Virus record (IMG/VR): IMGVR_UViG_3300013116_000108
Coordinates: 62,001 to 126,000 of that record
Length of the DNA stretch: 64,000 nucleotides
Direction: 5' to 3' (one strand)
A model generated the notes under the pieces. The model saw only the letters and a program-made list of their open reading frames with translations, searched no databases and was not told the origin of the DNA. Below, in pieces: positions 1 through 64,000 of this stretch (positions within the stretch are counted from its first letter, which is position 1; each line of letters opens with the position of its first letter). The position numbers and the translations under genes were made by a program.

Positions 1-549
1 GTTAGTTTCGTATACTTCATTGTGTGCTAAGGCATAGGCTACTAACTGTGTTTTATAATCATCTACCCATTCGTCTTTTTTAGGTTTATTTGTTTGTTTA
101 AAATCAATAATACTAGGTTCGCCGTTAAAAACACCTACAGCATCAGTTGTACCAGCATATAATTCTGGGAAATACATAGGAACTTCTGTTCCCCATATTT
201 CATCAACATCACACATACCTTCATCAATAATAACTTGTGCCATTTTATTTGCTTGTTGGCTAAATGGATTAGATCCAGGAGAATTTAATACACTTTCAAT
301 ACAATAATCTTCTAGGTATTTGTGCATCCTAGTACCGCGTCCTGCCGCCTCAGTAACAATTTCTTGTGCTTTTGCTTCACCTACACGTTTTTTCCAATTA
401 GCAAGTGCTTGACGCTTTTCCTCGCTTTTAGTTTTATCAAGTATAGTCGTAACACTAGGAACGGCTGTGCCGTTAGGAGTCGTGTAAAGGCGTTTGCCTT
501 CAACACTATTTCGTTTTAATTGAGTGTATTGGAACTTTTCTGTGATCAT
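1..549 (-). CDS. PD-(D/E)XK exonuclease, T4-like myophage type (runs off the window edge; absent from the ORF track)
   Basis: Manual translation from ATG at 549: MITEKFQYTQLKRNSVEGKRLYTTPNGTAVPSVTTILDKTK...YAGTTDAVG...IIDFKQTNKPKK...DYKTQLVAYALAHNE; open to base 1. Confidence 0.8.
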   Translation of the reverse strand, partial: MITEKFQYTQLKRNSVEGKRLYTTPNGTAVPSVTTILDKTKSEEKRQALANWKKRVGEAKAQEIVTEAAGRGTRMHKYLEDYCIESVLNSPGSNPFSQQANKMAQVIIDEGMCDVDEIWGTEVPMYFPELYAGTTDAVGVFNGEPSIIDFKQTNKPKKDEWVDDYKTQLVAYALAHNEVYETN

Positions 550-555
550 TTACAA

Positions 556-584
556 AGTATAACAGGTTTACAACCTGCTGTCAA
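556..584 (-). promoter_or_regulatory. sigma70-type promoter; leaderless, 6 nt from -10 to ATG
   Basis: TTGACA (584-579), 17 nt, TATACT (561-556), ttgtaa, ATG (549). Confidence 0.8.
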
Positions 585-601
585 GTCTATTTGACTTTAA
601 T

Positions 602-1060
602 TTACCACTTACGACAACTCCAGTACCTTGCTTTTGTCTTAGGTCCTGGATTATCACAGTTATGCCTTGCTCTAAATGATTTTCTTGCTTTAGGATTATT
701 CTTTCTAATTTTCATAGCCTTGCCCTTAACACTAGAACCGCCATGACCAAAGTTTACTTTTTTAACATTTCCTGTTTTAGGATCTTTAACATAAACTTTA
801 AATTTCTTAACGTCACCTTGCATTGGCTTGTTAAGTTTTACTTTACGACCTTGATACTCTGCTTCAAACGTATCACTTTCATCAATACTATAACCTAAGT
901 ATCCGTAGTCTTCAAAAAATTCGTTATCACTATCGTATGAATATTCAGTTTCGCTAACTTTTACACAGTTATTAACACGTTTACCTTTGTTTTTTCCTGT
1001 GCCGGGTTTAGTTCCTTGTTTTTTGTAACCATCCCAACAATCTATTTCACTTATTCTCAT
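602..1060 (-). CDS. Basic DUF6321-like phage protein, probable head/internal protein
   Basis: C-terminal YQGRKVKLNKP...KKFKVYVKDPKTGNVKKVNFG...RKSFRARHNC...KARYWSCRKW and N-terminal CWDGYKK...NNCVK modules typical of marine T4-like phages; starts MRISEI. Confidence 0.6.
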   Translation of the reverse strand: MRISEIDCWDGYKKQGTKPGTGKNKGKRVNNCVKVSETEYSYDSDNEFFEDYGYLGYSIDESDTFEAEYQGRKVKLNKPMQGDVKKFKVYVKDPKTGNVKKVNFGHGGSSVKGKAMKIRKNNPKARKSFRARHNCDNPGPKTKARYWSCRKW

Positions 1061-1064
1061 AAAT

Positions 1065-1397
1065 TTACCTTCTTTTGTTTAATGCTCGTTTGGCCATATC
1101 ATCTACTTTTTTATCAGCATCTATTTCTGGCTCTTCAGCGTCGATTGAATCATTGTCTATTTCATCAGGGGATTTTAGTATAATACTATCCTGATTTATG
1201 TCAGCGATAAGGTTTTGTAAATTAGGATTTTCGTCGTATGCTTTTTTAATAGCAGGATAACTTAAAGGTATTCCCATTTTTTGACCCATAGCAATAAAGG
1301 CCTTCATAGGCATTTCTTTGTTGTCACCTTCTATTTTGTTGGCTAGGAAAGCCATTAATGAAGATAATTTAGTAGGAGCAAACTCAACGAGTCGCAT
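1065..1397 (-). CDS. Hypothetical protein, probable head protein
   Basis: 110-aa ORF in a late operon; N-terminus MRLVEF. Confidence 0.55.
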   Translation of the reverse strand: MRLVEFAPTKLSSLMAFLANKIEGDNKEMPMKAFIAMGQKMGIPLSYPAIKKAYDENPNLQNLIADINQDSIILKSPDEIDNDSIDAEEPEIDADKKVDDMAKRALNKRR

Positions 1398-2464
1398 TAG
1401 CGTTCCTCTCTGTCTAACCCCGGTTCACCTTCAGTTCCGCCTTCTGGAGCATCTAAGTCCATAGCAGGAATTTCAGCATCTAAATCTAAATCGCCTGCTG
1501 GTTCCATAGCATCAGCACCATCTTCAGGTTCAGCACCTAAGTCAATACCTGTTTCTTCACCAGTTAACATTCTAGCGGCACTATCCATTCCACTTCTTGC
1601 TGATTCAACAGCACTTAAACAAGTTTCAATTGTTCCTTTAGCGGCATTTGAGAATCCATCTGCTTTATCTTGGCCCATTTCATCTCTAATAGCATCTACT
1701 AATGGTGGAAGGTTTTCATTTTGTAATTCGCCTAGTTGCTCTTGCATTTTTTGAAGTTGGTCAACCATATCTTTAGCGGCTAATACTAATTCTGCTGATT
1801 CCATTTCGCCTTCTTTTAAAATGCCTTCTTTAATTTTTAACATTCTTTTACTTCTTTTATCTAACTGTTGCATTATTCTAACGTTAGATAAACTTGCTGA
1901 CATAACGTTTTCTAGTAAGTCTAGTAATGGAACTAGACCTTCCATAAAGTTTGCCGGAACGCTTTTACCTGCTTTTGCCATCTTAAGGGCATTTATGGCT
2001 TTAGCATAGTTTTGGCCGCCAACAAGCAATCTAAGAGCCTGTTTAGCAGTCGCGTTATCACCGAATGCTTCTGTTACAGATTCTTTTGCTTTGCCTTTGT
2101 ATTCGTATCTAGGATCGCCTGCTTTATAACGTTTCCATGCCGGAGTATTTGCTTTTCTATCAGCATCTGTTACTTGCATTTTACGTCCTGGAATGTCGTG
2201 TTCTTTAACTGTAGGCAATTTTTGCTCAGTAAGCCATTTCTCTAATGCTTCTACTGTTAATACAGCATTTAAGTATTTTTGAGATGTCTTAGCATCTTGC
2301 CCACTTAATTTAATTTGTGTGATATCATTTCTAGTTGATTCTAATACTTCCAATGCTACTGCTGGAGTTAACTTGGAAAAATCAATTTCATGATTAAATG
2401 TTTTTTTAAGTTGTTTGTTCACTGCTGAACTAGTAACTCTTTTTTCAATTTCCATTAAATTCAT
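1397..2464 (-). CDS. Coiled-coil protein with acidic tail, probable prohead core/internal protein
   Basis: 355 aa; starts MNLMEI; helical; acidic C-terminus; TATAAATA upstream. Confidence 0.5.
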   Translation of the reverse strand: MNLMEIEKRVTSSAVNKQLKKTFNHEIDFSKLTPAVALEVLESTRNDITQIKLSGQDAKTSQKYLNAVLTVEALEKWLTEQKLPTVKEHDIPGRKMQVTDADRKANTPAWKRYKAGDPRYEYKGKAKESVTEAFGDNATAKQALRLLVGGQNYAKAINALKMAKAGKSVPANFMEGLVPLLDLLENVMSASLSNVRIMQQLDKRSKRMLKIKEGILKEGEMESAELVLAAKDMVDQLQKMQEQLGELQNENLPPLVDAIRDEMGQDKADGFSNAAKGTIETCLSAVESARSGMDSAARMLTGEETGIDLGAEPEDGADAMEPAGDLDLDAEIPAMDLDAPEGGTEGEPGLDREER

Positions 2465-2492
2465 AATTTTAGCCCTTTAATTTTATATAATG

Positions 2493-2500
2493 TATTTATA
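2493..2500 (-). promoter_or_regulatory. T4-type late promoter TATAAATA
   Basis: Exact T4 late consensus 29 nt upstream of the 2464 ATG. Confidence 0.6.
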
Positions 2501-2891
2501 CAATGTTCATTCGTTTTGATATTTCTTTTAATTCACGTAATGCTTTTTCCCACCCGGCCGCACTTAGATCTAGGCGTGTTTGATACAGTAAAATAGCATC
2601 ATTGTCGTGTCTTTTGTGTGCTTCTTTTAAATGATACTGGTGAAACATGGCATCATTCTTGTGTTTTCCTAAATTATCATCAATTCGTTTAATTTCTTCC
2701 GGATAACTATTGGTTTCGTATGCTACAGCATAGGATACAGCACCCAATCTAGAAGAAAATTCCATTTTTAAACCAGGTCTTTTATAACGCCACAGTCCGC
2801 CCTTAACTTGAACCACAATGGAATCGTTAATTCTAGTGAATTTCTCGTGTTTTGTTACAATAGGAAAATGTTTATTTTCTTTTTTTGCCAT
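2496..2891 (-). CDS. Hypothetical protein
   Basis: 131-aa ORF tiling with its neighbours. Confidence 0.55.
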   Translation of the reverse strand: MAKKENKHFPIVTKHEKFTRINDSIVVQVKGGLWRYKRPGLKMEFSSRLGAVSYAVAYETNSYPEEIKRIDDNLGKHKNDAMFHQYHLKEAHKRHDNDAILLYQTRLDLSAAGWEKALRELKEISKRMNIV

Positions 2892-3084
2892 ATATCACAT
2901 CTTCGTTGATTTTCTTACGCCATACTACGCTTTTACTTACCAAAAGGTTAATTGCGGCGAAGTGTTCTTGTTTCATCGACGATCGTGATATTTTATGTTC
3001 GGGTGATTCAGAAATAATACGGAGTACTTCTATCTCTGGTTTTGATAGCCACACTTTAACCATCGGTGAGAGTTTATACCACAT
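2872..3084 (-). CDS. Hypothetical protein (possible small helix-turn-helix)
   Basis: 70-aa ORF tiling with its neighbours. Confidence 0.45.
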   Translation of the reverse strand: MWYKLSPMVKVWLSKPEIEVLRIISESPEHKISRSSMKQEHFAAINLLVSKSVVWRKKINEDVIYGKKRK

Positions 3085-3088
3085 AAAA

Positions 3089-4243
3089 TTATTTTTTATT
3101 CTGTTTTAGCCAGTTTTGGGCTATTTTATTACGAGGCTCTGCTGTTAAAAACTTTCTTAAACTGCTTTCAACTTTTGTAAATGCTTCTGCTCTATTAGGA
3201 TCTTCCAAGCCGCCTGAATTGTCTATAACAATAAACCTATCTGCTCCAAATAGTTGTTGGAACTTCATTATATTTTCTTGTACTGCTCGCCACATTTGTT
3301 CTACTTTTAATATTGGCAATTTTCTAGGACGTTGTAAATTTCTTTCTTGTGCTACTGCTAATTTTGTATTAACAAATAACATCATTGTGCCATAACCTAA
3401 ATCAATCATTTCTTGTCTTATTTTTGCTGTCTTTTCAACATCACGACCAGTGCCGTCAATTACTACACCTAGTTTGCCGTCTAACCACCAGCCTTTTTGC
3501 TTCGCCATTAATTCTTTGCCTTGATCCCTAGTTGCTTGTCCGTCTGGGCTATAAATTTGTTCAGGGTCACCTACGTCCATGCCCTTTTTTGCCATTAAGT
3601 GTTCAAACATTTTATCTGAATCTATTACTTTTAATCCAAATTGTTTTAATACTTCTCGTGCTACATGAGATTTACCAGAACCAGGCCCGCCTGCCATAAA
3701 CACGGCTTTAAAAATATGTTTGTCTTGGGGGCCTTCTTCTATATTTAAACCAGTATCAACTAGTCTTTTTTTTTGAACAGTTTCAATCTGCTTATTGTAT
3801 TTGGCTCTAATTAAACTTGGCTTTAATCCAAGTTCTCTCGTCCTTATATCATCAACAGCGTTTTGGATTCTATATGCTATCTCTTTTGCTTTAGCATTGT
3901 CTGTTCCTTCAGCACTTTTAAATAACATTTCTACATACTCATCTATAGTAGCCAAGTATCCTGCTATATTGCCTTCGTTGTCTACTGAAACTTCTGATTC
4001 TATAGAAACTGTTTGTCCAGGTTTTGCTCCGCCTGGCTTTTTAAGTTTATTTTTATTATCGTGATTTAATTTAATAGATGTTTTACCACCACTTGAACTA
4101 ACATCAATGTTTGGATCTTTATCTAAATCCAAATTCATAGTTTGTCCTGGGCCTGTTTGTACAGATATCTTTTTACCATCCGGAGAAATTTTAGTAACTT
4201 TTCCTTGTTGTGGGTTTGCTTCTATTAATTTATACCAGCTCAT
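3089..4243 (-). CDS. Fusion protein with C-terminal P-loop kinase (zeta-toxin/AAA_33/PNK-like)
   Basis: KAVFMAGGPGSGKS Walker A, VIDSD, VVIDGTG, LAVAQERNLQRPR lid. Confidence 0.75.
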   Translation of the reverse strand: MSWYKLIEANPQQGKVTKISPDGKKISVQTGPGQTMNLDLDKDPNIDVSSSGGKTSIKLNHDNKNKLKKPGGAKPGQTVSIESEVSVDNEGNIAGYLATIDEYVEMLFKSAEGTDNAKAKEIAYRIQNAVDDIRTRELGLKPSLIRAKYNKQIETVQKKRLVDTGLNIEEGPQDKHIFKAVFMAGGPGSGKSHVAREVLKQFGLKVIDSDKMFEHLMAKKGMDVGDPEQIYSPDGQATRDQGKELMAKQKGWWLDGKLGVVIDGTGRDVEKTAKIRQEMIDLGYGTMMLFVNTKLAVAQERNLQRPRKLPILKVEQMWRAVQENIMKFQQLFGADRFIVIDNSGGLEDPNRAEAFTKVESSLRKFLTAEPRNKIAQNWLKQNKK

Positions 4244-4521
4244 TATCTCATTGCCTTATTCATTGATTGTACCCTGCGACTTGCTGGGTTAATACGTTTT
4301 GTTCTTCTAGATTTTAAAGCATTTCTTCTTTTATACTTTGCTTTAGTTATCATTAATTTAATACGTTTTTTAACGTTAGGTGCTTTATAACAAGCACCAG
4401 GTGTAGAGACAATTTTGCCTTTAAGCCTGCCTGTAGAACAGCGGTACTTACGGACAACTTTCTTGCCTGATCTGGCCCATGCCATTGTTGTTTCTAGTTG
4501 TGTAATTTCTTCGACTAGCAT
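4243..4521 (-). CDS. Small, very basic protein, probably virion-associated
   Basis: 92 aa, K/R-rich; starts MLVEEI; TAAATA-N5-ATG. Confidence 0.6.
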   Translation of the reverse strand: MLVEEITQLETTMAWARSGKKVVRKYRCSTGRLKGKIVSTPGACYKAPNVKKRIKLMITKAKYKRRNALKSRRTKRINPASRRVQSMNKAMR

Positions 4522-4526
4522 ACTTG

Positions 4527-4532
4527 TATTTA
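4527..4532 (-). promoter_or_regulatory. Late promoter TAAATA, 5 nt before ATG
   Basis: TAAATA-caagt-ATG (4521); no Shine-Dalgarno. Confidence 0.6.
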
Positions 4533-4542
4533 GTACGCGATA

Positions 4543-4806
4543 TTAATTAAGGATAATTAGTTGATAGGTCAAAAATGCCACTGCAGACACTAATGCTCCT
4601 ATTATACCAACTCCTATAGTCGTTACTTGTTTAGCACGACTTGTCTTATCTTTATACATAGCGTCACGTAACTCTACTAAAACTTCGTCCATTTTAGTCA
4701 TACGCTCGTCAATCGAGTCCAATTTCTCTTCCATTCTCTTATACCTTTCTGCACATAAATCAACGTGTGCCTCGAGGCTTTCTTTTTCAACGTCTAAAAC
4801 TGCCAT
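4543..4806 (-). CDS. Coiled-coil protein with one C-terminal TM helix (holin/XhlA-like architecture)
   Basis: EAHVDLCAERY heptads followed by IGVGIIGALVSAVAFLTYQLIIL. Confidence 0.5.
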   Translation of the reverse strand: MAVLDVEKESLEAHVDLCAERYKRMEEKLDSIDERMTKMDEVLVELRDAMYKDKTSRAKQVTTIGVGIIGALVSAVAFLTYQLIILN

Positions 4807-4844
4807 TGTGTCTTCTCACCTATGTATATCGTTAATTAGTGAGT

Positions 4845-4902
4845 TGCTACTATTACAATGCTATTGTGTTATGCCTATAAAGTTTGCCTATTGTGTTGCC
4901 TA
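4845..4902 (-). repeat. Five TAG(G)CA motifs with 12-14 nt period in the leader of the 4806 gene
   Basis: Plus-strand TGCTA at 4845 and 4859, TGCCTA at 4872, 4885 and 4897; CTATTGTGTT at 4861 and 4888. Confidence 0.7.
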
Positions 4903-4932
4903 CTAGTGTCAACTTGCTCTTCTAACCACAAG

Positions 4933-4938
4933 TATTTA
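4933..4938 (-). promoter_or_regulatory. Late promoter TAAATA
   Basis: Motif at the far end of the 135-nt intergenic leader. Confidence 0.5.
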
Positions 4939-4940
4939 TG

Positions 4941-5462
4941 CTAAACGTCTAAAGCATAACAGAGTGTATTTACTTTAACGCCTGTTGTAGCAAGGGTACT
5001 TGAAGTTAAATTTACTGTTTCTTGTAACCCTGTTAATACAGGTATAATATCTAACTGGTCTGTTAGTAATTTAACAGGATCATTGTCGCTACTAAAGATA
5101 TCAGGGGTTTCAAAGCCAAACTCCATAGTCCATACTTTGTGTTTTCCTTTGTAACCAAACCCTAACGAGCCTATACTAACAGTTTCACTAGTAGGCTCTT
5201 TTAACATAATAGGCTGAGCTCTAATAGAAATGCATTGTACAAGGGTTTCCCAGTTACGTTGCTCGTTCCTACTAATGTTCCATGTTTCTTGATTATTAAT
5301 AATATTTTTTAAATCGTCAACAAACGGCAAAGGTACATCTGCTCTAAATTCTGATATCATACCAGTAGCAGAAATATCTACTAATGTTTTAATTTGATAA
5401 TGGCTTCTTAGTGTTCCAAAATCATATCCTGTAGGTGAGCCGTGTGCTGTTCCTGATGTCAT
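4941..5462 (-). CDS. Hypothetical, probable structural protein
   Basis: 173-aa ORF in the late region. Confidence 0.5.
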   Translation of the reverse strand: MTSGTAHGSPTGYDFGTLRSHYQIKTLVDISATGMISEFRADVPLPFVDDLKNIINNQETWNISRNEQRNWETLVQCISIRAQPIMLKEPTSETVSIGSLGFGYKGKHKVWTMEFGFETPDIFSSDNDPVKLLTDQLDIIPVLTGLQETVNLTSSTLATTGVKVNTLCYALDV

Positions 5463-6547
5463 AATGTATACCTCTGTGAATTAAATGTTCCTTCGGCACT
5501 ACTAAACTCATAATCACTTCCGCATGTTCTTCCGCATGTAAATAACTTTGGATTACTGTCTGCCATTGTATTCTCCCAACTATCATTTAAATCTTTATTA
5601 TAAAAACTATGTTCTAATACTTGTTCTAAAGTGTACTTTTTTAATGAATTAAAATCTTTTCCGTATCTTTCTTGTATTTGTTTTATTTGCTTTTTTTGAA
5701 TATTATCCTCATCATCAAAATATGTAGGAGCACCTACCCAACAACAGGGCCATAAATTCATTTCAAAATCAATGTAAACAGTAGTATCTTTTTTATATTT
5801 ACATGTTATAGGAGTTTGATCGACGTAATTATTAAATGTTCCAAACTTATCTATAATTTGATCATACTTTGTTTTATTTTTATTTTCTTTACTGGAAATA
5901 ATGTTTTTATGTTTTGTTTCTATTTCCATTACTTTGTTAAAGTCACTTACTTTTACAAACCTACTAGTGTTTTTATAGTTAATACTTTTAAACCCCATTT
6001 CTTTTGCTAGTTCTTTTGCTTTTGCTACTTGGTGTATATTATGATCAAATATTAAATAATCCCAATTAGCGTTTCCACCTGCTTCAATAAATGCTGTAAT
6101 ATTTTCTTTTAATTTTTTCCAGTTACTATTAATACGATATAGATGGTTAGTATCTTCTAATCCATCTATACTAAAATCTACTCTATCAGTATCTCTATCT
6201 AAAATGTGTGCTATTCTAGTCCACCAAGCAGGAGATTGGGCACTACCATTTGTAACTACTGTAAGTCCTTGTACACCAGAATGTCTTATAAACTCTAAAC
6301 ATTCTAGAAAATTATTACTAGCAATACTATCACCGTAGTTGCCACACCAAAATATTCTTTTTATTTGTTTAGCAAAATCAGGTGTTAATATTCTTTTATA
6401 ATCATCAATAGTTAATTCACCCATTGGTAATATTGGGTTTTTATTACCGTTATTATCTACCCTAGCACATTGAGGACAAAGTAAATTACATTTACTAGTG
6501 TGTTCAATGTGCAATGTTGTGATTTCGCTAAGATTTAGATAATTCAT
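5459..6547 (-). CDS. Radical SAM enzyme with SPASM/twitch-like C-terminal domain
   Basis: CNLLCPQC (CxxxCxxC), WCGNYGD, VTNGS, FSIDG, WPCCW, CGRTC. Confidence 0.9.
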   Translation of the reverse strand: MNYLNLSEITTLHIEHTSKCNLLCPQCARVDNNGNKNPILPMGELTIDDYKRILTPDFAKQIKRIFWCGNYGDSIASNNFLECLEFIRHSGVQGLTVVTNGSAQSPAWWTRIAHILDRDTDRVDFSIDGLEDTNHLYRINSNWKKLKENITAFIEAGGNANWDYLIFDHNIHQVAKAKELAKEMGFKSINYKNTSRFVKVSDFNKVMEIETKHKNIISSKENKNKTKYDQIIDKFGTFNNYVDQTPITCKYKKDTTVYIDFEMNLWPCCWVGAPTYFDDEDNIQKKQIKQIQERYGKDFNSLKKYTLEQVLEHSFYNKDLNDSWENTMADSNPKLFTCGRTCGSDYEFSSAEGTFNSQRYTL

Positions 6548-6582
6548 TATATATGTACTTATCTAGTGTTGAACATGGGGTC

Positions 6583-6611
6583 AAAAAAATAGGCACTATA
6601 AAAGTGCCTAT
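6583..6611 (-). terminator. Rho-independent terminator
   Basis: Stem ataggcact/agtgcctat with T-run on the minus strand, after the 6642-6935 gene. Confidence 0.8.
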
Positions 6612-6641
6612 TTAAACTTCGGGAGGAAGTTTTAAGTTTTA

Positions 6642-6935
6642 TTAGTTAAAGTATGCAACTACTGCCGCCGTAACACCTGTTACGCCACCAAAGTTAGAAC
6701 CTGCCGCTGGAGCAACACCTTCTGATAGTACATGTACTACGTCTGAAGCGCCTGCGTTAAATCCACCTGTAGTGTCATCACCAATACCAACGATAGTCGC
6801 TGTTAATTGGATGTAAGCGATACATGAATCAAGCTCTGCTTGAGTTAAGTTTGATTTAGATAGGCTTGTAAGTGCTACCTCTTTACCAGCGAAGAATACA
6901 TCACCTGCGCCGTGAACTTTTGTTAAATCTGCCAT
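6642..6935 (-). CDS. Small Gly/Ala-rich probable structural (decoration-type) protein
   Basis: Own late promoter, strong GGAG RBS, own terminator, high-expression codon usage. Confidence 0.55.
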   Translation of the reverse strand: MADLTKVHGAGDVFFAGKEVALTSLSKSNLTQAELDSCIAYIQLTATIVGIGDDTTGGFNAGASDVVHVLSEGVAPAAGSNFGGVTGVTAAVVAYFN

Positions 6936-6989
6936 TTTAAGACTCCTTTTATTTTTGTGAACCCGTCAATAACTTTGCGGGCATACATA

Positions 6990-6995
6990 TATTTA
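6990..6995 (-). promoter_or_regulatory. Late promoter TAAATA followed by a 5' hairpin
   Basis: TAAATA, then CCCGCAA...TTGACGGG hairpin, then GGAG RBS. Confidence 0.55.
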
Positions 6996-7005
6996 GCCAA
7001 AACGG

Positions 7006-7659
7006 CTAATTTCGGATGCCTTTGATTTGATTTTTAATACGTGGATCACGTATTGCTTTATACAATGCCGCACCAGCAACAGCACCCCATACAAGTTTGT
7101 TTTTATGTAGTGGGCTTTTTGCTTGATCTATGCCTAAGTCTTTCTTTCGCATTGTTTTATGATAGCCTGGCATAAAATCACTGCCTTTAGCAGTATGATT
7201 TAAAGCAAAACCTAGTCTAGTAGCCGCTACTTTACGCTCTGATGGTAACATTCTAGGCCAGTCAGCAATAACACGCCTCATTTGATTTGTTGCTCCGCTT
7301 CTAACACCTAGTCCACGTTGTAACATAATTAAATTACGCCTGTCTGCTTGTGTATCTAATCTACCATTAGCAATACCTTGTAAATAACCTCTTACTTGAT
7401 TTTGAGGTGTTTTATCTACACTTGCTATTAAGTTATGTAAGTCTGTAGCACCAGGGCGTACACTATTAAATGGTAAACTTAACGTTTTTCTAGCATAGGC
7501 TTGAGCCGCCTTTGGATTCTCATATTTCATTACTTGTAAACCTAGTAAGTGAGAATATAAAGTATCTGCTAATTGTCCTTGACTAGTTGCCGCTATCCTT
7601 GTTGGATTTTTAAACATTCTTGCTTCTGCTAATTCTTCTTTTATAAATTCAAAAGCCAT
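7006..7659 (-). CDS. Hypothetical, probable head/internal protein
   Basis: Likely start MAFEFIKEELAEA at 7659 (TAATG overlap with the upstream stop). Confidence 0.55.
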   Translation of the reverse strand: MAFEFIKEELAEARMFKNPTRIAATSQGQLADTLYSHLLGLQVMKYENPKAAQAYARKTLSLPFNSVRPGATDLHNLIASVDKTPQNQVRGYLQGIANGRLDTQADRRNLIMLQRGLGVRSGATNQMRRVIADWPRMLPSERKVAATRLGFALNHTAKGSDFMPGYHKTMRKKDLGIDQAKSPLHKNKLVWGAVAGAALYKAIRDPRIKNQIKGIRN

Positions 7660-8921
7660 TACTTGCTCCAACTCTTTGCTTGATTAAAGTTTGCTTTGTT
7701 AAACTCTAATCTATCGTTGAGTTTAACTGCTCCACCTTCCATTCCAAATGCTACAAAACCTTCTGGATTTGTAACTTTATAACCATCATCTGTTTTTAAG
7801 AATGTACCAACACTTTGTTCAATACGTTCTAGTTTCTTTAATAGTTTTAATTTAAGTTGTATAACTTGTTTGTATACTGCCATTACTATTAATATTGTAT
7901 TTAAATTGTCTTCTACAAATTTTTCTGTTGCTAATACTTTTTCTAATCTTTTTTGTGCGGCCGGTCCTTCTGGACCTGTTTTAAGTTTTGAAATTTCGCC
8001 TTCCATTTTTTCTTTAAAATATTCTATAAATTCTTTTACAAACTGTATTGGTTCACCAACACTAGTGCCTGCTGTAATTCTTTTATTAATAAAAGGTTTT
8101 AACCAAGTAGCAAGAGCAGGATCTTCTAAAAATTTATTAAATGTTTCTGGTGTTGCTTTCTTTAATGTAATTTGTGCCTGTCCTAAACCGTTTGAAACTA
8201 CTTTATCTTCTTGGCTAGTAAGTGTTGCTTTACCGCCTACATCTTTATAATAAGCATCATCAACCCAAACACTACTTGTAGGCTTTAAATTACCAACACT
8301 AGCACCAAACGAGGCTTTCATATCTGCTAAAGTTTCGCCTGTGTATGTAGTATGGAATACTACACCTAGTTGTGCTGATTTAATTTTTCTTCCAATGTCT
8401 GAATCTACTGGAACTGAATATGTAATAGTATTAGGTGTAAATGTATGTACTTCCTCACCACTTATTGTAGTAGTTTCTAAATCTTCTGCTGTAAACATCA
8501 TATCGCCTTGTAAAACGCCTTGTATACCTAATTTACTTAACTCTGAGAGTGCTATTTTAAGTTTTTTATTAAGGCCTTCTCCTGGATACCACTTGTCTAC
8601 GTCTGCTGATGTTTTTGCCGCTTTATTTTCTGTTTTACCAAATACTGCTTTAGTGCCTACAAAGAACTTTCCGTCTACTGGATCTGTTCCGCAGAATATC
8701 GCAGGAGCACCGTCCCACTTAACTGTGACTTTACTTTGTCCTTCGCCACCCACGTTCAACATCATTCTTAAAGAATTAATATACTTCAATGCTGTAATGG
8801 CACCCTGATATCCATCATTTAAAATTAAATCTTCTAGATGCTCTAAGTGTAAATTTTTATCAGTGGCTTCTGTAATTGTTTGCCATTTACCGCGTGGTCT
8901 CATTACTTCTGTTATTAACAT
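7659..8921 (-). CDS. DUF6267-like protein with ATP-dependent ligase/nucleotidyltransferase-like motifs
   Basis: KNLHLEHLED; VTVKWDGAP (KxDG); VLQGDMMF; NPEGFV; AVKL.DRLEF. Confidence 0.65.
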   Translation of the reverse strand: MLITEVMRPRGKWQTITEATDKNLHLEHLEDLILNDGYQGAITALKYINSLRMMLNVGGEGQSKVTVKWDGAPAIFCGTDPVDGKFFVGTKAVFGKTENKAAKTSADVDKWYPGEGLNKKLKIALSELSKLGIQGVLQGDMMFTAEDLETTTISGEEVHTFTPNTITYSVPVDSDIGRKIKSAQLGVVFHTTYTGETLADMKASFGASVGNLKPTSSVWVDDAYYKDVGGKATLTSQEDKVVSNGLGQAQITLKKATPETFNKFLEDPALATWLKPFINKRITAGTSVGEPIQFVKEFIEYFKEKMEGEISKLKTGPEGPAAQKRLEKVLATEKFVEDNLNTILIVMAVYKQVIQLKLKLLKKLERIEQSVGTFLKTDDGYKVTNPEGFVAFGMEGGAVKLNDRLEFNKANFNQAKSWSK

Positions 8922-9527
8922 TTATTTTCCTAATTCTGCGGCTATTTCTTTTTTCGCAATTCTACCAGTTTTTGTGCCAACCCATTGGGCACCTTTCCAT
9001 TCGTACTCATTGCCGTCTGATGCTGTTTTCCTAGCACCTACTTGATTTTGAGCCGCTGTTGGATTTTCATCGCCTGCCGGTTTTGGCATAGGCTCACGTA
9101 TTTCTTTTCTTATTTTTTCAGGTAAATGTTTTTCAATTTGGTCTCTAAACAGTTCTGCCTCTTTTTCACTTTTAGGCTTTAATAATATTGCTGTTACAAT
9201 TCTAAATATAGCGTTAGCACCTTTAGTTCCTTGTGTGAAATTAATAGCACCGTTGTTCATTGCTTTTTTGTGATCTATATTAACTGAACTAGTTCCGTAA
9301 AATTTATCGATCCAAGCATTTAGTAATCCTTGAGGATTTACTTTAGCAAATTCTTGGTTCTTTTGAACAGCATGGCTCCAAAAAGCATAATGCTTTTCTA
9401 CCATTGATATTACTTCTCCAATTTGTCCTCCTTTACCAGAAAATCCTCCCGACAACTTTGAAGATTTTTTTTGTGCTTTTTGCCACTTATTAACGTATTT
9501 TTCTACGTCAATTTCACTAATTATCAT
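8922..9527 (-). CDS. Hypothetical, probable head/internal protein
   Basis: Starts MIISEI; short C-terminal module DGNEYEWKGAQWV. Confidence 0.5.
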   Translation of the reverse strand: MIISEIDVEKYVNKWQKAQKKSSKLSGGFSGKGGQIGEVISMVEKHYAFWSHAVQKNQEFAKVNPQGLLNAWIDKFYGTSSVNIDHKKAMNNGAINFTQGTKGANAIFRIVTAILLKPKSEKEAELFRDQIEKHLPEKIRKEIREPMPKPAGDENPTAAQNQVGARKTASDGNEYEWKGAQWVGTKTGRIAKKEIAAELGK

Positions 9528-9765
9528 TTTTTAACTTCCTAATACCTCTAGTAAACTTAATTGGTTCTTGTTTCTTGATTGCCGCTATAAATCTTTTTTC
9601 TAAATCTTGTGATACTTCTTCAGAAAAGTTTTCTTTAATCATTTTAATTAGATTAATTGATGATTGTATCAGGTGAGTTGCTCTACTTTCCACCACATGT
9701 TTTCGGTCTTTGTCGATCGCTATCGCATCTAGCTCTTCTAATAATGATCTAGTCTTATGTTTCAT
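9517..9765 (-). CDS. Hypothetical protein
   Basis: 82 aa; GGAG RBS; TAAATA at 9791-9800. Confidence 0.6.
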   Translation of the reverse strand: MKHKTRSLLEELDAIAIDKDRKHVVESRATHLIQSSINLIKMIKENFSEEVSQDLEKRFIAAIKKQEPIKFTRGIRKLKNDN

Positions 9766-9876
9766 TAAGAGTCTCCCTGTATAGTATAGTTATTTATTTA
9801 ATTTCGGATACTTGTTGAAAGATCTTAAAATTGTTTTTGCTCAATATTGGTTAAATACAAGTATTAAGGAGACCAT

Positions 9877-10605
9877 ATGAACAGAAGTAATCATTTTGCC
9901 AACCTTTCAGGATTGGTATATAGAGATTTTAATGCTGGCTTAACGGCTAAATTAAAAAAACTAGGTTATAGTAAAGTCAAATACGTTGATGTAAACGGTG
10001 CTCAAGCAATGATTTTAACTAATAATAAAGAACAAGTAATTGCTTTTAGGGGAACAGAGCCTAAGCAATTTAGTGATATTGCGGCAGACTTAAAAGCATG
10101 GAAAAGCAAGTCTAAAACAGAGGGCAAAGTACATGACGGGTTTTATGACGAAGTTAATAAAGTCTGGTCAAAAATAACACCGTTATTAAGCAAATCTAAA
10201 CCGTTGTTTATAACTGGACACAGTTTAGGTGGTGCTATGGCTACTATTGCCGCAAGTAGACTAGAAGATCAAACAGAATGCTTATATACGTTTGGATCTC
10301 CAAGAGTAGGTAATAAAAAATTTGTAGAAGGCTTAAAAGTAAAACATTATAGATGGCGTAATAACAATGATTTAGTTCCTACTGTTCCTATGGCTATTAT
10401 GGGATTTAAACATCACGGAACTTATTGCTACATTAACCATTACGGAAACATAAGAAATGGTTTGAGTAAATGGCAGAGATTTAAAGATTGGTGTAGAGGG
10501 CATTGGGCCGCTATTAAAAATCTTGAATTATTTGACGGAATAAGAGATCACGGGATACCCAACTACGTTAAGCATACGGCAAAAAATAAAGAAAGTAGTA
10601 ATTAA
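9877..10605 (+). CDS. Class 3 lipase (alpha/beta hydrolase)
   Basis: VIAFRGTE, VHDGF, ITGHSLGGA nucleophile elbow, YTFGSPRVG, NNNDLVP, terminal DH; AAGGAG RBS; TAAATA at 9852. Confidence 0.9.
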   Translation: MNRSNHFANLSGLVYRDFNAGLTAKLKKLGYSKVKYVDVNGAQAMILTNNKEQVIAFRGTEPKQFSDIAADLKAWKSKSKTEGKVHDGFYDEVNKVWSKITPLLSKSKPLFITGHSLGGAMATIAASRLEDQTECLYTFGSPRVGNKKFVEGLKVKHYRWRNNNDLVPTVPMAIMGFKHHGTYCYINHYGNIRNGLSKWQRFKDWCRGHWAAIKNLELFDGIRDHGIPNYVKHTAKNKESSN

Positions 10606-10609
10606 TTTC

Positions 10610-11359
10610 TTACAAACGGTATAGTACTTTATCAATAGTACCACTAGTTACTGTTCTAGAAAACCTAATATGTGAATAAACTCCATTCCAATTAATATAA
10701 ACATTGTCTGCTTGGTTTGTATAAGTTTTTTCTGTTATAGTAAACCACTCATCTGTGTCTAATTCGCTTATAGCGGCCATACTACCCTCAATTTTTAGTG
10801 TTCCTGTAAAGTTTGTAAAACAAACTTGGGCTGTGTGTAGTGCTTTATTTTCATTTAAATGCGGATAGGCTTGTACTGATACTGGATTAGCGTCTGGTAA
10901 CGTTATTTCTTGAGAAGCTCTAAACTCCGTATACGGTCCATCTATTACTTCAATATTACCCATAGCACCGTGTTGATCATCTACATAAACAACTCCTCGT
11001 TCCCCACTAGTGTTATCTAAAACACTATAGTTTAAAAAAGAGCCACTAACTTTTTGTAAATCACTTTCTGTTATATCAAACTGTACTTTTCCTTTACTAG
11101 CATTAGTAATTGTGCCAGTTTTACTAATAAGTGTTTGACGTTCTTCTTGATCTAGGATATTAAAGACAAATGTTTTACCAGTAATATCCACGGCTTTCTG
11201 ATCATTATTTTTCATTTCTATTACAATAGGGTTTTTAGCACCTTTGTAAACTTTTAAATTACGAGCATACATAGTCATATTCCTGTTCGGTGTTGACCCA
11301 ATAGTGCTATATACTACTGAGTGTGATTGTGTTGTTAAATATGTTGTAGTTTTTAACAT
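10610..11359 (-). CDS. Probable baseplate/virion protein with BppU-N-like domain
   Basis: PIVIEMKNNDQKAVDITGKTFVF...ITNASKGKVQFDITESDL; late promoter 11387-11392. Confidence 0.5.
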   Translation of the reverse strand: MLKTTTYLTTQSHSVVYSTIGSTPNRNMTMYARNLKVYKGAKNPIVIEMKNNDQKAVDITGKTFVFNILDQEERQTLISKTGTITNASKGKVQFDITESDLQKVSGSFLNYSVLDNTSGERGVVYVDDQHGAMGNIEVIDGPYTEFRASQEITLPDANPVSVQAYPHLNENKALHTAQVCFTNFTGTLKIEGSMAAISELDTDEWFTITEKTYTNQADNVYINWNGVYSHIRFSRTVTSGTIDKVLYRL

Positions 11360-11403
11360 TAAAATTACCTTTATTATAGTTATATGTATTTATTGGAGCG
11401 GAC

Positions 11404-11775
11404 GTGAATAAATTTGAGAAGTTAAGAGAGAAGTATCCATTTCTTAGCCATGTGAGATATTCTGGCAATGAGTATATCGGGATAGTTCAAAACTTTGACA
11501 AGCATTGTTTAAGCATTTACGATATTGATAGACTAAAAACACTAGAAGAACGAAAATTATTTTTACAAATGGGAGATGTTTGGTGGAACGAATCAAATCG
11601 AATGATCCCTATTAACATCTTTCTTAAAAAAGACTTTCAATATTTTAAAGTTTGCTTACAGACTTTTATTGCTAAGGATTGTAGTATAATTGCCGGGCCT
11701 CAAGTTAGTTTAAAAAATATTAGTGAAAAGCGTGTTAAGAAAAAGAGTATACAATTAGTTAAAAAGCCTACCTAG
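11404..11775 (+). CDS. Hypothetical protein
   Basis: GGAG RBS with GTG start; YPFLS..EYIGIVQN..WWNESNRMIPINIFL. Confidence 0.6.
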   Translation: MNKFEKLREKYPFLSHVRYSGNEYIGIVQNFDKHCLSIYDIDRLKTLEERKLFLQMGDVWWNESNRMIPINIFLKKDFQYFKVCLQTFIAKDCSIIAGPQVSLKNISEKRVKKKSIQLVKKPT

Positions 11776-12577
11776 GCATCTCTTCATTTAGAAATCGCCA
11801 GCAGTCTTGGTTCATATAATCTAGGCGGTTGTTATCAACTAAATATTTTCTCATTGCTTTAAGATTATTTTCTGCCCAATCAATATAACGGGTTTTATCT
11901 CTAAATTTTAAATCATCTACACTTATCCTAGAATTAGGATATTTTTGGTTATAGTAATTCCTAAAAATGTTTCTTTCTGGGTGCCAAGTTAGTTCTGGAG
12001 ATTCTGTATACCATTCATGTGATATTTCAGCAATATCCTTAGGACAGTTACGGTCTTTGAAAAACATACATACAGACCAATGTATTGTCCAATACGGATT
12101 ATCATAATCTAACCATTTCCAAACTGGCTCTCTAAAAACATTATAATCGTAATGTGTTGGAAACCATTTAGCATTTTCAACAAATACAGTATTAATAGTT
12201 TCGTATTCCCCTTCACCCGGTTGCTCTCTAATAACTTTATCTACATCAGGATTTCCAGTTTCTTGTTTCCATTTATGTTTGGGATCTTGTTCCTTAAGGA
12301 AACGTTTAATTTCCATTTCATTTTTAAAATTAACCCTACATTCTTCAGTCCACTCACCTGCCCTGCTAGGAAGTCGCTGTGCTTCTTCAAATAGTATAGG
12401 ATGTCCAGGAAAAGAGTTATGCGACGAATATCTATTTCTATTAGGAGCCATTTTAGAAAATGAAAAGTCTTGTGATAAATCTTGGGAATTTAAAACGGCT
12501 GTTATGTATTCTCCACCTGCTCCAGGGGGATATACTAACACTCTTTGATGATCTTTAAACCAATCTCTAGGAGTCAC
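11768..12577 (-). CDS. Hypothetical protein, possibly sulfotransferase-like
   Basis: [13 protein letters not shown]-terminal loop; likely GTG start at 12577 (the ORF-track start overlaps the ferredoxin). Confidence 0.4.
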
Positions 12578-12917
12578 CGGGTTCTTCCTTAAAGAACTCC
12601 ATTTTGCCATTTGGGTAATTTTTAGGATCGAATTTTTCATGCTCAGGCATTGGGTCTCCGTTCTCAGTTATTACTGGCCATCCATGTTCGTTAGCATACT
12701 TCCAATTAAAATCTACCCATTTAGCACCATGTTCTGTAGTATCAGAGTGTATCGCATCAACTGGACATTCTGGTTCACATACTCCACAATCAATACATTC
12801 ATCTGGATTAATAACCAGTGTGTTTATTCCTTCATAAAAACAATCAACTGGGCATACCTCCACACAGTCTTTATGTTTACAATTAATACATCCGTCATCT
12901 ACTATATAGGTACTCAT
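12567..12917 (-). CDS. fdxA: 7Fe (3Fe-4S/4Fe-4S) ferredoxin
   Basis: [21 protein letters not shown] and [16 protein letters not shown], FdI-type. Confidence 0.9.
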
Positions 12918-13942
12918 ATTATTTCCTTATTCATACAATTTTCACATATTTGTGATTCTTTATTTTTCCAAACATTGTTTAAATGTTTAGTAAAAAACTT
13001 GTGAGATAAAATCTCTATTAAACTAAATTTATTAATATTATTAAAATCCTGTGGGAATTTTTTTCTAATAGACAGCATTGACCATTCGTTGTCATAAAAC
13101 GCATTATTGGCATTATCTGAAATGAAACAACACGGCCATATCCTGCCTTTAACATCGACTTGTAATGCCAAGTCTTTTAGCCAAGGACAATTAAATTCAT
13201 GTTCAATACTTTTATCTGCCCAAAAATGAACTCCTTCTTTATCAGGATAAAAATCTTCTTGAAGTGATTGTAACTCTTTATAAACTTCATTACTAGGTGC
13301 GGTAATAACTACTTCAGGCATACCTTTATATTCTTTAGCAAATATTTCTTTATCGTAACTTTCACTTATTGTAAAATACCTAAATCCTAAACTACGAGCA
13401 AACTCTTTTGCTTTTTGTACTTGATGTTTATTATGGTCAAATATAATCATACGCCAATGTGCTGTGCCGCCATACGATATAAATTCTTTAGCATTACTTA
13501 TTATCTTTTTAAAGTCAGTTCCTCGCCTATGAATGTAATTAGTATCCTCTAATCCATCAATTGAAAAAACAACTTCGTGCTTTTTAAATTTTTGTAAAAC
13601 AGTTGCTAACTCTCGCCAGTGTTCTAAACTTCTTAACCCCCCGTTAGTATGTATAGAAACCATATCAGTAATATTACCAGTGCTGGCTACTTTGTCAAGC
13701 ATATTAACAATATTAGGATTCATCATAGGGTCACCAAAATTTCCATTTAATGTTAATGCTGATATACTACTATCTTCAAATAACTTTGTCCATGTTTCCA
13801 TACTCATATGCTCTAAGCCAATATGAGGATTAACTTCTCCACCATCAATATTCCTAGAACATCCTGGACAAAACGAATTACAATAAGTTGTCGTTTCTAC
13901 CTGTAAATGTTTAATTACGTTGATGTAAGTTGTACTTGACAT
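12914..13942 (-). CDS. Radical SAM enzyme with SPASM/twitch-like domain
   Basis: [39 protein letters not shown]; paralog of 5459-6547. Confidence 0.9.
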
Positions 13943-14066
13943 TAGTTATACTGTCGACTGTTCTCTTATGTCTTAGATAAGAATTATTAGCATACCAAAA
14001 TCCAGCAACAAAAGATATTGCCATTACTGATACTATTGCTAGTAAGTGCCAAATTATAAAAGTCAT
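13911..14066 (-). CDS. 51-aa single-pass membrane peptide (absent from the ORF track)
   Basis: GGAG RBS; [51 protein letters not shown]. Confidence 0.6.
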   Translation of the reverse strand: MTFIIWHLLAIVSVMAISFVAGFWYANNSYLRHKRTVDSITNVKYNLHQRN

Positions 14067-14067
14067 A

Positions 14068-14610
14068 TTATTCTCCTTCCTTAATTAATCGATCCTTTTT
14101 TAATTGATCTATATTCATTTCTTCGTATTTCTCAAACGGCTGATGTATCCACGGACTTGTTTCTAAATAATCTACATAATACCAAGGTGTAAACTTTGAT
14201 ACACCCTTAACCCATAAAGTTGCTGTACGGAGATCATCTATAAAAAATCCATGATAATGTTCTAACCATTTAACACACTTTTCAAGTGTTAATCCAGAAT
14301 CTGCTAAATCATCAACCAACAAAACTTTATTACCTAAGTTTGGCGAAGTCTTTGCTAATGAATTACCAAATACAATTTGTCCTTGTTTGTCTTTGACGCC
14401 TGCTCCATGGTATGATTCAACCGACATAACTGCTAAAGGTACATCAAAAATACGAGCCAAAACATCTCCTACTCTTAGTCCGCCTTTTGCTATACAAACT
14501 ATTTGATTAAAATCATAACCATCATCTGAGATTTTTACTGCTAAATCTTCTATTGCTTTATTGTATTCATCCCAACTAACATAAAGATGTTTATCGTCCC
14601 ATTCTTTCAT
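14068..14610 (-). CDS. Type I phosphoribosyltransferase (xanthine/guanine PRT-like)
   Basis: VCIAKGGL, PRPP-binding loop VLLVDDLADSGLTL, WIHQPFE. Confidence 0.85.
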   Translation of the reverse strand: MKEWDDKHLYVSWDEYNKAIEDLAVKISDDGYDFNQIVCIAKGGLRVGDVLARIFDVPLAVMSVESYHGAGVKDKQGQIVFGNSLAKTSPNLGNKVLLVDDLADSGLTLEKCVKWLEHYHGFFIDDLRTATLWVKGVSKFTPWYYVDYLETSPWIHQPFEKYEEMNIDQLKKDRLIKEGE

Positions 14611-14611
14611 A

Positions 14612-15175
14612 TTATTCCTCTTCTAATAAGTTAATGTGTAATGCTACTAAATGAGCATAAGCCACCGCATGGGCTTTCTTAAAATAATAACTGCCATCAG
14701 CAGGCTTATCCCATACAGTTTCCGCGATTGTTTTCCAGTCGTATTTTCTAAGGTTTGCTTTGCCTGGTCTCATTACTGCTAAAAACATAGCCATCCTTGT
14801 CATGCTATCTGGTTTTAGTTGCTGTAATAAATCAAAATGATTATTAACGTGAATTACTTTTTCACAAAATTCTTTACTTGTCCACAAACGTTGCCAATTA
14901 GGTTCTTTAGCAAGTAATGTATTCATATGTTCTTCGTTTTTAATACCTTGGTATACGTTTACATTTAAAAAGTCTACTTTAAAATATCCTCGTCCTTCCG
15001 CTGTTTCGTGATCAATACTTGCTTGTCCAGTCATAGGATCAACTGGAATGTCTACAAAATAAGCACCTGTGTTGTGCTTCTTACCGCTGTCTAGTGTAGC
15101 AGGTATGTGTTTTAACTTGCTTAATATATCTTCTCTATTAGCAAAGTCTATATCAATGTCAGGTAATTTTACCAT
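14612..15175 (-). CDS. Minimal DNA polymerase III alpha (C-family)-like catalytic core
   Basis: PDIDIDF, HNTGAY, KVDFLNV, YFKKAHAVAYA match DnaE motifs PDxDxDF, HAAGV, KxDFLGL, FNKSHAxAY; only 187 aa. Confidence 0.75.
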   Translation of the reverse strand: MVKLPDIDIDFANREDILSKLKHIPATLDSGKKHNTGAYFVDIPVDPMTGQASIDHETAEGRGYFKVDFLNVNVYQGIKNEEHMNTLLAKEPNWQRLWTSKEFCEKVIHVNNHFDLLQQLKPDSMTRMAMFLAVMRPGKANLRKYDWKTIAETVWDKPADGSYYFKKAHAVAYAHLVALHINLLEEE

Positions 15176-15912
15176 TAAAACCCTACCTCTTTTAATGTTT
15201 CTTTTACAACTTTAGACTCTCTGTTAAACTTTATAAAATATTGTCTCCAATAGTCTGGATCAATGTATTCGTAAACTAGTTGTATTTGTTCTTCGTTTAG
15301 TTTACCTAAAAATTCTTTACCTGTGTCTGTATTAAAAATCACCCAACAACTAATACGACCATTAATGATATCTTGTACAATTTTATTTGAATTGTTAGCA
15401 AAGAAATAACTACTGCTTTGTATGTTGTCCCCACAACTTTCTGCCCACTTGTCCATAGTAACCAAACTTCTAGTTAAAGCATCTTCCCAATGCTCTGTTT
15501 TAAGGTAACCTGATAACCAGTCTAAGTAATATTGCTCTGTACACCAACGATCTAATTTAAACTTACTGTTAATAACATATTCAATATATCGTTTTGTGTT
15601 TACGACCTTATAGTCAATTAAAAACTTACCAAACTTTACAAAGGCATTATAATAATTGCTCTTAACAAAATCAGCATATTTAAGTTTGTTTGAGTTTGGC
15701 TGTGTTTGTTTAAAGAAAATAATGTATGCTTGTTGCCCTAGCCTAACGTGTGGTTCGTCTTTCTGTTCCCAACGTCTTTTAGATTCGCACATATGAGCCA
15801 GCAATGTAGTTTCTTTTACAAAGCCTCTATCACAATATTTACACATGTGTTTCTTTGGTGCTTTGTAAGTGGTTGCGGCTGTTTTTATTATATCTGCCAT
15901 TGCTAAATTCAC
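15175..15912 (-). CDS. Zn-finger-containing replication-region protein
   Basis: CKYCDRGFVKETTLLAHMC; lies between the clamp loader and the mini-polymerase. Confidence 0.55.
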   Translation of the reverse strand: MNLAMADIIKTAATTYKAPKKHMCKYCDRGFVKETTLLAHMCESKRRWEQKDEPHVRLGQQAYIIFFKQTQPNSNKLKYADFVKSNYYNAFVKFGKFLIDYKVVNTKRYIEYVINSKFKLDRWCTEQYYLDWLSGYLKTEHWEDALTRSLVTMDKWAESCGDNIQSSSYFFANNSNKIVQDIINGRISCWVIFNTDTGKEFLGKLNEEQIQLVYEYIDPDYWRQYFIKFNRESKVVKETLKEVGF

Positions 15913-16379
15913 TTAACCTCTGCCTTTATATCTTTATCATCCCAACCTAACAATTTTAATTGCTCTTTAAGTTCTTTCTTAGTCACAATAGATGCTAATA
16001 GTTGAACCTCATCTTCTTTCATATTAGGATATAATTTCCTAATAGTTTTATCCAATCCACTAGTGCTAGACTTTGCTTTTTTCTTGTGAGGTATCCATTC
16101 GTGAAACTGTGTTCCCATTTTTGGACTAACAGTAGTTAATAACAACCAATGTAACTTAGGATGTTTTGAACTGTTTATATCAAAAAAGTTTTTGTTAGTA
16201 CGTTCATTAGTTGCTCTTAAATACCATTGCTGTAAAAGTTCCTCACCTTTAACACTTGAACTATATCTGTTATACAAAAAAGGCGAGAATGCTTTCTTTT
16301 CTTCATCAGAAAGATTATCCCAAAATTTCCTATCTTTGCGATCAAGTGCCGGTAACACTTTGTTCAATGGTAAACTCAT
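15909..16379 (-). CDS. Clamp loader small subunit (gp62-like)
   Basis: FSPFLYNRYSS, HPKLHWLLL, FHEWIPHKKK; replication context; start MSLPL at 16379. Confidence 0.6.
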   Translation of the reverse strand: MSLPLNKVLPALDRKDRKFWDNLSDEEKKAFSPFLYNRYSSSVKGEELLQQWYLRATNERTNKNFFDINSSKHPKLHWLLLTTVSPKMGTQFHEWIPHKKKAKSSTSGLDKTIRKLYPNMKEDEVQLLASIVTKKELKEQLKLLGWDDKDIKAEVK

Positions 16380-16882
16380 CCCCATGCTTTGCCTACATCT
16401 ACAACTTCATTATTTCTTGTTACTTCTTTTACAAAGTAAGCACACTTAGGTTTAGGACCATCATGTAACGGTACTGCTAATAATTGTCCTGCTTTTAGTT
16501 TTGGAAAAAACCATCTTACTTCTTGATACACGTCTACAATTTCTACTGGGTAAAAGTCAGGTTTAAAATCAGACAACTGATTAAATACAAACGCCTTAAA
16601 ACCCCTATCATTAATACTTGTTAAACTTAATACTTCTAAGTCTCCGTGATCTTCTTCTCCAATAAGCATACACCAATCTAGTGGCATCTTAATTTGGTGT
16701 CCTCCAATTTTTAATACTAGTGCTGGACTATTGAAACTTTCTAAAAATATTAGCGGTATAAAAAAATAATCCGGATCTTCTGGATCTGAATTATCTAATA
16801 CACCAAACCTCATATCTTCTACTTCGTCTGGTACTTCTGTCATTGGAAAACATTTATTATCTAATGTTAATATTTGACTCAT
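16376..16882 (-). CDS. Hypothetical protein, possibly a degenerate Hint-like beta fold
   Basis: ALVLKIGGHQIKMPLDWCMLIG and VEIVDV...FFPKL...LLAVP loosely resemble Hint blocks B and F. Confidence 0.4.
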   Translation of the reverse strand: MSQILTLDNKCFPMTEVPDEVEDMRFGVLDNSDPEDPDYFFIPLIFLESFNSPALVLKIGGHQIKMPLDWCMLIGEEDHGDLEVLSLTSINDRGFKAFVFNQLSDFKPDFYPVEIVDVYQEVRWFFPKLKAGQLLAVPLHDGPKPKCAYFVKEVTRNNEVVDVGKAWG

Positions 16883-16906
16883 ATTTTATCCTTTTATTAT
16901 ATCTGT

Positions 16907-16935
16907 AGTATAGCATTATTTTGCCTCCCAGTCAA
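16907..16935 (-). promoter_or_regulatory. sigma70 promoter with extended -10
   Basis: TTGACT, 17 nt, TGc-TATACT, spanning the uvsW stop. Confidence 0.7.
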
Positions 16936-18382
16936 CTTTTTCTACCTGGAACGGATAGTTTGCTTCTTTGTAAAATTTCTTTCTTGATGTTAAGTGTCTT
17001 TTGGCAAATTTACAAGTGCTAGTAATATCCCATATTTGTACAAAATCCTTATCCTCTGCTTTACGAATACCTCGTCCAATACTTTGTATTACCCTAACAA
17101 AACTCTTACCTGGTTCTAATAATACTAAATTGAAAATACGAGGAATATTAATACCTACTGCCGCTACTCCATATGTTGCTACTATAATCTTACCATCCAC
17201 ATCAGCAATTTCATCATACTCTGTTTTCCTATCAGCACTCTTAGTAGCACCTGAAACAAATACAGCCTTATCACCCAATAGTTCTACTAACTCATTTCCA
17301 GCACTAATCCTATCTACTAGTATAAGTGTATTACCGGACTCTGATATTTTATTAAATAATCTTGACATATACTTTAACCTATCAGCATTAGTTAATAGAT
17401 ATTTAAGTTCTTGCTGATAGTTGCCGTGGTCACCATAGTCTTGTAATTGTACAACATTAACATGACACTTTGCTAATACACCTTGGGCTTGTAGTTCGCT
17501 GGCTTGTATTCTTGCTGTTACATCACCTAAACTAACATGTAAACTTTTCCATTCAAAGTTTTCTTTAGGTATTGTTCCTGTTAATCCCCAACGTATAGGT
17601 ATATGTGCCATTACACCTGTTAATAAAGTTTTTAGCACATCTGCCTTAGCCATATGTACCTCATCTACCATAATACAAACTACATCTTCTAAAAACTCGC
17701 CAATACTTATAGGTGCTTCAGCATTTTTTGTTTTCTTTAGTAATATGTTTAAACTTTGCCATGTACAAATAGTATGTGTTTTACCAAACTCTTTTCTATC
17801 ACCAAAAAACACACCAACATCAAGACCCATATTAATATAATCTTCTTCTGTTTGTGTTACTAGTGACTTATTAGGAACAATTACAATACTTCTACCATAA
17901 GGTTCTACCTTATTACTTAATACAGCCGTTATCAAAGTCTTACCAGCACCTGTGGCAATTTCTTGTATACTTTGTGGGTTCTCTAAAAACTTATTAATTG
18001 TATCTACTTGATAATCTCTTAATACAATAGGTTCACCTGCTACTACATGTCCTTTTGGCCAAGTAAGATGGCTATACGATTCTTCTGTAACTCTATCAAA
18101 ATTAAAGTTAGTTTTATAATCACGTTGATCGTTTAACTCAATGTCATAATTAAGTTCTTCAAGTACCGGGATAATTTCTGGTAACAGATTTGTGTAAGTA
18201 GATCCGCCTAACTGAAAGAATGCTACTTTGCCATCCCACCTTCCTAATCTTACAGCAGGAAGATATCTAGCATAAGGAACTTCATACTTAAACTTATTAG
18301 ACAGTTTTTTACGAGCATGAAGATCTAAACCCTCAATTTTAATATTAACTTCATCTTTAATATGTAGTATACATTTACTCAT
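16916..18382 (-). CDS. uvsW: SF2 DNA helicase UvsW
   Basis: ATGAGKT, DEVH, GLTGT, VATYGVAAVGINIP, QSIGRGIR. Confidence 0.9.
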   Translation of the reverse strand: MSKCILHIKDEVNIKIEGLDLHARKKLSNKFKYEVPYARYLPAVRLGRWDGKVAFFQLGGSTYTNLLPEIIPVLEELNYDIELNDQRDYKTNFNFDRVTEESYSHLTWPKGHVVAGEPIVLRDYQVDTINKFLENPQSIQEIATGAGKTLITAVLSNKVEPYGRSIVIVPNKSLVTQTEEDYINMGLDVGVFFGDRKEFGKTHTICTWQSLNILLKKTKNAEAPISIGEFLEDVVCIMVDEVHMAKADVLKTLLTGVMAHIPIRWGLTGTIPKENFEWKSLHVSLGDVTARIQASELQAQGVLAKCHVNVVQLQDYGDHGNYQQELKYLLTNADRLKYMSRLFNKISESGNTLILVDRISAGNELVELLGDKAVFVSGATKSADRKTEYDEIADVDGKIIVATYGVAAVGINIPRIFNLVLLEPGKSFVRVIQSIGRGIRKAEDKDFVQIWDITSTCKFAKRHLTSRKKFYKEANYPFQVEKVDWEAK

Positions 18383-19593
18383 TAAAATAATTCATCACTA
18401 TCAACTGTCCATTCTTCATTTTTATTAGACGGTACAACGTCTAATACTTTACTACTTTGAAATATATTTCTTTTATTATACAAACCTTGTCCTATTGTTA
18501 CATCGGCTTTAAAATTCCAATGTTTGTTTTGTAGCCTGCTCATCCTATCAGTTATAATGATCCTTGTGTTATCTGTTGGGTCTTCTGATACCTTAAGTTT
18601 ATTAAACACATTATTTTTACTGTTAATCATTACATTATCAACATTGCCATATTCACTTTTATACCATTCAATAAATTTTGTAATTTCTGAAACATTACTA
18701 ACTGAATGGCTACTCAATCCAACAGCAATCTTTTCAAATCCTAATTCTAAACAAGTAACTATTACATCACTTATTGATTCTGTTACACTCAGATAGTCAT
18801 TAGTAAGAATATCTTTTTGTAGTTTATTAAAATTATACTTGTCTAATACTGAATTGTCAAGATCTATTGCCAATAGTCCGCAACTTTTTATTTGTTCAAT
18901 TAATGTTTTTTGTTTAATATTCTCGTCCCAGTATTCTTCTAATTCTTTTGGAGCATTGTGTATCTGTAAAGAGTTTTCATCTTTAAGAGTAGCACGAATT
19001 TCATAATCATGTTTGTTTTGAATAATTTTATCTAACTTATTAAAGTATTCAATGCTCAAATTTGAAAATTCAAAAGTATTTTCTTTTGCCCAATTATACA
19101 ATGTAATAAAATTTCCTTCAGTGTTATTAATTTGCCATCTCTTTTCTTCTTGATCCCAATTTGAATCAGCATTGTGAATTAAAACATTTTCTCTTAGCAT
19201 TGTATTGACTTCTTTAATCATGTCTTGATTATAAGGAAAATATAGATAAACTAAGTTATCGTCACAATCAAATCGTTTGCTTCGGTCTACAGTTCTAATG
19301 TTGGTACGGAATTCTGGTGTTTTTGTAATTAGTGTAACATCAACTCCTAAATTACGGAATTGCTTACGGTATTTAGCAGTGAGTTTTACTGCCAACTCCC
19401 TTTGTCTACTTGTCATACCTAGACCACGATGTATATAACTTGAAACATTATTAACAAAGTTTACATCGTACCTTGCTAGTTTAATATACATACCAATTCC
19501 TGTATGTCTACCTTTAGGAATTTTAGGTGGTGATACAGAACCAGCCATAACTTCTATACAGTATTCTATATCTTTAGGTAAAAGCATCTTCAT
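18382..19593 (-). CDS. Hypothetical protein
   Basis: 403-aa ORF translationally coupled to uvsW. Confidence 0.55.
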   Translation of the reverse strand: MKMLLPKDIEYCIEVMAGSVSPPKIPKGRHTGIGMYIKLARYDVNFVNNVSSYIHRGLGMTSRQRELAVKLTAKYRKQFRNLGVDVTLITKTPEFRTNIRTVDRSKRFDCDDNLVYLYFPYNQDMIKEVNTMLRENVLIHNADSNWDQEEKRWQINNTEGNFITLYNWAKENTFEFSNLSIEYFNKLDKIIQNKHDYEIRATLKDENSLQIHNAPKELEEYWDENIKQKTLIEQIKSCGLLAIDLDNSVLDKYNFNKLQKDILTNDYLSVTESISDVIVTCLELGFEKIAVGLSSHSVSNVSEITKFIEWYKSEYGNVDNVMINSKNNVFNKLKVSEDPTDNTRIIITDRMSRLQNKHWNFKADVTIGQGLYNKRNIFQSSKVLDVVPSNKNEEWTVDSDELF

Positions 19594-19604
19594 AAAATTT
19601 CCTT

Positions 19605-19635
19605 AAAAAAAATGGGCGGGTGTCAAGTCCCGCCC
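19605..19635 (-). terminator. Rho-independent terminator
   Basis: GGGCGGG/CCCGCCC stem with an 8-T run on the minus strand. Confidence 0.85.
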
Positions 19636-19652
19636 TGCTTGGTTAGGAGTAA

Positions 19653-20699
19653 CTATGCCGCCCGTTTCATACAGGTCGATACAGCCAAGCTCTGCCACTT
19701 TTCGGAAATCTTCTTAAGGTCACCAACTTTAAGAGCTGTCCTTAAACTCATTTCACGAAGTCTGTTTTTGTTTTCGTAAATGAAAGCAAGTATTTCACTT
19801 TCTTCTTCTTTACTAAAACCATAGCCTTGAAACAAATCACCTTTGTCAGCAATTTGTTTAATCCTTAAAAACTTATCTCTCATTGTATCAAGAGTAAGAT
19901 CTAAATAGTGACATCTTGACATAAGTGCCTCTAAGTGATCTTGTAGTTTTTTAGATTTAACGTTTTCAAACTTAATGTTTGTAATAAAACAAGCAGAACC
20001 TTTAAACTCAAACTCATTTGGTATACCTTCTGCCCTAAGTTTGGCACTATCGGCACTCCACATTAGTTTACGTTTTTTACCTGAGTCTAAAGCCGCCTTC
20101 AAAATGTTCAACGCCAAGTCGTCTAGCAATACAGAGTCACAGTCGTCAAACACAACAACATTACCCGGATCGCTATACTCATAAAGTTTAGCATAAAGTC
20201 CTAAGGCCGTCATAGCACCTTTAACAACTGTATACTTTCGCTTCGTAGCACTAATATCATCAAACAAACTATGTTCGTCTAATGTTTTCTCAACACCGTA
20301 TGATTTACCAACCCCTGGAGGGCCTGTAACAATCAAAGCACGAATGTCGCCATTTTTAAGACTGGCCGCCATTTCATCTAAAATTTCAAAACGTTCATCA
20401 ATTTCTTTAATACGTTTTTCATCACTAACTTGAGAACTAAACTCGCCTTCTTGTTGGCCTTCGTTCATTCCAAGTGTTTCACATTGTTTTAAATAATCCT
20501 GCTCATCTTCGATAAATTCAAAACCAGTTGGCTTAACTGTAACCCTAATTTTACTAAAATCAGGACCAAATACTTTTGAACCGTCAACAGTAAGAAACAT
20601 TCCTTTTTTACCGGAAGTCATGTTCTTTATGAGTGGGAAAATAATGTTCTCAACAGGTTTGTTTCTGTAAGAACCTTTCTTGATATTTACATATGACAT
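19653..20699 (-). CDS. AAA+ ATPase with a small N-terminal domain
   Basis: TGPPGVGKS Walker A, VVVFDDCD Walker B, FITN sensor 1, ALMSRC arginine finger. Confidence 0.8.
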   Translation of the reverse strand: MSYVNIKKGSYRNKPVENIIFPLIKNMTSGKKGMFLTVDGSKVFGPDFSKIRVTVKPTGFEFIEDEQDYLKQCETLGMNEGQQEGEFSSQVSDEKRIKEIDERFEILDEMAASLKNGDIRALIVTGPPGVGKSYGVEKTLDEHSLFDDISATKRKYTVVKGAMTALGLYAKLYEYSDPGNVVVFDDCDSVLLDDLALNILKAALDSGKKRKLMWSADSAKLRAEGIPNEFEFKGSACFITNIKFENVKSKKLQDHLEALMSRCHYLDLTLDTMRDKFLRIKQIADKGDLFQGYGFSKEEESEILAFIYENKNRLREMSLRTALKVGDLKKISEKWQSLAVSTCMKRAA

Positions 20700-20748
20700 A
20701 TAGTTACTCCTTTTTCATTGTCTATTGTTTTTTTTAACTTACTCTACT

Positions 20749-20776
20749 ATTATACACGAATTAGGCCAAAAGTCAA
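20749..20776 (-). promoter_or_regulatory. sigma70 promoter
   Basis: TTGACT, 16 nt, TATAAT; AGGAG RBS downstream. Confidence 0.7.
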
Positions 20777-20841
20777 CCATTTTGACGTCTTTTTTTCGCT
20801 TGTAAACCATTGATTTTATTAGATTTTTAATCTTTTTTTAA

Positions 20842-21399
20842 TTATTTTTGATTTTGGAGCCAGTTTAGGAAGGCAATTTCGCCGTTTTTGAGTGAAGATT
20901 CCCAGTCATTTTGAGCATTTTCGTTGGCATTGTCTGAAATATACTTAAAGCACCTAAACTTTACACCTAACTTAGCACATACAACGGCTAAAGCATAGCC
21001 TTCCATATCTACTATGTCTATATCAGCATATTTAAACCACGGATCATCAGTATTTACAAAACTATCACCTGTTCCTAGTGTAATATTAGTACCTGAATTA
21101 AGTATTATAGCATGAGCAAAATCATCTTGCTGATAAGGTGTTTCTCCACGTGGTGCTAACGGCTCTGCTACCATATCACGTTGTAGAATTGTATCAACTT
21201 CTACTAGTCCTGTATGTTTACCGTTAACTGATCCTGCTGTACCAAAGTTAATTACTTCAGTTGCTCCTGTTTGTATGATTGCTTTTGTAATAGCAAATGT
21301 GGCATTGATTTTGCCTACACCTGTGTATACTAAAACTGAATCTTGTGGTGAATTTTTACGATTAAACTCTTGCTCAAGAGCGATAGATAGTAATTTCAA
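20842..21399 (-). CDS. mtnN: MTA/SAH nucleosidase (PNP/UDP family)
   Basis: YTGVGKINA, INFGTAGS, GTGDSF, VDMEGYALA, KYISDNA; TTG start with AGGAG. Confidence 0.85.
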   Translation of the reverse strand: MKLLSIALEQEFNRKNSPQDSVLVYTGVGKINATFAITKAIIQTGATEVINFGTAGSVNGKHTGLVEVDTILQRDMVAEPLAPRGETPYQQDDFAHAIILNSGTNITLGTGDSFVNTDDPWFKYADIDIVDMEGYALAVVCAKLGVKFRCFKYISDNANENAQNDWESSLKNGEIAFLNWLQNQK

Positions 21400-21412
21400 T
21401 GCTGTGTTCTCC

Positions 21413-21490
21413 TATAAATACTGTATCATTATAACACACAACAATCGCTGTGTCAAGTATTTACATATGGATAATATGCCCAGATAAATA
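21413..21490 (+). promoter_or_regulatory. Two late promoters: TATAAATA (21413-21420) and TAAATA (21485-21490)
   Basis: Motifs upstream of the plus-strand operon starting at 21512. Confidence 0.55.
21428..21456 (-). promoter_or_regulatory. sigma70 promoter (consensus, extended -10)
   Basis: TTGACA, 17 nt, TGt-TATAAT. Confidence 0.85.
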
Positions 21491-21511
21491 TCATAAAGTA
21501 AGGAAACTCAT

Positions 21512-22354
21512 ATGACACCAAAAGAAGAAAACTGGCTTAAACGCGAAAAGATTAGTAGGCCTCGCGATCACAATATTTACCCTCTAGATAATTTACAAAT
21601 GTACGACTGGCTTAGAGATGGTGAGCATCCACATAGCGGTCATCATCCTTGCTTTATGCCGTGGTTAATGATTAACAAAGAATTCGAAAAACATGCTAAC
21701 TGGCCATATGAAGAGATGTATAAAGAAGCAAAGTCACTAGACGAACGAGGATTAATTCCTAGTTATAATGATTCTAATAATGTTGGTTGGGGTGCTGTTG
21801 CTTTATATGGATTAAGTTCTGACTCTACCCTACCTCCCGAAGAGTACGGTTATGCTAATTACAACGAAGCAAGGGCCGCCGGAGCATTAAACTGGACTGA
21901 AATAGCAGACGAATGCCCTGTTACAGCAAACTTTTTTAAAAACGACTTCCATCATAAACGTTATAATAGAATTAGATTTATGAAATTAGAACCAGGTGGA
22001 ATGATACGCTGGCATCACGACATACCAGAAAACGAAGAACCTACTTTTCCACTAGGTGTATATAATATGGCATTAAATAATCCCGATGGTTGTTATTTTC
22101 ATATGGGCATGTGGGGTAACATTCCAGTTGAAGATGGCAGTATGTGGTTATTTGCCAATGAACATTATCACTGTGTTGTCAATGATTCAGACGAAGCTCG
22201 TTATCACATGATAGTTAGCGGCACACCTGACGAACAGTTTTGGGCGCCGGTAATAGCAAAGAGTTTTAGAAACGAGTCTAAAGGAATTTACTTAGATGAA
22301 GTTGACGGTAAAATTGTAAGTAAAAACGACGGCTACATGCCTGGTCAAGATTAG
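21512..22354 (+). CDS. 2OG-Fe(II) oxygenase (AspH/beta-hydroxylase-like)
   Basis: RIRFMKLEPGGMIRWHHD (HxD), NMALNNP, HYHCVVN, RYHMIV. Confidence 0.8.
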   Translation: MTPKEENWLKREKISRPRDHNIYPLDNLQMYDWLRDGEHPHSGHHPCFMPWLMINKEFEKHANWPYEEMYKEAKSLDERGLIPSYNDSNNVGWGAVALYGLSSDSTLPPEEYGYANYNEARAAGALNWTEIADECPVTANFFKNDFHHKRYNRIRFMKLEPGGMIRWHHDIPENEEPTFPLGVYNMALNNPDGCYFHMGMWGNIPVEDGSMWLFANEHYHCVVNDSDEARYHMIVSGTPDEQFWAPVIAKSFRNESKGIYLDEVDGKIVSKNDGYMPGQD

Positions 22355-22364
22355 GACGTATTAC

Positions 22365-23096
22365 ATGATTAGTTGGAGTTTCATTCGAAATGAAGTTGCT
22401 TTAATACAATGGGATTACAAAGAATTCTTAGATTCAAAGGTTGATACATTAAAAGATTGTGGTGATTTAGGTTCTGAACTTACCACAGCAAATCATAATG
22501 AATTAAAAGACATGTTTGCTTTTAATTATACTGGACCTATTGTAGAACTAGGCATAGTTAAAGCAATTCAAAAAGCAAAATGTAATTTTGCTATTATACA
22601 AATACCAGGTAGTACTATTGCTAGAGAATTTACAATAAGGGCAATGAACTATATGGAAAAAAATCCTAATTGTGCTGTATTAGGGCAAGTCACACACAAA
22701 GTAGATAGCGAAGGTGACCGATGGTGGGGTATTATGCCTTATACAATGGTAGTAAATTTACAACACTTTCAAAAAGCCGGTAGATTGTTTTTTGGAAATA
22801 GAAGAGACAGACCTGAACCGGGGCAACTATTCCCAGAAGTAATAAACAACGACGGAAAATTATCATCAACAGGTACAGATAAAACAATAGACAGTGAAAG
22901 ATTGTTTTATGGTTGGTATTGGGTTTGTAAGTTTTTACAAGAAGGGCAAGAAGTTCATTCTTTTGACGACCGTATTAATCCGTTTAGACAATATGTATAC
23001 TACGAAAACGAAAAAGACTTAAACAAACACCATTGGTTGACGGAAAATATGGCAGAATATGTAGAAGAGGGCGAGGCTCCAGACGAATATGAATAA
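22365..23096 (+). CDS. Hypothetical protein
   Basis: 243-aa ORF in the plus-strand operon. Confidence 0.55.
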   Translation: MISWSFIRNEVALIQWDYKEFLDSKVDTLKDCGDLGSELTTANHNELKDMFAFNYTGPIVELGIVKAIQKAKCNFAIIQIPGSTIAREFTIRAMNYMEKNPNCAVLGQVTHKVDSEGDRWWGIMPYTMVVNLQHFQKAGRLFFGNRRDRPEPGQLFPEVINNDGKLSSTGTDKTIDSERLFYGWYWVCKFLQEGQEVHSFDDRINPFRQYVYYENEKDLNKHHWLTENMAEYVEEGEAPDEYE

Positions 23097-24312
23097 TTAT
23101 ACAGAAAAAAGCCACGATAGTGACACTGATTATGAAAAGTATTTGATAGAAGAAAACGATTATACACGTTATCAAGATAGATTAATAGAAGAAACTCTTC
23201 TAGTCTTAGTAGCACCAAACGAGGAAACAGAATTTTATAGTATTTTAGTAGGCAATGTAGTTGACGAAATTTGTACTATTGATAATATAGAAGATATTAA
23301 TAGTGTAATAGCACAAGGTAAGCACAACTATTATATTATAGTAGAACGTGATGCTAAATTTAGTGAAACTTTGTTCGTACAATTAATGATAAAACTTGAT
23401 ACTTTACAAACTGGTATAAGCACAGGCGATATACACATTATACATGAATTTCAATCATTGGAAAATATAAAAATTGATACTAATTTAAGAAAATTTGAAA
23501 GTGTTGACCGTCCGCATTGTACAGATTTAACAACTTTACGAATTAACGAAATTATTAGTCCTTGGTTAAACAATTTATTTGCCTTTAATACAGAACAATA
23601 CAAAGATCCTTTTGAAAAATTAGATAATAACGACTTTAACCATTATGTATTAGTAAGTTCAGGTTGGTTATGGGCATGGTTACTAGAAAAAAATAATTGG
23701 GATCCAAAAGAAGAATACTTAACATTGTTTAATATTGACGGGCCAGCACTAACATATATTACAAATTTAGTACATTATTGGTCTCCATGGGATCAATCAT
23801 ATGTAGATTTTGTTACAACAAACGAAACAGCAAAATCTATAATGATTAAAGCAGGTATTATATCACCTAAAGATGATCATACAACTATTACCGACGAAGG
23901 CAAACAGCATTTACAAAATATGTGGGATCATGAAATGTTACGATGGGCAAGAATAGACAATAGCGAAGACCCTAAAGTTGGAGAAGAAGCATTTTTACGT
24001 TTCTTTAGAAAATGGCAATGGGCTGAAGCAAATGGTAAACTATCTATTGCTAATTTAAACATCATGTCTGATAATCTTTTAACAAAGAAACTATCTACGC
24101 TTTGTAAAGGCAGAGCATTTTGGTTTGTAAGCAATATTTTTGCTAGTTACGGTAGTAGAATGTGGTCTGGAATGAATAAAGAAGTCGAGTTACAATTTTT
24201 TGAAGACTTTAAGAAAAAATTAAATAGTAATGACGCTGTACACGGTAGTTTACCTTTTATAGATAGCGATAACAAAGTCTATACAGCAAAAAGACCGGTG
24301 GTAATACGATGA
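23089..24312 (+). CDS. Hypothetical protein with Rossmann-like C-terminal domain (paralog 1)
   Basis: VSSGWLWAWLL...LFNID...MWDHEMLRW...AEANG...WFVSNIF...HGSLP. Confidence 0.55.
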   Translation: MNNYTEKSHDSDTDYEKYLIEENDYTRYQDRLIEETLLVLVAPNEETEFYSILVGNVVDEICTIDNIEDINSVIAQGKHNYYIIVERDAKFSETLFVQLMIKLDTLQTGISTGDIHIIHEFQSLENIKIDTNLRKFESVDRPHCTDLTTLRINEIISPWLNNLFAFNTEQYKDPFEKLDNNDFNHYVLVSSGWLWAWLLEKNNWDPKEEYLTLFNIDGPALTYITNLVHYWSPWDQSYVDFVTTNETAKSIMIKAGIISPKDDHTTITDEGKQHLQNMWDHEMLRWARIDNSEDPKVGEEAFLRFFRKWQWAEANGKLSIANLNIMSDNLLTKKLSTLCKGRAFWFVSNIFASYGSRMWSGMNKEVELQFFEDFKKKLNSNDAVHGSLPFIDSDNKVYTAKRPVVIR

Positions 24313-25514
24313 AATATCACGACATATATCAATATCTTAGAGAAAACTATACATTTGTATTAGATAACTCTAGTCAATTAGATAGAAACACATTATTTCT
24401 TATAAAGATAGCCTCATATTGTATAGACGATAAAATAGTACAAGATCCATCTCTTAACGAAACTAAAGGATACTTTATTTGTCATAAAAACAACCACATT
24501 GTTAATGAAGATATATTAATGTTATTAGCAAAGTACCAACTAGATAATGAAATAACTTCTGTTACTACACCTTGTGGGTCTATTACGGCTATAAATGATA
24601 GTTTTAATAATAGTAGCAAATACGGTGTTAATTTAAGATCTCAAGCAGTAATAGATACTCAAGAATATAAAGATGTAGTAGCAATCGTTAAAGATTGGCA
24701 AACAGAAGATTACAGTAGAAATGCTATAACAACTACATTAGGCGGCTACACATTAGTTCACCACATGTATAATACAGAAAAATACGAAAATAAGTTTGTT
24801 AAGAAAGCAAAGTTAAACAAAAAAGAGTTTGATCAATTTGTTATGTTGCCAAGCGGGTTAAAATTTGCTTGGTTGCTACGTGAACTTAATTGGAAACCGG
24901 ATAATAAATTAGTTTTATTTGATGTTAGTAGTTTTCCTATTTGTTTTGCTAAAGAAATGATACTGTCTTGGGACGGTTCATACCCATTACATGATTGGGC
25001 CATGGAACATCCTATTGCTAAAAGCATATTAATAGCCAGCGGGCAAATTAACGAAGGCACACGACCAGGTGCCGGTCCTAAGGAATGGGATAATATGTGG
25101 AAACAAGAAATTAAAAAATGGGGCGGAGTTGAAAATATTGTAGAAACTATGGCTAAACTAAAACAAGCAGAAGTAAATGGTGACATCGCATGGTGTACTG
25201 TTAATATAGCACACGATAATATTGGTCAAGAACTAATATTTTCTAGTTTAGATAACAAACCTACAGTTTTATGGATTAGTAACATATTTGATTCAAGTCC
25301 TATTGCTTCAATTAATGCTACAAGAATCCGTAACGTCTTTATGGTAGAAAGTAGACTAGGATTAATTCAAAAATGGTATAAAAATTTAAAACAGTTATTG
25401 CCTAATAAAAGTCTAATAATAGGTAGTATACCTCCTACTACTAAAAACGGTTTGGAAATTTCAGACGAAGATAATAAAAAAATTGAATTTCTATCAGGGG
25501 AATTTTTAAAGTAG
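24309..25514 (+). CDS. Hypothetical protein with Rossmann-like C-terminal domain (paralog 2)
   Basis: LPSGLKFAWLL...LFDVS...MWKQEIKKW...AEVNG...LWISNIF...IGSIP. Confidence 0.55.
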   Translation: MKYHDIYQYLRENYTFVLDNSSQLDRNTLFLIKIASYCIDDKIVQDPSLNETKGYFICHKNNHIVNEDILMLLAKYQLDNEITSVTTPCGSITAINDSFNNSSKYGVNLRSQAVIDTQEYKDVVAIVKDWQTEDYSRNAITTTLGGYTLVHHMYNTEKYENKFVKKAKLNKKEFDQFVMLPSGLKFAWLLRELNWKPDNKLVLFDVSSFPICFAKEMILSWDGSYPLHDWAMEHPIAKSILIASGQINEGTRPGAGPKEWDNMWKQEIKKWGGVENIVETMAKLKQAEVNGDIAWCTVNIAHDNIGQELIFSSLDNKPTVLWISNIFDSSPIASINATRIRNVFMVESRLGLIQKWYKNLKQLLPNKSLIIGSIPPTTKNGLEISDEDNKKIEFLSGEFLK

Positions 25515-26345
25515 TTTCTTTGCCGCGTTTTGATTTAAAGTTGCTCTCTCATACATCTTTTTATAACTATCTTCAGGGCCAATAACTTCTTCTAAATACT
25601 GAAAGTTAACTTTTCTTTTAGGTGACATAAACATTACGTTAATTACTCCACCGCTACCAAATACATTTTTCGTAAATCCTTTATAATTATCAGGATTAAA
25701 ATTCCTAACAGGGCACCAATACATTTGAGTGTACCCTAACTTATTAAATCTATTCCATAATGGCTTGAGATTTACCTCATCATTACATTCAATAAAGCAA
25801 GTTGGCAAATGTTTTTCTAATGTACGTTTAGCACCTTTAAATACATTTGGCTCCTCACCTTCTACGTCACATTTAATAAGATCTAATCTTTCAAACTGTA
25901 CTTGATCTAATCGCATAGTAGGCACTAGTTCCATCATTTCGCTACTATTGTTTAAACTAGCCTCACCGTAATTGCCCGGTTTTTGAGGATTATAGTTACT
26001 TAGGTACCTATTTCCAGCACTTCTACTTAAAGCATAAGGATATACTGTAGTATTAGTAATTTGATTTTGTAATAAATTACGTTCTAATAAACCTCTAGAT
26101 AATTCATTTGGTTCAAAAGCATGTATATGACCTTTATGTGCTAGTTTACTAAAAGGTACTGAGTGTGTTCCTATGTTTGCTCCAATGTCAGCAATATGCC
26201 ATTCTGGTTCAATTAACTGCTCTAAGCACATTATTTCCCATTCACAATACTCACCGTATGTTGCTAAACTTTTTCCAATGATAACATCATTGTCAAACCA
26301 AGTAAACTTTCCATGTCTACACTTTCCAGTTGATATCATTTCCAA
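25506..26345 (-). CDS. FkbM-family methyltransferase
   Basis: DIGANIGTHS, AFEP, DLIKCDVEGEE. Confidence 0.9.
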   Translation of the reverse strand: MEMISTGKCRHGKFTWFDNDVIIGKSLATYGEYCEWEIMCLEQLIEPEWHIADIGANIGTHSVPFSKLAHKGHIHAFEPNELSRGLLERNLLQNQITNTTVYPYALSRSAGNRYLSNYNPQKPGNYGEASLNNSSEMMELVPTMRLDQVQFERLDLIKCDVEGEEPNVFKGAKRTLEKHLPTCFIECNDEVNLKPLWNRFNKLGYTQMYWCPVRNFNPDNYKGFTKNVFGSGGVINVMFMSPKRKVNFQYLEEVIGPEDSYKKMYERATLNQNAAKKLL

Positions 26346-27043
26346 TTCTCCAATATTAATGGATCATCTAATACATCACCTGGATTGGGTTTACCATGAA
26401 AAACTAATATACTTGTATTGTTATGTAATACAGTCTTATCTGATTTATATTCTGTTGTACCCATACGTTTTAATCCGCCGTTTAATACTTCCCATTTATA
26501 ACTCATAGCCCACTCTTTAGGCCACCATTTTTTTGTATCATTGGGAAATATCCTAGACAACCAATCTTGGTCACCTTTATGTCTTTTAATATTTGTTGTT
26601 TTTTCGTTTTGAAAGTCATTGTAAATATTTGTGTAAGCATTTGCTTGAAATCCTATAACACTACTATTACTTATGCTATAGTCGGCTATGCCATGGCGAT
26701 TAAAGTCTTGACATATTCTAAACTGATCTGTTTCCCATTCAAAGAACTTGTCTAAAGACCCTACAACTACAGTATCTAAATCTAAATATAATACTTGCCC
26801 CGACCATTTATGCTTATTAAACAAGTTACATTTATACCACCACTTTCTAGCATCGTTATCAAACATAGGATCTACTTCTAATACTATTGGTATTATATTA
26901 GGGTTTGTAATTTCTTGCGGGTGTGTTGTTAAACAGTAAAAGTTAAATGACTGTGTTAGATTTCTTTTCACACTATTGTAGAGTGTTTCTACATAAGATA
27001 CATTATACTTAGGCGGAATCCAAACACATGCTACGTTATTCAT
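26336..27043 (-). CDS. GT-A glycosyltransferase
   Basis: WWYKCNLF, VLYLDLDTVV (DxD), NSSV, GDQDW, VFHGKPNP. Confidence 0.8.
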   Translation of the reverse strand: MNNVACVWIPPKYNVSYVETLYNSVKRNLTQSFNFYCLTTHPQEITNPNIIPIVLEVDPMFDNDARKWWYKCNLFNKHKWSGQVLYLDLDTVVVGSLDKFFEWETDQFRICQDFNRHGIADYSISNSSVIGFQANAYTNIYNDFQNEKTTNIKRHKGDQDWLSRIFPNDTKKWWPKEWAMSYKWEVLNGGLKRMGTTEYKSDKTVLHNNTSILVFHGKPNPGDVLDDPLILENWK

Positions 27044-27062
27044 TAAATTTTACTACCTACTG

Positions 27063-27728
27063 TCATTTGATATTTTTAATCAAAGGAAATATATCAGAAA
27101 TAATCTTAGCACAGGCATGTGCTATTTCCATGTGTTCTTTTTGTGTACCATTAGCACTTCGCAATTCAATATAATGTACCCAACTACGAATTGTACCGTT
27201 CATATATAACCTTGTTTTAGTCATGCCTTCTGGCAATACTACACGGGCCTGCTCTTTAGCAATACCATTATCAATAGCCCACTGGTATGCTCTTTCAGAT
27301 GCTTGTTGTACTTCACTTTGTCTTTTAAACCACTCAATAGTTAAGTCTACGTCATCTGTGTCAATACTATTTTGCCTATTAATAGGATCTTGTAAACGTG
27401 CTTCTCTCATAGTATACCAATCTTCCATTGTAGTTGGATCAGCATAACGTTGACTAAATTCTTGGAAACTAAAACTACGATGCCTTACTATTTGATGGGC
27501 AATATCCCTTGTTGTTTCTATTTCTAATGTAGCATTGACCATCTCAAGTGGAGACCAGTGTTGATGTTTGATCAAATACTTGATTAATCTTTCACTTGTT
27601 TCTTTGTTAATTTGATTTGCTGGATTGCTCACTTTGGCACAGTAGGCTATAAGTTCTTGTAAATTATCAAGACCTTCTGCTTCAAAATCCGGAGTTGCTT
27701 TACTGTAACTTACTAGTTTTGCTTTCAT
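27063..27728 (-). CDS. thyX: FAD-dependent thymidylate synthase
   Basis: HWSPLEM, RHRSFSFQEFSQRY signature, QARVVLP. Confidence 0.95.
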   Translation of the reverse strand: MKAKLVSYSKATPDFEAEGLDNLQELIAYCAKVSNPANQINKETSERLIKYLIKHQHWSPLEMVNATLEIETTRDIAHQIVRHRSFSFQEFSQRYADPTTMEDWYTMREARLQDPINRQNSIDTDDVDLTIEWFKRQSEVQQASERAYQWAIDNGIAKEQARVVLPEGMTKTRLYMNGTIRSWVHYIELRSANGTQKEHMEIAHACAKIISDIFPLIKNIK

Positions 27729-28321
27729 AATTTATACTCTTTTACCATTTCTTTAAAATATTCTTGGTGTGCTTTACTTGTAGGATGATCTTTTGGCATC
27801 CTACCTAAATTGTTGTCATCACAATAGTTTACAAGTGATGTTTTTGTGTGCCAGTTATTGCCATGAAATTGTGTTAGTTGAGAATCAGTTGATGCTATGC
27901 TTGTAAAGAAATATATTTTATTGCCTAGTTGTTGACAGTATTGCTCGAGGTGTTTAAATCTCTTATAGTAATAATGTTCTAATGTATGTTCATTATAGCA
28001 AAATTTAACATAATGGTCAAGTGTTTTCTTCAATCCTTGTAAGGGAAACTTGGGTTCCCTTCTGTTACTAATTGATTGACTTTGCATATTATTAGTATCA
28101 ACGTGTGGCCAATATACTCTACTAATATCAGTTATACCTACTAATATAGTATGTCCTAATTTAATATTTTCGTATGCTGTAAAAAGAATCTCTTCGTTAC
28201 TTGAACCTGCTTTGCTATAATTCTCTAGTGGTTCGTTAATGTGCTCAGCAAACAACTTAGGTATAGTTGGTTCTGTTTCTATTTCTTCACCTGCTACAAT
28301 ACTACAACCAAATGCTAACAT
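27725..28321 (-). CDS. SGNH/GDSL-like hydrolase or acyltransferase
   Basis: AFGCS, KAGSSN, DHPTSKAH. Confidence 0.55.
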   Translation of the reverse strand: MLAFGCSIVAGEEIETEPTIPKLFAEHINEPLENYSKAGSSNEEILFTAYENIKLGHTILVGITDISRVYWPHVDTNNMQSQSISNRREPKFPLQGLKKTLDHYVKFCYNEHTLEHYYYKRFKHLEQYCQQLGNKIYFFTSIASTDSQLTQFHGNNWHTKTSLVNYCDDNNLGRMPKDHPTSKAHQEYFKEMVKEYKL

Positions 28322-28959
28322 TTTAAAAACACAGCCTCTTTTTTATACTGTTGCTCTTGCCAAGTATAACCAATTGTTGATAATAGTTCTTTTACTTCAG
28401 TGTGGTACTGTTTTTCTTCTGTGGTTCGTCTAGGTAATTCTACTACTAAACATACGTCATTATTTTTTAATGTTTCTAATGACCCTAATATTACTTCTTT
28501 TTCTGTACCTTGTACATCTATCTTCATGTATCCTACATTAGTTAAGTTGTAACCATCTAATGTCGTGACATCTGTTACTATTTCTGAAATTCTTTTTGCT
28601 TTAGTAGGATCTAATGACGATGCTCCGCACGAACCGCCATTAACATAAACTGGCTGGTCTCTTAGATTTTCCTTACCTAGTGCTACATAATATAATGTAT
28701 AATTCTCACTAGTAACATTTTTTTCTAAACACTCTCTATTATCTGCCATTGGTTCAAAAGCATGGACATGGTTAAATTTTGTACAAAGAGGTTTTGTCCA
28801 AAATCCGATATTAGCACCGACATCTACGGCTACAGTATTAAAGTCTTTTACATATCCGAGAGTAATGTCCCTACCGTATTGTTGATATTGTCCGTTAGAC
28901 ATATAATTTTCAAAATGTGTATCATAATCTGGCATCCACCAACCTTCTACATTTTTCAT
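28315..28959 (-). CDS. FkbM-family methyltransferase
   Basis: VDVGANIGFW, AFEP, YMKIDVQG. Confidence 0.9.
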   Translation of the reverse strand: MKNVEGWWMPDYDTHFENYMSNGQYQQYGRDITLGYVKDFNTVAVDVGANIGFWTKPLCTKFNHVHAFEPMADNRECLEKNVTSENYTLYYVALGKENLRDQPVYVNGGSCGASSLDPTKAKRISEIVTDVTTLDGYNLTNVGYMKIDVQGTEKEVILGSLETLKNNDVCLVVELPRRTTEEKQYHTEVKELLSTIGYTWQEQQYKKEAVFLKC

Positions 28960-29762
28960 TCAACTTCCCCACCTGTATACCAACGTTCAATATCATCTTC
29001 TGTTAAGTGTTCAGTATCACCTTTCCATATCTCAACTATATGTGCTGGCTCATCAGTATTGTTTCTACCTTTGTGCCAATAATTTTTTGGAATGTCAACT
29101 GGATTTTGCGGAGATAATTTCCAGACATTTGCTCCATCAAAAGGATCTCCCATTACTGTCCAGTTAACTAATAACTCAGCATTGCCACTAACTAAGTTCC
29201 AAGTTTCACTTCTATGTTTATGTCGTTGCATTGACAAACTACTTTGCGGATTAATAACTAGTTCTTTAACCATAAAGTTTTTACCTTTATACAAGTTTCT
29301 ATAGTATCCCCAATTACGCTCAACTTTAGGTGATGACCATTCTTTTAATATCCAACTGCTCGAATTCTTTTTATCTTCACCGCCTACACCAAATACAAAC
29401 TCAACATCATCAAAAACCATTTCTGGTATATTGTCTGCTGTCCTGTCACCACCGTTAGCAAAGATTAATTTATATGCTGTAATAGGATAGTGTGCTTTAA
29501 CTTGCTTAATAAAATTAATAGCAGTATCATCGTCATCCATGAACGTGAACACTTCGTCTACTACTTCTAAACTATTTAAAATAGTAAGACGCTCGTTCCA
29601 GGGCATAAAGGCTTTACCCTTTTTACGCTCCAGCCATTCATCAGAATTTAAACCTACAATAAGTATATCCCCTAATGCTTTTGCGGCTTTTAAATAGGCA
29701 ATATGTCCACCGTGTAAGGGGTCAAATCCGCCCGTACACAGCACTATTCTAGAATCTGGCAC
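28956..29762 (-). CDS. Cytidylyltransferase-like domain fused to a cupin (mannose-6-P isomerase-like)
   Basis: TGGFDPLHGGH, VGLNSD, FANGGDR, KKNSSSW; C-terminal LSMQRHKHRSETW...WH. Confidence 0.85.
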   Translation of the reverse strand: MPDSRIVLCTGGFDPLHGGHIAYLKAAKALGDILIVGLNSDEWLERKKGKAFMPWNERLTILNSLEVVDEVFTFMDDDDTAINFIKQVKAHYPITAYKLIFANGGDRTADNIPEMVFDDVEFVFGVGGEDKKNSSSWILKEWSSPKVERNWGYYRNLYKGKNFMVKELVINPQSSLSMQRHKHRSETWNLVSGNAELLVNWTVMGDPFDGANVWKLSPQNPVDIPKNYWHKGRNNTDEPAHIVEIWKGDTEHLTEDDIERWYTGGEVE

Positions 29763-30448
29763 TATTGACTACTGTATAAATTAATGACTTCTTTTTTCCA
29801 AACATCACTGTATTCACACTTTCTCATGTTATCAAACCACGGCCCACCTAATGTATAATGTAACACTTTAGGCTTCGTAGTTTCTGTTTCTGTATAATGG
29901 CCAACTAGCCAATTATAACTATAATCTAATTCGCCTATTTCTGAGTCTTCTAACCAACTAAACCTATGGAGGTATTTTCCAGTTATGTTAGGATCATTAA
30001 CAAGTTCCTTAGTTAACTTTTTATTGCTAGGATGGCCACAATTAAACAAAACCATAGAACTCCAGTTTTTACGTGGATATGGCAGTTGTAATTGTCCGTC
30101 CATTTTCCTTCCTTCTTTAACGTCGTAGTTGTGCTGTACACACATTACAGCAAACTTGTCATCTACTTGATCAAATACTTCCTGAGCATCAATTAAGAAT
30201 ACCATGTCGCAATCACAAAACATGGCCCAACCGCTGTACTCTTGTAAGTGCGGAACTAAGAATCTAGTAAATGTAAATTCCGTACTTCCTAACTTATCTA
30301 TATCTCTAGTATATGTTCCTGAGTCACGTAACTCGTTTTGCTTTAAAGGAATTACGTTTGTAGTTTTAGATCTATTAAGTATACTATGCTCACAAACTTG
30401 ATAAGCAATATCTTCTCTACTATCCCAACCTATATAAATGTTATTCAT
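29762..30448 (-). CDS. GT8-like glycosyltransferase
   Basis: IYIGWDSRE, STEFTFTRF, FCDCD, YPRKNWSS, HYTLGGPW; start MNNIY at 30448. Confidence 0.8.
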   Translation of the reverse strand: MNNIYIGWDSREDIAYQVCEHSILNRSKTTNVIPLKQNELRDSGTYTRDIDKLGSTEFTFTRFLVPHLQEYSGWAMFCDCDMVFLIDAQEVFDQVDDKFAVMCVQHNYDVKEGRKMDGQLQLPYPRKNWSSMVLFNCGHPSNKKLTKELVNDPNITGKYLHRFSWLEDSEIGELDYSYNWLVGHYTETETTKPKVLHYTLGGPWFDNMRKCEYSDVWKKEVINLYSSQ

Positions 30449-31166
30449 GGCCTTTAAATTCTCCACTTCTTCCTGCTTTCTTTCTTCGGGGGCCTTTTGT
30501 ATGATCATATATTTGTCCTAATACACTTCTACATTGTACATGCCCTTTTTGATTATCACCTATATTATAATTTAAAGTGTTAAAAAGTTTTTCAAATCTT
30601 ATTCTTATTACGTCCCATATCCAACTGTCATGCCATTCTTGTTCGTTATATAACATATCTGAATTATACATTTCTTGTACTTCTTCAGCATATTTTTTAG
30701 TATCAGCATGTTTTAAATTAAAATACAAATATCCGCACTCTGTATAATCTGGTCTGCCTAAGTATGTTACCATACACTCATTTCGGTGTATATTCTTTTT
30801 CATCCATTCTATATCAATTGGATTATAAAATACACTATCAGCATCTATACATATTAACCCGTCTGCTTCACCTAATTCTATTTGCCTTAATATTTCATGT
30901 GTATACACATACACTTTGTAACAAAATCGAACAGCATCAAATTTAAAAGTATCTAATTTAAGATCAGGAAGTTCTCTGTCTTTGTTCCTGTTAACAAACT
31001 CTTTACATTTAGGTATAAGATCAAATGTATTAAGAGTTTTTACATTTGATATTTCGTCTTCACTATAAACAATCAACTCAAACGGCCAATTATAAGTCGA
31101 CATAAATCTATGAGCGTATTCTTCATATAACCGGCTATTAAAAGTTGTAACTGTTTTTATAATCAT
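30441..31166 (-). CDS. Glycosyltransferase-like protein
   Basis: DAVRFCYKV, ICIDADS, TECGYL, WHDSWIWD, DHTKG. Confidence 0.65.
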   Translation of the reverse strand: MIIKTVTTFNSRLYEEYAHRFMSTYNWPFELIVYSEDEISNVKTLNTFDLIPKCKEFVNRNKDRELPDLKLDTFKFDAVRFCYKVYVYTHEILRQIELGEADGLICIDADSVFYNPIDIEWMKKNIHRNECMVTYLGRPDYTECGYLYFNLKHADTKKYAEEVQEMYNSDMLYNEQEWHDSWIWDVIRIRFEKLFNTLNYNIGDNQKGHVQCRSVLGQIYDHTKGPRRKKAGRSGEFKGHE

Positions 31167-31648
31167 AAACTATACTCAAAATTTTGTGTCGTATGATTAT
31201 GTTGAATTAGTTTAGCACCATTCCTAATATGAAAGTGTGTAGCCATTGGAGTTAAAGGCGATAACGTAACTACTCGCTCAATGTTTCCTTTTTCTTTTAA
31301 GTGTGCTAGTAATTTTTCCATAATCTCTTTACCTGCTCCTCTTTTACGAGACCATACAGTATAAGCAACTGCTGTATTAAAGTTATCTTGTAAGTGAGCA
31401 TTTTGACTTATTAAATCTAACTCTCTAACACTTTGAGGGACATCATTACAATATGCTACACAAATAATACCCTCTATTTGATCTTCATACTTTAATCCGT
31501 AAATTTTACGGCTATAACTTTTTCTAAATTCCAAACTTAGTTCCGGTCTTACAGGATCTTCTGATACATCTATTTCGTCTAACTCAACTAATTCAGTACC
31601 TTTAACCCATTTAAAAAAGTCGTCTACTCGATGTTTAAATGTTTTCAT
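31163..31648 (-). CDS. Hypothetical protein, possible GNAT-like fold
   Basis: DPVRP, AVAYTVWSRKRGAGKEI, TLSPLT. Confidence 0.45.
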   Translation of the reverse strand: MKTFKHRVDDFFKWVKGTELVELDEIDVSEDPVRPELSLEFRKSYSRKIYGLKYEDQIEGIICVAYCNDVPQSVRELDLISQNAHLQDNFNTAVAYTVWSRKRGAGKEIMEKLLAHLKEKGNIERVVTLSPLTPMATHFHIRNGAKLIQHNHTTQNFEYSL

Positions 31649-31683
31649 GTTACTTTATTCCTAGTGCTACTATTATGTATACA

Positions 31684-32637
31684 CTACACTATTCCTTTCA
31701 ATGTTTGCTGGACTATATTCCATGTTTCTGGTTTTGTCCAATTTAAATTTTCTGTTTTATTAATAAGTTGTTTACAAATATCACTCTCAAATATTGACTC
31801 GTTTGTTTCAACCATCTTAGTAAATTTGTTACTAGTCTGTAGCATTGCCGCAAGACCTTCAATTAAATTTTTAGTATGTAAGTCATCATATTGTGTAACA
31901 TGATATTCTATATGTAATAAAAAATACCACTTTAACATTGTACTATTAAGTACACCTAACATAGGTTTTTTTGTAGCAAAAGTAAATTTACTTTTTTCTT
32001 CATGCTTTCGCCATTCTATAAAAGCAGGAGTATTTTCTAGAGTACAAAAAGCATTTCCGCCATAATCAACCCAACGAGTTTCTCCTGTATTATTGTCTTT
32101 CATATAATTTAACCCACTTACAAGTGTTGAGTTTTTTAAAGGTGCTATTCCAATAAATCCAAAATCATGTATTGCTATATAATTTTCTAACAACTTAGAA
32201 TTTAACCTTGCTAAATTAATAAGTGCTTCAATCCATTCACTTCTATTATTTGTTGGGTCATACTTAAGATATGGTTGTTTACAAGGATATCCCAATACTT
32301 CATACTTTCGGCCATTTGTTTTTATTTCTTTAGGAAAATTAATTGTGTTGCTTAATTCTTTATCTAAATTTGCTTTCTCGATAATATTTTGTATTGTTTC
32401 TGTTCTATGATAAAAACTTTGCCCAAAAGGTGATTGTATTTTTACTATCCATGTACTGTTGTCGTTACTACGTTCACAAAAATAAGTACGGCCGTCTTTT
32501 CCCTGCCCTAATTGTTCTTTAACATAATATACAGTATTTCCACTACTATGAATCTCAAGTATTTTATCATCTTTACCTGTATCTCGATTGAACCCAAGTT
32601 TAAAAACTTTATTTTTAGAAAATCTATCTACTGTCAT
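31684..32637 (-). CDS. Protein-kinase-like fold enzyme
   Basis: LGQGKDGRTY Gly loop, WIVK, IHDFG...NYM, WVDYG. Confidence 0.65.
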   Translation of the reverse strand: MTVDRFSKNKVFKLGFNRDTGKDDKILEIHSSGNTVYYVKEQLGQGKDGRTYFCERSNDNSTWIVKIQSPFGQSFYHRTETIQNIIEKANLDKELSNTINFPKEIKTNGRKYEVLGYPCKQPYLKYDPTNNRSEWIEALINLARLNSKLLENYIAIHDFGFIGIAPLKNSTLVSGLNYMKDNNTGETRWVDYGGNAFCTLENTPAFIEWRKHEEKSKFTFATKKPMLGVLNSTMLKWYFLLHIEYHVTQYDDLHTKNLIEGLAAMLQTSNKFTKMVETNESIFESDICKQLINKTENLNWTKPETWNIVQQTLKGIV

Positions 32638-33503
32638 ATTACCCACTTTTTAATTAACTGCCATGCTTCTCCATTTTTCATTTCACCTAACGTAAATTGA
32701 TGATAAGACAAAGCATTAAAATATTGTTGCCTATTTGGTTCTTCTTTTAACTTACTATGATTTTCTATATCATTCCAATCAAATGCTACAGATTTTGAAG
32801 AAGCATATTCTGTTGAAAATACAGGAACTCCTTCTAGTGTTGCTTTAACTACTGCTCCACTATTATAAGCAACCACACAATAAGCATTTTCTAAATCTTC
32901 TTCAAACGTTGTTTGCCTAATAAGAGGTTCAATCTCACGAAATTCTTTTTCAAATTGTAAACTACCTACTGGAAAACCATTTTCGTCAACGTGTGTTACT
33001 GGAGGTTTATACCTAACAATAACTTTTCTATCTGTAACGTTTTTCAGCCATTCTAATGTAGTGTCTAACCAATCTTCATCTCCTGTATACCAGGCTGTAG
33101 GTTGAGTTGGAGGGAGAACTAATATATGTCCTTTGGTATTTAGACTCCACGGTTTAATATTAACGTGTTGCTTAAAGTATGTATTAAATCTATCTTCAGG
33201 ATAATGCTTTGTTATATCTTTCATGTTTATACCGTTTTTAGTAACACGGTACCACGAATCATCTGTATGTTTATGTCCTGCTAGAAAGTAAGCATGGTCT
33301 ATATGTATATAATTAGGTGCTTTGCGATATACTTCTGCTGTACCTCTTAAAATGCCAAAACTAGTAAAGTAGTCATTGGGATTTGAATTTTGGATGTCTA
33401 TATCTAACTGGTCTAAACGCCTAACTTGACCATTAGCACCCTTACAAAATAATTTTACTACTTTAGATGTTGTTTTACGACTCGTGTCGTACCCGTATAT
33501 CAT
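32634..33503 (-). CDS. GT-B / capsule-synthesis-like glycosyltransferase
   Basis: YIHIDHAYF, IVRYKP, VVAYNSGAVVKATLEGVPV. Confidence 0.6.
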   Translation of the reverse strand: MIYGYDTSRKTTSKVVKLFCKGANGQVRRLDQLDIDIQNSNPNDYFTSFGILRGTAEVYRKAPNYIHIDHAYFLAGHKHTDDSWYRVTKNGINMKDITKHYPEDRFNTYFKQHVNIKPWSLNTKGHILVLPPTQPTAWYTGDEDWLDTTLEWLKNVTDRKVIVRYKPPVTHVDENGFPVGSLQFEKEFREIEPLIRQTTFEEDLENAYCVVAYNSGAVVKATLEGVPVFSTEYASSKSVAFDWNDIENHSKLKEEPNRQQYFNALSYHQFTLGEMKNGEAWQLIKKWVI

Positions 33504-33560
33504 TATCGATTATCTATCCACTTGTTGACTTATTCTACAATATTTATTGTAAATACTTTT

Positions 33561-34445
33561 ATGAAGGTATCTTTCTTTACCAAAAACTCTAGCATCGCAG
33601 GTAAGCCAATATTTGAGGCTATGATGAATGCTGTTAGAAAAACTGATACAGTTGTAGAAAATACACTAGATGCCGATGTTGCTGTAATTTGGTCATTATT
33701 ATGGAACGGAAAAATGGCAGGAAATAGGGCCGTGTGGAATGAGTTTCACAAGCAAGGAAAACCTGTTGTAGTTTTAGAAGTTGGTGGTATAAACAGAAAT
33801 GTTACATGGAAAGTTGGAATAGATGGTATTAACGGTCGTGCTAATTTTTGTAACAAAGAAAACTTAGACATTGATAGGCCTAAACAGTTAGGTATAAAAT
33901 TAAAACCTTGGAACTTGCTTGGGGATAATATTATTATATGTGGGCAACACCAAAAAAGTGAACAATGGATCAACTTACCTCATATAGATCAATACTATGA
34001 AAATAGAATACTTGAAATAAAAAATCACACCGATGCTCAGATATTAATAAGAGATCATCCTCGTCATAAACGAGGAATACACTATAAAGAAGAAATTAAT
34101 TTAAAGAAAAAATATAATGTACAATATACAGATGCTATCCAAATAGAAGGTACATACGATAACTTTGATTTTACTAAAGCATTAGAAAATACAAAGTTAG
34201 TTGTTAGTGAAAGTAGCAATCCAGCAATGGAGGCTACTATAAATGGTGTAGCATCTTGGACTGGTCCTGAAAGTTTAACTTATCCTGTAAGTGTACACCC
34301 TAAGAACTTAGATAATTTAAGGCCTAATAGAGAACAATGGCTAATAGAATTAGCACATACTGAATGGACAGTTGAAGAGATTTCTAAAGGTATACCGTGG
34401 GCTAGATTGTTGAATAGTCTACAAGAGTACCGTCCAACCAACTAA
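33561..34445 (+). CDS. GT-B / capsule-synthesis-like glycosyltransferase (leaderless)
   Basis: IRDHPRH, VVSESSNPAMEATINGV; TAAATA (33550-33555), 5 nt, ATG. Confidence 0.65.
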   Translation: MKVSFFTKNSSIAGKPIFEAMMNAVRKTDTVVENTLDADVAVIWSLLWNGKMAGNRAVWNEFHKQGKPVVVLEVGGINRNVTWKVGIDGINGRANFCNKENLDIDRPKQLGIKLKPWNLLGDNIIICGQHQKSEQWINLPHIDQYYENRILEIKNHTDAQILIRDHPRHKRGIHYKEEINLKKKYNVQYTDAIQIEGTYDNFDFTKALENTKLVVSESSNPAMEATINGVASWTGPESLTYPVSVHPKNLDNLRPNREQWLIELAHTEWTVEEISKGIPWARLLNSLQEYRPTN

Positions 34446-35166
34446 GAAATAAATTCTTATTACTAATGTAACCAAACTTATTAAGTTGATTTACCATTGA
34501 TCCAGGTAGCCTATCCATTTCCATTAAGTCGTATGGTGTAACTTCATCCAAGTCATATATAATGTCTGTATTTTTATATACTACTGCCTTAATTAAGTTA
34601 CTATTTTTTTCTTGCATAAAATAAGCATCACGACAATCGTACCCTGCTAAAGACAAGCCGTAAATTAAATTTACTATATTAATATCTGTATGACACTCAG
34701 GATACAATCTATAATCAGGTTCACTATAAAATATGTTGTGTATTCTTGGAACTGTTATACAAAGCATACCGTCTACTTCTTGTAAACTATTAATTTTTTG
34801 TAACACATTATAAAAGTTGTGATACTTGTGTAATACATTATGACACCAAACAACATCATACTTTGATTCTAATACGGTCCAAAAATCAGTAGGTGTTTGC
34901 AGATACTCTACTCTATCTAGTTCTTTAACTTGTTTGTTTATTTCATGAACTCTACTTATTGCTGTTACATCAATTTCTAAAGGCTTAGGATCTTTTTCAT
35001 CATAATCCATACGTGTTGCCCACCATTCTGAATCTACTCCAGTATTACAATCAATGTCTAAAACTGAATTAATACTTAACATTAAGTCAGGGTGTTGATA
35101 AAGTTCTTCTAAAAATTTTCTAGCGTGAAGGCCTCTAGTTTGATTATTGCTTAATAGTAGATCCAT
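34402..35166 (-). CDS. Class I SAM-dependent methyltransferase
   Basis: VLDIDCNTG, YDVVWCHNVL, GMLCITVP. Confidence 0.7.
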   Translation of the reverse strand: MDLLLSNNQTRGLHARKFLEELYQHPDLMLSINSVLDIDCNTGVDSEWWATRMDYDEKDPKPLEIDVTAISRVHEINKQVKELDRVEYLQTPTDFWTVLESKYDVVWCHNVLHKYHNFYNVLQKINSLQEVDGMLCITVPRIHNIFYSEPDYRLYPECHTDINIVNLIYGLSLAGYDCRDAYFMQEKNSNLIKAVVYKNTDIIYDLDEVTPYDLMEMDRLPGSMVNQLNKFGYISNKNLFLSWLDGTLVDYSTI

Positions 35167-35428
35167 TTGATATTCCTAATATTGTTGATTCATACTTATA
35201 ATTATCAAAATAATCTTTTGCCTTTTTATATTTTGTAATTAATCTGTACAGATTTGTTTTGTTATTAATTCTATTATAGTCGTTACAAGATCTATTCATA
35301 TCTTCCATTAAAATGTTTAATGTAGAGTACATTGAACTTTTCTTTCGTGCTACAAAAAGATCATATGTTGTGTCTTTAATGCTATCCCATTCAGCAAACA
35401 ACTTTCTTGCTTTTTTATAGGCTAACAT
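35144..35428 (-). CDS. Hypothetical protein
   Basis: 94-aa ORF tiling with its neighbours. Confidence 0.45.
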   Translation of the reverse strand: MLAYKKARKLFAEWDSIKDTTYDLFVARKKSSMYSTLNILMEDMNRSCNDYNRINNKTNLYRLITKYKKAKDYFDNYKYESTILGISNGSTIKQ

Positions 35429-35885
35429 CTTCCATACCTGCTGTTCTTAAACGTGTTATATGTCCTAGTTGCCATTGTTTTGCTTCCAGTCCTTTCATAA
35501 TACCTAAGTATCTATTTCGTAAAAGTGCTACTTCATTTATTAACGTTTCAAAGTCAATTACTTCATCTTCACCGTCAACATACTTTTCAGCATCTCTTGT
35601 TGACAATGCTCTAGCATAACTTTCTAAATAATTTTTAAAATGTTTACGTCTGATTTTTCTTAATTGTATATTAAGAAAGTTTAGCACAGCCTCAATTTCT
35701 TGAAGTTCGCTAAACCTTACTTCTGTTTGTGCTGGCAACTCTTTAAGATTTGTTTCTATGTTGCCGTGAATATTTGATTCTTGACGTGCTGTTATTAATA
35801 CACCATTGTAGTAATCTAGGAAATCGGGTAAATTTCCTAGATTATTTACTACTTTAGAATACCAGTTTTGATTATTAATATTCAT
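35415..35885 (-). CDS. uvsY: Recombination mediator UvsY
   Basis: YLESYARALSTRDAEKYVDGE...LLRNRYLGIMKGLEAKQWQL; downstream of uvsX. Confidence 0.8.
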   Translation of the reverse strand: MNINNQNWYSKVVNNLGNLPDFLDYYNGVLITARQESNIHGNIETNLKELPAQTEVRFSELQEIEAVLNFLNIQLRKIRRKHFKNYLESYARALSTRDAEKYVDGEDEVIDFETLINEVALLRNRYLGIMKGLEAKQWQLGHITRLRTAGMEDVSL

Positions 35886-36124
35886 TAATCCTCATACATC
35901 TCGTCGTCATCTTCTTCTTCGTAATTCTCTTCTTCGAGAATTTCAGCAATTGGTGTTTCTAACACATCATCTGCTTCTGCTAGGGCGTCTAACAATTCTC
36001 TGTCGGCCCCGTTGTCTTGTAATATACCTATCCAATGCTCTCCTGCTTTTTCCCTATCTTTTTCGGGTATATATTCTTTAAGCACCGACCAGGTTTCAAC
36101 GATAATATCAGTATCTATTGACAT
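35885..36124 (-). CDS. Small acidic hypothetical protein
   Basis: 79 aa between uvsX and uvsY. Confidence 0.55.
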   Translation of the reverse strand: MSIDTDIIVETWSVLKEYIPEKDREKAGEHWIGILQDNGADRELLDALAEADDVLETPIAEILEEENYEEEDDDEMYED

Positions 36125-36133
36125 CTTTTCTCC

Positions 36134-37222
36134 TTATTCGTTATCAAATTGATCCTCGGGAATTTCTTCTTCCGCACTACTTATATTATCATCTTTTGTA
36201 TTTTTTGCTCCGGAAATGATATCGTTCATTACAACCTGTAATCGTTCTCCGGTCCACTGCTTACGAAATTCTTTAATTTCTTCTCCAGTACTAGATGTAT
36301 ATTTGAGTTTATTGCCGTCTTTAACAACTACACCATTCTTTTCAAACATGTCAAGTAATCCACTATAAGGATCCATTCCTCTATCATAAGGAATTTTAAC
36401 TTGTACACCTTCAAAAGGTTTAGCATATCTTGTTTTCATAACTTTACAACCTGCTCTAATACCTCTTACATCACTAATTTTATTGCCTGCTTCATCTTCT
36501 TTTAGTTTCAATTTCTTCATTGCTACTACAATAGAACTAGCATAGATAAATCCTTGTCCTCCTGATATCTTATCATCTGGGTCAAACATATCTTGTGAAG
36601 CATAAGTGTGATTTGTACATACCATACCTACGTTATAAGCACCAATCATATTAACAGTATTACGAACAAGAGCCGTAAGTGCTTTAGGTTTTCTACCCAT
36701 ATCACCTTTCATATCGCCCTTATCAAACTGATCTACATCTGTTGGTGTTAATAACATACCTAATGAATCAATTACAAACATTACTTTTGTATCTGCCCTT
36801 TCTTCAGGCTCCATGGATTTGTAATCTTTCATAAATGTTGAAATAGTTTTTGCTACATCGTCAATCATGCTCATTGATAACTTTAAAAGTTTTTCAGGTG
36901 AAGTATCTACACCCAAAGCATGAAGCCATGTTTCATCTAAAGCATTCTCAGAGTCAATTAGTACTACAAAAATACCTTGCTCTTGAGCGTGTTTTACAAT
37001 ATTACCAGCCGCAAAATAACTCTTACCTGCTCCTGACTCTCCAGCGAACACGGTTACTTTGCCTAGTGGTACACCTTTATTAAAGTCTCCACTAATTAAA
37101 TAATTTAAACAGTAATTACCTGTTGAGACCCAATCTGTTGGATCGTGAAATCCAATTGACAATCCGTCAATTGATTTTGTTATATCTTTTCTAAACTTAC
37201 TTACGTCAAATGGTTTTGCCAT
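36134..37222 (-). CDS. uvsX: RecA-like recombinase UvsX
   Basis: AGESGAGKS, LIDSENA, FVIDSLGML, TNHTY, SGGQG. Confidence 0.92.
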   Translation of the reverse strand: MAKPFDVSKFRKDITKSIDGLSIGFHDPTDWVSTGNYCLNYLISGDFNKGVPLGKVTVFAGESGAGKSYFAAGNIVKHAQEQGIFVVLIDSENALDETWLHALGVDTSPEKLLKLSMSMIDDVAKTISTFMKDYKSMEPEERADTKVMFVIDSLGMLLTPTDVDQFDKGDMKGDMGRKPKALTALVRNTVNMIGAYNVGMVCTNHTYASQDMFDPDDKISGGQGFIYASSIVVAMKKLKLKEDEAGNKISDVRGIRAGCKVMKTRYAKPFEGVQVKIPYDRGMDPYSGLLDMFEKNGVVVKDGNKLKYTSSTGEEIKEFRKQWTGERLQVVMNDIISGAKNTKDDNISSAEEEIPEDQFDNE

Positions 37223-37243
37223 AATTGCCTTCCTTGATTAATT

Positions 37244-37273
37244 AAAAGTGTAACAGACCGAAGCCTGTTACAC
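37244..37273 (-). terminator. Rho-independent terminator after gp32
   Basis: GTGTAACAG-gcTTCGgt-CTGTTACAC followed by TTTT. Confidence 0.85.
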
Positions 37274-37287
37274 TGACTTACTAAGAT

Positions 37288-38295
37288 TTACTTCTGTTGA
37301 CGATCTCTAATCATTGCTAGAATATCATCTGCCTTTTTAGCAGAAGTTGTTTCAACAGGAGCCTCAGCCTTTGCTACTGGAGCCGGTGCTGGAGTACTAA
37401 CTTCTTCTGTTGTAGTTTCAGCAACTGGCTGTGTTGAAACAGCCGGAGCGGGAGACGGTGTTGCCGTAGTAGAAGTAGTTGTTTGTGTACTGCCTTGAGG
37501 AGCACTAACACCAGCCGGACGATAATAAGCACCAAATTTCTCGGTATCGTAAGGCTTGCCATCAACTGATTCCTCAAACATTTGTTTGATGATGTTAAGT
37601 TCAGTTTCTGACGGTTTCTTAGGTAAGAAGTCATTCAATGTAAACAACCCATGTGTGTCAATTGCTGTTTGTTCTTCAGCACTTAATGGAGTTTCTTTAC
37701 GAGCCCATTTAGATGTTGAATAATCAGCATAGCCACCTTTTGTGGTTTTTGTTACACGAAAATCTAGTCCAGCAGTTGAATCTGTTGGTAATTCGTCCAT
37801 TTCTGGATCCATTAAACTTGCTTTAATAATATTAAAGAGTTGTGGCCCCATAATAAAACGTCTGATTGGATTTTCTGGAGTTGAATCTTCAGTTAGAGGA
37901 TTTTCTCTAACAAATCCTTGGAAAACGTACGAACGTTTCTTCCAGTACTTACGACCCATGTCCTCTAGTGAGCTGTCTTTAAACCAAGGACGAACCTCAG
38001 TCAAGATTGGACATGAACCAACTGGTTCCCACATTTCCATACACGGAACTTGTACCGTACAAGGTTTGCTATTAACGTCGCCTTTAATACCTTGGAAAGG
38101 TAAACGAATCATTTGACGTTCTGCCCAGAAAAATGTATTACTAGAATCTCCATCAGGGAGAAACCTTAATGTAGTACTTTCGTTTTCTTGGATGTTCCAG
38201 TGAGGGAAGATAGCATTATCTCCTCCTGTGCTACTGCCTGATTGGCGTGTTTCTTGAGCTTGTAGCCTAGCTCGTATTTCCGCAAGTGATGCCAT
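37288..38295 (-). CDS. gp32: Single-stranded DNA-binding protein (T4 gp32-like)
   Basis: LRFLPD, CPIL, RKYWKKRSY, DFRVTK, YADYSTSKW, DDILAMIR tail. Confidence 0.9.
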   Translation of the reverse strand: MASLAEIRARLQAQETRQSGSSTGGDNAIFPHWNIQENESTTLRFLPDGDSSNTFFWAERQMIRLPFQGIKGDVNSKPCTVQVPCMEMWEPVGSCPILTEVRPWFKDSSLEDMGRKYWKKRSYVFQGFVRENPLTEDSTPENPIRRFIMGPQLFNIIKASLMDPEMDELPTDSTAGLDFRVTKTTKGGYADYSTSKWARKETPLSAEEQTAIDTHGLFTLNDFLPKKPSETELNIIKQMFEESVDGKPYDTEKFGAYYRPAGVSAPQGSTQTTTSTTATPSPAPAVSTQPVAETTTEEVSTPAPAPVAKAEAPVETTSAKKADDILAMIRDRQQK

Positions 38296-38355
38296 AATAT
38301 ATGCCTCCTATGTGCCTTTGTTAATTGCCTTGATAAAACATAATTCCAATTATGT
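38290..38355 (-). promoter_or_regulatory. gp32 leader: hairpin plus periodic AGGCA repeats
   Basis: ACATAAT-TGGA-ATTATGT hairpin (38338-38355); plus-strand TGCC at 38290, 38302, 38313 and 38326. Confidence 0.6.
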
Positions 38356-38366
38356 CTTAACATTTA

Positions 38367-38466
38367 TATTTATCACTCCTTGCTAAAAATGATAATAAAA
38401 ACTGGCTCCGTTGTTAAATTTTTATTTAACAAGTACATTATTACATAGAACCAGTGTGAAAGTCAA
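38367..38466 (-). promoter_or_regulatory. Tandem sigma70-like and late promoters of gp32
   Basis: TTGACT (38466-38461) with a weak -10 at 38443-38437; TAAATA at 38372-38367. Confidence 0.5.
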
Positions 38467-38473
38467 CCTTTTT

Positions 38474-39067
38474 TTAAAGTTTTTTCCATTCTGAGTATAT
38501 TCTATCACTTTGGGCGTCCCATTTACACTCAAGTACTTCACAACCATATTTTTTAGCCCATTCATAATTAAGTTCAAATGTCCAAGGAAAAAACTGTATT
38601 TCTTCAACACCTTTCCAAGGATGATCTCCTATTCCTGGATTTTGTCGCCAATATAATATACCGCCCGGTTTTACTAGATCAACTGCTTTTTGAACTTGTG
38701 GTTCAACATCTTCTGCTGTGCCAAAATTCAAACTACCTAAAACAAATGCTATATCCCATTGTTTCCCATTTGCTTCAAATTCTTCAATTCCTACTACTTC
38801 GTCTGCTTTATCATTAGCAGGGTCAAAGCCATAAAGTCGGTCACCTAACTTTTCTTTAAATGAATTAAAACCACAACCAATATCAATTACTGTATCGTTA
38901 GGTCCTACTTTGTCTAATAATGCCCAGCCACTGTATTCATAGTGCTTATAATCTGGTTTCCAGTTACTACCAAAATATTTGTTTACTGTATTTTTGTCCA
39001 CTTGGTTTCCCTCCTTGTCTCGTTTCCATTTATGTTTAAAATAATGAACTACTGTTTTATTAACCAA
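38474..39067 (-). CDS. Class I SAM-dependent methyltransferase
   Basis: VIDIGCGFN, YGFDP, FVLGSLNFG, VKPGGILYWR. Confidence 0.85.
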   Translation of the reverse strand: MVNKTVVHYFKHKWKRDKEGNQVDKNTVNKYFGSNWKPDYKHYEYSGWALLDKVGPNDTVIDIGCGFNSFKEKLGDRLYGFDPANDKADEVVGIEEFEANGKQWDIAFVLGSLNFGTAEDVEPQVQKAVDLVKPGGILYWRQNPGIGDHPWKGVEEIQFFPWTFELNYEWAKKYGCEVLECKWDAQSDRIYSEWKKL

Positions 39068-40112
39068 TGTAATCCTCCAATTTTCCTTCTCTATATAAGT
39101 CTTGTGTTATACAATGTATTCCCCCGTCCCAAAAATACCTATGCCTAAAGTTAAATATTATAGGCTCTACTTTATGCTTTTTAAAGTGGTCAAACACTTC
39201 TTTGTTATAGTTGTTACATATAATTGTATTTTGATCAATAGATAACATATTAACATCAAAAACTGTTTCTTCTACATAGCCTACCCAATCCTTTAACCAC
39301 GTGTTGACAAATTCTATTAATTGATCGTTATGCTCTTCTCCTTTTAACCACCAGCGTCCTCCAACTTTCCATTTCATCTGTAAGAACGGATCAACTTTAG
39401 ACCACGATTGGTCTGGCAAATATAATACGTCCCATCCAGGAAATTGTGTTTTGTAGTCTTGTATATCTTTTAACGACACAATACATCCGGGCTTAACTAC
39501 ACAAAAACAACCATCGGAATGATATCCCCTATGTGATCTGTGTACTCTAAATCCTTCTTTGTTCCAGTTTTCAATTAACTCTTTTTCTAAATCAGGTGGA
39601 GCATTTTCGGCCCACCTTTCATGCGAGTCCCAAAATAAATCTTTACCAACTCTACAAATTTGTGCTGAACTTATAAATGGTGTATAACCTTCCCACGGTG
39701 TATCAAGTGTTTGCTCGGTTATGTATATGTCTTTTTTATCAACCTGATTAACAATGTCAATCATACCACCCTTGTTTAAGAACTCGTTTCTTTCACCTAC
39801 ATATAACTTTTCGCCAACAACACAAAAATGATCTCTTGGGGTCATTGGTGGGCGCCATACATCATTTAGTGATTTATATTTGCCGTCACCTTCAATGTTT
39901 AAAAAACTTCTATATGTTTTTACACCACAAGATTCTAGTATGTCAACTAATTTTAAAAAATCTTCTTCGGTTTCATCAGCAATACGTTTAAGGGGATCTA
40001 AAATTTTATTATTCTTAGGAAATAAATCTTCAAACCATTCTGCTTTAAATCCTGATCCGACCCAGCAATGCTTTAAAGGATCAAATGTAGAATATCCTTT
40101 AATTGGAATCAT
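39060..40112 (-). CDS. Amidinotransferase (glycine/inosamine-phosphate amidinotransferase family)
   Basis: YSTFDPLKHCWVG, PMTPRD, HSDG, GGIHCITQDLYR (Cys-His-Asp residues present). Confidence 0.85.
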   Translation of the reverse strand: MIPIKGYSTFDPLKHCWVGSGFKAEWFEDLFPKNNKILDPLKRIADETEEDFLKLVDILESCGVKTYRSFLNIEGDGKYKSLNDVWRPPMTPRDHFCVVGEKLYVGERNEFLNKGGMIDIVNQVDKKDIYITEQTLDTPWEGYTPFISSAQICRVGKDLFWDSHERWAENAPPDLEKELIENWNKEGFRVHRSHRGYHSDGCFCVVKPGCIVSLKDIQDYKTQFPGWDVLYLPDQSWSKVDPFLQMKWKVGGRWWLKGEEHNDQLIEFVNTWLKDWVGYVEETVFDVNMLSIDQNTIICNNYNKEVFDHFKKHKVEPIIFNFRHRYFWDGGIHCITQDLYREGKLEDYIG

Positions 40113-40707
40113 AGACTGCTATCCAAACATCTTTTTGAAATATAAAATCAGCATCAATGTTAAACTCGTTTCTAAGCCATTCACGACCTGGCTTTCGTAA
40201 TGTAAGATTATGTTTATAACAAAAATCTAATATTGCTTTATTTTGTTCTGTTATTTGATGATTCATAGTTGTATTATCTCTGTACCATTCATAACTAGGA
40301 TAACTAATATCCCAACCTCCTGCTTCATGCCACCAGTTGTAACATTCGTCGTCTGGCCTATAACACATTACAATTTTGCTATCAGGAAACGTTTCTTTTA
40401 TATTGTTTAGATAATAAGCAAAGTTATGACTTAGTATTAACTTAATATCGTCATCTTTACCTAAGTAACTTTGTGCTATTTCTTTTTGCCATAGGTTAAA
40501 CGACCCAAACTCCTTATCTAACCATTGTCCGTTAAGCATTCCAGGACCGTAGTAGTTTCCTATGTGTCCACTATACTTGTGATGTGTGTATGTTTTCTCA
40601 GGTACTAAATCTGTGTTGTCTACGTTAGTGCCGTGGTCTCTAATATGTTGACTTACACCACTCCAACGACTGCCAGGTGCTCCTGTAAAGAAAATCCAAT
40701 TTTTCAT
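40099..40707 (-). CDS. Sulfotransferase-like / P-loop fold protein
   Basis: FFTGAPGSRWSG, ILSH, KIVMCYRP. Confidence 0.45.
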   Translation of the reverse strand: MKNWIFFTGAPGSRWSGVSQHIRDHGTNVDNTDLVPEKTYTHHKYSGHIGNYYGPGMLNGQWLDKEFGSFNLWQKEIAQSYLGKDDDIKLILSHNFAYYLNNIKETFPDSKIVMCYRPDDECYNWWHEAGGWDISYPSYEWYRDNTTMNHQITEQNKAILDFCYKHNLTLRKPGREWLRNEFNIDADFIFQKDVWIAVYDSN

Positions 40708-41057
40708 GTGTATACACTTCCTATTATAAAGTAATCAACAACAAATGTCAACTCAGCACCTAAAAATACTGCTATCCAATAGTTGCCTATCCAATTCCAT
40801 AACTGCTTGATAACCCACCAAGCCATTAATACTCTTATTGAGTATAACACATCTGCCCATATGATGTCAAGCCATAGAAACGAATCTGCTTGAAAATAAT
40901 TGTAGAATACAAAGTTATCGTATATAAAACTTAATTGGGCCATAAAGAATACTGCCCAATAGTAAGTTAAATATTTGTTTAAAAATTTAACTAGTGGTCC
41001 TGAAACCACTAGTCGATATATGACATAGGTAAAGTTAGCGATTGCTAACTCAATCAT
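40704..41057 (-). CDS. Small integral membrane protein (3-4 TM)
   Basis: Hydrophobic, aromatic-rich 117-aa ORF. Confidence 0.65.
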   Translation of the reverse strand: MIELAIANFTYVIYRLVVSGPLVKFLNKYLTYYWAVFFMAQLSFIYDNFVFYNYFQADSFLWLDIIWADVLYSIRVLMAWWVIKQLWNWIGNYWIAVFLGAELTFVVDYFIIGSVYT

Positions 41058-41722
41058 TAGCTCACCTTAGTTTCGTCGTGTGGTAAACTACCATCGTTTA
41101 GTAAGCCATTTCGCTTACGTTTATCAAGCCAACTATGTTCAACACTATGTACATACTTGGCATTTGGATCTTTGTTTAGAATATAATGAAGTCTTTCATC
41201 TGTAGCATCTACAGGAATATTAAGCAAAGTGTCTAACGACTTTAAATATTGATGTCTAAACAAATACAGCAATTCTACACTTAAGAAAACGTGAGAATAT
41301 TCTATAATATCTTCAATCTTATTAAGAAAGTTGTGATAACTTTCTACACCTCTTTTTCTTAACTGTCCTTGTGCCATAATATTTTGATCTCTACCAATAA
41401 TGCCAACTTGAAGGTTTCCTACTTTGTTCAATTCACTTAATACTTCTTTGTAGTTAGGATAAACTGTTTGCTTTTGCCCGTCTATAATATCTACATATGG
41501 TCCACTTACACTAAGAACCCAGTTATTACTAGTAGACCAATCATAGTCTTTAATAGTTTCAGGCTTAGACCAAATATCTTTAAACGGTGCCGCATCGTGA
41601 TTTATCCAATACTCTCTTAACAGGTCATCCCAACCTGATACATCATCATGTAATGATAATGCTTTGGAATAAAGGTGATTACCGGACCCTTGAGGCCCGG
41701 TAATTACTAAAATGTTTGTCAT
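41057..41722 (-). CDS. Sulfotransferase-like / P-loop fold protein
   Basis: LVITGPQGSGNH, VGIIGRD. Confidence 0.45.
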   Translation of the reverse strand: MTNILVITGPQGSGNHLYSKALSLHDDVSGWDDLLREYWINHDAAPFKDIWSKPETIKDYDWSTSNNWVLSVSGPYVDIIDGQKQTVYPNYKEVLSELNKVGNLQVGIIGRDQNIMAQGQLRKRGVESYHNFLNKIEDIIEYSHVFLSVELLYLFRHQYLKSLDTLLNIPVDATDERLHYILNKDPNAKYVHSVEHSWLDKRKRNGLLNDGSLPHDETKVS

Positions 41723-42774
41723 TATTTCACTAACTTGTCTTTGTATACTGCTGGAATATTCAAAGCATCATTTGAAAACTTGATTAAATCTTTCAGTGAA
41801 TCTTCTGTAATGAACGACATCAACGTATCTCTTTGATTGTTGCCTGCTTCACCGATAATCCAATCATACTTTCCAACTTTCTTTTGGATAGCCTTGATTG
41901 CTTGAGGATCTTTAGACATCTCTAACAAAGCCGCCTGTAATTTCTCAGCATTAGGATTGCCTTTGTTTACCCAGAACGCTTTTTGTAAAGAGTCACGGAA
42001 TGATTTTACAAGTTTGTAAGCATCATACATTGGACCTGATGGAGCAACACCCCATTTTTCTTCAAATAAGATTTCCATTTGCTTTCCTGGATAGTTAGGA
42101 TCGTCAGCGTGTGATCCGTCTGCTTGTAGAATACCATGATGGAACCAAACTTCTGCTTCTTCATTAGGAGCAATATGCTTTTTAAATGCCGCAGGATTTT
42201 CTCTGTCAACAGTTAGTTCACCACGTTTAAATGCTAAACGTCTAGCACCACCGTTACCAAATCCTGGAACCCAGTTAACGTGTGATTTGAAACAAGCAGA
42301 ATATTCATCAATTGATTTGCCTGGGCCACATAATAACAATGCCATTCCCATAGCGTCAGGTACACGACCTGATTTTGAAGCAAAGATAATGTTTTCCATA
42401 TCAGCATCTAATCTCTTACCAACAATAATGTTTAAGTTCATCATGCCAATTGATTCCCAATCAGCATAGTTATAGTCAACATCTTCTTGTAAGAATGATA
42501 CACCATTACCACCATGCGATACCATAACAATAGTATCATCAAATCTTAGTTCGTTTTGAAAGGCGTTAACTGCAGGAATATCTCTAGCGCCTGGAAAGTT
42601 TCTAAGTTTTAGAGTGTCATTTGGTAAGAATCTTTGTAGTTCTTTGAGAACAATTTCTGTCCATACTGTTGTTCCTGAGCCCGGCTTTTGCGGTACAACA
42701 AACGTAAACGTTTCAGCAAATGCTGATCCTGTAATGCCTAGTGTTAGTACTAGTGCCATTAATAATTTTTTCAT
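41722..42774 (-). CDS. tctC: Tripartite tricarboxylate transporter substrate-binding protein (TctC/Bug-like)
   Basis: Signal peptide (...SAFA), FVVPQKPGSGT, NFPGA; tctA nearby. Confidence 0.7.
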   Translation of the reverse strand: MKKLLMALVLTLGITGSAFAETFTFVVPQKPGSGTTVWTEIVLKELQRFLPNDTLKLRNFPGARDIPAVNAFQNELRFDDTIVMVSHGGNGVSFLQEDVDYNYADWESIGMMNLNIIVGKRLDADMENIIFASKSGRVPDAMGMALLLCGPGKSIDEYSACFKSHVNWVPGFGNGGARRLAFKRGELTVDRENPAAFKKHIAPNEEAEVWFHHGILQADGSHADDPNYPGKQMEILFEEKWGVAPSGPMYDAYKLVKSFRDSLQKAFWVNKGNPNAEKLQAALLEMSKDPQAIKAIQKKVGKYDWIIGEAGNNQRDTLMSFITEDSLKDLIKFSNDALNIPAVYKDKLVK

Positions 42775-42893
42775 TTCTATTTTCCTTTTAATAATCAGAA
42801 TTATACAAGCGAAATGCTTGGATAATTATTTTGTTTTTGATTGTTTGCTACACTAAGAACCCTGACACTCGTCTAAGTTTGTGTATTGTGGAG

Positions 42894-42925
42894 TATAATA
42901 CAGCTCTGTATTACATTTTTATTTA
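42894..42925 (-). promoter_or_regulatory. Late promoter TAAATA and a 5' hairpin upstream of tctC
   Basis: TAAATA at 42925-42920, then TAATACA-GAGC-TGTATTA. Confidence 0.5.
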
Positions 42926-43611
42926 TCGTTTTTTCTTAGCACAAAATAATACCTGACTCCTCTGTCATTTACTTCTTGTTCGAGGGTTAAGATACTACAA
43001 TTTAAAGCACTAGCAGAATTAATAATAAACTCATTAGTCCAATTAAAAAATTCTATCCATTGTGCTTCAGGAGCCTTGTGCTGTTCTCCTGGATTAACTC
43101 TAAAATATAATAAACCGCTAGTCTTTGTTAAGTTTACAGCATTCTTTAATTCAGCATATATTTTATCTACAGTACCAAAATTAATGCTACCTAAACAAAT
43201 AGTAATATCATATTTTTCAGTTGGTTTGTATTCTAATATACTACTGTTAATATCTGCTCTTTCATTGTACGGATCTACACCAGTTAGGTTGTTGATCTTT
43301 CCTTTGAATTCATTATAGCCACAGCCTAAGTCTAAAACTCGTAAAGGCTTTAAGTTATTAACTTCATCTATAATACTTAATCCACTATACTTGTACTTTT
43401 TTGTAATAGGTTGCCAAACAGTAGCAAAGTATTTTTTAAGTACATGATAGTGGATAAGTTCTGTTAAATCTTTAACATTGGTAAAATTAATATCTTTAAT
43501 GTCAACACCAAAAGTTCCATTGATTGCCTGCTGTAAAAGTTTATTGTCATCTAATAGTTGTGGACTAGATTTAAACATAGTACACAGCCTGTCTAAAATT
43601 TTAGTGTTCAT
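42919..43611 (-). CDS. Class I SAM-dependent methyltransferase (paralog of 38474-39067)
   Basis: YKYSG, VLDLGCGYN, GVDP, ICLGSINFG, LLYFRVNPG. Confidence 0.85.
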   Translation of the reverse strand: MNTKILDRLCTMFKSSPQLLDDNKLLQQAINGTFGVDIKDINFTNVKDLTELIHYHVLKKYFATVWQPITKKYKYSGLSIIDEVNNLKPLRVLDLGCGYNEFKGKINNLTGVDPYNERADINSSILEYKPTEKYDITICLGSINFGTVDKIYAELKNAVNLTKTSGLLYFRVNPGEQHKAPEAQWIEFFNWTNEFIINSASALNCSILTLEQEVNDRGVRYYFVLRKNDK

Positions 43612-43618
43612 TAATTAC

Positions 43619-43942
43619 CTATAATGCTTTATGTAGTTGCTTAACTAGTTTATCTTTTGATAAACGTCTATCTAATTCAATACCTTTTTCTCTACCCATT
43701 TCTTCTAACTGTTTTTTAGTTAGTTTAGCAAGAGCTTTTTTTGTAGGTTTAGCAACAGTTTTTTTTGTTGCTGTAGCCTTAGGTGTTGCTTTAGGTTTTG
43801 CTGTAGCCTTAGGTGTTGCTTTTGCTTTAGGCTCTACTTTATATGCTACTGTTGGTGCCTTTTTTGGTTTGGCCGTTTCTTTTGCTTTTTCTTTACCAAA
43901 GAAAATTTCAGTTAGAGTAGGCCATCCTTTGAAAATACTCAT
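43619..43942 (-). CDS. Lys/Ala/Pro-rich histone-H1-like protein with C-terminal Rho-N/HeH-like motif
   Basis: PKAKATPKATAKPKATPKATA; LTKKQLEEMGREKGIELDRRLSKDKLV. Confidence 0.6.
   Translation of the reverse strand: MSIFKGWPTLTEIFFGKEKAKETAKPKKAPTVAYKVEPKAKATPKATAKPKATPKATATKKTVAKPTKKALAKLTKKQLEEMGREKGIELDRRLSKDKLVKQLHKAL
43768..43822. repeat. 25-bp direct repeat with 30-bp period encoding KATPKATA
   Basis: ttgctgtagccttaggtgttgcttt at 43768 and 43798. Confidence 0.9.
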
Positions 43943-43952
43943 TGTATTTCTC

Positions 43953-44660
43953 CTATATGTCTACCACATTATTAAAACTACCAAACTGTACTAGATCTCT
44001 TGTGAGGTCTGTAGTTAGTCCAGTAATTTGTAACATTGGCCTATTGTCCCAACCCATGTTACAAGTGGCGTGTGGTATATCCCGCCACTCCCATGTTATA
44101 CATTGTCCTTTACTCCATTGATGCCAGTTGCTATTACCTAATGAAAACACTTGTCCGTGTTTCCAATCATCTAACATAATAACAAACCTTCTCATAAGCT
44201 CAGGGTTCTTATCTGCTTCTATTTCTACAAAACTATTTCCGCGTTCTTTACGACCCGCAAAATTGTCTATATGCCAATTTAACATTTGTCCTGTTATTTG
44301 GTTATGAAACTTAATTGTTGCTTCTTCCATGCCAAAGTAATTAGCAATTTTTTTAAAAACTTCTATGTCTTCTGCCTTTGTTCTTTTGAATACTTCCATT
44401 TGCGGATTTGCTCCTGCTCTTTCTAAGTCGTATTCTTCTTGATTAGCACTATATATTCTATCTTTGCCATCAACTTTATTTCGTGTAGCCCATGTACTAG
44501 TTACTACTCTTTCTAAGCACTCGTTAACAGCATCTTCCCAATCACCATTAAACGTACAAACTTCTTGATAGTCTTTACTTACTACTTCTGGCCTAAAGTG
44601 CCATTTACTTTGTTTCTTTGTAAAATCCCAACGGCTTTTACCCCAGTCTTCGTTTGTCAT
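43953..44660 (-). CDS. 2OG-Fe(II) oxygenase-like protein
   Basis: KFHNQITGQMLNWHIDNF (HxD), PHATCN, RPMLQITG. Confidence 0.7.
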   Translation of the reverse strand: MTNEDWGKSRWDFTKKQSKWHFRPEVVSKDYQEVCTFNGDWEDAVNECLERVVTSTWATRNKVDGKDRIYSANQEEYDLERAGANPQMEVFKRTKAEDIEVFKKIANYFGMEEATIKFHNQITGQMLNWHIDNFAGRKERGNSFVEIEADKNPELMRRFVIMLDDWKHGQVFSLGNSNWHQWSKGQCITWEWRDIPHATCNMGWDNRPMLQITGLTTDLTRDLVQFGSFNNVVDI

Positions 44661-44672
44661 TTGCTATCCAAT

Positions 44673-44807
44673 CTATTTTATACTTCCGTTTAATACACGT
44701 TTACTATTAGGGTGCCTTTTTGCTGTAAACGTGGCGTGTGACATATTCTTTTTAATTCTTGGGACACCTTTTTTTACTATAATGCCCGGTACTGCTCTTT
44801 TTCCCAT
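44673..44807 (-). CDS. 44-aa highly basic peptide (absent from the ORF track)
   Basis: MGKRAVPGIIVKKGVPRIKKNMSHATFTAKRHPNSKRVLNGSIK*; TAATG overlap with the tctA stop. Confidence 0.65.
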   Translation of the reverse strand: MGKRAVPGIIVKKGVPRIKKNMSHATFTAKRHPNSKRVLNGSIK

Positions 44808-46246
44808 TATGAATACTCCAATTTATTTTTTCTAGAAACACCGTACACAAACAAGCCTACAATCAGTACACACAATACTAAAAAGATAGGTCTTTGTAAT
44901 AATTTATCAAAAGTATAAATGTGTATTAAGTTTAATGTCAGCGATTCAAATTTAGTAGCAAGTATAAATGCCATAAGCATACCTGGTCTACTAAATTTAT
45001 ACTTTTTACAAACAACACCTAGCACCGAACATATTGCTAATATGGCATAGTCTTCCCAACCGCCTGTATATTGTACACAGGCCCAAATTATAAATGCTAC
45101 AATTAAAGGGAAATAATATATGTAAGGCACATAACAGATCTTAGCAATGTATCTATTAAATGTTATACAGATAATACCAACTAATACTGTTGCCCACATA
45201 AAGCCAAATGTTAGACTATCAAAAAACTTTGTGTCGTAAGCAATTTCTTGAGCACCTAGTTCAAACCCTAAGTACATAAACAGTCCCATAAGAACTGCGG
45301 CAAAACTTGCCCCTGGTATACCAAACAATACTGTTGGAATCATACTAGTTGCTTTTTGTGAGTTGTTAGCACCTTCTGGTCCTACTACTCCTCTAATATT
45401 ACCTTTGCCAAATTCTTCGTTAGGATGAGTTGCTACTGTTGAACCATATGCCATCCAGTCTGCCATAGCACCGCCAATGCCTGGTAAGAATCCTATAAAG
45501 GCTCCAATGGCTCCGCCACGTAGGGCGTCCCATTTCATTTTCCATACTACTTTAATACCTTCCCAAGTTTGCTTCATTTGAGTATTTTCTTTCATATGAG
45601 CTACTTGTTGGCCTTTCTTCCAGCCATCTAATATTTCTGGAAAAGCAAATAGTCCAGCAACAAAAGGCATAAGTTGTACACCGTCGCCTAAGTATTCCCA
45701 ACCGCCTGTGTATCTATCAAAGTTTGTTAATGGATCTGTACCTATAAGTCCTATTCCTAGTCCTACAAGAATTGCTATAATACTTCTAAACCAAAATCTG
45801 TTACTAACAAATCCTACACAGGCAAGAGCCATTACCATGAATGCCCATAACTCTGGAATGCCAAAGTACATAATAAGTTGTACATACCAAGGCAATAAAG
45901 CAAAGGTTAGTGTACCCCATATAAGTCCGTTAAGTGTTGAAGTTGTAATTGCGGCCGTTAAAGCATAAGTGGCTTTACCTTGTTTTGCTAACGGGTATCC
46001 GTCAACCATAGTTGCCGCGGCTGAATTGGCGCCTGGTATTCCTAATAATATTCCCGAGTATGTGTCGCCTGTTGTACTGGCGGCTACTACTGCCATACAA
46101 AATATTACGCCTAAGTAAGGATCAAATCCAAAGTAACTGATAAATCCAAATAAGGCTACTAATCCTGTTGTTGCTCCAGCACTAGGTACTAGACCTACAA
46201 TCAAACCATAAAATGTACCTGCTAATAAAGTGTAAATTTCTTCCAT
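44807..46246 (-). CDS. tctA: Tripartite tricarboxylate transporter large permease TctA
   Basis: GILLGIPGANSAAATMVDGYPLAKQGKA, GFLPGIGG, GVVGPEGANN, PTVLFGIPG; about 12 TM. Confidence 0.92.
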   Translation of the reverse strand: MEEIYTLLAGTFYGLIVGLVPSAGATTGLVALFGFISYFGFDPYLGVIFCMAVVAASTTGDTYSGILLGIPGANSAAATMVDGYPLAKQGKATYALTAAITTSTLNGLIWGTLTFALLPWYVQLIMYFGIPELWAFMVMALACVGFVSNRFWFRSIIAILVGLGIGLIGTDPLTNFDRYTGGWEYLGDGVQLMPFVAGLFAFPEILDGWKKGQQVAHMKENTQMKQTWEGIKVVWKMKWDALRGGAIGAFIGFLPGIGGAMADWMAYGSTVATHPNEEFGKGNIRGVVGPEGANNSQKATSMIPTVLFGIPGASFAAVLMGLFMYLGFELGAQEIAYDTKFFDSLTFGFMWATVLVGIICITFNRYIAKICYVPYIYYFPLIVAFIIWACVQYTGGWEDYAILAICSVLGVVCKKYKFSRPGMLMAFILATKFESLTLNLIHIYTFDKLLQRPIFLVLCVLIVGLFVYGVSRKNKLEYS

Positions 46247-46310
46247 GGAGTATTGTCCTTAAAAATTAATATATACTATTAATTATTAAGAAAAGATGTG
46301 CTACAGGCTA

Positions 46311-48539
46311 TTACTGAGTTGTTTTTCTTTTGTGAATAGATCTAGGAGTAGTTTGGTGTTCGTTTTTCTTAGGTCTTAATGCTTTGTTAGATGACATAAC
46401 ACCTGCTAACTTTTTCATATGATTGATAGACTCATCGGCGTCATCTTTTTCATCTTCAATCTCATCTTCAAGTTCTTTAGCAAGAGCGTCTGCCATTCCT
46501 TTTTTAAGAACTTCTTCTGGGTTTTTTGATTCATTAATATCTACACCAAAAGGAGCATCGCCAAAGAAATCTTCTAGTCTGCTTTGAACAATGTGTCTAA
46601 CGTCAAGTACGTCACCGCCATCTTCTGCACTATCTAGATCATCTAATAACTCATCATCAAATACAAAACCAGTTACCATGTTAGTTGTTTCTTCGCCTGG
46701 TGGACGAGGTTTAGACATAAACTCTTTGTATCTCGCTACAGCGTCTTCATGTTCGCCTTCTGGTTGACCATCATATTTCATTAGTCCGCCAATCATAGTA
46801 CCTTCAGCAACTTTTTTTGCTTCAATTTCTTCAACCGCCGCTTCGGCTTCAATTGGTAATTCTTTTGAATCATCTACTGCTTCATTTTTCATAGCCATCA
46901 TTTGATCCATATGTGTTTGGTAAGGTTGTCCATATTCTTTCATACCTGCTAACCAATTCCATATAGTAGGCCTAGCATCAGCATTAGGGTCAAGTTCACT
47001 TAATTGGTCATATAACTCATCATCACCAAATATTTCACCAATTTCATCTGTTGCGGCTTGACCTTCTTCGCCTGCTATAACAGGTGTTGACATAATTTCT
47101 TTAAACCTTGCTACATGTTCATCGCTTGATGGTAAATGCCACGTGCCTTCTTTTACAACTGAATCTGTCCATTTTTTAAATTCTGCTGATTCTTCTTGTG
47201 GCTTCATTTTATATTTAGGATCAAAGTCTTGTACTTCTACATCACCTTTAAGCCACTTACTAGCAATAGCAATCGCCATTTCTTTATCATGCTTATTATT
47301 AAAACTGTCATCAATATTAAAAATTGCTCTTGCTAAATCATCGTCTTTTGTACGAACTGAAATTGTTGCTAAGATTCTTCTAACTAAAGCATGTAATGGG
47401 TTTTCTGTATGATCTAAGCCTTGTGAATCGTTTGGCTTTTTAAACTTGTTTGCTTTAACAAAGGCAAGTTGCTTTTTAATTAAAGCATCTTCTTCTTCGT
47501 TTGGTGTTACAACAATTTTCTTTTTACCTTGAATAATATCATGAATTGGGCCCATGTCTTCGTGTACTTTTCTTCTTGCTTTAAGTACTGTAGGTAACAA
47601 ACTTTCTAGTTCTGTTTGATCAACTGTTCTAACTAATTGACTCTTTAGTTCGTTAATGTCTGATTCGTCATATACTGATTCTGTAGGCTGAAAGTTTTCA
47701 GCATAAGTCTTATAACCTTTTGGTTTTGAAAGAGTGTTAACTGTTGCTTTCAAACCTTGGTAACGTTTCTTAGCATCAGAAATAATATCAGCAGAATCTT
47801 CGTTAACAAACCCGTCAGCACGATTTAATTTTTTAACAAAGTTTCTTAATTCATACATTTCTTTAACACATTCAATAATGTGAGAACCTAGTTCGTCATG
47901 TGGATTGCCTCCTGCATGAACATGTCTTGCCATTGCTCTAGCACCTGGTAAATATTTGAAAGGAAATTTAAATCTTTCCTTGGCACTATTCTCAATAAAG
48001 ACTGATTGTATTTGTCTACTTCTAGATCCCATTTTATCTTCATCTACTGCTGATCTGTGTTTTATAATTAACCTTGCTGACTCAACTGTTTGGTAACTTG
48101 TTTTAGTTGAACCATATAATTTGCTGACTGATTCCATTGTAATTTCATCCGTTGTATATTGAGAACTATTTTTAGTAATAGCCTCATAATCTCGTTTGTC
48201 TAACTGATTTTTGCCTATGTTTCTTACATCAAAATTCATCATGTTTTTCTTAGCAAACATTCTCATTTCTTTTAAGAAATCAAACCAACTACGTTGTATT
48301 GAATCTGGTAAGTCACCGCTCAAACTTTCAGCAAAATAAATTGTAAAGTTAGCAGGATCAATAATACTAATTGTTACAGGTCCGTACTTTTCTCCTTCAA
48401 CAACATAGTTAAAATCAAACAATCTTGCTTGTTCTGACTCTAATACAGCACCTGCACCTTCATCTGCTATGTTTACTTCACCAAATTTACTGGCTAAATT
48501 TTGATATAATGTGTCGGCTATTTTTTTAATCAGTTCCAT
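46311..48539 (-). CDS. Large modular late protein, probably head/internal
   Basis: 742 aa; leaderless late promoter; next to the terminase; acidic modules. Confidence 0.55.
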   Translation of the reverse strand: MELIKKIADTLYQNLASKFGEVNIADEGAGAVLESEQARLFDFNYVVEGEKYGPVTISIIDPANFTIYFAESLSGDLPDSIQRSWFDFLKEMRMFAKKNMMNFDVRNIGKNQLDKRDYEAITKNSSQYTTDEITMESVSKLYGSTKTSYQTVESARLIIKHRSAVDEDKMGSRSRQIQSVFIENSAKERFKFPFKYLPGARAMARHVHAGGNPHDELGSHIIECVKEMYELRNFVKKLNRADGFVNEDSADIISDAKKRYQGLKATVNTLSKPKGYKTYAENFQPTESVYDESDINELKSQLVRTVDQTELESLLPTVLKARRKVHEDMGPIHDIIQGKKKIVVTPNEEEDALIKKQLAFVKANKFKKPNDSQGLDHTENPLHALVRRILATISVRTKDDDLARAIFNIDDSFNNKHDKEMAIAIASKWLKGDVEVQDFDPKYKMKPQEESAEFKKWTDSVVKEGTWHLPSSDEHVARFKEIMSTPVIAGEEGQAATDEIGEIFGDDELYDQLSELDPNADARPTIWNWLAGMKEYGQPYQTHMDQMMAMKNEAVDDSKELPIEAEAAVEEIEAKKVAEGTMIGGLMKYDGQPEGEHEDAVARYKEFMSKPRPPGEETTNMVTGFVFDDELLDDLDSAEDGGDVLDVRHIVQSRLEDFFGDAPFGVDINESKNPEEVLKKGMADALAKELEDEIEDEKDDADESINHMKKLAGVMSSNKALRPKKNEHQTTPRSIHKRKTTQ

Positions 48540-48544
48540 ATTAT

Positions 48545-48550
48545 TATTTA
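48545..48550 (-). promoter_or_regulatory. Late promoter, 5 nt before ATG
   Basis: TAAATA-ataat-ATG (48539). Confidence 0.6.
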
Positions 48551-48554
48551 TCCT

Positions 48555-50132
48555 TTAAATGATTACAAACGGCATAGGCTCTATATAGTCGTCTTCAGTT
48601 GATCTCATGTCTTGTTGAATTTTTGGGTCGTATGTACCTAAAAATGTTGCTATTCTTAATGCTAGTACCGTTGCCATAACTAAATCATCATGCTCACCCG
48701 GCTTACCTTGATAACTATTGCCACTTGCTACAAAAGTTTTTAATTGTGTTATAAGAGGTTTACTATACACTACCAGTTTTTGATTTTCTACTAGTTCTTT
48801 TAACTTGGCACAAGAAGCCAATTTACTTTTGTGTGTTGTATTAAATCCTTTTCTAAAGCGCCTAACGTGTCCACTCCTAGCAGGTTCACTCATAAAATAT
48901 CCATGAATTGCTTCTTCCCCTACTTCTGCTATAGAAACAAGTGCGGCTTCACCTAATGTGTTGTTCTCTACACTATAATAAATGTTATTATTGTCATTTG
49001 TAATACCATAAATGTATTTTGTAATTTGCTTTAATATTGTAATTTGTTCTTGTATTGTAGTTTTATTATGTTGCCATTCAGCACATTGTTTCATACCAGG
49101 CAATTCAAAAACTTGTATGGCTGAATAGTCGCCTCCTGTTCCTAAACTAGGATCTAAACCTACAACATACGTTTTTCCTTTTTTAGGTTTATGATACCAA
49201 CGAACTTGACCTTGTTTATATAAAGGGTCATTGCCTTCTAAACTTGCTAATATAATAGGGTTAATTAATGTTTCATCAAATATGATTGGTTCACATTCGT
49301 GTTCACGTTTGAATCGTTCAATGCCAATCCTTCCGCGTTCTTCGTCTGCCCAATCTTTATCTCTATCAGGATGTTCACTCCATAGTGCCTTAAAGGCATG
49401 AAAGCCATTAACACCTACACCGCCTTCGTTTTCATTACCAAAGTTGTCTAATGTTTTATTTGCTTCTGTCCATAATAACCAAAACTGATCTTCGTCTGAG
49501 TTAGGTGTTGAAGTAATAATCGCTTTACCACCTGTTGCTAGTGTAGGTGATATCGATGTCCAAAACTCTGTAGCAATGTTATTCCTCACAAAAGCAAACT
49601 CATCACAGTATAGCATTGTAATGGACATACCTCTTCCTGTGTTTTCTGTAGTTGCTTGTGATACAATTCTACTACCATTCTCAAATTCTATCGATCCTCT
49701 GTTGTAATTTGTAACACCTGCTCTAATAAAATCAGGACAAAGTTCATATCCGTATCTAACACGTTGCATAATTTCTTGAGCGCCGGCGTGTTTATGTGCC
49801 GCAACTAGTATTACACTATCAGGAACAAACATAGCATACCAAAGCAAGTATCCAGCCGCTGTGGTAGTTTTACCCATTTGTCTGCTTACTAAGTTAATAC
49901 TAAATCTGTTTTTATGGTAACTGTCTAGTAATGTTTCTTGGAAATCATAAGGATCGTATTTAATTTTACCTTGTGTAGGATGTTGTATAAAGAAATAATG
50001 TTCAAGAAAGTACGTTGGCCCAGATACTGGATCAGCACACTTCATAAATTCTTCAAGTTGCTCTTCAGTAAACTGCTGGCCTTTATTGGCTTTTTTGATT
50101 AATACACCATCTAGTGATTTATTAGTAGACAT
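48555..50132 (-). CDS. terL: Terminase large subunit (T4 gp17-like)
   Basis: SRQMGKTT, YCDEFAF, ITSTPN, VGLDPSLG, HDDLVMA. Confidence 0.95.
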   Translation of the reverse strand: MSTNKSLDGVLIKKANKGQQFTEEQLEEFMKCADPVSGPTYFLEHYFFIQHPTQGKIKYDPYDFQETLLDSYHKNRFSINLVSRQMGKTTTAAGYLLWYAMFVPDSVILVAAHKHAGAQEIMQRVRYGYELCPDFIRAGVTNYNRGSIEFENGSRIVSQATTENTGRGMSITMLYCDEFAFVRNNIATEFWTSISPTLATGGKAIITSTPNSDEDQFWLLWTEANKTLDNFGNENEGGVGVNGFHAFKALWSEHPDRDKDWADEERGRIGIERFKREHECEPIIFDETLINPIILASLEGNDPLYKQGQVRWYHKPKKGKTYVVGLDPSLGTGGDYSAIQVFELPGMKQCAEWQHNKTTIQEQITILKQITKYIYGITNDNNNIYYSVENNTLGEAALVSIAEVGEEAIHGYFMSEPARSGHVRRFRKGFNTTHKSKLASCAKLKELVENQKLVVYSKPLITQLKTFVASGNSYQGKPGEHDDLVMATVLALRIATFLGTYDPKIQQDMRSTEDDYIEPMPFVII

Positions 50133-50137
50133 ATATG

Positions 50138-50143
50138 TATTTA
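50138..50143 (-). promoter_or_regulatory. Late promoter, 5 nt before the terL ATG
   Basis: TAAATA-catat-ATG (50132); no SD. Confidence 0.6.
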
Positions 50144-50149
50144 CTCAAG

Positions 50150-50178
50150 AAAAAGCCAGGTATATTACAACCTGGCTT
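50150..50178 (-). terminator. Rho-independent terminator
   Basis: AAGCCAGG/CCTGGCTT stem with T-run on the minus strand. Confidence 0.75.
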
Positions 50179-50200
50179 ATGTTTTATAGATTAAAAACTG

Positions 50201-51580
50201 TTAATCTCTGTTGTCGTATGCTTTTTTAAGTTTCATAACTAAATCGTTATGTCCTTGGTTACCAACAGCCGGCATAGCCTTTGGTCTGTTAATTCCGCCT
50301 GACATTTTGTTAAGTTGTGTATCAGCGTCAGCATATTCTTCATCTGGTGAGTTAGAATATTCTTCAACTTGGTTAATATCTGCGTCTGTTACAACTTTTA
50401 GTCCTGCTAATTTTAAAAGTTGCTGTAAAGTGCCAGTTTCTGAATCTTCAGATGTTGCTTCGTTAAAAACTATATCGTAAGCACCATGCATTGTTTCTTC
50501 TTCATCGTCGCCCATGATATCAATAAATTCTTGTTTCATAGCATCTGTAATTGGTAATGGATCTACTTCATAATTTAGATCTAATTCGCTTTGTTCAATT
50601 CCATCAGTAGTAACACCACTGTCTAAAGAAGCCTTGAACCAACCTTGAGGTAATGGATCACCGTTGCCTCCTTTATACTTAGACCATTTATTAACCCATG
50701 CTTTAAGTCTTTCATCAGTACTTTCAGTTACTGATCCTTCACTTGTTGGAGCACCCATTTTTGCTTGACGAATTAACATTTCTAGCCCTTCTTGGTCCAT
50801 AGTTTTTTCTACTTCATCACCCGAATACTTGTCTTGTGTATCGTCCATGACACCCATTTCTGCTTTATGTTCTTTGCCATTTTCATCTTTAACAATATAT
50901 GTATATTCGCCTACTCTCTTATATGATAGTTTACCATTATATGTGTCGCCATCAATTTCATCTGGTGGTGTTATCCATTTACCATCATCTGATTCACCAA
51001 GTTTTGATAACTTTTGCTGTAATGCTGTCATTTCACTTGAACGTTCAATGCTATAAGCCTTATTGCTGTCACCAGCGTCTCTGGCATCTTTTGCCATTTG
51101 CATTAGTTTTTGAATTCGTGCTTTAACTTTTTCTTTATCATTAGGAACATTAAGTTCGCTTATTTGTTCTTCATCTAAATCGCCTTCTCTTACTGGAGCA
51201 CCCATTTTTGCTTGACGAATTAGCATCGCTAATCCTTCTTGGTCCATGGTTTTTTCTACTTCATCGCCTGAATAGTTGTCTTGTGTATCGTCCATGACAC
51301 CCATTTCTGCTTTGTATTCTTTGCCATTTTCATCTTTAACGATATATGTGTATTCACCTATTCTCTTGTATGTTAGTTTACCGTTATATGTGTTGCCATC
51401 AATTTCATCTGGTGCTTTTTTCCAATTAGCATCAAGTTCATTAACGCTTTGTTCCATTTCTTTTATTGTTTTTTTAAATTCTGATTCTTTGTTTGCTTCT
51501 TCTTTAGCGAATTCTTCGGTTTGTATTTCTCTAAAAAGTCCCGCAACTTTGTGTAAATCAATTAGTTTATTGTCGCTCAT
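50201..51580 (-). CDS. Acidic modular late protein with an internal ~75-aa duplication
   Basis: Two copies of PDEIDG.TYNGKL.YKR.GEYTYIVKDENGKE.KAEMGVMDDTQD.YSGDEVEKTMDQEGL.MLIRQAKMGAP. Confidence 0.6.
   Translation of the reverse strand: MSDNKLIDLHKVAGLFREIQTEEFAKEEANKESEFKKTIKEMEQSVNELDANWKKAPDEIDGNTYNGKLTYKRIGEYTYIVKDENGKEYKAEMGVMDDTQDNYSGDEVEKTMDQEGLAMLIRQAKMGAPVREGDLDEEQISELNVPNDKEKVKARIQKLMQMAKDARDAGDSNKAYSIERSSEMTALQQKLSKLGESDDGKWITPPDEIDGDTYNGKLSYKRVGEYTYIVKDENGKEHKAEMGVMDDTQDKYSGDEVEKTMDQEGLEMLIRQAKMGAPTSEGSVTESTDERLKAWVNKWSKYKGGNGDPLPQGWFKASLDSGVTTDGIEQSELDLNYEVDPLPITDAMKQEFIDIMGDDEEETMHGAYDIVFNEATSEDSETGTLQQLLKLAGLKVVTDADINQVEEYSNSPDEEYADADTQLNKMSGGINRPKAMPAVGNQGHNDLVMKLKKAYDNRD
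50748..51414. repeat. ~220-bp direct repeat (50748-50967 and 51195-51414)
   Basis: Near-identical copies offset by 447 nt. Confidence 0.9.
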
Positions 51581-52132
51581 TTATTTTCTCCCTGCCACTG
51601 GTGATGTTGTACCTTGTGGCAAATCACTAGTTGTTTTTGCTTTTTCTGTTTTACCTCCAGCAATTTCTACCTCAGGTGTTTCTTTTTGTAATTCTTTAAG
51701 AAAGCCTAATTTCGCTTCTGCTGGTGCTTCGCCCGAAGCATAATCTGAACCAAGATTTGGAATATAATCTTCGCCTTGAGTTTTTACAAACTCTTCTCTA
51801 GCAACTTCTTCTGGATGATCACTGTTAATAACAACTACGTGGTTACCAGGAAGACCTGCTAAATTTACTAAATCACTATGTACAACTTGCGGTGTACTAG
51901 GATATGTCAATGTAATTTCAAAAATAGAAACTTCGCTATTGCGAAGATTTTGAAAATCCATTGGATGTTCTTGAATTGGTGTTGTTTTAGGAGATGTAAT
52001 ATCCTTAACATCATACTTGCCTAATACTCTTTCAATAACGTCCATTAATTCTGGCTCGGCTTTCATGGCCAATTTAACCTTGAATTTATATTCTTTTACT
52101 GACTCTGCCAAGTATTCATTAAATAATTTCAT
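51581..52132 (-). CDS. Hypothetical protein, probably virion-associated
   Basis: GGAG RBS before MKLFNEYLAES at 52132; TAAATA at 52156-52161. Confidence 0.6.
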   Translation of the reverse strand: MKLFNEYLAESVKEYKFKVKLAMKAEPELMDVIERVLGKYDVKDITSPKTTPIQEHPMDFQNLRNSEVSIFEITLTYPSTPQVVHSDLVNLAGLPGNHVVVINSDHPEEVAREEFVKTQGEDYIPNLGSDYASGEAPAEAKLGFLKELQKETPEVEIAGGKTEKAKTTSDLPQGTTSPVAGRK

Positions 52133-52154
52133 TTTACTCTCCATTGTATTATAA

Positions 52155-52664
52155 CTATTTATTATCTTTTGTGTCATTTTTGTTGAGTATTCTATCGAGT
52201 AATTCATTGCGACTTAATACTGTTGCTTCGCCATTTTCGGCACCATCTATTTTGCCCATATCCCTGTCAATCCTAGCATCAAGGGCCTTCTTTCGCAGTT
52301 GTAATTCAACCATTTTTAATTTTTTATCTATTTTTGCCTGCTTGGCATTAAGTTTAATTTGAAGCATTTTACTTGCTGTATCAAATATTTGTCCACTAAA
52401 CCTTGCTTCAACATTCATACCTAAATCCATTAAGTTATCAAATGTATCATCAGCCTTGGTGGCTATTTCGTCCATTTCTTTATCATTCGCTGTTAAATTT
52501 TCAACGCCTGCTAGAGCAGATTCAATATTATCTACTTCTTCTAATTCTTTTTCTACTTTATCAACTACTTCAATTGCCTTTGACGGCTCAACTTCTTCAG
52601 GGAGTTCTTCTGTACTATCGTCTAAAGGTGCGATATTAAGTAGTTCTTCTAATTTTTTTGTCAT
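52155..52664 (-). CDS. Probable terminase small subunit (gp16-like)
   Basis: Helical oligomerisation-type core, SRNELL tail, packaging-gene context. Confidence 0.55.
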   Translation of the reverse strand: MTKKLEELLNIAPLDDSTEELPEEVEPSKAIEVVDKVEKELEEVDNIESALAGVENLTANDKEMDEIATKADDTFDNLMDLGMNVEARFSGQIFDTASKMLQIKLNAKQAKIDKKLKMVELQLRKKALDARIDRDMGKIDGAENGEATVLSRNELLDRILNKNDTKDNK

Positions 52665-52691
52665 GTTAGATTGCCTTATAATATAAGGTAT

Positions 52692-53138
52692 TTAGCGACG
52701 CTTCTTACCTTGATGGTATAAATCGTTTTCTGTTACAACTCTAAAAGTTATACGTTTTTGCTTACACCAGCGTGTTGCGGCTTCCCATTTGGCCATATTT
52801 TGTACTACAGCCATTTGCCTATTTCTACTTCTACCAGCACCTTCCATAGTAGATTGATTACTAGGCTTAATTTCAACTAATTCTGATTTTCTATTTCCAT
52901 TTTTATCTTGGTATTGTACAAAAAAATCAGGTACATATGAACTTTGTTTTCCTGTTAGTGGATTTTTGTATGGAATTCGTACTGCTTCGCTGGCCCAACC
53001 TATAACTGCTGGATTATTATCACAGAATGTCATAAATGTGTGTTCCCAACTGGAACGATAAATTGGATTTTTTGTGCCGGCGTATTTGTCTGGGTTTTTA
53101 AGTGTGTATCGACCGCGGGCAACTCCCTTGCCTATCAT
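52692..53138 (-). CDS. gp4: Head completion nuclease (T4 gp4-like, TnsA-like)
   Basis: YRSSWE, CDNNP, WASE, YVPDFFV, LVEIKP. Confidence 0.85.
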   Translation of the reverse strand: MIGKGVARGRYTLKNPDKYAGTKNPIYRSSWEHTFMTFCDNNPAVIGWASEAVRIPYKNPLTGKQSSYVPDFFVQYQDKNGNRKSELVEIKPSNQSTMEGAGRSRNRQMAVVQNMAKWEAATRWCKQKRITFRVVTENDLYHQGKKRR

Positions 53139-53518
53139 TCGATAATATTCCTCACTACAGATGGATTAGGAACTCTGCTTGTAGCAAAGCCTAATATACT
53201 AGTTTGTTTTCTATTTTGATTTATCATAGTTATTAACGTTAATTGAATGTCATCTATTGTGTCACTACGAAGTTTATCAACTAATTCCATAACATTAACA
53301 CCTTCCATAGCACTTATCTCGAAAAGTGTATCTGTTAATGTATTTGCTGAATCATTGTCGTTGTTTGTTTTGCCTAAGAAAAAACTTTTTACTGTTTGGT
53401 GTTCACTAGAATTAATGTTAATACTTTCAACATAATGTCCATTAAAAAATTTTCTAGTTTCTAATTTTTTATCTATTGTTTGATCTATGTTACTTGAAGC
53501 ATATAAATTTTCAGACAT
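53135..53518 (-). CDS. Hypothetical structural-region protein
   Basis: 127-aa ORF coupled to gp4. Confidence 0.5.
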   Translation of the reverse strand: MSENLYASSNIDQTIDKKLETRKFFNGHYVESININSSEHQTVKSFFLGKTNNDNDSANTLTDTLFEISAMEGVNVMELVDKLRSDTIDDIQLTLITMINQNRKQTSILGFATSRVPNPSVVRNIIE

Positions 53519-53527
53519 AATTTATTC

Positions 53528-54619
53528 CTAATCTACATGAGGATTTCCGGCCATATCTTTTACAGTACCAACATTATTACCACTTGGCACTGATTTATTT
53601 GATACACCGTTATCTGTATGTGGGTTTGGTCTAGTTGAGCCCGGGAAAGCATGTTGTTGATTGCTTTTTTTAGACTTAGCAACTTCATTATTTGTATATG
53701 TTTTTTTGCTGTTTACATCGCTTTTATATTCTTTTCTCTCTGTTTCAGGACCGCTATATATTCCAGCATCTTGTTCCATCATATACTGCTCATATCTTTT
53801 TTTCTTATGGGCATCAACTATGCTCTGTGTATGTTTTTCCCATTCACTATTATTAACAGAATCGTTTGGCGAATAATCTTTATCGTAATGTAAATCACCA
53901 AAGCCTTTAGGACCAAACTCTAAAGCATTTGGCTGGCCGCCACTCATAGTACCTGTAGCATATTTTACTGTTTCGAATTGAATTTGCATTGTGTTTTCTA
54001 ATACATCACTTTGAGAGTGATCATGATTATCGTGACTAAAGTTTGTAATTATAGGATTAATTAATGTGTATTCTGAAAACTGTTTTTTTCCGTAGATACT
54101 ATACAACTGAATGCTCTCAAAAAATGGTTGGTCCTCAGGCTCTGCTATGCCAAAATTAAAATCTTGATCTTCACTTGTATAAGTATTTCGGGTAGTATAT
54201 ACACTTGATGTAGGTGGACCTGCTTTTTGATCGGAATAATACCAATCTAAATAAGCATACCATAGCGTTTTAGAAATATCTGCCATGTCGTCATGTAAAC
54301 GTATTTGAACTGGATTATAGTTTATTTTTGTTTGTACTGCTCTCCAACGATTATACTCATTCATTAATTGAGTATCAAACGTGTATGATGGCAAGTCTAC
54401 TGACTTAACCAACATACTTGCTTCTCGTTTAATAGAGTCTGGAAGTGCTTTTGAAACTTCTGGTGTAAAATTAAACACTACAAAAAATAGAAATTTTTGT
54501 TTTGGTGCTAATCTATAATCGCCATCTCTAAAGGTTCTAGCGGCGTGTTGATAATCACGCAATAGTTTCTTACTCGACCATGCTTTTGGATCTACTATCT
54601 GACCTTTAAAATCAGCCAT
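53528..54619 (-). CDS. Tail-tube-like / baseplate tube initiator protein
   Basis: VKSVDLPSY...YNPVQIRLHDD...LINPIITNF...MQIQFE; follows the tail tube gene. Confidence 0.65.
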   Translation of the reverse strand: MADFKGQIVDPKAWSSKKLLRDYQHAARTFRDGDYRLAPKQKFLFFVVFNFTPEVSKALPDSIKREASMLVKSVDLPSYTFDTQLMNEYNRWRAVQTKINYNPVQIRLHDDMADISKTLWYAYLDWYYSDQKAGPPTSSVYTTRNTYTSEDQDFNFGIAEPEDQPFFESIQLYSIYGKKQFSEYTLINPIITNFSHDNHDHSQSDVLENTMQIQFETVKYATGTMSGGQPNALEFGPKGFGDLHYDKDYSPNDSVNNSEWEKHTQSIVDAHKKKRYEQYMMEQDAGIYSGPETERKEYKSDVNSKKTYTNNEVAKSKKSNQQHAFPGSTRPNPHTDNGVSNKSVPSGNNVGTVKDMAGNPHVD

Positions 54620-54623
54620 TTAA

Positions 54624-55250
54624 TTAACCTGTAATTGTCTGGCTTCTTGTTTTAGATACTGCTGATCCTATACCTGCTCCGTTATTACCAACCGGTAACT
54701 GTACAGCATTGTCAAATCTAATTGACATAGTAATATTTGCTGGCTCCGAAGATGCATAGTTTAAATCGTTATAGTTTACGTTCTCAATGTAACAACCGTA
54801 TAGTTCCCACTCTTCTAAAGTAATTGGAGCCGCTGAACCGTTGCCACCATCTAATAACTCAAAACGTGTTAAGAACTTATAATCAATACCAGAAGAAGCA
54901 GATGCTTGTTCCATAAAGTCAAATTGTCTTTGAACTTGTTCGCCAACTAATTTTGATACGTTGCTTGAAACATCATCTCTGATGTTAACTGATACTGGAT
55001 CCCAGGTATGCTTACCAATAATGTTAACTTTTGAGTTATAAACATCTACTGGAATTTGTTCAAAGTTGACACTTGGTCTTGTAATGTCCATAACTTGCTT
55101 AGTAAGTTCTGATCTTGACGATGTTACCCCAAAGTTTTCAAAACTCACTCTAAAGCGATATTTTAGTTTTGGCATTAACAGACCTTGTGAACTAGCACTT
55201 TGTCCGCCTGCTATAGGAACTGTAAACTTACTTAATGAACCTACTGACAT
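54624..55250 (-). CDS. gp19: Tail tube protein (gp19-like)
   Basis: YRFRVSF, RPSVNF, GKHTWDPVSVNIRDD, EEWELYGC, IRFDNA. Confidence 0.88.
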   Translation of the reverse strand: MSVGSLSKFTVPIAGGQSASSQGLLMPKLKYRFRVSFENFGVTSSRSELTKQVMDITRPSVNFEQIPVDVYNSKVNIIGKHTWDPVSVNIRDDVSSNVSKLVGEQVQRQFDFMEQASASSGIDYKFLTRFELLDGGNGSAAPITLEEWELYGCYIENVNYNDLNYASSEPANITMSIRFDNAVQLPVGNNGAGIGSAVSKTRSQTITG

Positions 55251-55301
55251 AATATGTCTCCTTTATTATTAATACAATATTATTTATCTTATCAACTGAC
55301 C

Positions 55302-55330
55302 AAAAAAATAGGGCGGTTTAAACGCCCTAT
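55302..55330 (-). terminator. Rho-independent terminator after the sheath gene
   Basis: ATAGGGCG/CGCCCTAT stem with 7 T; TAAATA at 55281-55286 restarts transcription. Confidence 0.8.
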
Positions 55331-55350
55331 TTCAATGTTTTTGTTAATTA

Positions 55351-58300
55351 TTACCCGGATATAGAACCTGTGTTTTGGATTCTAACAGGTATGTAAATAA
55401 ACTCTACTGATTTAACAGGTTCAACAGCAACGTCTAGATATAATTCATTTCTGTCTATTCTTGCTGATGTGTTATTAGTTTCATCACATACTACCAAGTA
55501 ATCATATAAACCTCTTTTAGAAACTAAGTCGTTCATTAGTGATTCTACAACACCTTTGATTTCGTCCCTAGTTAACTTGTCATTTGGTTCAAATACAAAT
55601 GGTTTTGTAATTTCGCCTAGTCTTTCTCTGATATATGCTACAAGTCTTGCTACGTTGATTCTATCTAACGCTGAAGCAGAACCATGTCTAGTTTTGTTAC
55701 CAAAGTTAAGTATACCAACACCTGGGAAGAATGCGATTGGATTAATCTTATTCTCATATAAAGTATCTCTTAAAGATTCTTTAATACCAACTGTTTGGAA
55801 TTCACCAGTAGCACTATCAATGTGTCCTAACGCTGTAGCATTATCTACGCCACCTCGTCTTGTGCCTGCTGGAGCAAACCATGGAAAACTAGCATCATCT
55901 GAACGTAACATTGTTCTCAATGCCATGTGTGTTGGAGGAACAACAATTCCGTTACCATCTAAGTCTGTAGTTCTACCCGATGGATAAAACACACCTAAAT
56001 ATGTATCTGCTGTTACTAGTCCATTTTCATTGTTATCAATAGCAAGTTTTGTGTTATTAGCCCAATTTTGTATATCAGTACTATTTGGTGCTAGTCTCAT
56101 TGGAGCATCTCCAAGAACAAAGCCTGTATTTCGTCTTTCATTATTAAGTGCTACTAAGTTAGCCATTAGTTCTGGATATCCAGGAGCAACTAATAAGTTA
56201 AAGTTACGTTGTTCTTCACGTATCTCATCTGATGAAGTTACCGCTGACTTCATTGCGGAAACAATAGTATTACGCTGAGCATGTCTACCTACAAACGGAG
56301 CACCGTCATTTTGTATTCCTGATACAGTTACCCAAGCATTTGTTTCTGTTGGTAAAGTTTTACCTGGGAAGTCAGTAGCATTAAAGTACGCTTTCTTGTA
56401 TTCTTTAACGTTATTTGAGCTACGTCTTAAGTTAAATGCTAACATACCTCTTGGATACAATGCGGCACTTGGAGCATCAATATCTGTGTAGTCACTTGTT
56501 AACAATGTTTTAATTGGTGTCATAGTTGATGTTGTTACATCATCTGTAGCACTATCATGGAACCTAAAGTCAGCAAATAAAATACCATCTTCTGACGTTT
56601 GGTCTGTAGTATCAATTGCTACCCATTTATCTTCTGAAGCAACTGATTCCCATCTACTAATTTTAAAAGTATCTGGGTCAGAGGTGTCAATCCAAAGGTC
56701 GCCATATACAAGTGCTGTATTATCAGACTGTACTAGTGGCTCTGTTGCTGACACAATTGGTCCATCTGGTGAAGTGTTAGATAAGTTAAATCCTCTAGCA
56801 TCTGTAGTAACACCTTGGTATCCTTTCCAAGTAACACCATCATGTATCATAATATCCGCATCACTAACTGCGGCGTTAAACCATTTAGTTCCGTCTGCCG
56901 GATCTGCTGTTGGTTGTGTAGTACTTGCTGAGTAAGTGTAAGTTTGCCAATTAGATACAATTATATCTGAATTGTTGCCTGCTCTTGCTGTAGTTAAAGA
57001 AGCAGTAATACCAGCATCAACAACTGGAGTTCCAGTAGCATCTTTAAGAACAATAACACCACCTAAGTCGTGTGTTAATGTAATAGCATTTGTTGTAGTA
57101 TCTCTCGAAACTGACAAGTTAGCAATATTTGCCGCTGTTACACCACTTACAAAATCTTCGGCAGTTTTTGCTCCAGATCCTGGTATAGTAACTGTTACCG
57201 CTGATGTTAATGTTGCCGTTTTGTCTGACATTTGAATAGTAAATGTTTCACCGCCTGTAAATGCCGGACTTGCTGTACCTGTTACACTAGTAACACCTTT
57301 AGCAATTCTCTTGAAGAATTTATAACTTCCTCTACCATTATCTTCAGCGTCTTGCTTAACGTATATTGTATCAGCCGCTACATTAATTCCGCCACCTGCT
57401 TTATCTAAACCATAGTTTGCTGACTCGTCGTTAGCATATATTGGAGCCGCATTTGCTTCAAATAGTTTAGTATTAGCGTTATAAGTTTTTAGACTAAAGT
57501 CAGCACCTTTATTAGGTGTTGTTGTTTTAATCCAAACAGACCCTGTTGGTCTTGTATAAGTGTCTGCTGTTTTCCATTCCGGAATTGATGTGTGTTCTGC
57601 AAAATCAAATTTTGGAGACCAATATCTTCCAGCAGTTAATCCACAAACTGTGAGGATAGTTCCTGTACCATTTGCTATTAATACTGATCCAGTGTTGCCA
57701 CCGCCTCCGCCATCAGCAGTGGCATTAGCATAAATTTCTAATTTGTTATTAACAACTGCCGCTGAAACGCCTGCTTCGCCGGCACCTGAAATATCAGCCG
57801 CTAGTGATGTTGCTGAAGTACCTGAGGCTGTAACTGTAGTTCCGTTAATAACAATAGTGTGTCCAGCAACAATAGTTGGTGAACTTTCTGTTCCTGTTAC
57901 AGTTGGGTGTGATGTTTGCCAAGCAGGTGAACCTACGTGTACCCAAATATTTCCGCTGTTTTTGTAAAACAATGGATTTTTAGTGTTTGTAGCATCAATG
58001 GCATATTCGCCAATTGAACCATAAGAACTCTTAGGAACTGATGCTGAAATATCATTTGAGTCAGTAATTATTTTTGGTACTACGTTAGCAAACTTTTGTG
58101 TGGACTCGTTCCAAACATGAACTCCAAATAAAGTCTTGCTAATATCAAACCATGCCGTTCCTGCCGCAGGTGCCCCAGAAGGTCTACCTGAAGAAGTAGA
58201 TAGTTGACCTAAATCAACATCTGCCCTTGTTACATACGCTCTATTACTGACACCTAGTACGCTGTAGGCCGCCATAAGTCCGTATTCGTTAACTTCACTA

Positions 58301-58557
58301 CCGTGTAGTGCTGTTCCACTTGTATTTTTATGGAAAGTAGGCTCTCCATAAGTTGTTACTAATTCTCTTTGCGAACCTATTAAATAAGTCTTTCCCGCAT
58401 TTGCTTTTGTAGTACCTGCCGCTGTTCCTGTGCTAGTACCACTTGTTTTGTCTTGGGCTGTTGCGATAACAATTAGAGGAATCGTTCCAACTGCCGTTGG
58501 AGCGTATTGCGATTCGTCTGTAATTGTAACGTCAATACCTGGTGATATAAGTGCCAT
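55351..58557 (-). CDS. gp18: Contractile tail sheath protein (gp18-like)
   Basis: MALISPGIDV, PWFAPAGTRRG, INPI, DRINVARL, FVFEPND, AVEPVKSVEFIYIP. Confidence 0.95.
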   Translation of the reverse strand: MALISPGIDVTITDESQYAPTAVGTIPLIVIATAQDKTSGTSTGTAAGTTKANAGKTYLIGSQRELVTTYGEPTFHKNTSGTALHGSEVNEYGLMAAYSVLGVSNRAYVTRADVDLGQLSTSSGRPSGAPAAGTAWFDISKTLFGVHVWNESTQKFANVVPKIITDSNDISASVPKSSYGSIGEYAIDATNTKNPLFYKNSGNIWVHVGSPAWQTSHPTVTGTESSPTIVAGHTIVINGTTVTASGTSATSLAADISGAGEAGVSAAVVNNKLEIYANATADGGGGGNTGSVLIANGTGTILTVCGLTAGRYWSPKFDFAEHTSIPEWKTADTYTRPTGSVWIKTTTPNKGADFSLKTYNANTKLFEANAAPIYANDESANYGLDKAGGGINVAADTIYVKQDAEDNGRGSYKFFKRIAKGVTSVTGTASPAFTGGETFTIQMSDKTATLTSAVTVTIPGSGAKTAEDFVSGVTAANIANLSVSRDTTTNAITLTHDLGGVIVLKDATGTPVVDAGITASLTTARAGNNSDIIVSNWQTYTYSASTTQPTADPADGTKWFNAAVSDADIMIHDGVTWKGYQGVTTDARGFNLSNTSPDGPIVSATEPLVQSDNTALVYGDLWIDTSDPDTFKISRWESVASEDKWVAIDTTDQTSEDGILFADFRFHDSATDDVTTSTMTPIKTLLTSDYTDIDAPSAALYPRGMLAFNLRRSSNNVKEYKKAYFNATDFPGKTLPTETNAWVTVSGIQNDGAPFVGRHAQRNTIVSAMKSAVTSSDEIREEQRNFNLLVAPGYPELMANLVALNNERRNTGFVLGDAPMRLAPNSTDIQNWANNTKLAIDNNENGLVTADTYLGVFYPSGRTTDLDGNGIVVPPTHMALRTMLRSDDASFPWFAPAGTRRGGVDNATALGHIDSATGEFQTVGIKESLRDTLYENKINPIAFFPGVGILNFGNKTRHGSASALDRINVARLVAYIRERLGEITKPFVFEPNDKLTRDEIKGVVESLMNDLVSKRGLYDYLVVCDETNNTSARIDRNELYLDVAVEPVKSVEFIYIPVRIQNTGSISG

Positions 58558-58601
58558 ATTATTTTTTCCTCACTTTAAAAAGTTTAAATTATTATACATT
58601 G

Positions 58602-58607
58602 TATTTA
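58602..58607 (-). promoter_or_regulatory. Late promoter of the sheath gene
   Basis: TAAATA 45 nt upstream of the ATG; GAGG RBS. Confidence 0.55.
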
Positions 58608-58674
58608 GCGATTAATGGTAAAAAACGTCAAAATAGATGCCCTTTATAAAGGGCACCAGCGTATAAATACTCGT

Positions 58675-59007
58675 ATGGGCAGGCCTATATGTATCACTTG
58701 TAACGCTCCAGCGGCGGTTAATTATAAAAGAAAAGATAAAACTTATTATCGTAGGTTTTGTGATAGTTGTATACGAGAGCAAAAAAAGCCTAATAGATTT
58801 AAATTACATGGTTATCAAAAACAAAGCACATGTGACCATTGCGGATATCACAGCAAATTTCCTGAAGTTTTTTTAATATGGTATTTAGATGGGAATAAAA
58901 GTAATACTAGAATAGCCAACCTTAAAACAGTATGTAAAAACTGCGAAGTTACTCTAGCGAGGCTTGGATGGTCAAAGATTGCTGGCGATCTAACACCTGA
59001 TCAATAG
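58675..59007 (+). CDS. Zn-finger/HNH-like protein (leaderless; HNH His apparently replaced)
   Basis: CITC...CDSC...CDHC...WYLDGNKSN...NLKTVCKNC; TATAAATA (58662-58669), 5 nt, ATG. Confidence 0.65.
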   Translation: MGRPICITCNAPAAVNYKRKDKTYYRRFCDSCIREQKKPNRFKLHGYQKQSTCDHCGYHSKFPEVFLIWYLDGNKSNTRIANLKTVCKNCEVTLARLGWSKIAGDLTPDQ

Positions 59008-59611
59008 AAGTATATAATGTTTTTATTGTATCTTGATTCATAATAGTAAAGTCAAAATCCCAGCCTGCCCAACGCCATTCACTACGATGTACATCAGGAT
59101 ATGCTCTAGATATAGGATTGTCTTCTGGTGGTGGATTTTGTTCTCTATTTAATTTACCTGCTTCTTTCCAGTATTCAGGTTCTGCTTCTCGCCACACTTC
59201 CCAAGTAAAACCTTTAAGCCCTTTAACCATTTCAAGTTCATTAAAGAATCTACAGTCAGGTATTACAAAGTTTTTATTAGGATTTTCTAATATTTGTTGC
59301 TTAACCAAACTAACCCAAATACCATCAAAAAACCCACGTCTTAAACATTCAGTTCCATAAAGTTGTAATACTGTTCTAGGAGTTATTTCTTTACCTGTTT
59401 CAGCAGACCAGTACTTGTCAATTTTTTCTCTAAATTCTCTAGACTCAACTGTGTCGCCTTCAAGCAATGCTCTATCCCAACCAAAAAGAGTTGATACGCC
59501 ATCTTTTAATCGGTCAGCGAAACTTAGTTTTGTAAAATTGTGTTGTTCTACTAGATAGTCAGCAACTGTACCTTTACCGTTACCTATTAACCCACATATA
59601 CCTATAATCAT
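58949..59611 (-). CDS. Deoxynucleoside monophosphate kinase (T4 gp1-like)
   Basis: IIGICGLIGNGKGT, SFADRLK, PRTVLQLYGTE, VIPDCRF.NE. Confidence 0.9.
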   Translation of the reverse strand: MIIGICGLIGNGKGTVADYLVEQHNFTKLSFADRLKDGVSTLFGWDRALLEGDTVESREFREKIDKYWSAETGKEITPRTVLQLYGTECLRRGFFDGIWVSLVKQQILENPNKNFVIPDCRFFNELEMVKGLKGFTWEVWREAEPEYWKEAGKLNREQNPPPEDNPISRAYPDVHRSEWRWAGWDFDFTIMNQDTIKTLYTSIDQVLDRQQSLTIQASLE

Positions 59612-59617
59612 ACTTGT

Positions 59618-59647
59618 ATTATACTACAAAGTCTTAGGCATTGTCAA
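59618..59647 (-). promoter_or_regulatory. sigma70 promoter; leaderless
   Basis: TTGACA, 18 nt, TATAAT, acaagt, ATG (59611). Confidence 0.8.
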
Positions 59648-60106
59648 CCTTTTTGAGGCAAGAGAATGTATTATCCAAAATACGCCTGTGTAAAACAATG
59701 TGCCTAATAACGTATTACCAAAGAAAGGTATAGCCATAACATAACAAGTCCAAAGCCCTGCTAGTGTTAAACCATAATAACCACTTAACCACACACTAAA
59801 GTTTGTAATTAAAAAGAATATTATACTTGCCAATAAGGCATTGCCAAACACATTTCTAAACTGTAATTGTGTTGCTAACAATACAGCACCGTATGTCCAG
59901 AACATATAACTATGAAATCCCCAATACAAATCGCCTATTAACATAGCACCTAATGTTACAGGAATTGCTAGTAAATTGTTCTTCATAATAAAAGGAACAA
60001 ATACCGCTACTGCTAGTATTGGTGTAAAGTTAGGAGGATGTGGGATAATTCTACTTAATCCAAGTAAACATGTGAAAAATAAAACCCAAAGTATTTTTTC
60101 TACCAT
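59624..60106 (-). CDS. DUF6580-like membrane protein (putative ECF S-component / cobalamin transport)
   Basis: RIIPHPPNFTP signature, ITNFSVW, CYVMAIPFF; about 5 TM. Confidence 0.7.
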   Translation of the reverse strand: MVEKILWVLFFTCLLGLSRIIPHPPNFTPILAVAVFVPFIMKNNLLAIPVTLGAMLIGDLYWGFHSYMFWTYGAVLLATQLQFRNVFGNALLASIIFFLITNFSVWLSGYYGLTLAGLWTCYVMAIPFFGNTLLGTLFYTGVFWIIHSLASKRLTMPKTL

Positions 60107-61866
60107 AATGTAACTTTTACTCCTGCTTGAACATTAATACCCATTTGATTATATCCATCTGGTTGTTCGTATTGTTCGTCTGTAATATTATACACACCTA
60201 AATAAAATAACTTATTCTCAACTGACTTATTAAGTACAAAATCAAATGTTGTTATAGCATCTTTATCTATTCTGCTATATGTAGAACTGTCAATGTCTTT
60301 GTGTTTTCCGTAATAGTTCATTGTAACTGTATAACTTAAATCATCTATAATTTTAGATATACTAGAATTATTAGTCCATGTAGGTCGACGTAATTTCTCA
60401 GCACCAGTATTTAACTTTGCTTCAGTGTAAGTTGTATTAGAATTAAACATATAACCATTATATACTTTATTTAACCCTACTTCTATACCCTTACTAGTTC
60501 CGCCTTCTGCTACATTACTATATGTTGAATTACCATAAGTTATACTATCTTTTTCTGTAATATAGAATAATGCTGTATCTAACCAATCATTATTATATCC
60601 TATTTCATACGAATCAAGTGTTTCTGGAGTCAAGTTAGGATTACCTGTATAACCATAACTATCAATTCCATACATTTCGTAAAGTGTTGGCAGTCTATAT
60701 CCTTGAGAGTAACTTGCTCTATAATTATTATATGCCCAACCTATCCTAGAACTTTGTTTTGTATCAAAATCGCTTATATTATCAACCCTAGTACTAAAAC
60801 TTAAAATATTATTATTATACACTTTATCTAATTCAAAAAATAACCCTGTTACATATCTATTTTCATTTACAGAACTATTGTAACTATTAATATTAGTTTG
60901 AAAATTAGCATTTGCTTCGTTGTATTCTAAACCTAATGTGTAGTCGTAACTTTCTTTATTAAAAGTATGCTGTGATAAAAACGTATCATTTGTGCTTTCA
61001 TAAGAATCAACTACACCTGATTTATTATAAGACCTATCATGTGTACTGTTATTCAATACTACTTTAGACCCGTTAAATGTTTGTAACTCTAATTGATTAT
61101 TATTCCATTCCCAGTCACTAGTATAGTTTAATACGTCTGCTGATCCACTATCTAAATTACTATTGTTTATATCTTTTATTTTATTAAATTTTAAAATATA
61201 CCCGCTACCTATGTAATCATAGTTTATATTAAACGTGTTTGTTTCTAAAGGGTCTTTTTCTGTTCCTTCAGGGTAAACACTTATACCGTCAGTAGATGTT
61301 TGATTTGCTACAATTTTAAAATTATGATTATCGGTAACATCTTTATCTGTTATACTAATTTCTTTACTAATATAATTGTTTGATCCTATAGATACATCAA
61401 TATAAGAATCACCATATGTGTTAGTATTCATATCAATAACACCTGCCGCGGCATTAGGGCCAAATGTATTGCCCATTGGACCTTTTATAACTGTTACATG
61501 ATTTATTCCAACCATATTATGTTGACTTAAATCATCTGCTCCGCTTGGAGTACTATTGTCTTTTATAGATATACCGTTTAATGTAATTAAACTATGGTCA
61601 CTTTCTGTTCCCCTAATAAACAAACTACTAGATTGGCCTGGTGGACCATTTTGTATTATGTTTACGCCTTCAACTTGCTGTACACTATTACTGTCAATTA
61701 TATCATACGAATATGTTGATGTTGCTAAGTCACTTGCTGTACGAGGAATAATTATTGTTATTTCAAGATGTTTGATTTCTTTATCTAATGTTTCCAGCAC
61801 TAAATCCTCCGCTTTTACTATATTCGCGAAAAGCAGAGTAAAAACGAATAGTATCATTTTTATCAT
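60100..61866 (-). CDS. btuB: TonB-dependent outer-membrane receptor, BtuB-like
   Basis: Signal peptide; plug motifs GPPGQSSSLFIRGTE and VIKGP...FGPNAAAGVI; YSQGYRLPTLYEMYG; NPNLTPE; aromatic C-terminal W. Confidence 0.75.
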   Translation of the reverse strand: MIKMILFVFTLLFANIVKAEDLVLETLDKEIKHLEITIIIPRTASDLATSTYSYDIIDSNSVQQVEGVNIIQNGPPGQSSSLFIRGTESDHSLITLNGISIKDNSTPSGADDLSQHNMVGINHVTVIKGPMGNTFGPNAAAGVIDMNTNTYGDSYIDVSIGSNNYISKEISITDKDVTDNHNFKIVANQTSTDGISVYPEGTEKDPLETNTFNINYDYIGSGYILKFNKIKDINNSNLDSGSADVLNYTSDWEWNNNQLELQTFNGSKVVLNNSTHDRSYNKSGVVDSYESTNDTFLSQHTFNKESYDYTLGLEYNEANANFQTNINSYNSSVNENRYVTGLFFELDKVYNNNILSFSTRVDNISDFDTKQSSRIGWAYNNYRASYSQGYRLPTLYEMYGIDSYGYTGNPNLTPETLDSYEIGYNNDWLDTALFYITEKDSITYGNSTYSNVAEGGTSKGIEVGLNKVYNGYMFNSNTTYTEAKLNTGAEKLRRPTWTNNSSISKIIDDLSYTVTMNYYGKHKDIDSSTYSRIDKDAITTFDFVLNKSVENKLFYLGVYNITDEQYEQPDGYNQMGINVQAGVKVTLW

Positions 61867-61871
61867 TCTGT

Positions 61872-61900
61872 ATTATAGTGGAAAAACTTAACAGAGTCAA
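61872..61900 (-). promoter_or_regulatory. sigma70 promoter; leaderless btuB
   Basis: TTGACT, 17 nt, TATAAT, acaga, ATG (61866). Confidence 0.8.
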
Positions 61901-61917
61901 GTTTTTTTTTGGATGTT

Positions 61918-62679
61918 TTATCCTATAACAAAACTTAGCGGTAAACTACCTTCAACGTAATTTAATAAATCTTGTTCTAGTTTTTCAAGTTCGGCCATTG
62001 CTTCTTGTTTTAATTGATCACCGTTCATTGTAGTTCCGCCTTGTGGACCAGCAATAGTGGCAAATTTACTTCTTGCTTCTCCTAGCATATACTTACATTG
62101 TGCTTTTGTGTAATCGTATATCCAAGGTTTAGTTCTGTGATCTTTTAAAAGTGTTACATCTGGCTTATGGTTGTATAACCAAAGAAGTACACTTTCGCCT
62201 GTAGAATTTACTTTTCTAACTATTGTTAGTTTTTTACTTACAGGGTTAAATGTAAAATTAATATGTCCACCAAACATTCTAGCAGTTAATTCTTGATATT
62301 GAGTAAACAATTCGTATGTTGCTAGGCCGCCTACTCGTCCTGCCTGCATTAAGTAAACATTAACATAGCCTGCTTCGAATGGCTCAAAACTATTAGCACC
62401 ATCTCCGTCGCTAGATCCTATTGTTCTACGAAATACTTGTCTTACTTCTGTAACTTGGCTAGGTAACGTGTACTCTTGTGTATCTGCTACTAGTTCTAAA
62501 AAGCCGTAACTTTCTTCAACGCTATTCGAACTACGTTGTCTGTATACATCTGCCGCCTTGTTAAAAGCAATATCATAATGTTGTGGATCTAACTCCACAT
62601 CTACCATGCCATCACCTAAACTATATCGCACATAATCAAAGCATTTTTGCTTTTCAGTTTGGAGTTCTGTGTTTGCCAT
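61918..62679 (-). CDS. gp13: Neck protein (T4 gp13-like)
   Basis: LGDGMVDVELDPQHY, WIYDYTKAQCKYMLGEARSKF...PQGGTTMNG; TAAATA at 62704-62709. Confidence 0.85.
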   Translation of the reverse strand: MANTELQTEKQKCFDYVRYSLGDGMVDVELDPQHYDIAFNKAADVYRQRSSNSVEESYGFLELVADTQEYTLPSQVTEVRQVFRRTIGSSDGDGANSFEPFEAGYVNVYLMQAGRVGGLATYELFTQYQELTARMFGGHINFTFNPVSKKLTIVRKVNSTGESVLLWLYNHKPDVTLLKDHRTKPWIYDYTKAQCKYMLGEARSKFATIAGPQGGTTMNGDQLKQEAMAELEKLEQDLLNYVEGSLPLSFVIG

Positions 62680-62706
62680 TTTTTGTTCCTACTTTAATAG
62701 TAGTAT

Positions 62707-63975
62707 TTAGCTCGTTAGCAATAGTATTGTTTCGGGATTTAAACGGCCGTTAAGTTTAGTTTCTGTTACTTTGAGGTTTTCGAAGAACTTTTTACGTTGT
62801 ATTTTACCACAATTATTAAACTCTTTAAGTTGTTCTTCTGGTTTTCTTAGTGTTTTACACACACTTTGCTTTTCGTCATACCTAATTAGTGTAGTACCTT
62901 TAACTTCTAATCCTGTGCCGTCACGTTTTTGTTTAAGCGGATCTATTGAAGAAGTGATGTAATACCCTAACTTTCTAGTTTTTGTGTTATATACCCAAAG
63001 CTCGTTAGCCTTAATAATGTCTACAGGGTTAATACTTACAAGTGCTAGTTTCTCATCAGACTTCTTATATTTTACTCTTGTTACTAGTTTTTCAGCACTT
63101 TTAGGTTTAACTTTACGAGGTTTACGAGTAAGTTTTGCTTCTGACATTAGCATATCACAAGCGTCGCAAATCAATTTATATGCTTGGTACCTACTTTTTA
63201 TTTCTTCATCAGTAAAAACAGCAAAACCTTCCTCAAGTTGACTACGCCAATCTAATTCTTGTTCTGTCATTTTTGCTTTTTGTTTTGCTGTAGGTGGGTT
63301 TAGTAACTCATGTAACTCATTATACCCTGGTTCATAAAAAGTTTTAATAATTTTAGCATGATTACCTTTACATTGATGTACTCTTAACCATTTTAGAGGA
63401 GTAAAAGTTTTTAAATCTATAAGTTCTACTCCAGATTCCATAACGTCATCAATTTCAACTGTCATTCTAATAGCCGCGGCATATAGGCGTTGTTGAATTG
63501 TAGGTTGATATACTTGGACTTTTTCTGCTTCTTCTTTTGCTTTTTCTTCTACAAGAGTTTTACCTTTCTCAATAGCACCTGCTATCTGAACTTTAATCCA
63601 ATCTTTTGTTGGCTTAATAACACCCATTGTACCTGGCAATGATTGCCAGTGTTCATCTTCTTTTTTATTATAATCTGGCATTCCACGTAACAGCATACGG
63701 CAATTTATAGATGTTGTTGTACCTATAACGTAACTAGGAACAGCCTTAGCACACTTAATATCGTCTTTGCTATAGCCATTTTGGTTCATCCATTCGTATG
63801 TATGCTTAACTAATTCATCTGGTTTAAACGTATGGTAATACCAAGAACTAGTTCCTTGCTTAAAACGGTGGTATTGAGCTCCGTCCCATTCTTCCCAACC
63901 ATCCCACTTGGGTTCTAGCAACTTATCAGCCGCTGTTATTCTAGTTGATTTTCGTAGTTGTTTACGTTTTGCCAA
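62707..63975 (-). CDS. Hypothetical protein of the type seen in marine T4-like phages
   Basis: TTG start with AGGAG; C-terminal KPRK...LWVYNTKTRKLG...VKGTT...KTLRKPEEQL. Confidence 0.6.
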   Translation of the reverse strand: MAKRKQLRKSTRITAADKLLEPKWDGWEEWDGAQYHRFKQGTSSWYYHTFKPDELVKHTYEWMNQNGYSKDDIKCAKAVPSYVIGTTTSINCRMLLRGMPDYNKKEDEHWQSLPGTMGVIKPTKDWIKVQIAGAIEKGKTLVEEKAKEEAEKVQVYQPTIQQRLYAAAIRMTVEIDDVMESGVELIDLKTFTPLKWLRVHQCKGNHAKIIKTFYEPGYNELHELLNPPTAKQKAKMTEQELDWRSQLEEGFAVFTDEEIKSRYQAYKLICDACDMLMSEAKLTRKPRKVKPKSAEKLVTRVKYKKSDEKLALVSINPVDIIKANELWVYNTKTRKLGYYITSSIDPLKQKRDGTGLEVKGTTLIRYDEKQSVCKTLRKPEEQLKEFNNCGKIQRKKFFENLKVTETKLNGRLNPETILLLTS

Positions 63976-64000
63976 AGGTTTCTCCTGTTTAACGCTTATA

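What the first reader, a model, noticed from the sequence alone, without database searches (positions are those of the whole stretch)
4801..4938. Periodic TAG(G)CA array and an RBS-sequestering hairpin ahead of a holin-like gene
Seen in sequence: a 135-nt leader carries five TAG(G)CA motifs 12-14 nt apart and a duplicated AACACAATAG. A CTCAC...GTGAG pairing could cover the RBS, and the gene starts ATG GCA. This is the same core motif as in the gp32 leader. The product is a coiled coil with one TM helix. Inference: a multivalent RNA-binding platform that times translation of a possible lysis or membrane protein, or a small decoy RNA.
Basis: partly seen in the sequence, partly recalled or inferred. 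Interest (0 to 1): 0.6.

Follow-up and report, generated by a model that had tools for sequence, protein, structure and literature searches.

The report
AGGCA-repeat mRNA leader shared with SSB gene
The leader of a small late membrane-protein gene in an uncultured marine jumbo phage carries a conserved array of AGGCA motifs, the same motif that marks the leader of the phage's single-stranded-DNA-binding protein gene, so the two genes probably share one translational control.

Summary
It has an ATAAATA late-promoter box (4939-4933), three TAGGCA (4902, 4890, 4877) and two degenerate TAGCA (4863, 4849). A weak CUCACU/GGUGAG hairpin covers the Shine-Dalgarno, followed by ATG GCA (4806). In the whole 204 kb contig only two AGGCA triplets exist: this leader and the leader of the gp32-like SSB gene. 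The motif is under selection. 78 of 80 related SSB loci carry at least one AGGCA (73 carry 2-3), placed after a covarying 5' hairpin. 23 of 79 homologues of the 87-aa gene, down to about 40% identity, carry 2-6 copies between the late promoter and the ATG, usually 11-14 nt apart. Spacers differ between lineages while AGGCA stays. Other homologues have short leaders without it. The leader is less structured than shuffled sequence, and no Rfam family matches. Metatranscriptome contigs include the array, but this is weak evidence. Best reading: an RNA-level operator built like the T4 gene 32 operator (5' structure plus an unstructured tract of short repeats), recruited to a second gene. The binder is probably the SSB itself, but neither the binder nor the direction of control has been tested. 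The decoy-RNA idea is not supported, and the holin label is weak.

The parts
4933..4939 (-). ATAAATA box, a T4-type late-promoter-like motif 2 nt after the stop codon of the upstream ORF
   Evidence: TAAATA is invariant in all relatives. ATAAATA occurs 39 times in the 204 kb contig, and 30 of these lie 8-150 nt upstream of a same-strand start.
4913..4916 (-). Position where three RNA-library contigs of close relatives end; a possible mRNA 5' end
   Evidence: record 1 of run X15 and record 8 of run X16 end at 4916, and record 18 of run X19 ends at 4913. These come from three studies. Caveat: they are contigs rather than reads, and strain variation begins just upstream of here, so assembly breaks could mimic a 5' end.
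4872..4902 (-). Core array: three TAGGCA (4902-4897, 4890-4885, 4877-4872)
   Evidence: The second and third copies, with the AACTTTA between them, are nearly invariant in relatives L002-L009 (L002 has CAGGCA at copy 2). The region scores 34.5 with a weight matrix trained only on other genomes' SSB leaders, above all 20 shuffled-genome maxima (at most 30.4).
4845..4863 (-). Two degenerate copies, TAGCA at 4863-4859 and 4849-4845. Each lies directly upstream of a 5' arm of an RBS-occluding stem.
   Evidence: These copies are lineage-variable: the fourth position is CAGGCA in L006/L008 and is lost in L002-L004.
4855..4860 (-). CAUUGU, which can pair with ACAAUG at the start codon (4809-4804) or with the upstream ACAAU (4867-4863)
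   Evidence: It is in the minimum-free-energy fold of L006/L008 (frequency 0.62) and of the 3' part of the window leader. Both blocks are invariant in L002-L009. Not significant against shuffles.
4815..4843 (-). Hairpin CUCACU (4843-4838) / GGUGAG (4820-4815); the 3' arm is the Shine-Dalgarno
   Evidence: -6.0 kcal/mol, z = -1.2. Replaced by CCCA/UGGG in L006-L009 and by other RBS-enclosing stems in L125-L127. RBS accessibility is 0.44 against 0.52 with a shuffled upstream leader.
4543..4806 (-). Gene for an 87-aa protein: one long helix, invariant N-terminal E..LEAHV.LC..RY motif, C-terminal membrane anchor
   Evidence: Weak PHROG hits: phrog_1103 (unknown function) and phrog_1193 'hemolysin' at E about 7e-5. 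No hit in 50,697 cultured-phage records.
4243..4521 (-). Downstream 92-aa very basic protein gene, syntenic in all lineages and covered by the same RNA-library contig
   Evidence: No family hit.
38302..38373 (-). Leader of the SSB gene: ATAAATA 38373-38367, hairpin 38355-38338, and AGGCA at 38330-38326, 38317-38313 and 38306-38302 (the last one on the Shine-Dalgarno)
   Evidence: The architecture is conserved in 80 related loci.
37288..38295 (-). gp32-like single-stranded-DNA-binding protein gene, the candidate binder of the motif
   Evidence: phrog_1192, E = 1.3e-68. Nearest cultured relatives are the jumbo phages PA5oct, Atu_ph07, RaK2 and 121Q, at 45-58% identity.

Best explanation
The 134-nt intergenic tract is the 5' leader of a late mRNA for the 87-aa membrane protein and the basic protein after it. 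It carries a single-stranded RNA platform of (U)AGGCA motifs about 12-14 nt apart, in an A-rich, G-poor, deliberately unstructured tract. A weak stem follows that partly hides the Shine-Dalgarno and the AUG.

The same motif, after a stable 5' hairpin, fills the leader of the phage's gp32-like SSB gene, where the last copy lies on or next to the RBS. [quoted passage not shown] I therefore read AGGCA as the recognition repeat of a phage translational regulator, most likely the SSB itself. I read this leader as a second operator of that type, recruited to a late gene. The expected effect is that translation of the membrane protein follows the pool of free regulator.

Shown: the motif, its conservation, its restriction to two leaders per genome, the lack of structure, and its position between promoter box and RBS.

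Inferred: that it acts as RNA, that a protein binds it, that this protein is the SSB, and whether binding represses or activates.
For: There are only two AGGCA triplets in 204 kb, and both are in leaders. 78 of 80 SSB loci at 60-82% identity carry AGGCA in the last 70 nt (73 of them have 2-3 copies). The extended consensus is a-U-AGGCA-A-(A/C). A covarying 5' hairpin precedes the array (mean z = -2.6).

For the 87-aa gene, 23 of 79 homologue loci have 2-6 copies between TAAATA and the ATG. Spacing is 11-14 nt in 47 of 58 gaps, G is almost absent from the flanks, and spacers differ between lineages.

Both leaders carry the motif in the same genome in G000, G006 and G008. In G006 the only cluster of 3 or more copies in 306 kb is this gene's leader. 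In G002 the two best windows are the SSB leader and the leader of another small gene.

An equally dense AGGCA cluster inside an ORF is not conserved in homologues that encode the same peptide. This is a negative control.

The leaders fold less well than shuffles (z +0.2 to +2.1). No terminator and no sigma-70-like site lie inside the leader. The T4 operator architecture is taken from PMC535899.
Against: No binding or expression data exist. The RNA evidence consists of assembled contigs whose common end could be an assembly break.

In this gene the array never reaches the RBS: the last AGGCA is 38-74 nt before the ATG in 28 of 28 leaders. Simple occlusion as in T4 would therefore need cooperative spreading or a structural relay.

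T4 gp32 is not known to recognise a specific pentamer or to control a second mRNA (my own knowledge).

Cultured relatives PA5oct, RaK2 and 121Q have SSB leaders without AGGCA.

The RBS stem is statistically weak in the window (z -0.3 to -1.3).

G001 and G002 have the motif in the SSB leader but not in this gene's leader, so the coupling is optional.
Confidence: 0.5

Rival explanations
1. Ribosome standby or enhancer tract. The AGG-containing repeats in an unstructured leader recruit 30S subunits (through the anti-Shine-Dalgarno or protein S1). The subunits wait until the weak RBS stem opens. No dedicated regulator is involved.
For: In many SSB leaders the last AGGCA is the only Shine-Dalgarno-like element at the right distance from the ATG. 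The tract is unstructured and lies upstream of a partly occluded RBS. AGGCA is about 3-fold enriched within 25 nt of starts (11 against 3.7 expected).
Against: The invariant CA after AGG and the preferred U before it do not pair with the 16S 3' end (my own knowledge of the anti-Shine-Dalgarno sequence). Ordinary genes of this phage use AGGAG or AAGGA. Arrays occur at only two leaders per genome, and the major structural genes lack them.
Confidence: 0.18
2. DNA-level operator. The direct repeats are binding sites for a phage DNA-binding protein that blocks or modulates late transcription just downstream of the promoter.
For: The repeats are direct, about 12-13 bp apart, and begin 11-36 bp after the TAAATA box. 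Sequence alone cannot separate DNA recognition from RNA recognition.
Against: The arrays always lie in the transcribed leader on the sense strand, extend to about +100, and in SSB leaders overlap the Shine-Dalgarno. In SSB leaders spacing varies from 10 to 34 nt. The flanks are G-depleted and folding is avoided, which are properties of RNA. In one subclade the array is bracketed by GAUGC...GCAUC arms that tolerate G-U variants.
Confidence: 0.1
3. RNA processing or stability element. AGGCA marks cleavage or protection sites for a phage or host ribonuclease and so sets mRNA half-life, comparable to T4 RegB acting at GGAG.
For: The motif is short, lies in single-stranded context and can overlap a Shine-Dalgarno, like RegB sites (my own knowledge). 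SSB leaders start with a stable 5' hairpin typical of stabilisers.
Against: Regular 11-14-nt arrays of up to six copies are not needed for cleavage. There is no evidence of ends at the motifs, although contigs cannot show such ends.
Confidence: 0.1
4. Separate small decoy or sponge RNA, made from the leader, that titrates an RNA-binding protein.
For: The multivalent motif array resembles CsrB-type sponges in principle.
Against: No terminator follows the array. RNA-library contigs continue from the leader through both downstream genes. No CsrA, Hfq or cold-shock-domain gene is in the contig.
Confidence: 0.03
5. Neutral remnant or chance: a duplicated piece of the SSB leader with no function of its own.
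For: In relatives L006 and L127 the leader begins with the same hairpin core (AGUUGGAACU) that appears in the SSB leader of L036. This suggests the module was copied.
Against: AGGCA is kept while spacers diverge, across homologues down to about 40% protein identity. Copy number ranges from 2 to 6. The chance expectation is about 0.
Confidence: 0.03

Closest known systems
Translational operator of T4/RB69 gene 32 (autogenous repression by gp32)
   Same: It is the 5' leader of a phage mRNA with a structured 5' element followed by an unstructured A-rich tract of more than 40 nt. That tract carries several copies of a short repeat (UUAAA/UAAA in T4, AGGCA here) and leads towards the RBS (PMC535899). 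The SSB gene of this phage clade has exactly this layout.
   Different: The element studied here precedes a different gene. Its 5' hairpin is weak in the window. The repeat is a G/C-containing pentamer. The array ends 38-74 nt before the ATG instead of covering the RBS. Binding by the SSB is untested.
CsrA/RsmA-controlled leaders and CsrB-type sponges
   Same: Several copies of a short purine-rich motif lie in a leader. In the SSB leader one copy overlaps the Shine-Dalgarno.
   Different: The defining GGA core is absent from AGGCA. The motifs are not presented in hairpin loops. No CsrA gene was found in the contig, and the control search rang.
TRAP and HutP triplet-repeat RNA targets
   Same: Regularly spaced U/GAG-containing repeats are read by a multimeric protein on single-stranded RNA.
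   Different: Spacing there is 2-4 nt between triplets and the output is an attenuation terminator. Here the period is 11-14 nt and there is no terminator.
Ribosome standby sites and translational enhancers (for example the tisB leader or the T7 gene 10 epsilon element)
   Same: An unstructured tract lies upstream of a partly sequestered RBS.
   Different: Those elements are not built of an exact, phylogenetically conserved pentamer shared by a small set of leaders.
XhlA (PBSX lysis-associated membrane protein), for the gene product only
   Same: About 87-90 aa, with an N-terminal coiled-coil helix and a C-terminal membrane anchor. There are weak hits to PHROG 'hemolysin' and 'holin' families.
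   Different: Pfam XhlA is far below threshold (E = 0.43, 11 bits against a 34.7-bit cut-off). The invariant LEAHV.LC..RY motif is specific to this family. No lysin or holin gene is adjacent.

Membership tests
T4-type gene 32 translational operator | Lies in the leader of the SSB (gene 32) mRNA | tested here: not met
   The element precedes the 87-aa gene. The SSB gene of the same genome has its own copy at 38373-38302.
T4-type gene 32 translational operator | Structured 5' nucleation element (a pseudoknot in T4) | tested here: inconclusive
   The window has only a 3-bp AGU/ACU stem or a 4-5-bp stem. Relatives have GUAGC-GAAA-GCUAC, AGUU-GG-AACU or longer hairpins. The whole leader is not structured. 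SSB leaders have a strong hairpin.
T4-type gene 32 translational operator | Adjacent unstructured tract of more than 40 nt with short repeated motifs | tested here: met
   About 60 nt with five motif copies. A is 42% and G is 12% outside the motifs. Folding z = +0.96.
T4-type gene 32 translational operator | The repeat tract extends over the RBS | tested here: not met
   The last AGGCA is 38-74 nt before the ATG in 28 of 28 leaders. In the window the last consensus copy starts 70 nt, and the last degenerate copy 43 nt, before the ATG.
T4-type gene 32 translational operator | Cooperative binding by the SSB and repression of translation | not testable with these tools
   Needs binding and reporter assays.
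CsrA/RsmA target leader | GGA-core motifs, usually in hairpin loops, with CsrA present | tested here: not met
   AGGCA has no GGA. The tract is unstructured. No CsrA gene is in the contig, and the control search rang in 3 genomes.
T4 RegA operator | A RegA protein is encoded by the phage | tested here: inconclusive
   PF01818 was not found in the own contig or in G001, G002, G006 or G007, two of which are at least 98% complete. The control search rang nowhere, so absence is not proven.
Any Rfam family | Match to a curated covariance model | tested here: not met
   No match at gathering score in the window. No match at E up to 1 in 4700-5000. Only a chance rRNA hit (E = 0.17) near the SSB leader.
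T4-type late promoter | (T)ATAAATA box shortly upstream of the transcript start | tested here: met
   ATAAATA at 4939-4933. TAAATA is invariant in relatives. The motif is strongly enriched upstream of genes. Activity was not tested.
Sigma-70 promoter using the TTGACA at 4912-4907 | A -10 hexamer 16-18 nt downstream | tested here: not met
   The scan finds no site in the leader. The spacing to TAGGCA changes from 16 nt (window) to 13 nt (L006).
XhlA (PF10779) / holin, for the product | Significant match to the family model | tested here: not met
   PF10779 scores E = 0.43 for the window protein and is hit at E < 0.01 by only 2 of 21 homologues. phrog_1193 and phrog_689 are hit by 3 of 21 each.

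The most novel reading that the evidence does not exclude
The array is a sensor of free SSB that works in the opposite direction to the SSB gene's own operator. The three consensus sites nucleate the helix-destabilising SSB. The protein then spreads onto the two weaker TAGCA sites, which abut the 5' arms of the stems hiding the Shine-Dalgarno and the AUG. This opens the RBS. Translation of the membrane protein, possibly lysis-associated, would then switch on only when single-stranded DNA disappears and free SSB rises. That would couple the end of replication and packaging to a late membrane event.
Probability: 0.1. Interest if true: 0.85.

Novelty: new variant of a known kind. Interest (0 to 1): 0.62.

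Why it matters
Autoregulation of T4 gene 32 is a textbook case, but it is described for one mRNA and has no clear sequence code. Here a whole clade of uncultured marine and freshwater jumbo phages shows a simple, countable code: AGGCA repeats after a 5' hairpin in the SSB leader. The same code has been recruited to at least two other small genes. If the SSB or another phage protein reads it, this defines a small post-transcriptional regulon in phages that have no cultured representative. It would also give a directly testable RNA-protein pair, and it offers a handle for annotating more than 100 leaders that no RNA family covers today.

Tried and rejected
- TTGACA at 4912-4907 as a sigma-70 -35 box: rejected. 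There is no -10 at the right distance and the spacing is not conserved.
- A promoter inside the array that would start the transcript downstream of it: no site was found.
- A conserved fold for the whole leader: RNAalifold gave no pairs and z-scores are positive.
- A stem bracketing the array: present as GAUGC...GCAUC in one subclade, but not beyond chance in the window's lineage (z -0.5 to -0.9).
- Long-range pairing of AGGC/CUUU with codons 6-11: it appears in minimum-free-energy folds of five relatives, but there is too little divergence to test it.
- A third AGGCA cluster at contig position about 33,500 and one in G005: both lie inside ORFs. The first is not conserved in homologues.
- Known RNA-binding regulators (CsrA, Hfq, cold-shock domain, RegA): none found.
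- The downstream basic 92-aa protein as a candidate binder: no family or atlas lead.
- Cultured-phage matches: none for the DNA and none for the 87-aa protein.
- The structure model is a single helix, so no fold search was run.
- Literature searches for the motif or for a jumbo-phage or cyanophage SSB operator found only the T4/RB69 work. One search failed on syntax.
- Collection-wide pattern scans for AGGCA arrays were not run, because my own estimate put chance matches above 10,000.

Full report
**What the window is.** The window is part of a 204,100-bp IMG/VR virus contig, which CheckV rates as 56% complete. GC content is about 34%. Its gp32-like SSB (phrog_1192, E = 1.3e-68) is closest to the SSBs of cultured jumbo phages PA5oct, Atu_ph07, RaK2 and 121Q, at 45-58% identity. 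Other genes resemble those of marine T4-like phages. Sequencing runs that hold this stretch are marine or seawater metagenomes. I therefore treat it as an uncultured marine jumbo myovirus.

**Checking the observation.** Every feature lies on the minus strand.
- The 173-aa ORF (5462-4941) stops at 4943-4941.
- ATAAATA is at 4939-4933.
- TAGGCA is at 4902, 4890 and 4877, and TAGCA is at 4863 and 4849.
- The CUCACU (4843-4838) / GGUGAG (4820-4815) hairpin has the Shine-Dalgarno as its 3' arm.
- The gene starts ATG GCA at 4806, and the 87-aa ORF ends at 4543.

A triple AGGCA with 5-12-nt gaps occurs twice in the window against 0.00 expected. These are the only two such clusters on either strand of the 204 kb contig. 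The other one is the SSB leader at 38330-38302. Tandem Repeats Finder calls a 13-nt period. The hairpin is real but weak (-6 kcal/mol, z = -1.2).

**Conservation in close relatives.** Nine IMG/VR loci carry the same gene pair. The upstream protein is 63-100% identical and the 87-aa protein is 91-100% identical. In their leaders the TAAATA box is invariant. The block holding the second and third TAGGCA copies, CAUUGU, and the ACAAUGGC start region are invariant or nearly so. The first, fourth and fifth motif copies vary. In L006-L009 the Shine-Dalgarno hairpin is rebuilt as CCCA/UGGG.

**Conservation in distant relatives.** The 87-aa protein belongs to a family of at least 114 clusters, found on contigs of up to 346 kb. 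The family has an invariant E..LEAHV.LC..RY motif and a C-terminal anchor. Of 79 homologue loci, 23 carry 2-6 AGGCA between a TAAATA box and the ATG, and 43 carry none. The sampled array-less homologues have short leaders: about 20 nt after the TAAATA box in G001 and G002, and a median of 36 nt in the 36 leaders with fewer than two AGGCA.

Among 28 unique array leaders:
- the spacing between copies is 11-14 nt in 47 of 58 cases;
- G is nearly absent next to the motif;
- the first copy lies 11-36 nt after TAAATA;
- the last copy lies 38-74 nt before the ATG.

Spacer sequences differ between lineages while AGGCA is kept. Selection therefore acts on the motif. The array looks like a module inserted between an ancestral late promoter and the RBS.

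**The SSB leader.** In 80 SSB loci at 60-82% identity, 73 have 2-3 AGGCA in the last 70 nt of the leader and 5 have one. The extended consensus is a-U-AGGCA-A-(A/C). The last copy starts 10-15 nt (on the Shine-Dalgarno) or 24-26 nt before the ATG. A stable hairpin of varying sequence precedes the first copy: mean z = -2.6, with 92% of leaders below -1. The rest of the leader is A-rich (48%) and G-poor (11%).

This is the layout of the T4 gene 32 operator, which consists of a 5' pseudoknot and an adjacent tract of more than 40 nt carrying UUAAA/UAAA repeats. Both parts are needed for autogenous repression (PMC535899). Cultured relatives show other leader contents:
- Atu_ph07 has UUAGCACAAU repeats.
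- GAP32 and XbC2 have AAAGAAGCAAA twice.
- PA5oct, RaK2, 121Q and Phosso show no obvious repeat.

**How specific the arrays are.** I built a weight matrix only from other genomes' SSB-leader motifs and scanned the 204 kb contig with it.
- The 87-aa leader ranks second, at 34.5, above all 20 shuffled-genome maxima (at most 30.4).
- The contig's own SSB leader ranks third.
- The top window lies inside a 314-aa ORF. Homologues that encode the same peptide do not keep those AGGCA copies, so that cluster is a chance product of codon choice and serves as a negative control.

In G006 (306 kb) the only cluster of three or more copies is the 87-aa leader, with six copies, and its SSB leader has three. 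In G002 (340 kb, 98% complete) the two best windows are the SSB leader and the leader of an unrelated 115-aa gene with the same promoter-hairpin-repeat layout. So each genome uses the motif at the SSB gene plus one further small gene.

**RNA properties.** The window leader folds no better than shuffles (z = +0.96). All eight lineages tested have positive z-scores (+0.2 to +2.1), and RNAalifold finds no shared fold.

RBS-occluding stems recur with different sequences in different lineages:
- CUCACU/GGUGAG nested inside CAUUGU/ACAAUG in the window;
- CCCA/UGGG in L006;
- GUGUUC/GAACAC in L127.

Predicted RBS accessibility is lower than with a shuffled upstream leader in 22 of 28 leaders. The means are 0.46 against 0.51, compared with 0.585 in short-leader homologues. 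This effect is modest and the lineages are not independent. In the window, the two degenerate TAGCA copies sit directly before the 5' arms of these stems.

**Transcription.** ATAAATA behaves like a promoter: 30 of its 39 occurrences lie 8-150 nt upstream of a same-strand start. No sigma-70-like site and no terminator lies in the leader.

In four marine metatranscriptome runs from four studies, contigs of close relatives (95-97% identical) cover the gene and the leader. They end at 4916, 4916 and 4913, and none crosses 4917-4983. That fits a 5' end just upstream of the array. However, these are assembled contigs, DNA carry-over is possible, and strain variation begins exactly there. I count this only as weak support.

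**Candidate binder.** No CsrA, Hfq or cold-shock-domain gene is present in the contig, and the control searches rang. No RegA was found in this contig or in four related genomes, but that control was silent, so absence is not proven. The SSB leader is the one common target in every genome examined, and T4 gp32 represses its own mRNA. The SSB is therefore the simplest candidate. This is an inference, not a result.

**The gene product.** AlphaFold2 gives one long helix (residues 2-86, pLDDT 83.7). The similarity to XhlA and holins is weak. The protein has no relative in 50,697 cultured-phage records. Its neighbours are late and virion genes, a radical SAM enzyme and a zeta-toxin/AAA_33-type kinase-like protein. 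'Membrane protein' is safe. 'Holin' is not.

**Verdict.** The reading as a multivalent RNA platform in front of a membrane-protein gene is plausible and is the best-supported one. Its closest analogue is the T4 gene 32 operator, here recruited to a second gene. Binder, direction and timing remain untested, and the decoy-RNA alternative is unlikely.

Noticed in passing
window 38302-38373 (minus strand) and loci L036-L115: The SSB (gp32-like) gene leaders of this phage clade share a T4-operator-like layout: a promoter, a covarying stable hairpin, then 2-3 AGGCA in an A-rich tract ending at the RBS. No Rfam family covers it.
   Followed up: yes
L122 470-486 (G002) and L123 410-427 (G001): An unrelated 111-115-aa gene with no family hit has the same leader type in two related genomes: a sigma-70-like promoter, a hairpin and two AGGCA copies, the last at the Shine-Dalgarno position.
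   Followed up: partly
loci L177, L182, L184, L189, L198, L216, L222, L223, L230, L238, L241, L243: In one subclade of 87-aa gene leaders the AGGCA array is enclosed by conserved arms, (U)GAUGC(U)...(A)GCAUC, with G-U variants (AGCGUC). This suggests the array is displayed in a large closed loop. Statistical support is modest (z 0.4-3.3), and the feature is absent from the window's lineage.
   Followed up: partly
contig G000 about 33,480-33,540, minus strand (outside the window; locus L152): Four AGGCA copies lie within about 60 nt inside a 314-aa ORF, in different reading frames. This is the top-scoring motif window of the contig, but homologues encoding the same peptide do not keep the copies.
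   Followed up: yes
L118 (Atu_ph07), L168 (XbC2), L169 (GAP32): SSB leaders of cultured jumbo-phage relatives carry other short repeats: UUAGCACAAU in Atu_ph07 and AAAGAAGCAAA twice in XbC2 and GAP32. This hints at lineage-specific versions of the same operator idea.
   Followed up: partly
window 4543-4806 (minus strand) and alignment A3: The 87-aa family has an invariant N-terminal motif, E..LEAHV.LC..RY, with a conserved His and Cys. That is unusual for a plain coiled-coil membrane anchor.
   Followed up: partly
window 4243-4521 (minus strand): A 92-aa extremely basic protein always follows the 87-aa gene and lies on the same RNA-library contig. It has no family assignment. It could be a nucleic-acid-binding or internal virion protein.
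   Followed up: partly
window 6548-6641 (minus strand): A terminator-like hairpin (AGGCAC...GUGCCU followed by a U run) lies upstream of the radical SAM gene. The AGGCA in it is part of the stem, not of an array.
   Followed up: no
window 37223-37287 (minus strand): Between the SSB gene and the UvsX gene there is a terminator-like hairpin followed by a single AGGCA at the Shine-Dalgarno position of uvsX.
   Followed up: no
window 4801-4812 (minus strand): The start region ACACAAUGGCA is almost the repeat unit ACACAAUAGGCA, so the AUG itself lies in a motif-like context. Many SSB genes of the clade also start AUGGCA (59 of 80).
   Followed up: partly

What the first reader, a model, noticed from the sequence alone, without database searches (positions are those of the whole stretch)
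14612..16379. 187-aa minimal C-family (DnaE-like) polymerase in the replisome operon
Seen in sequence: all three catalytic Asp positions (PDIDIDF and KVDFL) and the finger motif FKKAHAVAY fit into 187 aa. There is no PHP, clamp-binding or OB domain. It is coupled to a Zn-finger protein and the clamp-loader subunit. Established: bacterial DnaE is over 1000 aa, and T4-like phages normally use a B-family polymerase. Inference: a stripped-down polymerase, possibly a primase or primer-extender working with the Zn-finger neighbour. Small DnaE-like genes are reported in some Rak2-like jumbo phages, so the family may not be new, but I know of no biochemical characterisation.
Basis: partly seen in the sequence, partly recalled or inferred. 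Interest (0 to 1): 0.7.

Follow-up and report, generated by a model that had tools for sequence, protein, structure and literature searches.

The report
Half of a split mini-DnaE polymerase
The 187-residue protein is real and related to the bacterial replicative polymerase, but it is only the back half of a two-piece miniature enzyme already described by computation in giant phages; the front half is encoded elsewhere and nobody has tested the enzyme at the bench.

Summary
The ORF at 14612-15175 (-) exists as described. Its motifs map in order onto E. coli Pol III alpha: D6/D8 to D401/D403, D68 to D555, RPG to 639-641, FKKAH to 755-760. Its AlphaFold model (pLDDT 92) aligns over all 187 residues to alpha 397-778 (Z 9-10), and only C-family polymerases match.

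It is not a complete polymerase. It begins exactly at the DxD strand and lacks the N-terminal half of the Pol-beta-type palm, which carries the nucleotide-binding GS loop. That half is a separate protein of about 165-185 aa (Pfam PF07733, ending GVGRGSS...EFL[KR]). Relatives encode it 5-180 kb away, next to the gp44 clamp loader.

Three rare natural fusions (375-376 aa) join the two halves. Their model matches DnaE at Z 21.6. A co-fold of the window protein with a relative's N-half scored 0.91, against 0.00 for the best control.

Iyer et al. 2021 (PMC7824862) already described this split minimal Pol III alpha in group 2.2 jumbo phages. The window's contig (204 kb, 56% complete, marine) carries neither the N-half nor PolB.

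The Zn-finger neighbour is confirmed. The "clamp-loader subunit" is not. This is a new member of a known, biochemically untested family.

The parts
14612..15175 (-). C-terminal unit (187 aa) of a split minimal Pol III alpha-like polymerase: second half of the Pol-beta-type palm plus a reduced finger core
   Evidence: phrog_11778 at E 3e-55. AF2 model pLDDT 92. VIA Z 9-10 over 180-184 residues to alpha 397-778, Taq 458-835 and PolC 968-1293. The top 15 Foldseek hits are all Pol III alpha or PolC.
15143..15163 (-). PDIDIDF (residues 5-11). D6 and D8 correspond to E. coli D401 and D403, the metal ligands; D10 corresponds to D405
   Evidence: HMM alignment to 2hnh residues 399-406. Invariant in A2. 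Lies in the predicted interface with the N-half.
14966..14980 (-). KVDFL (residues 66-70). D68 corresponds to E. coli D555, the third catalytic Asp
   Evidence: Local alignment of DHETAEGRGYFKVDFLNV with alpha 541-558. K66 and D68 are invariant.
14759..14770 (-). RPGK (residues 136-139), the finger motif equivalent to E. coli FRPG 638-641
   Evidence: R136, P137 and K139 are invariant.
14657..14683 (-). FKKAHAVAY (residues 165-173), the finger motif equivalent to E. coli FNKSHSAAY 755-763
   Evidence: Weak match to positions 774-802 of phrog_405, a full-length DnaE-like profile.
15175..15912 (-). 245-aa protein with an N-terminal C2HC/C2H2 zinc finger and an unassigned domain of about 200 aa. 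Translationally coupled to the polymerase unit and always directly upstream of it
   Evidence: finger. (TAATG overlap). (synteny in about 70 loci and in phage Ettore). phrog_11058.
15909..16385 (-). 158-aa conserved protein (phrog_11758). Candidate divergent clamp-loader small subunit; unproven
   Evidence: Atlas lead: 70 of the 100 nearest clusters belong to the set that carries PF16790, shown at 13% of members for the listed cluster. Not confirmed. Invariant synteny.
16376..16882 (-). 168-aa very conserved protein of unknown fold (phrog_11279), first gene after the helicase in the cluster
   Evidence: Mean column identity 72%. No Pfam, PDB or Atlas match. Synteny.
16916..18382 (-). UvsW-type SF2 DNA helicase that heads the conserved cluster
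   Evidence: ResIII, DEAD and Helicase_C, plus weak UvsW_N. phrog_16. Present upstream in essentially all loci with enough DNA.
14068..14610 (-). Phosphoribosyltransferase gene directly downstream. Not part of the conserved module
   Evidence: PF00156 at E 6e-23. No homologue found in any of the related loci. A relative's contig in run X5 joins 14080 to 14622, skipping this gene.

Best explanation
The gene encodes the C-terminal subunit of a two-subunit, minimal C-family (Pol III alpha-like) nucleotidyltransferase. This subunit supplies the beta-strands with the three metal-binding Asp (D6, D8, D68) and a cut-down finger core (RPGK, FKKAH) that in DnaE contacts the incoming nucleotide and the template. 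It lacks the first half of the Pol-beta-type palm. That half is the helix and GS loop (GVGRGSS) that hold the triphosphate, and it comes from a separate protein of about 165-185 aa. That protein ends at ...EFL[KR], exactly where this one begins (M..PDIDIDF). The split lies inside the DnaE motif ERFLNPER..PDFDVDF. The two proteins are inferred to associate without a covalent bond; there is no room for split-intein pieces. Together they would rebuild one active site. The enzyme has no PHP, thumb, HhH, clamp-binding or OB module. It is therefore inferred to be a distributive, non-proofreading, template-dependent DNA polymerase that assists the phage's family B replicase. Its likely setting is recombination-dependent replication or repair. 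This half sits in a fixed cluster: UvsW helicase, p168, p158, Zn-finger protein, C-half. The other half sits beside the gp44 clamp loader. Shown: homology, fold, residue mapping, the split point, co-occurrence, synteny and the predicted interface. Inferred: assembly in vivo, polymerase activity, and biological role.
For: Fold and motifs of the C-half. N-half family: stand-alone proteins of 163-186 aa with PF07733. Natural fusions P0176, P0389 and P0390; alignment A6 shows the halves abut with about 10 linker residues. hhalign of A6 against E. coli DnaE gives probability 96%, E 3e-9, across the split point at alpha 324-420. The fusion model has pLDDT 92.7 and pTM 0.90. Its top 17 Foldseek hits are all C-family, E down to 4e-8, and VIA gives Z 21.6 to M. 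tuberculosis DnaE1. Co-fold of the window C-half with the N-half of relative G002: ipSAE 0.91, 0.91 and 0.92, best of 3 controls 0.00. That mark was reached by 58 of 80 solved complexes and 2 of 110 mismatched pairs, though the counts hold only roughly because my own alignments were used. The interface is N-half 146-159 (GS loop) and 176-185 against C-half 5-12, 62-72 and 166-179. Co-occurrence in cultured jumbo phages: C-half in 96 records, N-half in 90. Both halves plus PolB are present in the 99%-complete G001, in G002 and in phage Ettore. Synteny. Prior description: Iyer et al. 2021, PMC7824862.
Against: No N-half was found on the window's own 204-kb contig with PF07733, phmmer or a 116-sequence HMM. 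Its usual neighbours, gp44 and PolB, are absent too. The contig is 56% complete, which could explain this, but true loss cannot be excluded. The co-fold used a non-cognate N-half; G002's own C-half is 52% identical to the window's. The high score may also partly reflect the model's memory of intrachain contacts in solved Pol III alpha structures. No enzymatic data exist for any family member. Without a thumb or a duplex-binding domain, DNA polymerase activity is not guaranteed.
Confidence: 0.8

Rival explanations
1. One reading: a self-sufficient 187-aa minimal polymerase or primase that works with the adjacent Zn-finger protein.
For: All three Asp and the finger motifs lie in one ORF. The gene is translationally coupled to a Zn-finger protein and always next to it. 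No N-half is found on the contig.
Against: The ORF starts at the DxD strand and lacks the GS-loop half of the Pol-beta-type fold. A dedicated partner family exists and co-occurs with it, and natural fusions exist. The C-half alone matches Pol III alpha far more weakly (E 1e-2, Z about 10) than the fusion does (E 4e-8, Z 21.6). A Toprim primase is already encoded on the contig.
Confidence: 0.05
2. The reconstituted enzyme is a Pol-beta-fold nucleotidyltransferase but not a templated DNA polymerase. It could, for example, add untemplated nucleotides, modify nucleic-acid ends or make a nucleotide signal.
For: The thumb, HhH, OB and clamp-binding modules are all absent. The Pol-beta-type fold supports many chemistries; weak Cid1, PAP and ANT hits follow the polymerases.
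Against: The DnaE-specific finger motifs RPG and F-x-K-x-H are invariant, and the fusion model matches only C-family polymerases strongly. Both halves sit among replication and recombination genes (UvsW, gp44).
Confidence: 0.12
3. A decaying remnant of a captured DnaE gene with no function.
For: It is much shorter than DnaE. The gene is often annotated as hypothetical or as 'truncated' (PMC5259590).
Against: There are thousands of intact homologues of constant length with invariant catalytic residues. Gene order is fixed from marine phages to Pseudomonas phage PA5oct relatives. An RNA-library run holds short contigs, 90-95% alike, over parts of the operon, which is weak evidence of transcription.
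Confidence: 0.02

Closest known systems
Split minimal DNA polymerase III alpha of group 2.2 jumbo phages (Iyer, Anantharaman, Krishnan, Burroughs, Aravind 2021, Viruses 13:63; PHROG 11778 for the C-terminal unit)
   Same: Same family: phrog_11778 at E 3e-55, and 35-49% identity to the PA5oct, Atu_ph07, 121Q, RaK2, GAP32 and CBB proteins. Same architecture, with the C-terminal Mg2+/template-binding unit as a stand-alone protein. Same gene cluster as in the PA5oct-like phage Ettore.
   Different: This copy comes from an uncultured marine phage contig whose N-terminal unit and PolB are not on the assembled 56% of the genome. Added here: the exact split point, natural fusions, models of the fusion and of the heterodimer, and the two conserved gene clusters.
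Bacterial Pol III alpha (DnaE1) and PolC, e.g. E. coli 2HNH/5FKV, Taq 2HPI/3E0D, M. tuberculosis 5LEW, Geobacillus PolC 3F2B
   Same: Pol-beta-type palm with the D401/D403/D555 triad and the RPG and FNKSH finger motifs, in the same order. Structural alignment Z 9-10 for this half and up to 21.6 for the fusion.
   Different: About 360 aa in two chains against 1160 aa in one. No PHP, thumb, distal fingers, beta-clamp motif, HhH, OB or tau-binding tail. About 15-20% identity. The Pfam PF07733 threshold is not reached by this half.
Cyanobacterial split DnaE joined by a split intein (DnaE-N/DnaE-C)
   Same: A C-family polymerase encoded by two distant genes.
   Different: Those halves carry intein pieces and are spliced into a full-length DnaE. 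Here the N-half ends and the C-half begins with no extra residues, and the fusions have only about 10 linker residues. Association must therefore be non-covalent, and the whole is minimal. The description of the cyanobacterial system comes from general knowledge.
Unsplit PHP-less DnaE-like ORF in related phage contig G005 (L082)
   Same: A phage-encoded DnaE-like protein without PHP, with the GS loop and DxD in one chain; PF07733 at E 1.7e-44.
   Different: A single chain of at least 414 aa with a thumb-sized insert, lying next to the DnaB-like helicase. It co-exists with a split C-half on the same contig (L066), so it is a separate paralogous lineage.

Membership tests
C-family DNA polymerase (Pol III alpha / DnaE / PolC) | Pol-beta-type palm strands carrying the three catalytic Asp (E. 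coli D401, D403, D555) | tested here: met
   D6, D8 and D68 align to D401, D403 and D555, are invariant, and superpose structurally.
C-family DNA polymerase (Pol III alpha / DnaE / PolC) | N-terminal palm half with the GS nucleotide-binding loop (E. coli GRGSGAGS, about residues 361-368) in the same protein | tested here: not met
   The ORF starts at the equivalent of alpha residue 397. In relatives the loop sits in a separate N-half protein. It was not found on the window's own contig.
C-family DNA polymerase (Pol III alpha / DnaE / PolC) | Finger motifs RPG and F-N/K-K-S/A-H | tested here: met
   RPGK at 136-139 and FKKAH at 165-169 align to alpha 639-641 and 755-760.
C-family DNA polymerase (Pol III alpha / DnaE / PolC) | PHP domain, thumb, clamp-binding motif, HhH, OB fold | tested here: not met
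   There are no Pfam hits. The model covers alpha 397-778 with only 180 of 382 residues and ends there. Aromatic C-terminal tails occur in only 4 of 188 family members, and the window protein is not one of them.
C-family DNA polymerase (Pol III alpha / DnaE / PolC) | Pfam PF07733 above the gathering score | tested here: not met
   No hit for the window protein. The N-halves and the fusion do pass.
C-family DNA polymerase (Pol III alpha / DnaE / PolC) | Template-directed DNA synthesis | not testable with these tools
   This needs a primer-extension assay. No published assay was found.
Split minimal Pol III alpha of group 2.2 jumbo phages, C-terminal unit | Stand-alone protein of about 190 aa that begins at the DxD strand; sequence membership in phrog_11778 | tested here: met
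Split minimal Pol III alpha of group 2.2 jumbo phages, C-terminal unit | A separate N-terminal (NTP-binding) unit encoded at a distant locus of the same genome | tested here: inconclusive
   Absent from the 204-kb contig, which is 56% complete. Present in G001 (95 kb away), G002 (122 kb), PA5oct (43 kb), 121Q (31 kb), RaK2, CBB and GAP32 (34 kb), XacN1 (15 kb), RsoM2USA (4.6 kb) and Atu_ph07 (182 kb).
Split minimal Pol III alpha of group 2.2 jumbo phages, C-terminal unit | Accompanied by a family B DNA polymerase and T4-type replication genes | tested here: inconclusive
   PolB and gp44 are not on the window's contig. UvsW, a Toprim primase and a DnaB-like helicase are. PolB and gp44 are present in G001, G002 and Ettore.
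Split minimal Pol III alpha of group 2.2 jumbo phages, C-terminal unit | The two units bind to form one active site | tested here: inconclusive
   The model supports binding but does not show it: ipSAE 0.91 against 0.00 for the best control, with a non-cognate N-half and my own alignments. It needs a pull-down or a structure.
Intein-split DnaE | Split-intein segments at the junction ends | tested here: not met
   The N-half ends at EFL[KR] and the C-half starts at M..PDIDIDF, with no extra sequence.
T4 gp62-type clamp-loader small subunit (for the neighbour at 15909-16385) | Sequence or profile similarity to gp62 (PF16790, phrog_225) | tested here: not met
   No hit (probability 0.4%), 88, 95 or 98. 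There is only an embedding-based lead. No canonical gp62 exists in the relatives that have gp44, so the role is vacant.
Primase (DnaG/Toprim or archaeo-eukaryotic primase) | Toprim or AEP catalytic domain | tested here: not met
   No such Pfam hit. The fold matches only C-family polymerases. A separate Toprim primase is encoded at G000:C1:48307-49311.

The most novel reading that the evidence does not exclude
The two polymerase halves may be only part of a larger machine. The C-half is invariably encoded with a Zn-finger protein, p158 and p168 behind the UvsW helicase. The N-half is invariably encoded beside the gp44 clamp loader. No canonical gp62 exists in these genomes. The accessory proteins might replace the missing thumb, DNA-binding and clamp-binding modules. 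p158 might be the clamp-loader small subunit. The mini-polymerase would then be physically tied to the clamp loader, as tau ties alpha in bacteria. That would be a modular, multi-subunit C-family polymerase of a kind not described before.
Probability: 0.12. Interest if true: 0.75.

Novelty: new member of a known kind. Interest (0 to 1): 0.38.

Why it matters
If the heterodimer is active, it would be by far the smallest C-family polymerase: about 360 residues in two chains, against more than 1000 in one. It would define the minimal catalytic core of the bacterial replicase fold and give a simple system for studying that fold's mechanism and origin. The family is very common in marine and other jumbo phages, with thousands of sequence clusters, yet its role beside the phage's family B replicase is unknown. 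For this scan the practical lesson is that the finding is a correct recognition of a published, computationally predicted family and not a new class, and that the 187-aa protein should not be treated as a complete enzyme.

Tried and rejected
- N-half on the window's own contig. I searched with PF07733, motif regexes, phmmer and blastp with the fusion's N part, an HMM of 116 N-halves, and the N-halves and neighbours of G001 and G002. Nothing was found. A weak hit at C1:44723-45385 is a coiled-coil, low-complexity protein and was rejected.
- PolB, gp44 and DnaQ on the window's own contig: none.
- p158 as gp62. Tested with a PDB profile, a Pfam scan of 22 members, PF16790 on the own genome and on 25 related records, hhalign against T4 gp62 (probability 0.4%), PHROG cross-scan, phrog_225 on four genomes, and the p158 profile against the T4 genome. 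All were negative.
- p168: no Atlas, Pfam or PDB match.
I rebuilt it as A2 without that row.
- Megablast of the region against cultured phages: no match.
- Supplementary files of Iyer et al. are not held.
- The PA5oct omics paper says nothing specific about these genes.
- A C-terminal clamp-binding tail was considered. It occurs in only 4 of 188 family members, and the window protein is not one of them.
- The split-intein idea was rejected on the alignment.
- Metatranscriptome reads: only short contigs, 90-95% alike, from one RNA library. That is too weak to claim transcription.
Full report
**What is there**

The window's minus strand carries a tight run of genes:
- a 403-aa ORF (18382-19593)
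- a UvsW-type helicase (16916-18382)
- p168 (16376-16882)
- p158 (15909-16385)
- a 245-aa Zn-finger protein (15175-15912)
- the 187-aa ORF of the finding (14612-15175)
- a phosphoribosyltransferase (14068-14610)

Neighbouring genes overlap by 1-10 bases. The Zn-finger gene's stop and the 187-aa gene's start form TAATG, with GAGG upstream. I add RPGK at 136-139.

**Is it DnaE-like?**

Yes.
- Pfam finds nothing, but PHROG 11778 ('DNA polymerase') matches at E 3e-55. A full-length DnaE-like PHROG matches the finger motif weakly.
- A profile of 23 homologues searched against PDB sequences returns only Pol III alpha. It gives three segments in the same order, at E. coli residues 399-420, 616-641 and 752-767.
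- Local alignments place D6/D8 on D401/D403, D68 on D555, RPG on 639-641 and FKKAH on 755-760.
- The AlphaFold model is confident (pLDDT 92). Its top 15 Foldseek hits are all Pol III alpha or PolC.
- VIA-align lays 180-184 of the 187 residues on E. coli alpha 397-778, Taq 458-835 and PolC 968-1293, with Z 9-10 and rmsd 3.3-3.8 A. The next unrelated fold scores Z 3.7.
- The catalytic and finger residues are invariant in the family alignment.

**Why it is not a complete polymerase**

The protein begins at the DxD strand. The Pol-beta-type palm also needs the preceding helix and the GS loop that bind the triphosphate (established knowledge of the fold).

A profile search of 1.8 billion representative proteins found 502 relatives. 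Almost all of those listed are about 190 aa or shorter fragments. One is a 375-aa protein, P0176, whose residues 188-372 are the C-half. Its first 187 residues contain GVGRGSSSAS...IDPIKYKLNIKEF, which is the DnaE GS-loop motif.

Searching with that N part found a family of stand-alone proteins of 163-186 aa. They carry Pfam PF07733 and all end ...WGVGRGSSxxSYxLYLxGxHxIDPIKYxLxxxEFL[KR].

A joint alignment shows the N-halves end exactly where the C-halves begin, with about 10 linker residues in the fusions. That leaves no room for split-intein pieces. hhalign of this alignment against E. coli DnaE gives 96% probability (E 3e-9) across alpha 324-420, which spans the split point. Only three fusion clusters exist, against thousands of split genes.

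The fusion model (pLDDT 92.7, pTM 0.90) matches C-family polymerases much better than the half does. Foldseek E reaches 4e-8 with the top 17 hits all C-family, then drops to E>1. VIA Z reaches 21.6 over 308-355 residues.

**Do the halves bind?**

I co-folded the window's C-half with the N-half of relative G002. The score was 0.91, 0.91 and 0.92; the best of 3 controls was 0.00. That mark was reached by 58 of 80 solved complexes and 2 of 110 mismatched pairs. These counts hold only roughly because my own alignments were used.

The interface pairs the GS loop and the C-terminal EFLR of the N-half with the DxD strand, the KVDFL strand and the FKKAH helix of the C-half. That is what a reconstituted palm requires.

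Caveats: the pair is non-cognate, and the model may be recalling intrachain contacts from solved Pol III alpha structures. The result supports binding but does not show it.

**Where is the N-half?**

It is not on this contig. The window lies in a 204,100-bp IMG/VR record judged 56% complete, which implies a genome of roughly 360 kb. PF07733, single-sequence searches and a 116-sequence HMM find no N-half. The genes that always flank the N-half are absent too, and so are gp44 and PolB.

In relatives both halves are present but far apart:

| Genome | Distance between halves |
|---|---|
| G001 (345 kb, 99% complete) | about 95 kb |
| G002 | 122 kb |
| PA5oct | 43 kb |
| 121Q | 31 kb |
| RaK2, CBB, GAP32 | 34 kb |
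| XacN1 | 15 kb |
| RsoM2USA | 4.6 kb |
| Atu_ph07 | 182 kb |

Among cultured phages the C-half is in 96 records and the N-half in 90, with the same host genera. G001, G002 and Ettore also encode PolB.

The simplest reading is that the partner lies in the unassembled 44% of this genome. True absence cannot be excluded.

**Gene context**

In about 70 IMG/VR loci and in the PA5oct-like phage Ettore the gene order is invariant, with insertions tolerated: UvsW, p168, p158, Zn-finger protein, C-half. The downstream phosphoribosyltransferase is not conserved, and a relative's contig skips it exactly.

The N-half has its own fixed cluster: a roughly 200-aa protein, the N-half, a roughly 130-aa protein, a GroES-like protein, and then the gp44 clamp loader on the same strand. 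gp44 followed in 46 of 47 loci with enough downstream DNA, at a median of 2.8 kb. The same cluster appears in Ettore and G001. Published gene numbers fit as well: CBB_328/332 and Atu_ph07 gp316/gp312.

The Zn finger of the 245-aa protein is real; the rest of that protein is unassigned.

However, no canonical gp62 exists in 25 related records, including complete genomes that do have gp44. p158 therefore remains a candidate.

The contig also encodes a Toprim primase and a DnaB-like helicase, so a primase role for the finding is not needed.

**Literature**

Iyer et al. [quoted passage not shown]

Earlier genome papers had noted a 'truncated' Pol III alpha in CBB and Atu_ph07; by position these are the N-half. 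I found no biochemical work.

**Verdict**

The 'stand-alone minimal polymerase or primase' reading is wrong in one key respect: the protein is half of an enzyme.

The family is known from computation and untested at the bench, so this is a new marine member of a known kind. New here are the split point, the natural fusions, the structural models, the supported interface and the two conserved clusters.

The remaining open idea is that the cluster partners complete a modular polymerase tied to the clamp loader.

Noticed in passing
L082 (G005:C1:1-2561), ORF 3..1244 (-): A related phage contig carries an unsplit, PHP-less DnaE-like ORF of at least 414 aa, cut by the contig end, with the GS loop and DxD in one chain (PF07733 at E 1.7e-44). 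It lies just downstream of a DnaB-like helicase. The same contig also carries a split C-half (L066), so two different reduced C-family forms co-exist in one phage.
   Followed up: partly
L083, L084, L095-L176; Ettore OR805294.1 58721-60856: The N-terminal polymerase unit sits in a fixed cluster with a roughly 130-aa protein, a GroES-like protein and the gp44 clamp loader. In 46 of 47 loci gp44 follows on the same strand, at a median of 2.8 kb.
   Followed up: yes
25 related records including G001 and Ettore: No canonical clamp-loader small subunit (gp62; PF16790, phrog_225) is detectable in genomes that do have gp44. The small subunit must be missing or highly divergent.
   Followed up: partly
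window 14068-14610: The phosphoribosyltransferase gene directly after the polymerase unit is a variable insertion. A contig of marine run X5 joins 14080 to 14622, and the gene is absent from all related loci.
   Followed up: partly
window 12567-13942: A radical SAM/SPASM protein (12914-13942) overlaps the start of a small protein with two 4Fe-4S ferredoxin-type Cys motifs (12567-12917), just downstream of the replication cluster.
   Followed up: no
window 19653-20699: A 348-aa protein (phrog_1250, weak AAA+ matches with a Walker A motif around residue 123) is conserved upstream of the UvsW gene in many related loci. It is distinct from gp44, because G001 has both.
   Followed up: partly
window 19614-19635 and 18832-18860 (-): A strong intrinsic-terminator-like hairpin (7 G-C pairs followed by a T run) lies just before the 403-aa gene. 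A perfect 12/12 sigma-70-like promoter lies inside that gene. Together they may delimit the transcription unit that holds the polymerase cluster.
   Followed up: no
G000:C1:40001-44402 and 176399-189427 (outside the window): The same contig has ORFs that look, by eye, like ClpX and ClpS (43203-44402; 40001-40318) and a giant ORF of 4342 aa (176399-189427).
   Followed up: no
window 13600-19500: The region occurs at 99-100% word share in three marine or seawater metagenome runs of one study, and at about 30% in many others from 2017 to 2025. This phage lineage is therefore widespread in the sea.
   Followed up: partly

What the first reader, a model, noticed from the sequence alone, without database searches (positions are those of the whole stretch)
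38290..38372. gp32 leader with ~12-nt periodic GGCA repeats that run through the RBS and start codon
Seen in sequence: the transcript reads TAAATA...hairpin (ACATAAT-TGGA-ATTATGT)...AAGGCA-attaaca-AAGGCA-cat-AGGAGGCA-tatt-ATGGCA, giving GGCA spacings of 13, 11 and 12 nt. AGGCA also lies just before the uvsX start (37226, again followed by ATG GCA) and the small-terminase start (52672). Established: T4 gene 32 is autoregulated through a structured element plus a repetitive leader, and RegA/CsrA-type repressors bind short motifs at initiation regions. Inference: a GGCA-recognising translational operator defining a regulon.
Basis: partly seen in the sequence, partly recalled or inferred. Interest (0 to 1): 0.65.

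Follow-up and report, generated by a model that had tools for sequence, protein, structure and literature searches.

The report
AGGCA-repeat operator in gp32 mRNA leader
The mRNA leader of this jumbo phage's single-stranded-DNA-binding protein carries a stem-loop followed by three AGGCA repeats reaching the ribosome-binding site, a layout kept in nearly all of 30 distinct relatives and built like phage T4's gene 32 self-regulation site but with a different motif and an unknown binding protein.

Summary
On the minus strand, AGGCA lies at -35, -22 and -11 from the gp32 start codon (ATG at 38295). The third copy sits inside the Shine-Dalgarno sequence (SD) AGGAGGCA, and an 11-bp hairpin and a TAAATA promoter-like box lie upstream.

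Comparison with relatives settles it. In 30 non-redundant gp32 leaders (60-84% protein identity), AGGCA is the most enriched 5-mer: 71 seen against 3.1 expected, in 29 of 30 leaders, 71 sense to 1 antisense. The rest of the leader drifts, and the hairpin changes by compensatory substitutions.

The proposed regulon members fail. AGGCA before uvsX is kept in 1 of 23 relatives, and before the "terminase" gene in 2 of 39. True second targets exist:
- a 3-copy array at window 4872-4901, in the leader of an 87-aa XhlA-like membrane protein, kept in all 9 relatives found;
- in other relatives, a 115-aa early protein (p115) with two copies, 13 nt apart in 15 of 22 adjacent pairs.

No RegA, RegB or CsrA homologue and no Rfam family was found.

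Best reading: an RNA operator for protein-mediated translational control, T4 gene-32-like in layout. The binder is untested; gp32 itself or an unknown factor are the candidates. It is a new variant of a known kind.

The parts
37288..38295 (-). gp32-type single-stranded-DNA-binding protein gene, 335 aa. UvsX (36134-37222) and UvsY (35415-35885) lie downstream.
   Evidence: phrog_1192 at E 1e-68. The AlphaFold model matches the RB69 and T4 gp32 cores 2a1k and 1gpc, E 9e-8 to 9e-7, probability 1.0.
38302..38306 (-). AGGCA copy 3 at -11, inside the Shine-Dalgarno sequence AGGAGGCA (38309-38302).
   Evidence: In relatives the last copy lies at -9 to -14 in 13 of 29 gp32 leaders and in all 25 p115 leaders.
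38313..38317 (-). AGGCA copy 2 at -22.
38326..38330 (-). AGGCA copy 1 at -35, in the conserved context TATCAAGGCAA just 3' of the hairpin.
38290..38295 (-). Start codon plus codon 2 (ATGGCA), a possible fourth GGCA site.
   Evidence: Codon 2 is GCA in 27 of 29 Ala-bearing relatives, against 53% elsewhere in the same genes. Suggestive only.
38334..38359 (-). 5' stem-loop: 11-bp core stem with loop UGGA.
   Evidence: Three compensatory double changes against relative L002. An equivalent hairpin is found in 21 of 29 relatives at z < -2.
38367..38372 (-). TAAATA box, a proximal promoter-like element resembling the T4 late promoter. It would place the transcript start at the foot of the hairpin.
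   Evidence: Present in 18 of 30 leaders. It lies about 4 nt 5' of the hairpin in the leaders where it sits close. Genome-wide it is enriched in the sense direction at -75 to 0 of gene starts, 53 against 16 antisense, including the tail sheath gene. Its promoter function is inferred.
38437..38466 (-). Distal sigma-70-like promoter: TTGACT, 18-nt spacer, AATAAT, with a TG extended -10.
   Evidence: 10 of 12 matches. A consensus match only.
38401..38455 (-). Long stem followed by a U-run, a likely terminator of the upstream gene that overlaps the distal promoter.
   Evidence: z = -2.1. Inference.
37247..37274 (-). Intrinsic-terminator-like hairpin after gp32, so gp32 is probably monocistronic.
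4872..4901 (-). Second AGGCA array: three TAGGCA copies spaced 12 and 13 nt, 66-95 nt upstream of the ATG at 4806 and about 30 nt downstream of a TAAATA box (4938-4933).
   Evidence: Three copies are kept in all 9 relatives although the leader has diverged. Seen again in other fragments of this subclade.
4543..4806 (-). Gene served by the second array: an 87-aa protein with an N-terminal coiled coil and a C-terminal membrane helix, weakly XhlA/'hemolysin'-like.
   Evidence: phrog_1103 and phrog_1193 at E about 7e-5. Function not established.

Best explanation
The AGGCA repeats are recognition sites in a cis-acting RNA operator of the gp32 mRNA.

Layout. The proximal transcript probably starts at the foot of a 5' stem-loop. 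That stem-loop may serve as a stabiliser, a nucleation element, or both. It is followed by an A-rich, G-poor stretch with three AGGCA sites 11-13 nt apart. The last site lies inside the Shine-Dalgarno sequence, and a possible fourth lies at AUG-GCA.

Mechanism. A phage-encoded single-stranded-RNA-binding protein occupies these sites, probably as a dimer or cooperatively. This blocks 30S binding and sets the gp32 level after transcription. By analogy with T4, gp32 itself is the leading single candidate for the binder. An unidentified factor that also controls the other AGGCA-bearing leaders is about equally likely.

What is shown: the element, its conservation, its strand specificity, its position relative to the promoter box and the Shine-Dalgarno sequence, and its presence in a few other leaders.

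What is inferred: that it acts as RNA, that it is bound by a protein, and that the effect is repression.
For: - Enrichment. AGGCA is the top 5-mer in 30 non-redundant gp32 leaders: 71 seen against 3.1 expected, in 29 of 30.
- Orientation. 71 sense against 1 antisense, and 47 against 0 in p115 leaders.
- Motif identity. Upstream of -16, GG is followed by CA in 59 cases and by AG in none, so the copies are not Shine-Dalgarno look-alikes.
- Order of parts. The order promoter box, hairpin, repeats, Shine-Dalgarno sequence, ATG is kept while sequences drift.
- Hairpin. It is significant (median z -3.2) and shows compensatory changes.
- Long gaps. About half of the long gaps between copies hold a small hairpin, which fits recognition in RNA.
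- Position of the last copy. It overlaps the Shine-Dalgarno sequence in the window, in 13 of 29 gp32 leaders and in all 25 p115 leaders.
- Other targets. The same arrays sit in the leaders of an XhlA-like gene and of p115.
- Precedent. The T4 operator is a 5' folded element plus a region of 40 nt or more with UUAAA/UAAA repeats reaching the ribosome-binding site, and both parts are needed for repression by gp32 (PMC535899; PMC3014915).
- Wider pattern. More distant cultured relatives carry other short direct repeats in their gp32 leaders.
- The gene has the gp32 fold.
Against:
- Predicted unpaired probability of the motif positions (0.52) is not higher than that of the rest of the leader (0.60).
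- In the XhlA-like leader the array lies 66-95 nt from the ATG and does not touch the Shine-Dalgarno sequence. Simple occlusion cannot work there.
- In 16 of 29 gp32 leaders the last copy lies at -18 to -35.
- No RegA, RegB or CsrA homologue was found to act as binder.
- T4 gp32 is known to repress only its own mRNA, whereas this motif serves several genes.
- No pseudoknot was seen.
Confidence: 0.5

Rival explanations
1. Positive-acting leader cassette. The stem-loop protects the 5' end, and the AGGCA sites recruit the ribosome or a stabilising factor, so that a few genes needed in large amounts are translated strongly.
For: gp32 is needed in large amounts. p115 sits behind a consensus sigma-70 promoter. 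The 5'-terminal hairpin placement fits known mRNA stabilisers. The XhlA-like array lies far from the Shine-Dalgarno sequence.
Against: The upstream copies never look like Shine-Dalgarno sequences; no GGAG occurs upstream of -16. The complement UGCCU is not in the 16S 3' tail (my own knowledge, not tested here). Only about two leaders per genome carry arrays, and the tail sheath leader is not among them.
Confidence: 0.2
2. DNA-level operator. The direct repeats are sites for a phage DNA-binding protein that blocks or modulates transcription just downstream of the promoter.
For: Spacing of 11-13 bp is near one helical turn. The arrays always lie next to promoter-like boxes.
Against: Spacing ranges from 10 to 51 nt among relatives, with hairpins in several long gaps. 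Orientation is strictly sense. The arrays always lie downstream of the -10 box and reach the Shine-Dalgarno sequence. The hairpin shows compensatory changes typical of RNA.
Confidence: 0.1
3. Cleavage sites of a sequence-specific endoribonuclease that inactivates these mRNAs. This would be RegB-like: T4 RegB cuts GGAG in the Shine-Dalgarno sequences of early genes, helped by an A-rich 3' context.
For: The motif lies in or near the Shine-Dalgarno sequence and has an A-rich 3' flank. p115 is an early gene. RegB properties are given in PMC3014915.
Against: No RegB homologue is present in G000, G001 or G002. RegB sites are single, not arrays. gp32 is needed throughout infection.
Confidence: 0.07
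4. Chance, or a by-product of the Shine-Dalgarno sequence and of the Met-Ala start.
For: The third and fourth GGCA overlap the Shine-Dalgarno sequence and codons 1-2. The single copies before uvsX and the gene at 52155-52664 are indeed not conserved.
Against: 23-fold enrichment in 29 of 30 diverged leaders. Conservation of the second array.
Confidence: 0.02

Closest known systems
Phage T4/T2/RB69 gene 32 translational operator (autogenous repression by gp32)
   Same: It sits in the leader of the gene for a gp32-fold protein. It has a 5' folded element followed by a less structured A-rich stretch with a short repeated motif that reaches the ribosome-binding site (PMC535899).
   Different: The fold is a simple hairpin, not a pseudoknot. 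The motif is AGGCA, not UUAAA/UAAA, and is G/C-containing in a G-poor background. Copies are 10-16 nt apart. The same motif also serves other genes. Binding by gp32 is untested.
CsrA/RsmA-type repression (several GGA sites, one over the Shine-Dalgarno sequence, bridged by a dimer)
   Same: Two to four short sites in a 5' leader, the last often over the Shine-Dalgarno sequence. The spacing would suit a dimer.
   Different: The core is GGCA, not GGA. The sites lie in linear stretches, not hairpin loops. No CsrA gene is present in three phage genomes. The host is unknown.
T4 RegA translational repressor regulon
   Same: One factor would control several phage mRNAs, and perhaps its own, at their initiation regions.
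   Different: RegA sites are single, AU-rich and centred on the AUG. No RegA homologue is present.
T4 RegB endoribonuclease sites (GGAG in early Shine-Dalgarno sequences)
   Same: A GG-containing tetramer in or near the Shine-Dalgarno sequence with an A-rich 3' flank, found on early genes (p115).
   Different: These are arrays rather than single sites. No RegB homologue is present.
5'-terminal stem-loop mRNA stabilisers (for example the E. coli ompA leader)
   Same: The hairpin begins about 4 nt after the promoter box, that is, at the predicted 5' end.
   Different: This would explain only the hairpin, not the repeats.

Membership tests
T4-type gene 32 autoregulatory operator | Lies in the 5' leader of the gene for a gp32-family single-stranded-DNA-binding protein. 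| tested here: met
   phrog_1192 at E 1e-68. The fold matches 2a1k and 1gpc at probability 1.0. UvsX and UvsY lie next to it.
T4-type gene 32 autoregulatory operator | A 5' RNA pseudoknot as the nucleation site. | tested here: not met
   Only a simple hairpin is predicted in the window and in relatives. By eye, no loop-to-downstream complement. No Rfam match. RB49 is also reported to lack the pseudoknot (PMC535899).
T4-type gene 32 autoregulatory operator | A downstream, less structured stretch with short repeated elements that reaches the ribosome-binding site. | tested here: met
   Three AGGCA copies at -35, -22 and -11. The stretch between them is A 46%, G 11%. The motif differs from UUAAA.
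T4-type gene 32 autoregulatory operator | Bound and repressed by gp32 itself, and specific to its own mRNA. | not testable with these tools
The same motif in other leaders argues against specificity to the gp32 mRNA alone.
CsrA/RsmA target leaders | A GGA core, typically in hairpin loops, with a CsrA protein present. | tested here: not met
   The core is GGC(A/T) and lies in linear stretches. No PF02599 match in G000, G001 or G002. Host CsrA could not be examined.
RegA regulon | A RegA (PF01818) protein is encoded. | tested here: not met
   No match in G000 (56% complete), G001, or G002 (98% complete).
RegB targets | A RegB (PF10715) protein is encoded, and the cut motif is GGAG. | tested here: not met
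   No match. The motif here is GGCA.
Any Rfam family | A covariance-model match at or near the gathering score. | tested here: not met
   The best hits have E of 3.5 or more and lie far below gathering scores.

The most novel reading that the evidence does not exclude
AGGCA arrays mark a small post-transcriptional regulon of a large, uncultured aquatic jumbo-phage clade. Its members are gp32, an XhlA-like membrane protein and the early protein p115. A previously unknown sequence-specific single-stranded-RNA-binding regulator would control them. Candidates are the fold-orphan p115 acting on its own leader as well, or a gp32 that has gained sequence-specific RNA recognition.
Probability: 0.3. 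Interest if true: 0.7.

Novelty: new variant of a known kind. Interest (0 to 1): 0.6.

Why it matters
How gp32 tells its own mRNA from other RNA is still unresolved even for T4 (PMC535899). Here nature offers hundreds of diverged leaders with a crisp five-base motif that can be mutated, a simple hairpin, and at least two further target leaders. That makes the recognition rule directly testable by gel shift, toeprinting and reporter fusions. It also hints that short lineage-specific repeats are a general feature of gp32 leaders, as other motifs appear in Atu_ph07, GAP32 and Vibrio phage leaders. If the binder is not gp32, this is a new phage translational regulator with a defined site. The element is also a practical annotation mark for gp32 starts and leaders in metagenomic jumbo-phage contigs.

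Tried and rejected
uvsX keeps AGGCA in 1 of 23 relatives. The gene at 52155-52664 keeps it in 2 of 39, and that gene was not confirmed as a terminase.
- General enrichment of AGGCA in leaders or intergenic DNA of this genome: not found.
- Third cluster at genome 33478-33535: it lies inside a 359-aa coding region with copies in mixed frames, so it is taken as chance.
- 65-aa ORF 38166-38363 starting in the leader: no family hit, and its ATG is not conserved in relative L003. Rejected as a gene.
- Rfam scan: nothing.
- RegA, CsrA and RegB family searches in the window's genome and two relatives: nothing.
- p115 as an identifiable RNA-binding fold: the model has pLDDT 71, with no PDB match, no Pfam or PHROG family, an Atlas hit to "hypothetical protein" only, and no homologue in cultured phages.
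- p115 in the window's genome or in five fragments of its subclade: not found, but all are incomplete. Inconclusive.
- Motif accessibility by base-pair probabilities: uninformative.
- Exact-pattern scan of IMG/VR for three TAGGCA copies: mostly unrelated tandem repeats. The relevant hits were again gp32 and XhlA-like leaders.
- One consensus structure over the MAFFT alignment of 7 leaders: the hairpins of the more distant rows are out of register, so no pair-count test was run.
- Megablast against cultured phages: no near relative.

Full report
**What the window is.** The window is bases 62001-126000 of a 204,100-bp IMG/VR virus record estimated 56% complete. GC content is 35%. The ORF at 37288-38295 (minus strand, 335 aa) matches PHROG 1192, "single strand DNA binding protein", at E 1e-68. 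Its closest cultured relatives are the SSBs of jumbo phages: the PA5oct group at 58% identity, and Atu_ph07, GAP32 and the Rak2-like phages at 47-50%. An AlphaFold model built on 30 homologues has its best PDB matches in the RB69 and T4 gp32 cores (2a1k, 1gpc, 8gme), with E 9e-8 to 5e-5 and probability 1.0. UvsX and UvsY homologues follow it. Calling it "gp32" is justified.

**The observation.**
- TAAATA at 38372-38367.
- A stem-loop whose core RNAfold extends to 11 bp, 38359-38349 paired with 38344-38334, loop UGGA.
- AGGCA at 38330-38326, 38317-38313 and 38306-38302, which is -35, -22 and -11 from the ATG.
- The third copy inside AGGAGGCA.
- ATG at 38295-38293, followed by GCA.

GGCA spacings are 13, 11 and 12 as stated. 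Only the spelled spacer (TATT for TATATT) is off. An early note of mine gave 13/11/13 in error; note 3 corrects it.

**Is it more than chance?** Within the genome, clusters of three or more AGGCA number 3, against 0.3 expected. The strong test is comparative. A scan of IMG/VR found more than 600 gp32 relatives, of which 80 were fetched at 60-82% identity. After removing near-duplicate leaders, 30 remain. In their -100 to -1 regions:
- AGGCA is the most enriched 5-mer: 71 seen against 3.1 expected, in 29 of 30 leaders. TAGGCA and AGGCAA lead the 6-mers.
- Orientation is 71 sense to 1 antisense.
- Sixteen leaders have 3 copies, ten have 2, three have 1 and one has none. The one without AGGCA has AGGCG and AGGCT variants.
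- Upstream of -16, GG is followed by CA 59 times, by CT 7 times and by AG never. The copies are therefore a distinct GGC(A/T) motif and not Shine-Dalgarno look-alikes.
- Everything between the copies drifts freely.

**Architecture.** The order is constant: promoter box, about 4 nt, hairpin of 9-13 bp, 2-4 AGGCA copies, Shine-Dalgarno sequence, ATG.
- The hairpin region folds better than shuffles, with median z -3.2 and z below -2 in 21 of 29.
- Its sequence varies. Between the window and L002 (84% protein identity) three stem pairs change on both sides, C-G to U-A, U-A to C-G and A-U to G-C, with the loop unchanged.
- Start-to-start spacing of copies is mostly 10-16 nt. About half of the longer gaps contain a small hairpin.
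- The last copy overlaps the Shine-Dalgarno sequence, as AGGAGGCA or GAAAGGCA, in 13 of 29 leaders. In the others a separate Shine-Dalgarno sequence follows within 35 nt.
- Codon 2 is GCA in 27 of 29 Ala-bearing relatives, against 53% GCA elsewhere in the genes. AUGGCA may therefore be a weak extra site. This is suggestive only.

**Promoters (inferred).**
- TAAATA is enriched in the sense direction at -75 to 0 of gene starts in this genome, 53 occurrences against 16 antisense. It precedes the tail sheath gene among others. It resembles the T4 late -10 box TATAAATA (my own knowledge). A start about 6 nt downstream would put the hairpin at the very 5' end of the mRNA.
- Some relatives have a consensus sigma-70 promoter at the same place.
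- In the window a distal sigma-70-like promoter lies at 38466-38437. It overlaps a terminator-like stem of the upstream gene.
- A terminator-like hairpin follows gp32.

**The regulon claim.**
- In this genome AGGCA is not generally enriched in intergenic DNA: 0.82 per kb per strand, against 1.19 in coding sense.
- Only gp32 has two or more copies within 70 nt of a start.
- The single copy before uvsX is not conserved (1 of 23 relatives; the closest has AAGGTA). Nor is the one before the gene at 52155-52664 (2 of 39, both in upstream coding sequence).
- That gene matched only a PHROG of unknown function.

**True further targets.**
1. Window 4872-4901 (minus strand) holds three TAGGCA copies 12 and 13 nt apart, about 30 nt after a TAAATA box and 66-95 nt before the ATG of an 87-aa protein.
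   - The protein has a coiled coil and a C-terminal membrane helix, with weak XhlA/"hemolysin" PHROG hits.
   - All 9 relatives found keep three copies although the leader has diverged. A more distant homologue has four (L216).
   - In five further fragments of this subclade, the only non-coding arrays are again in gp32 and XhlA-like leaders.
   - This leader is not more structured than shuffles, z +0.9.
2. In relatives G001 and G002 (340 kb, 98% complete) a 115-aa early protein, called p115 here, sits behind a consensus TTGAC-17-TATAAT promoter, a hairpin and two AGGCA copies. The second copy is at the Shine-Dalgarno position.
   - Of 25 non-redundant p115 leaders, 20 have two copies, and 15 of the 22 adjacent spacings are 13 nt.
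   - p115 has no Pfam or PHROG family, no PDB fold match and no homologue in 50,697 cultured phage records.
   - It was not found in the part of the window's genome that is held.

**Who binds?** No RegA, CsrA or RegB homologue was found in the window's genome or in G001 and G002. No Rfam family matches, and no paper in the library mentions the motif in this setting.

The T4 operator is a 5' pseudoknot plus a less structured stretch of 40 nt or more with UUAAA/UAAA repeats reaching the ribosome-binding site. Both parts are needed for repression by gp32 (PMC535899; PMC3014915). The element here has the same layout with a different motif and a plain hairpin.

More distant cultured relatives lack AGGCA but carry other short direct repeats in their gp32 leaders:
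- AGCACAATT in Atu_ph07.
- GGTACAA in a Vibrio phage.
- AGAAGCAAA in GAP32.

gp32 is the only component common to all these lineages, which favours gp32 as binder. The use of the same motif on unrelated genes favours a separate regulator.

**Verdict.** The element is real, selected and strand-specific, and lies in the transcribed leader. The most likely function is protein-mediated control of translation initiation, at confidence about 0.5. gp32 itself and an unknown factor are about equally likely as binder. Rivals are:
- a positive expression cassette (0.2);
- a DNA-level operator (0.1);
- endonuclease sites (0.07);
- chance (0.02).

It is a new variant of a known kind; interest 0.6.

Noticed in passing
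whole genome; e.g. window 55351-58557 (tail sheath, box at -50), 52155-52664 (box at -30), 4933-4938: TAAATA, often as G/C-TAAATA-C, is enriched in the sense direction 25-75 nt upstream of gene starts (53 against 16 antisense). It looks like a T4-late-type promoter box of this phage.
   Followed up: partly
loci L336, L346, L369, L371, L396 and others (relatives of window 52155-52664): In many relatives TAAATA lies only 5-9 nt before the ATG. This would give leaderless or nearly leaderless mRNAs for this gene.
   Followed up: no
L095:16990-17337 (G002) and L130-L209: p115 is a highly conserved 103-143-aa early protein of this uncultured clade, with 31 invariant residues. It has no family, no PDB fold match and no cultured-phage homologue. 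Its leader carries two AGGCA copies, so it is a candidate autoregulated regulator.
   Followed up: partly
L112-L117 (PA5oct, Phosso, Atu_ph07, Vibrio 2.275.O, GAP32, XbC2), 100 nt upstream of gp32: Cultured relatives lack AGGCA but have other short direct repeats in the gp32 leader: AGCACAATT two to three times, GGTACAA twice, AGAAGCAAA twice, GGCTC twice. Lineage-specific repeats may be a general feature of gp32 leaders.
   Followed up: partly
window 4807-4860 (-): In the XhlA-like leader, CUCACU can pair with the Shine-Dalgarno-like AGGUGAG about 17 nt downstream. This is a possible Shine-Dalgarno-sequestering hairpin between the array and the start.
   Followed up: no
window 38401-38466 (-): A terminator-like long stem with a U-run after the upstream gene overlaps a sigma-70-like promoter with an extended -10. 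An inner perfect inverted repeat, GTTAAAT-AAAA-ATTTAAC, lies at 38430-38413.
   Followed up: partly
window 3089-4243 (-) and 4243-4521 (-): Downstream of the XhlA-like gene lie a 384-aa protein with a Zeta-toxin/AAA_33 kinase-like P-loop domain (PF06414, E 4e-13) and a very basic 92-aa protein with no family.
   Followed up: no
window 38166-38363 (-): A 65-aa ORF starts inside the gp32 leader and overlaps the gp32 start in another frame. It has no family hit and its ATG is not conserved in L003, so it is probably not a gene.
   Followed up: yes
window 38290-38292 (-) and relatives: Codon 2 of gp32 is GCA in 27 of 29 Ala-bearing non-redundant relatives, against 53% GCA among other Ala codons of the same genes.
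   Followed up: partly
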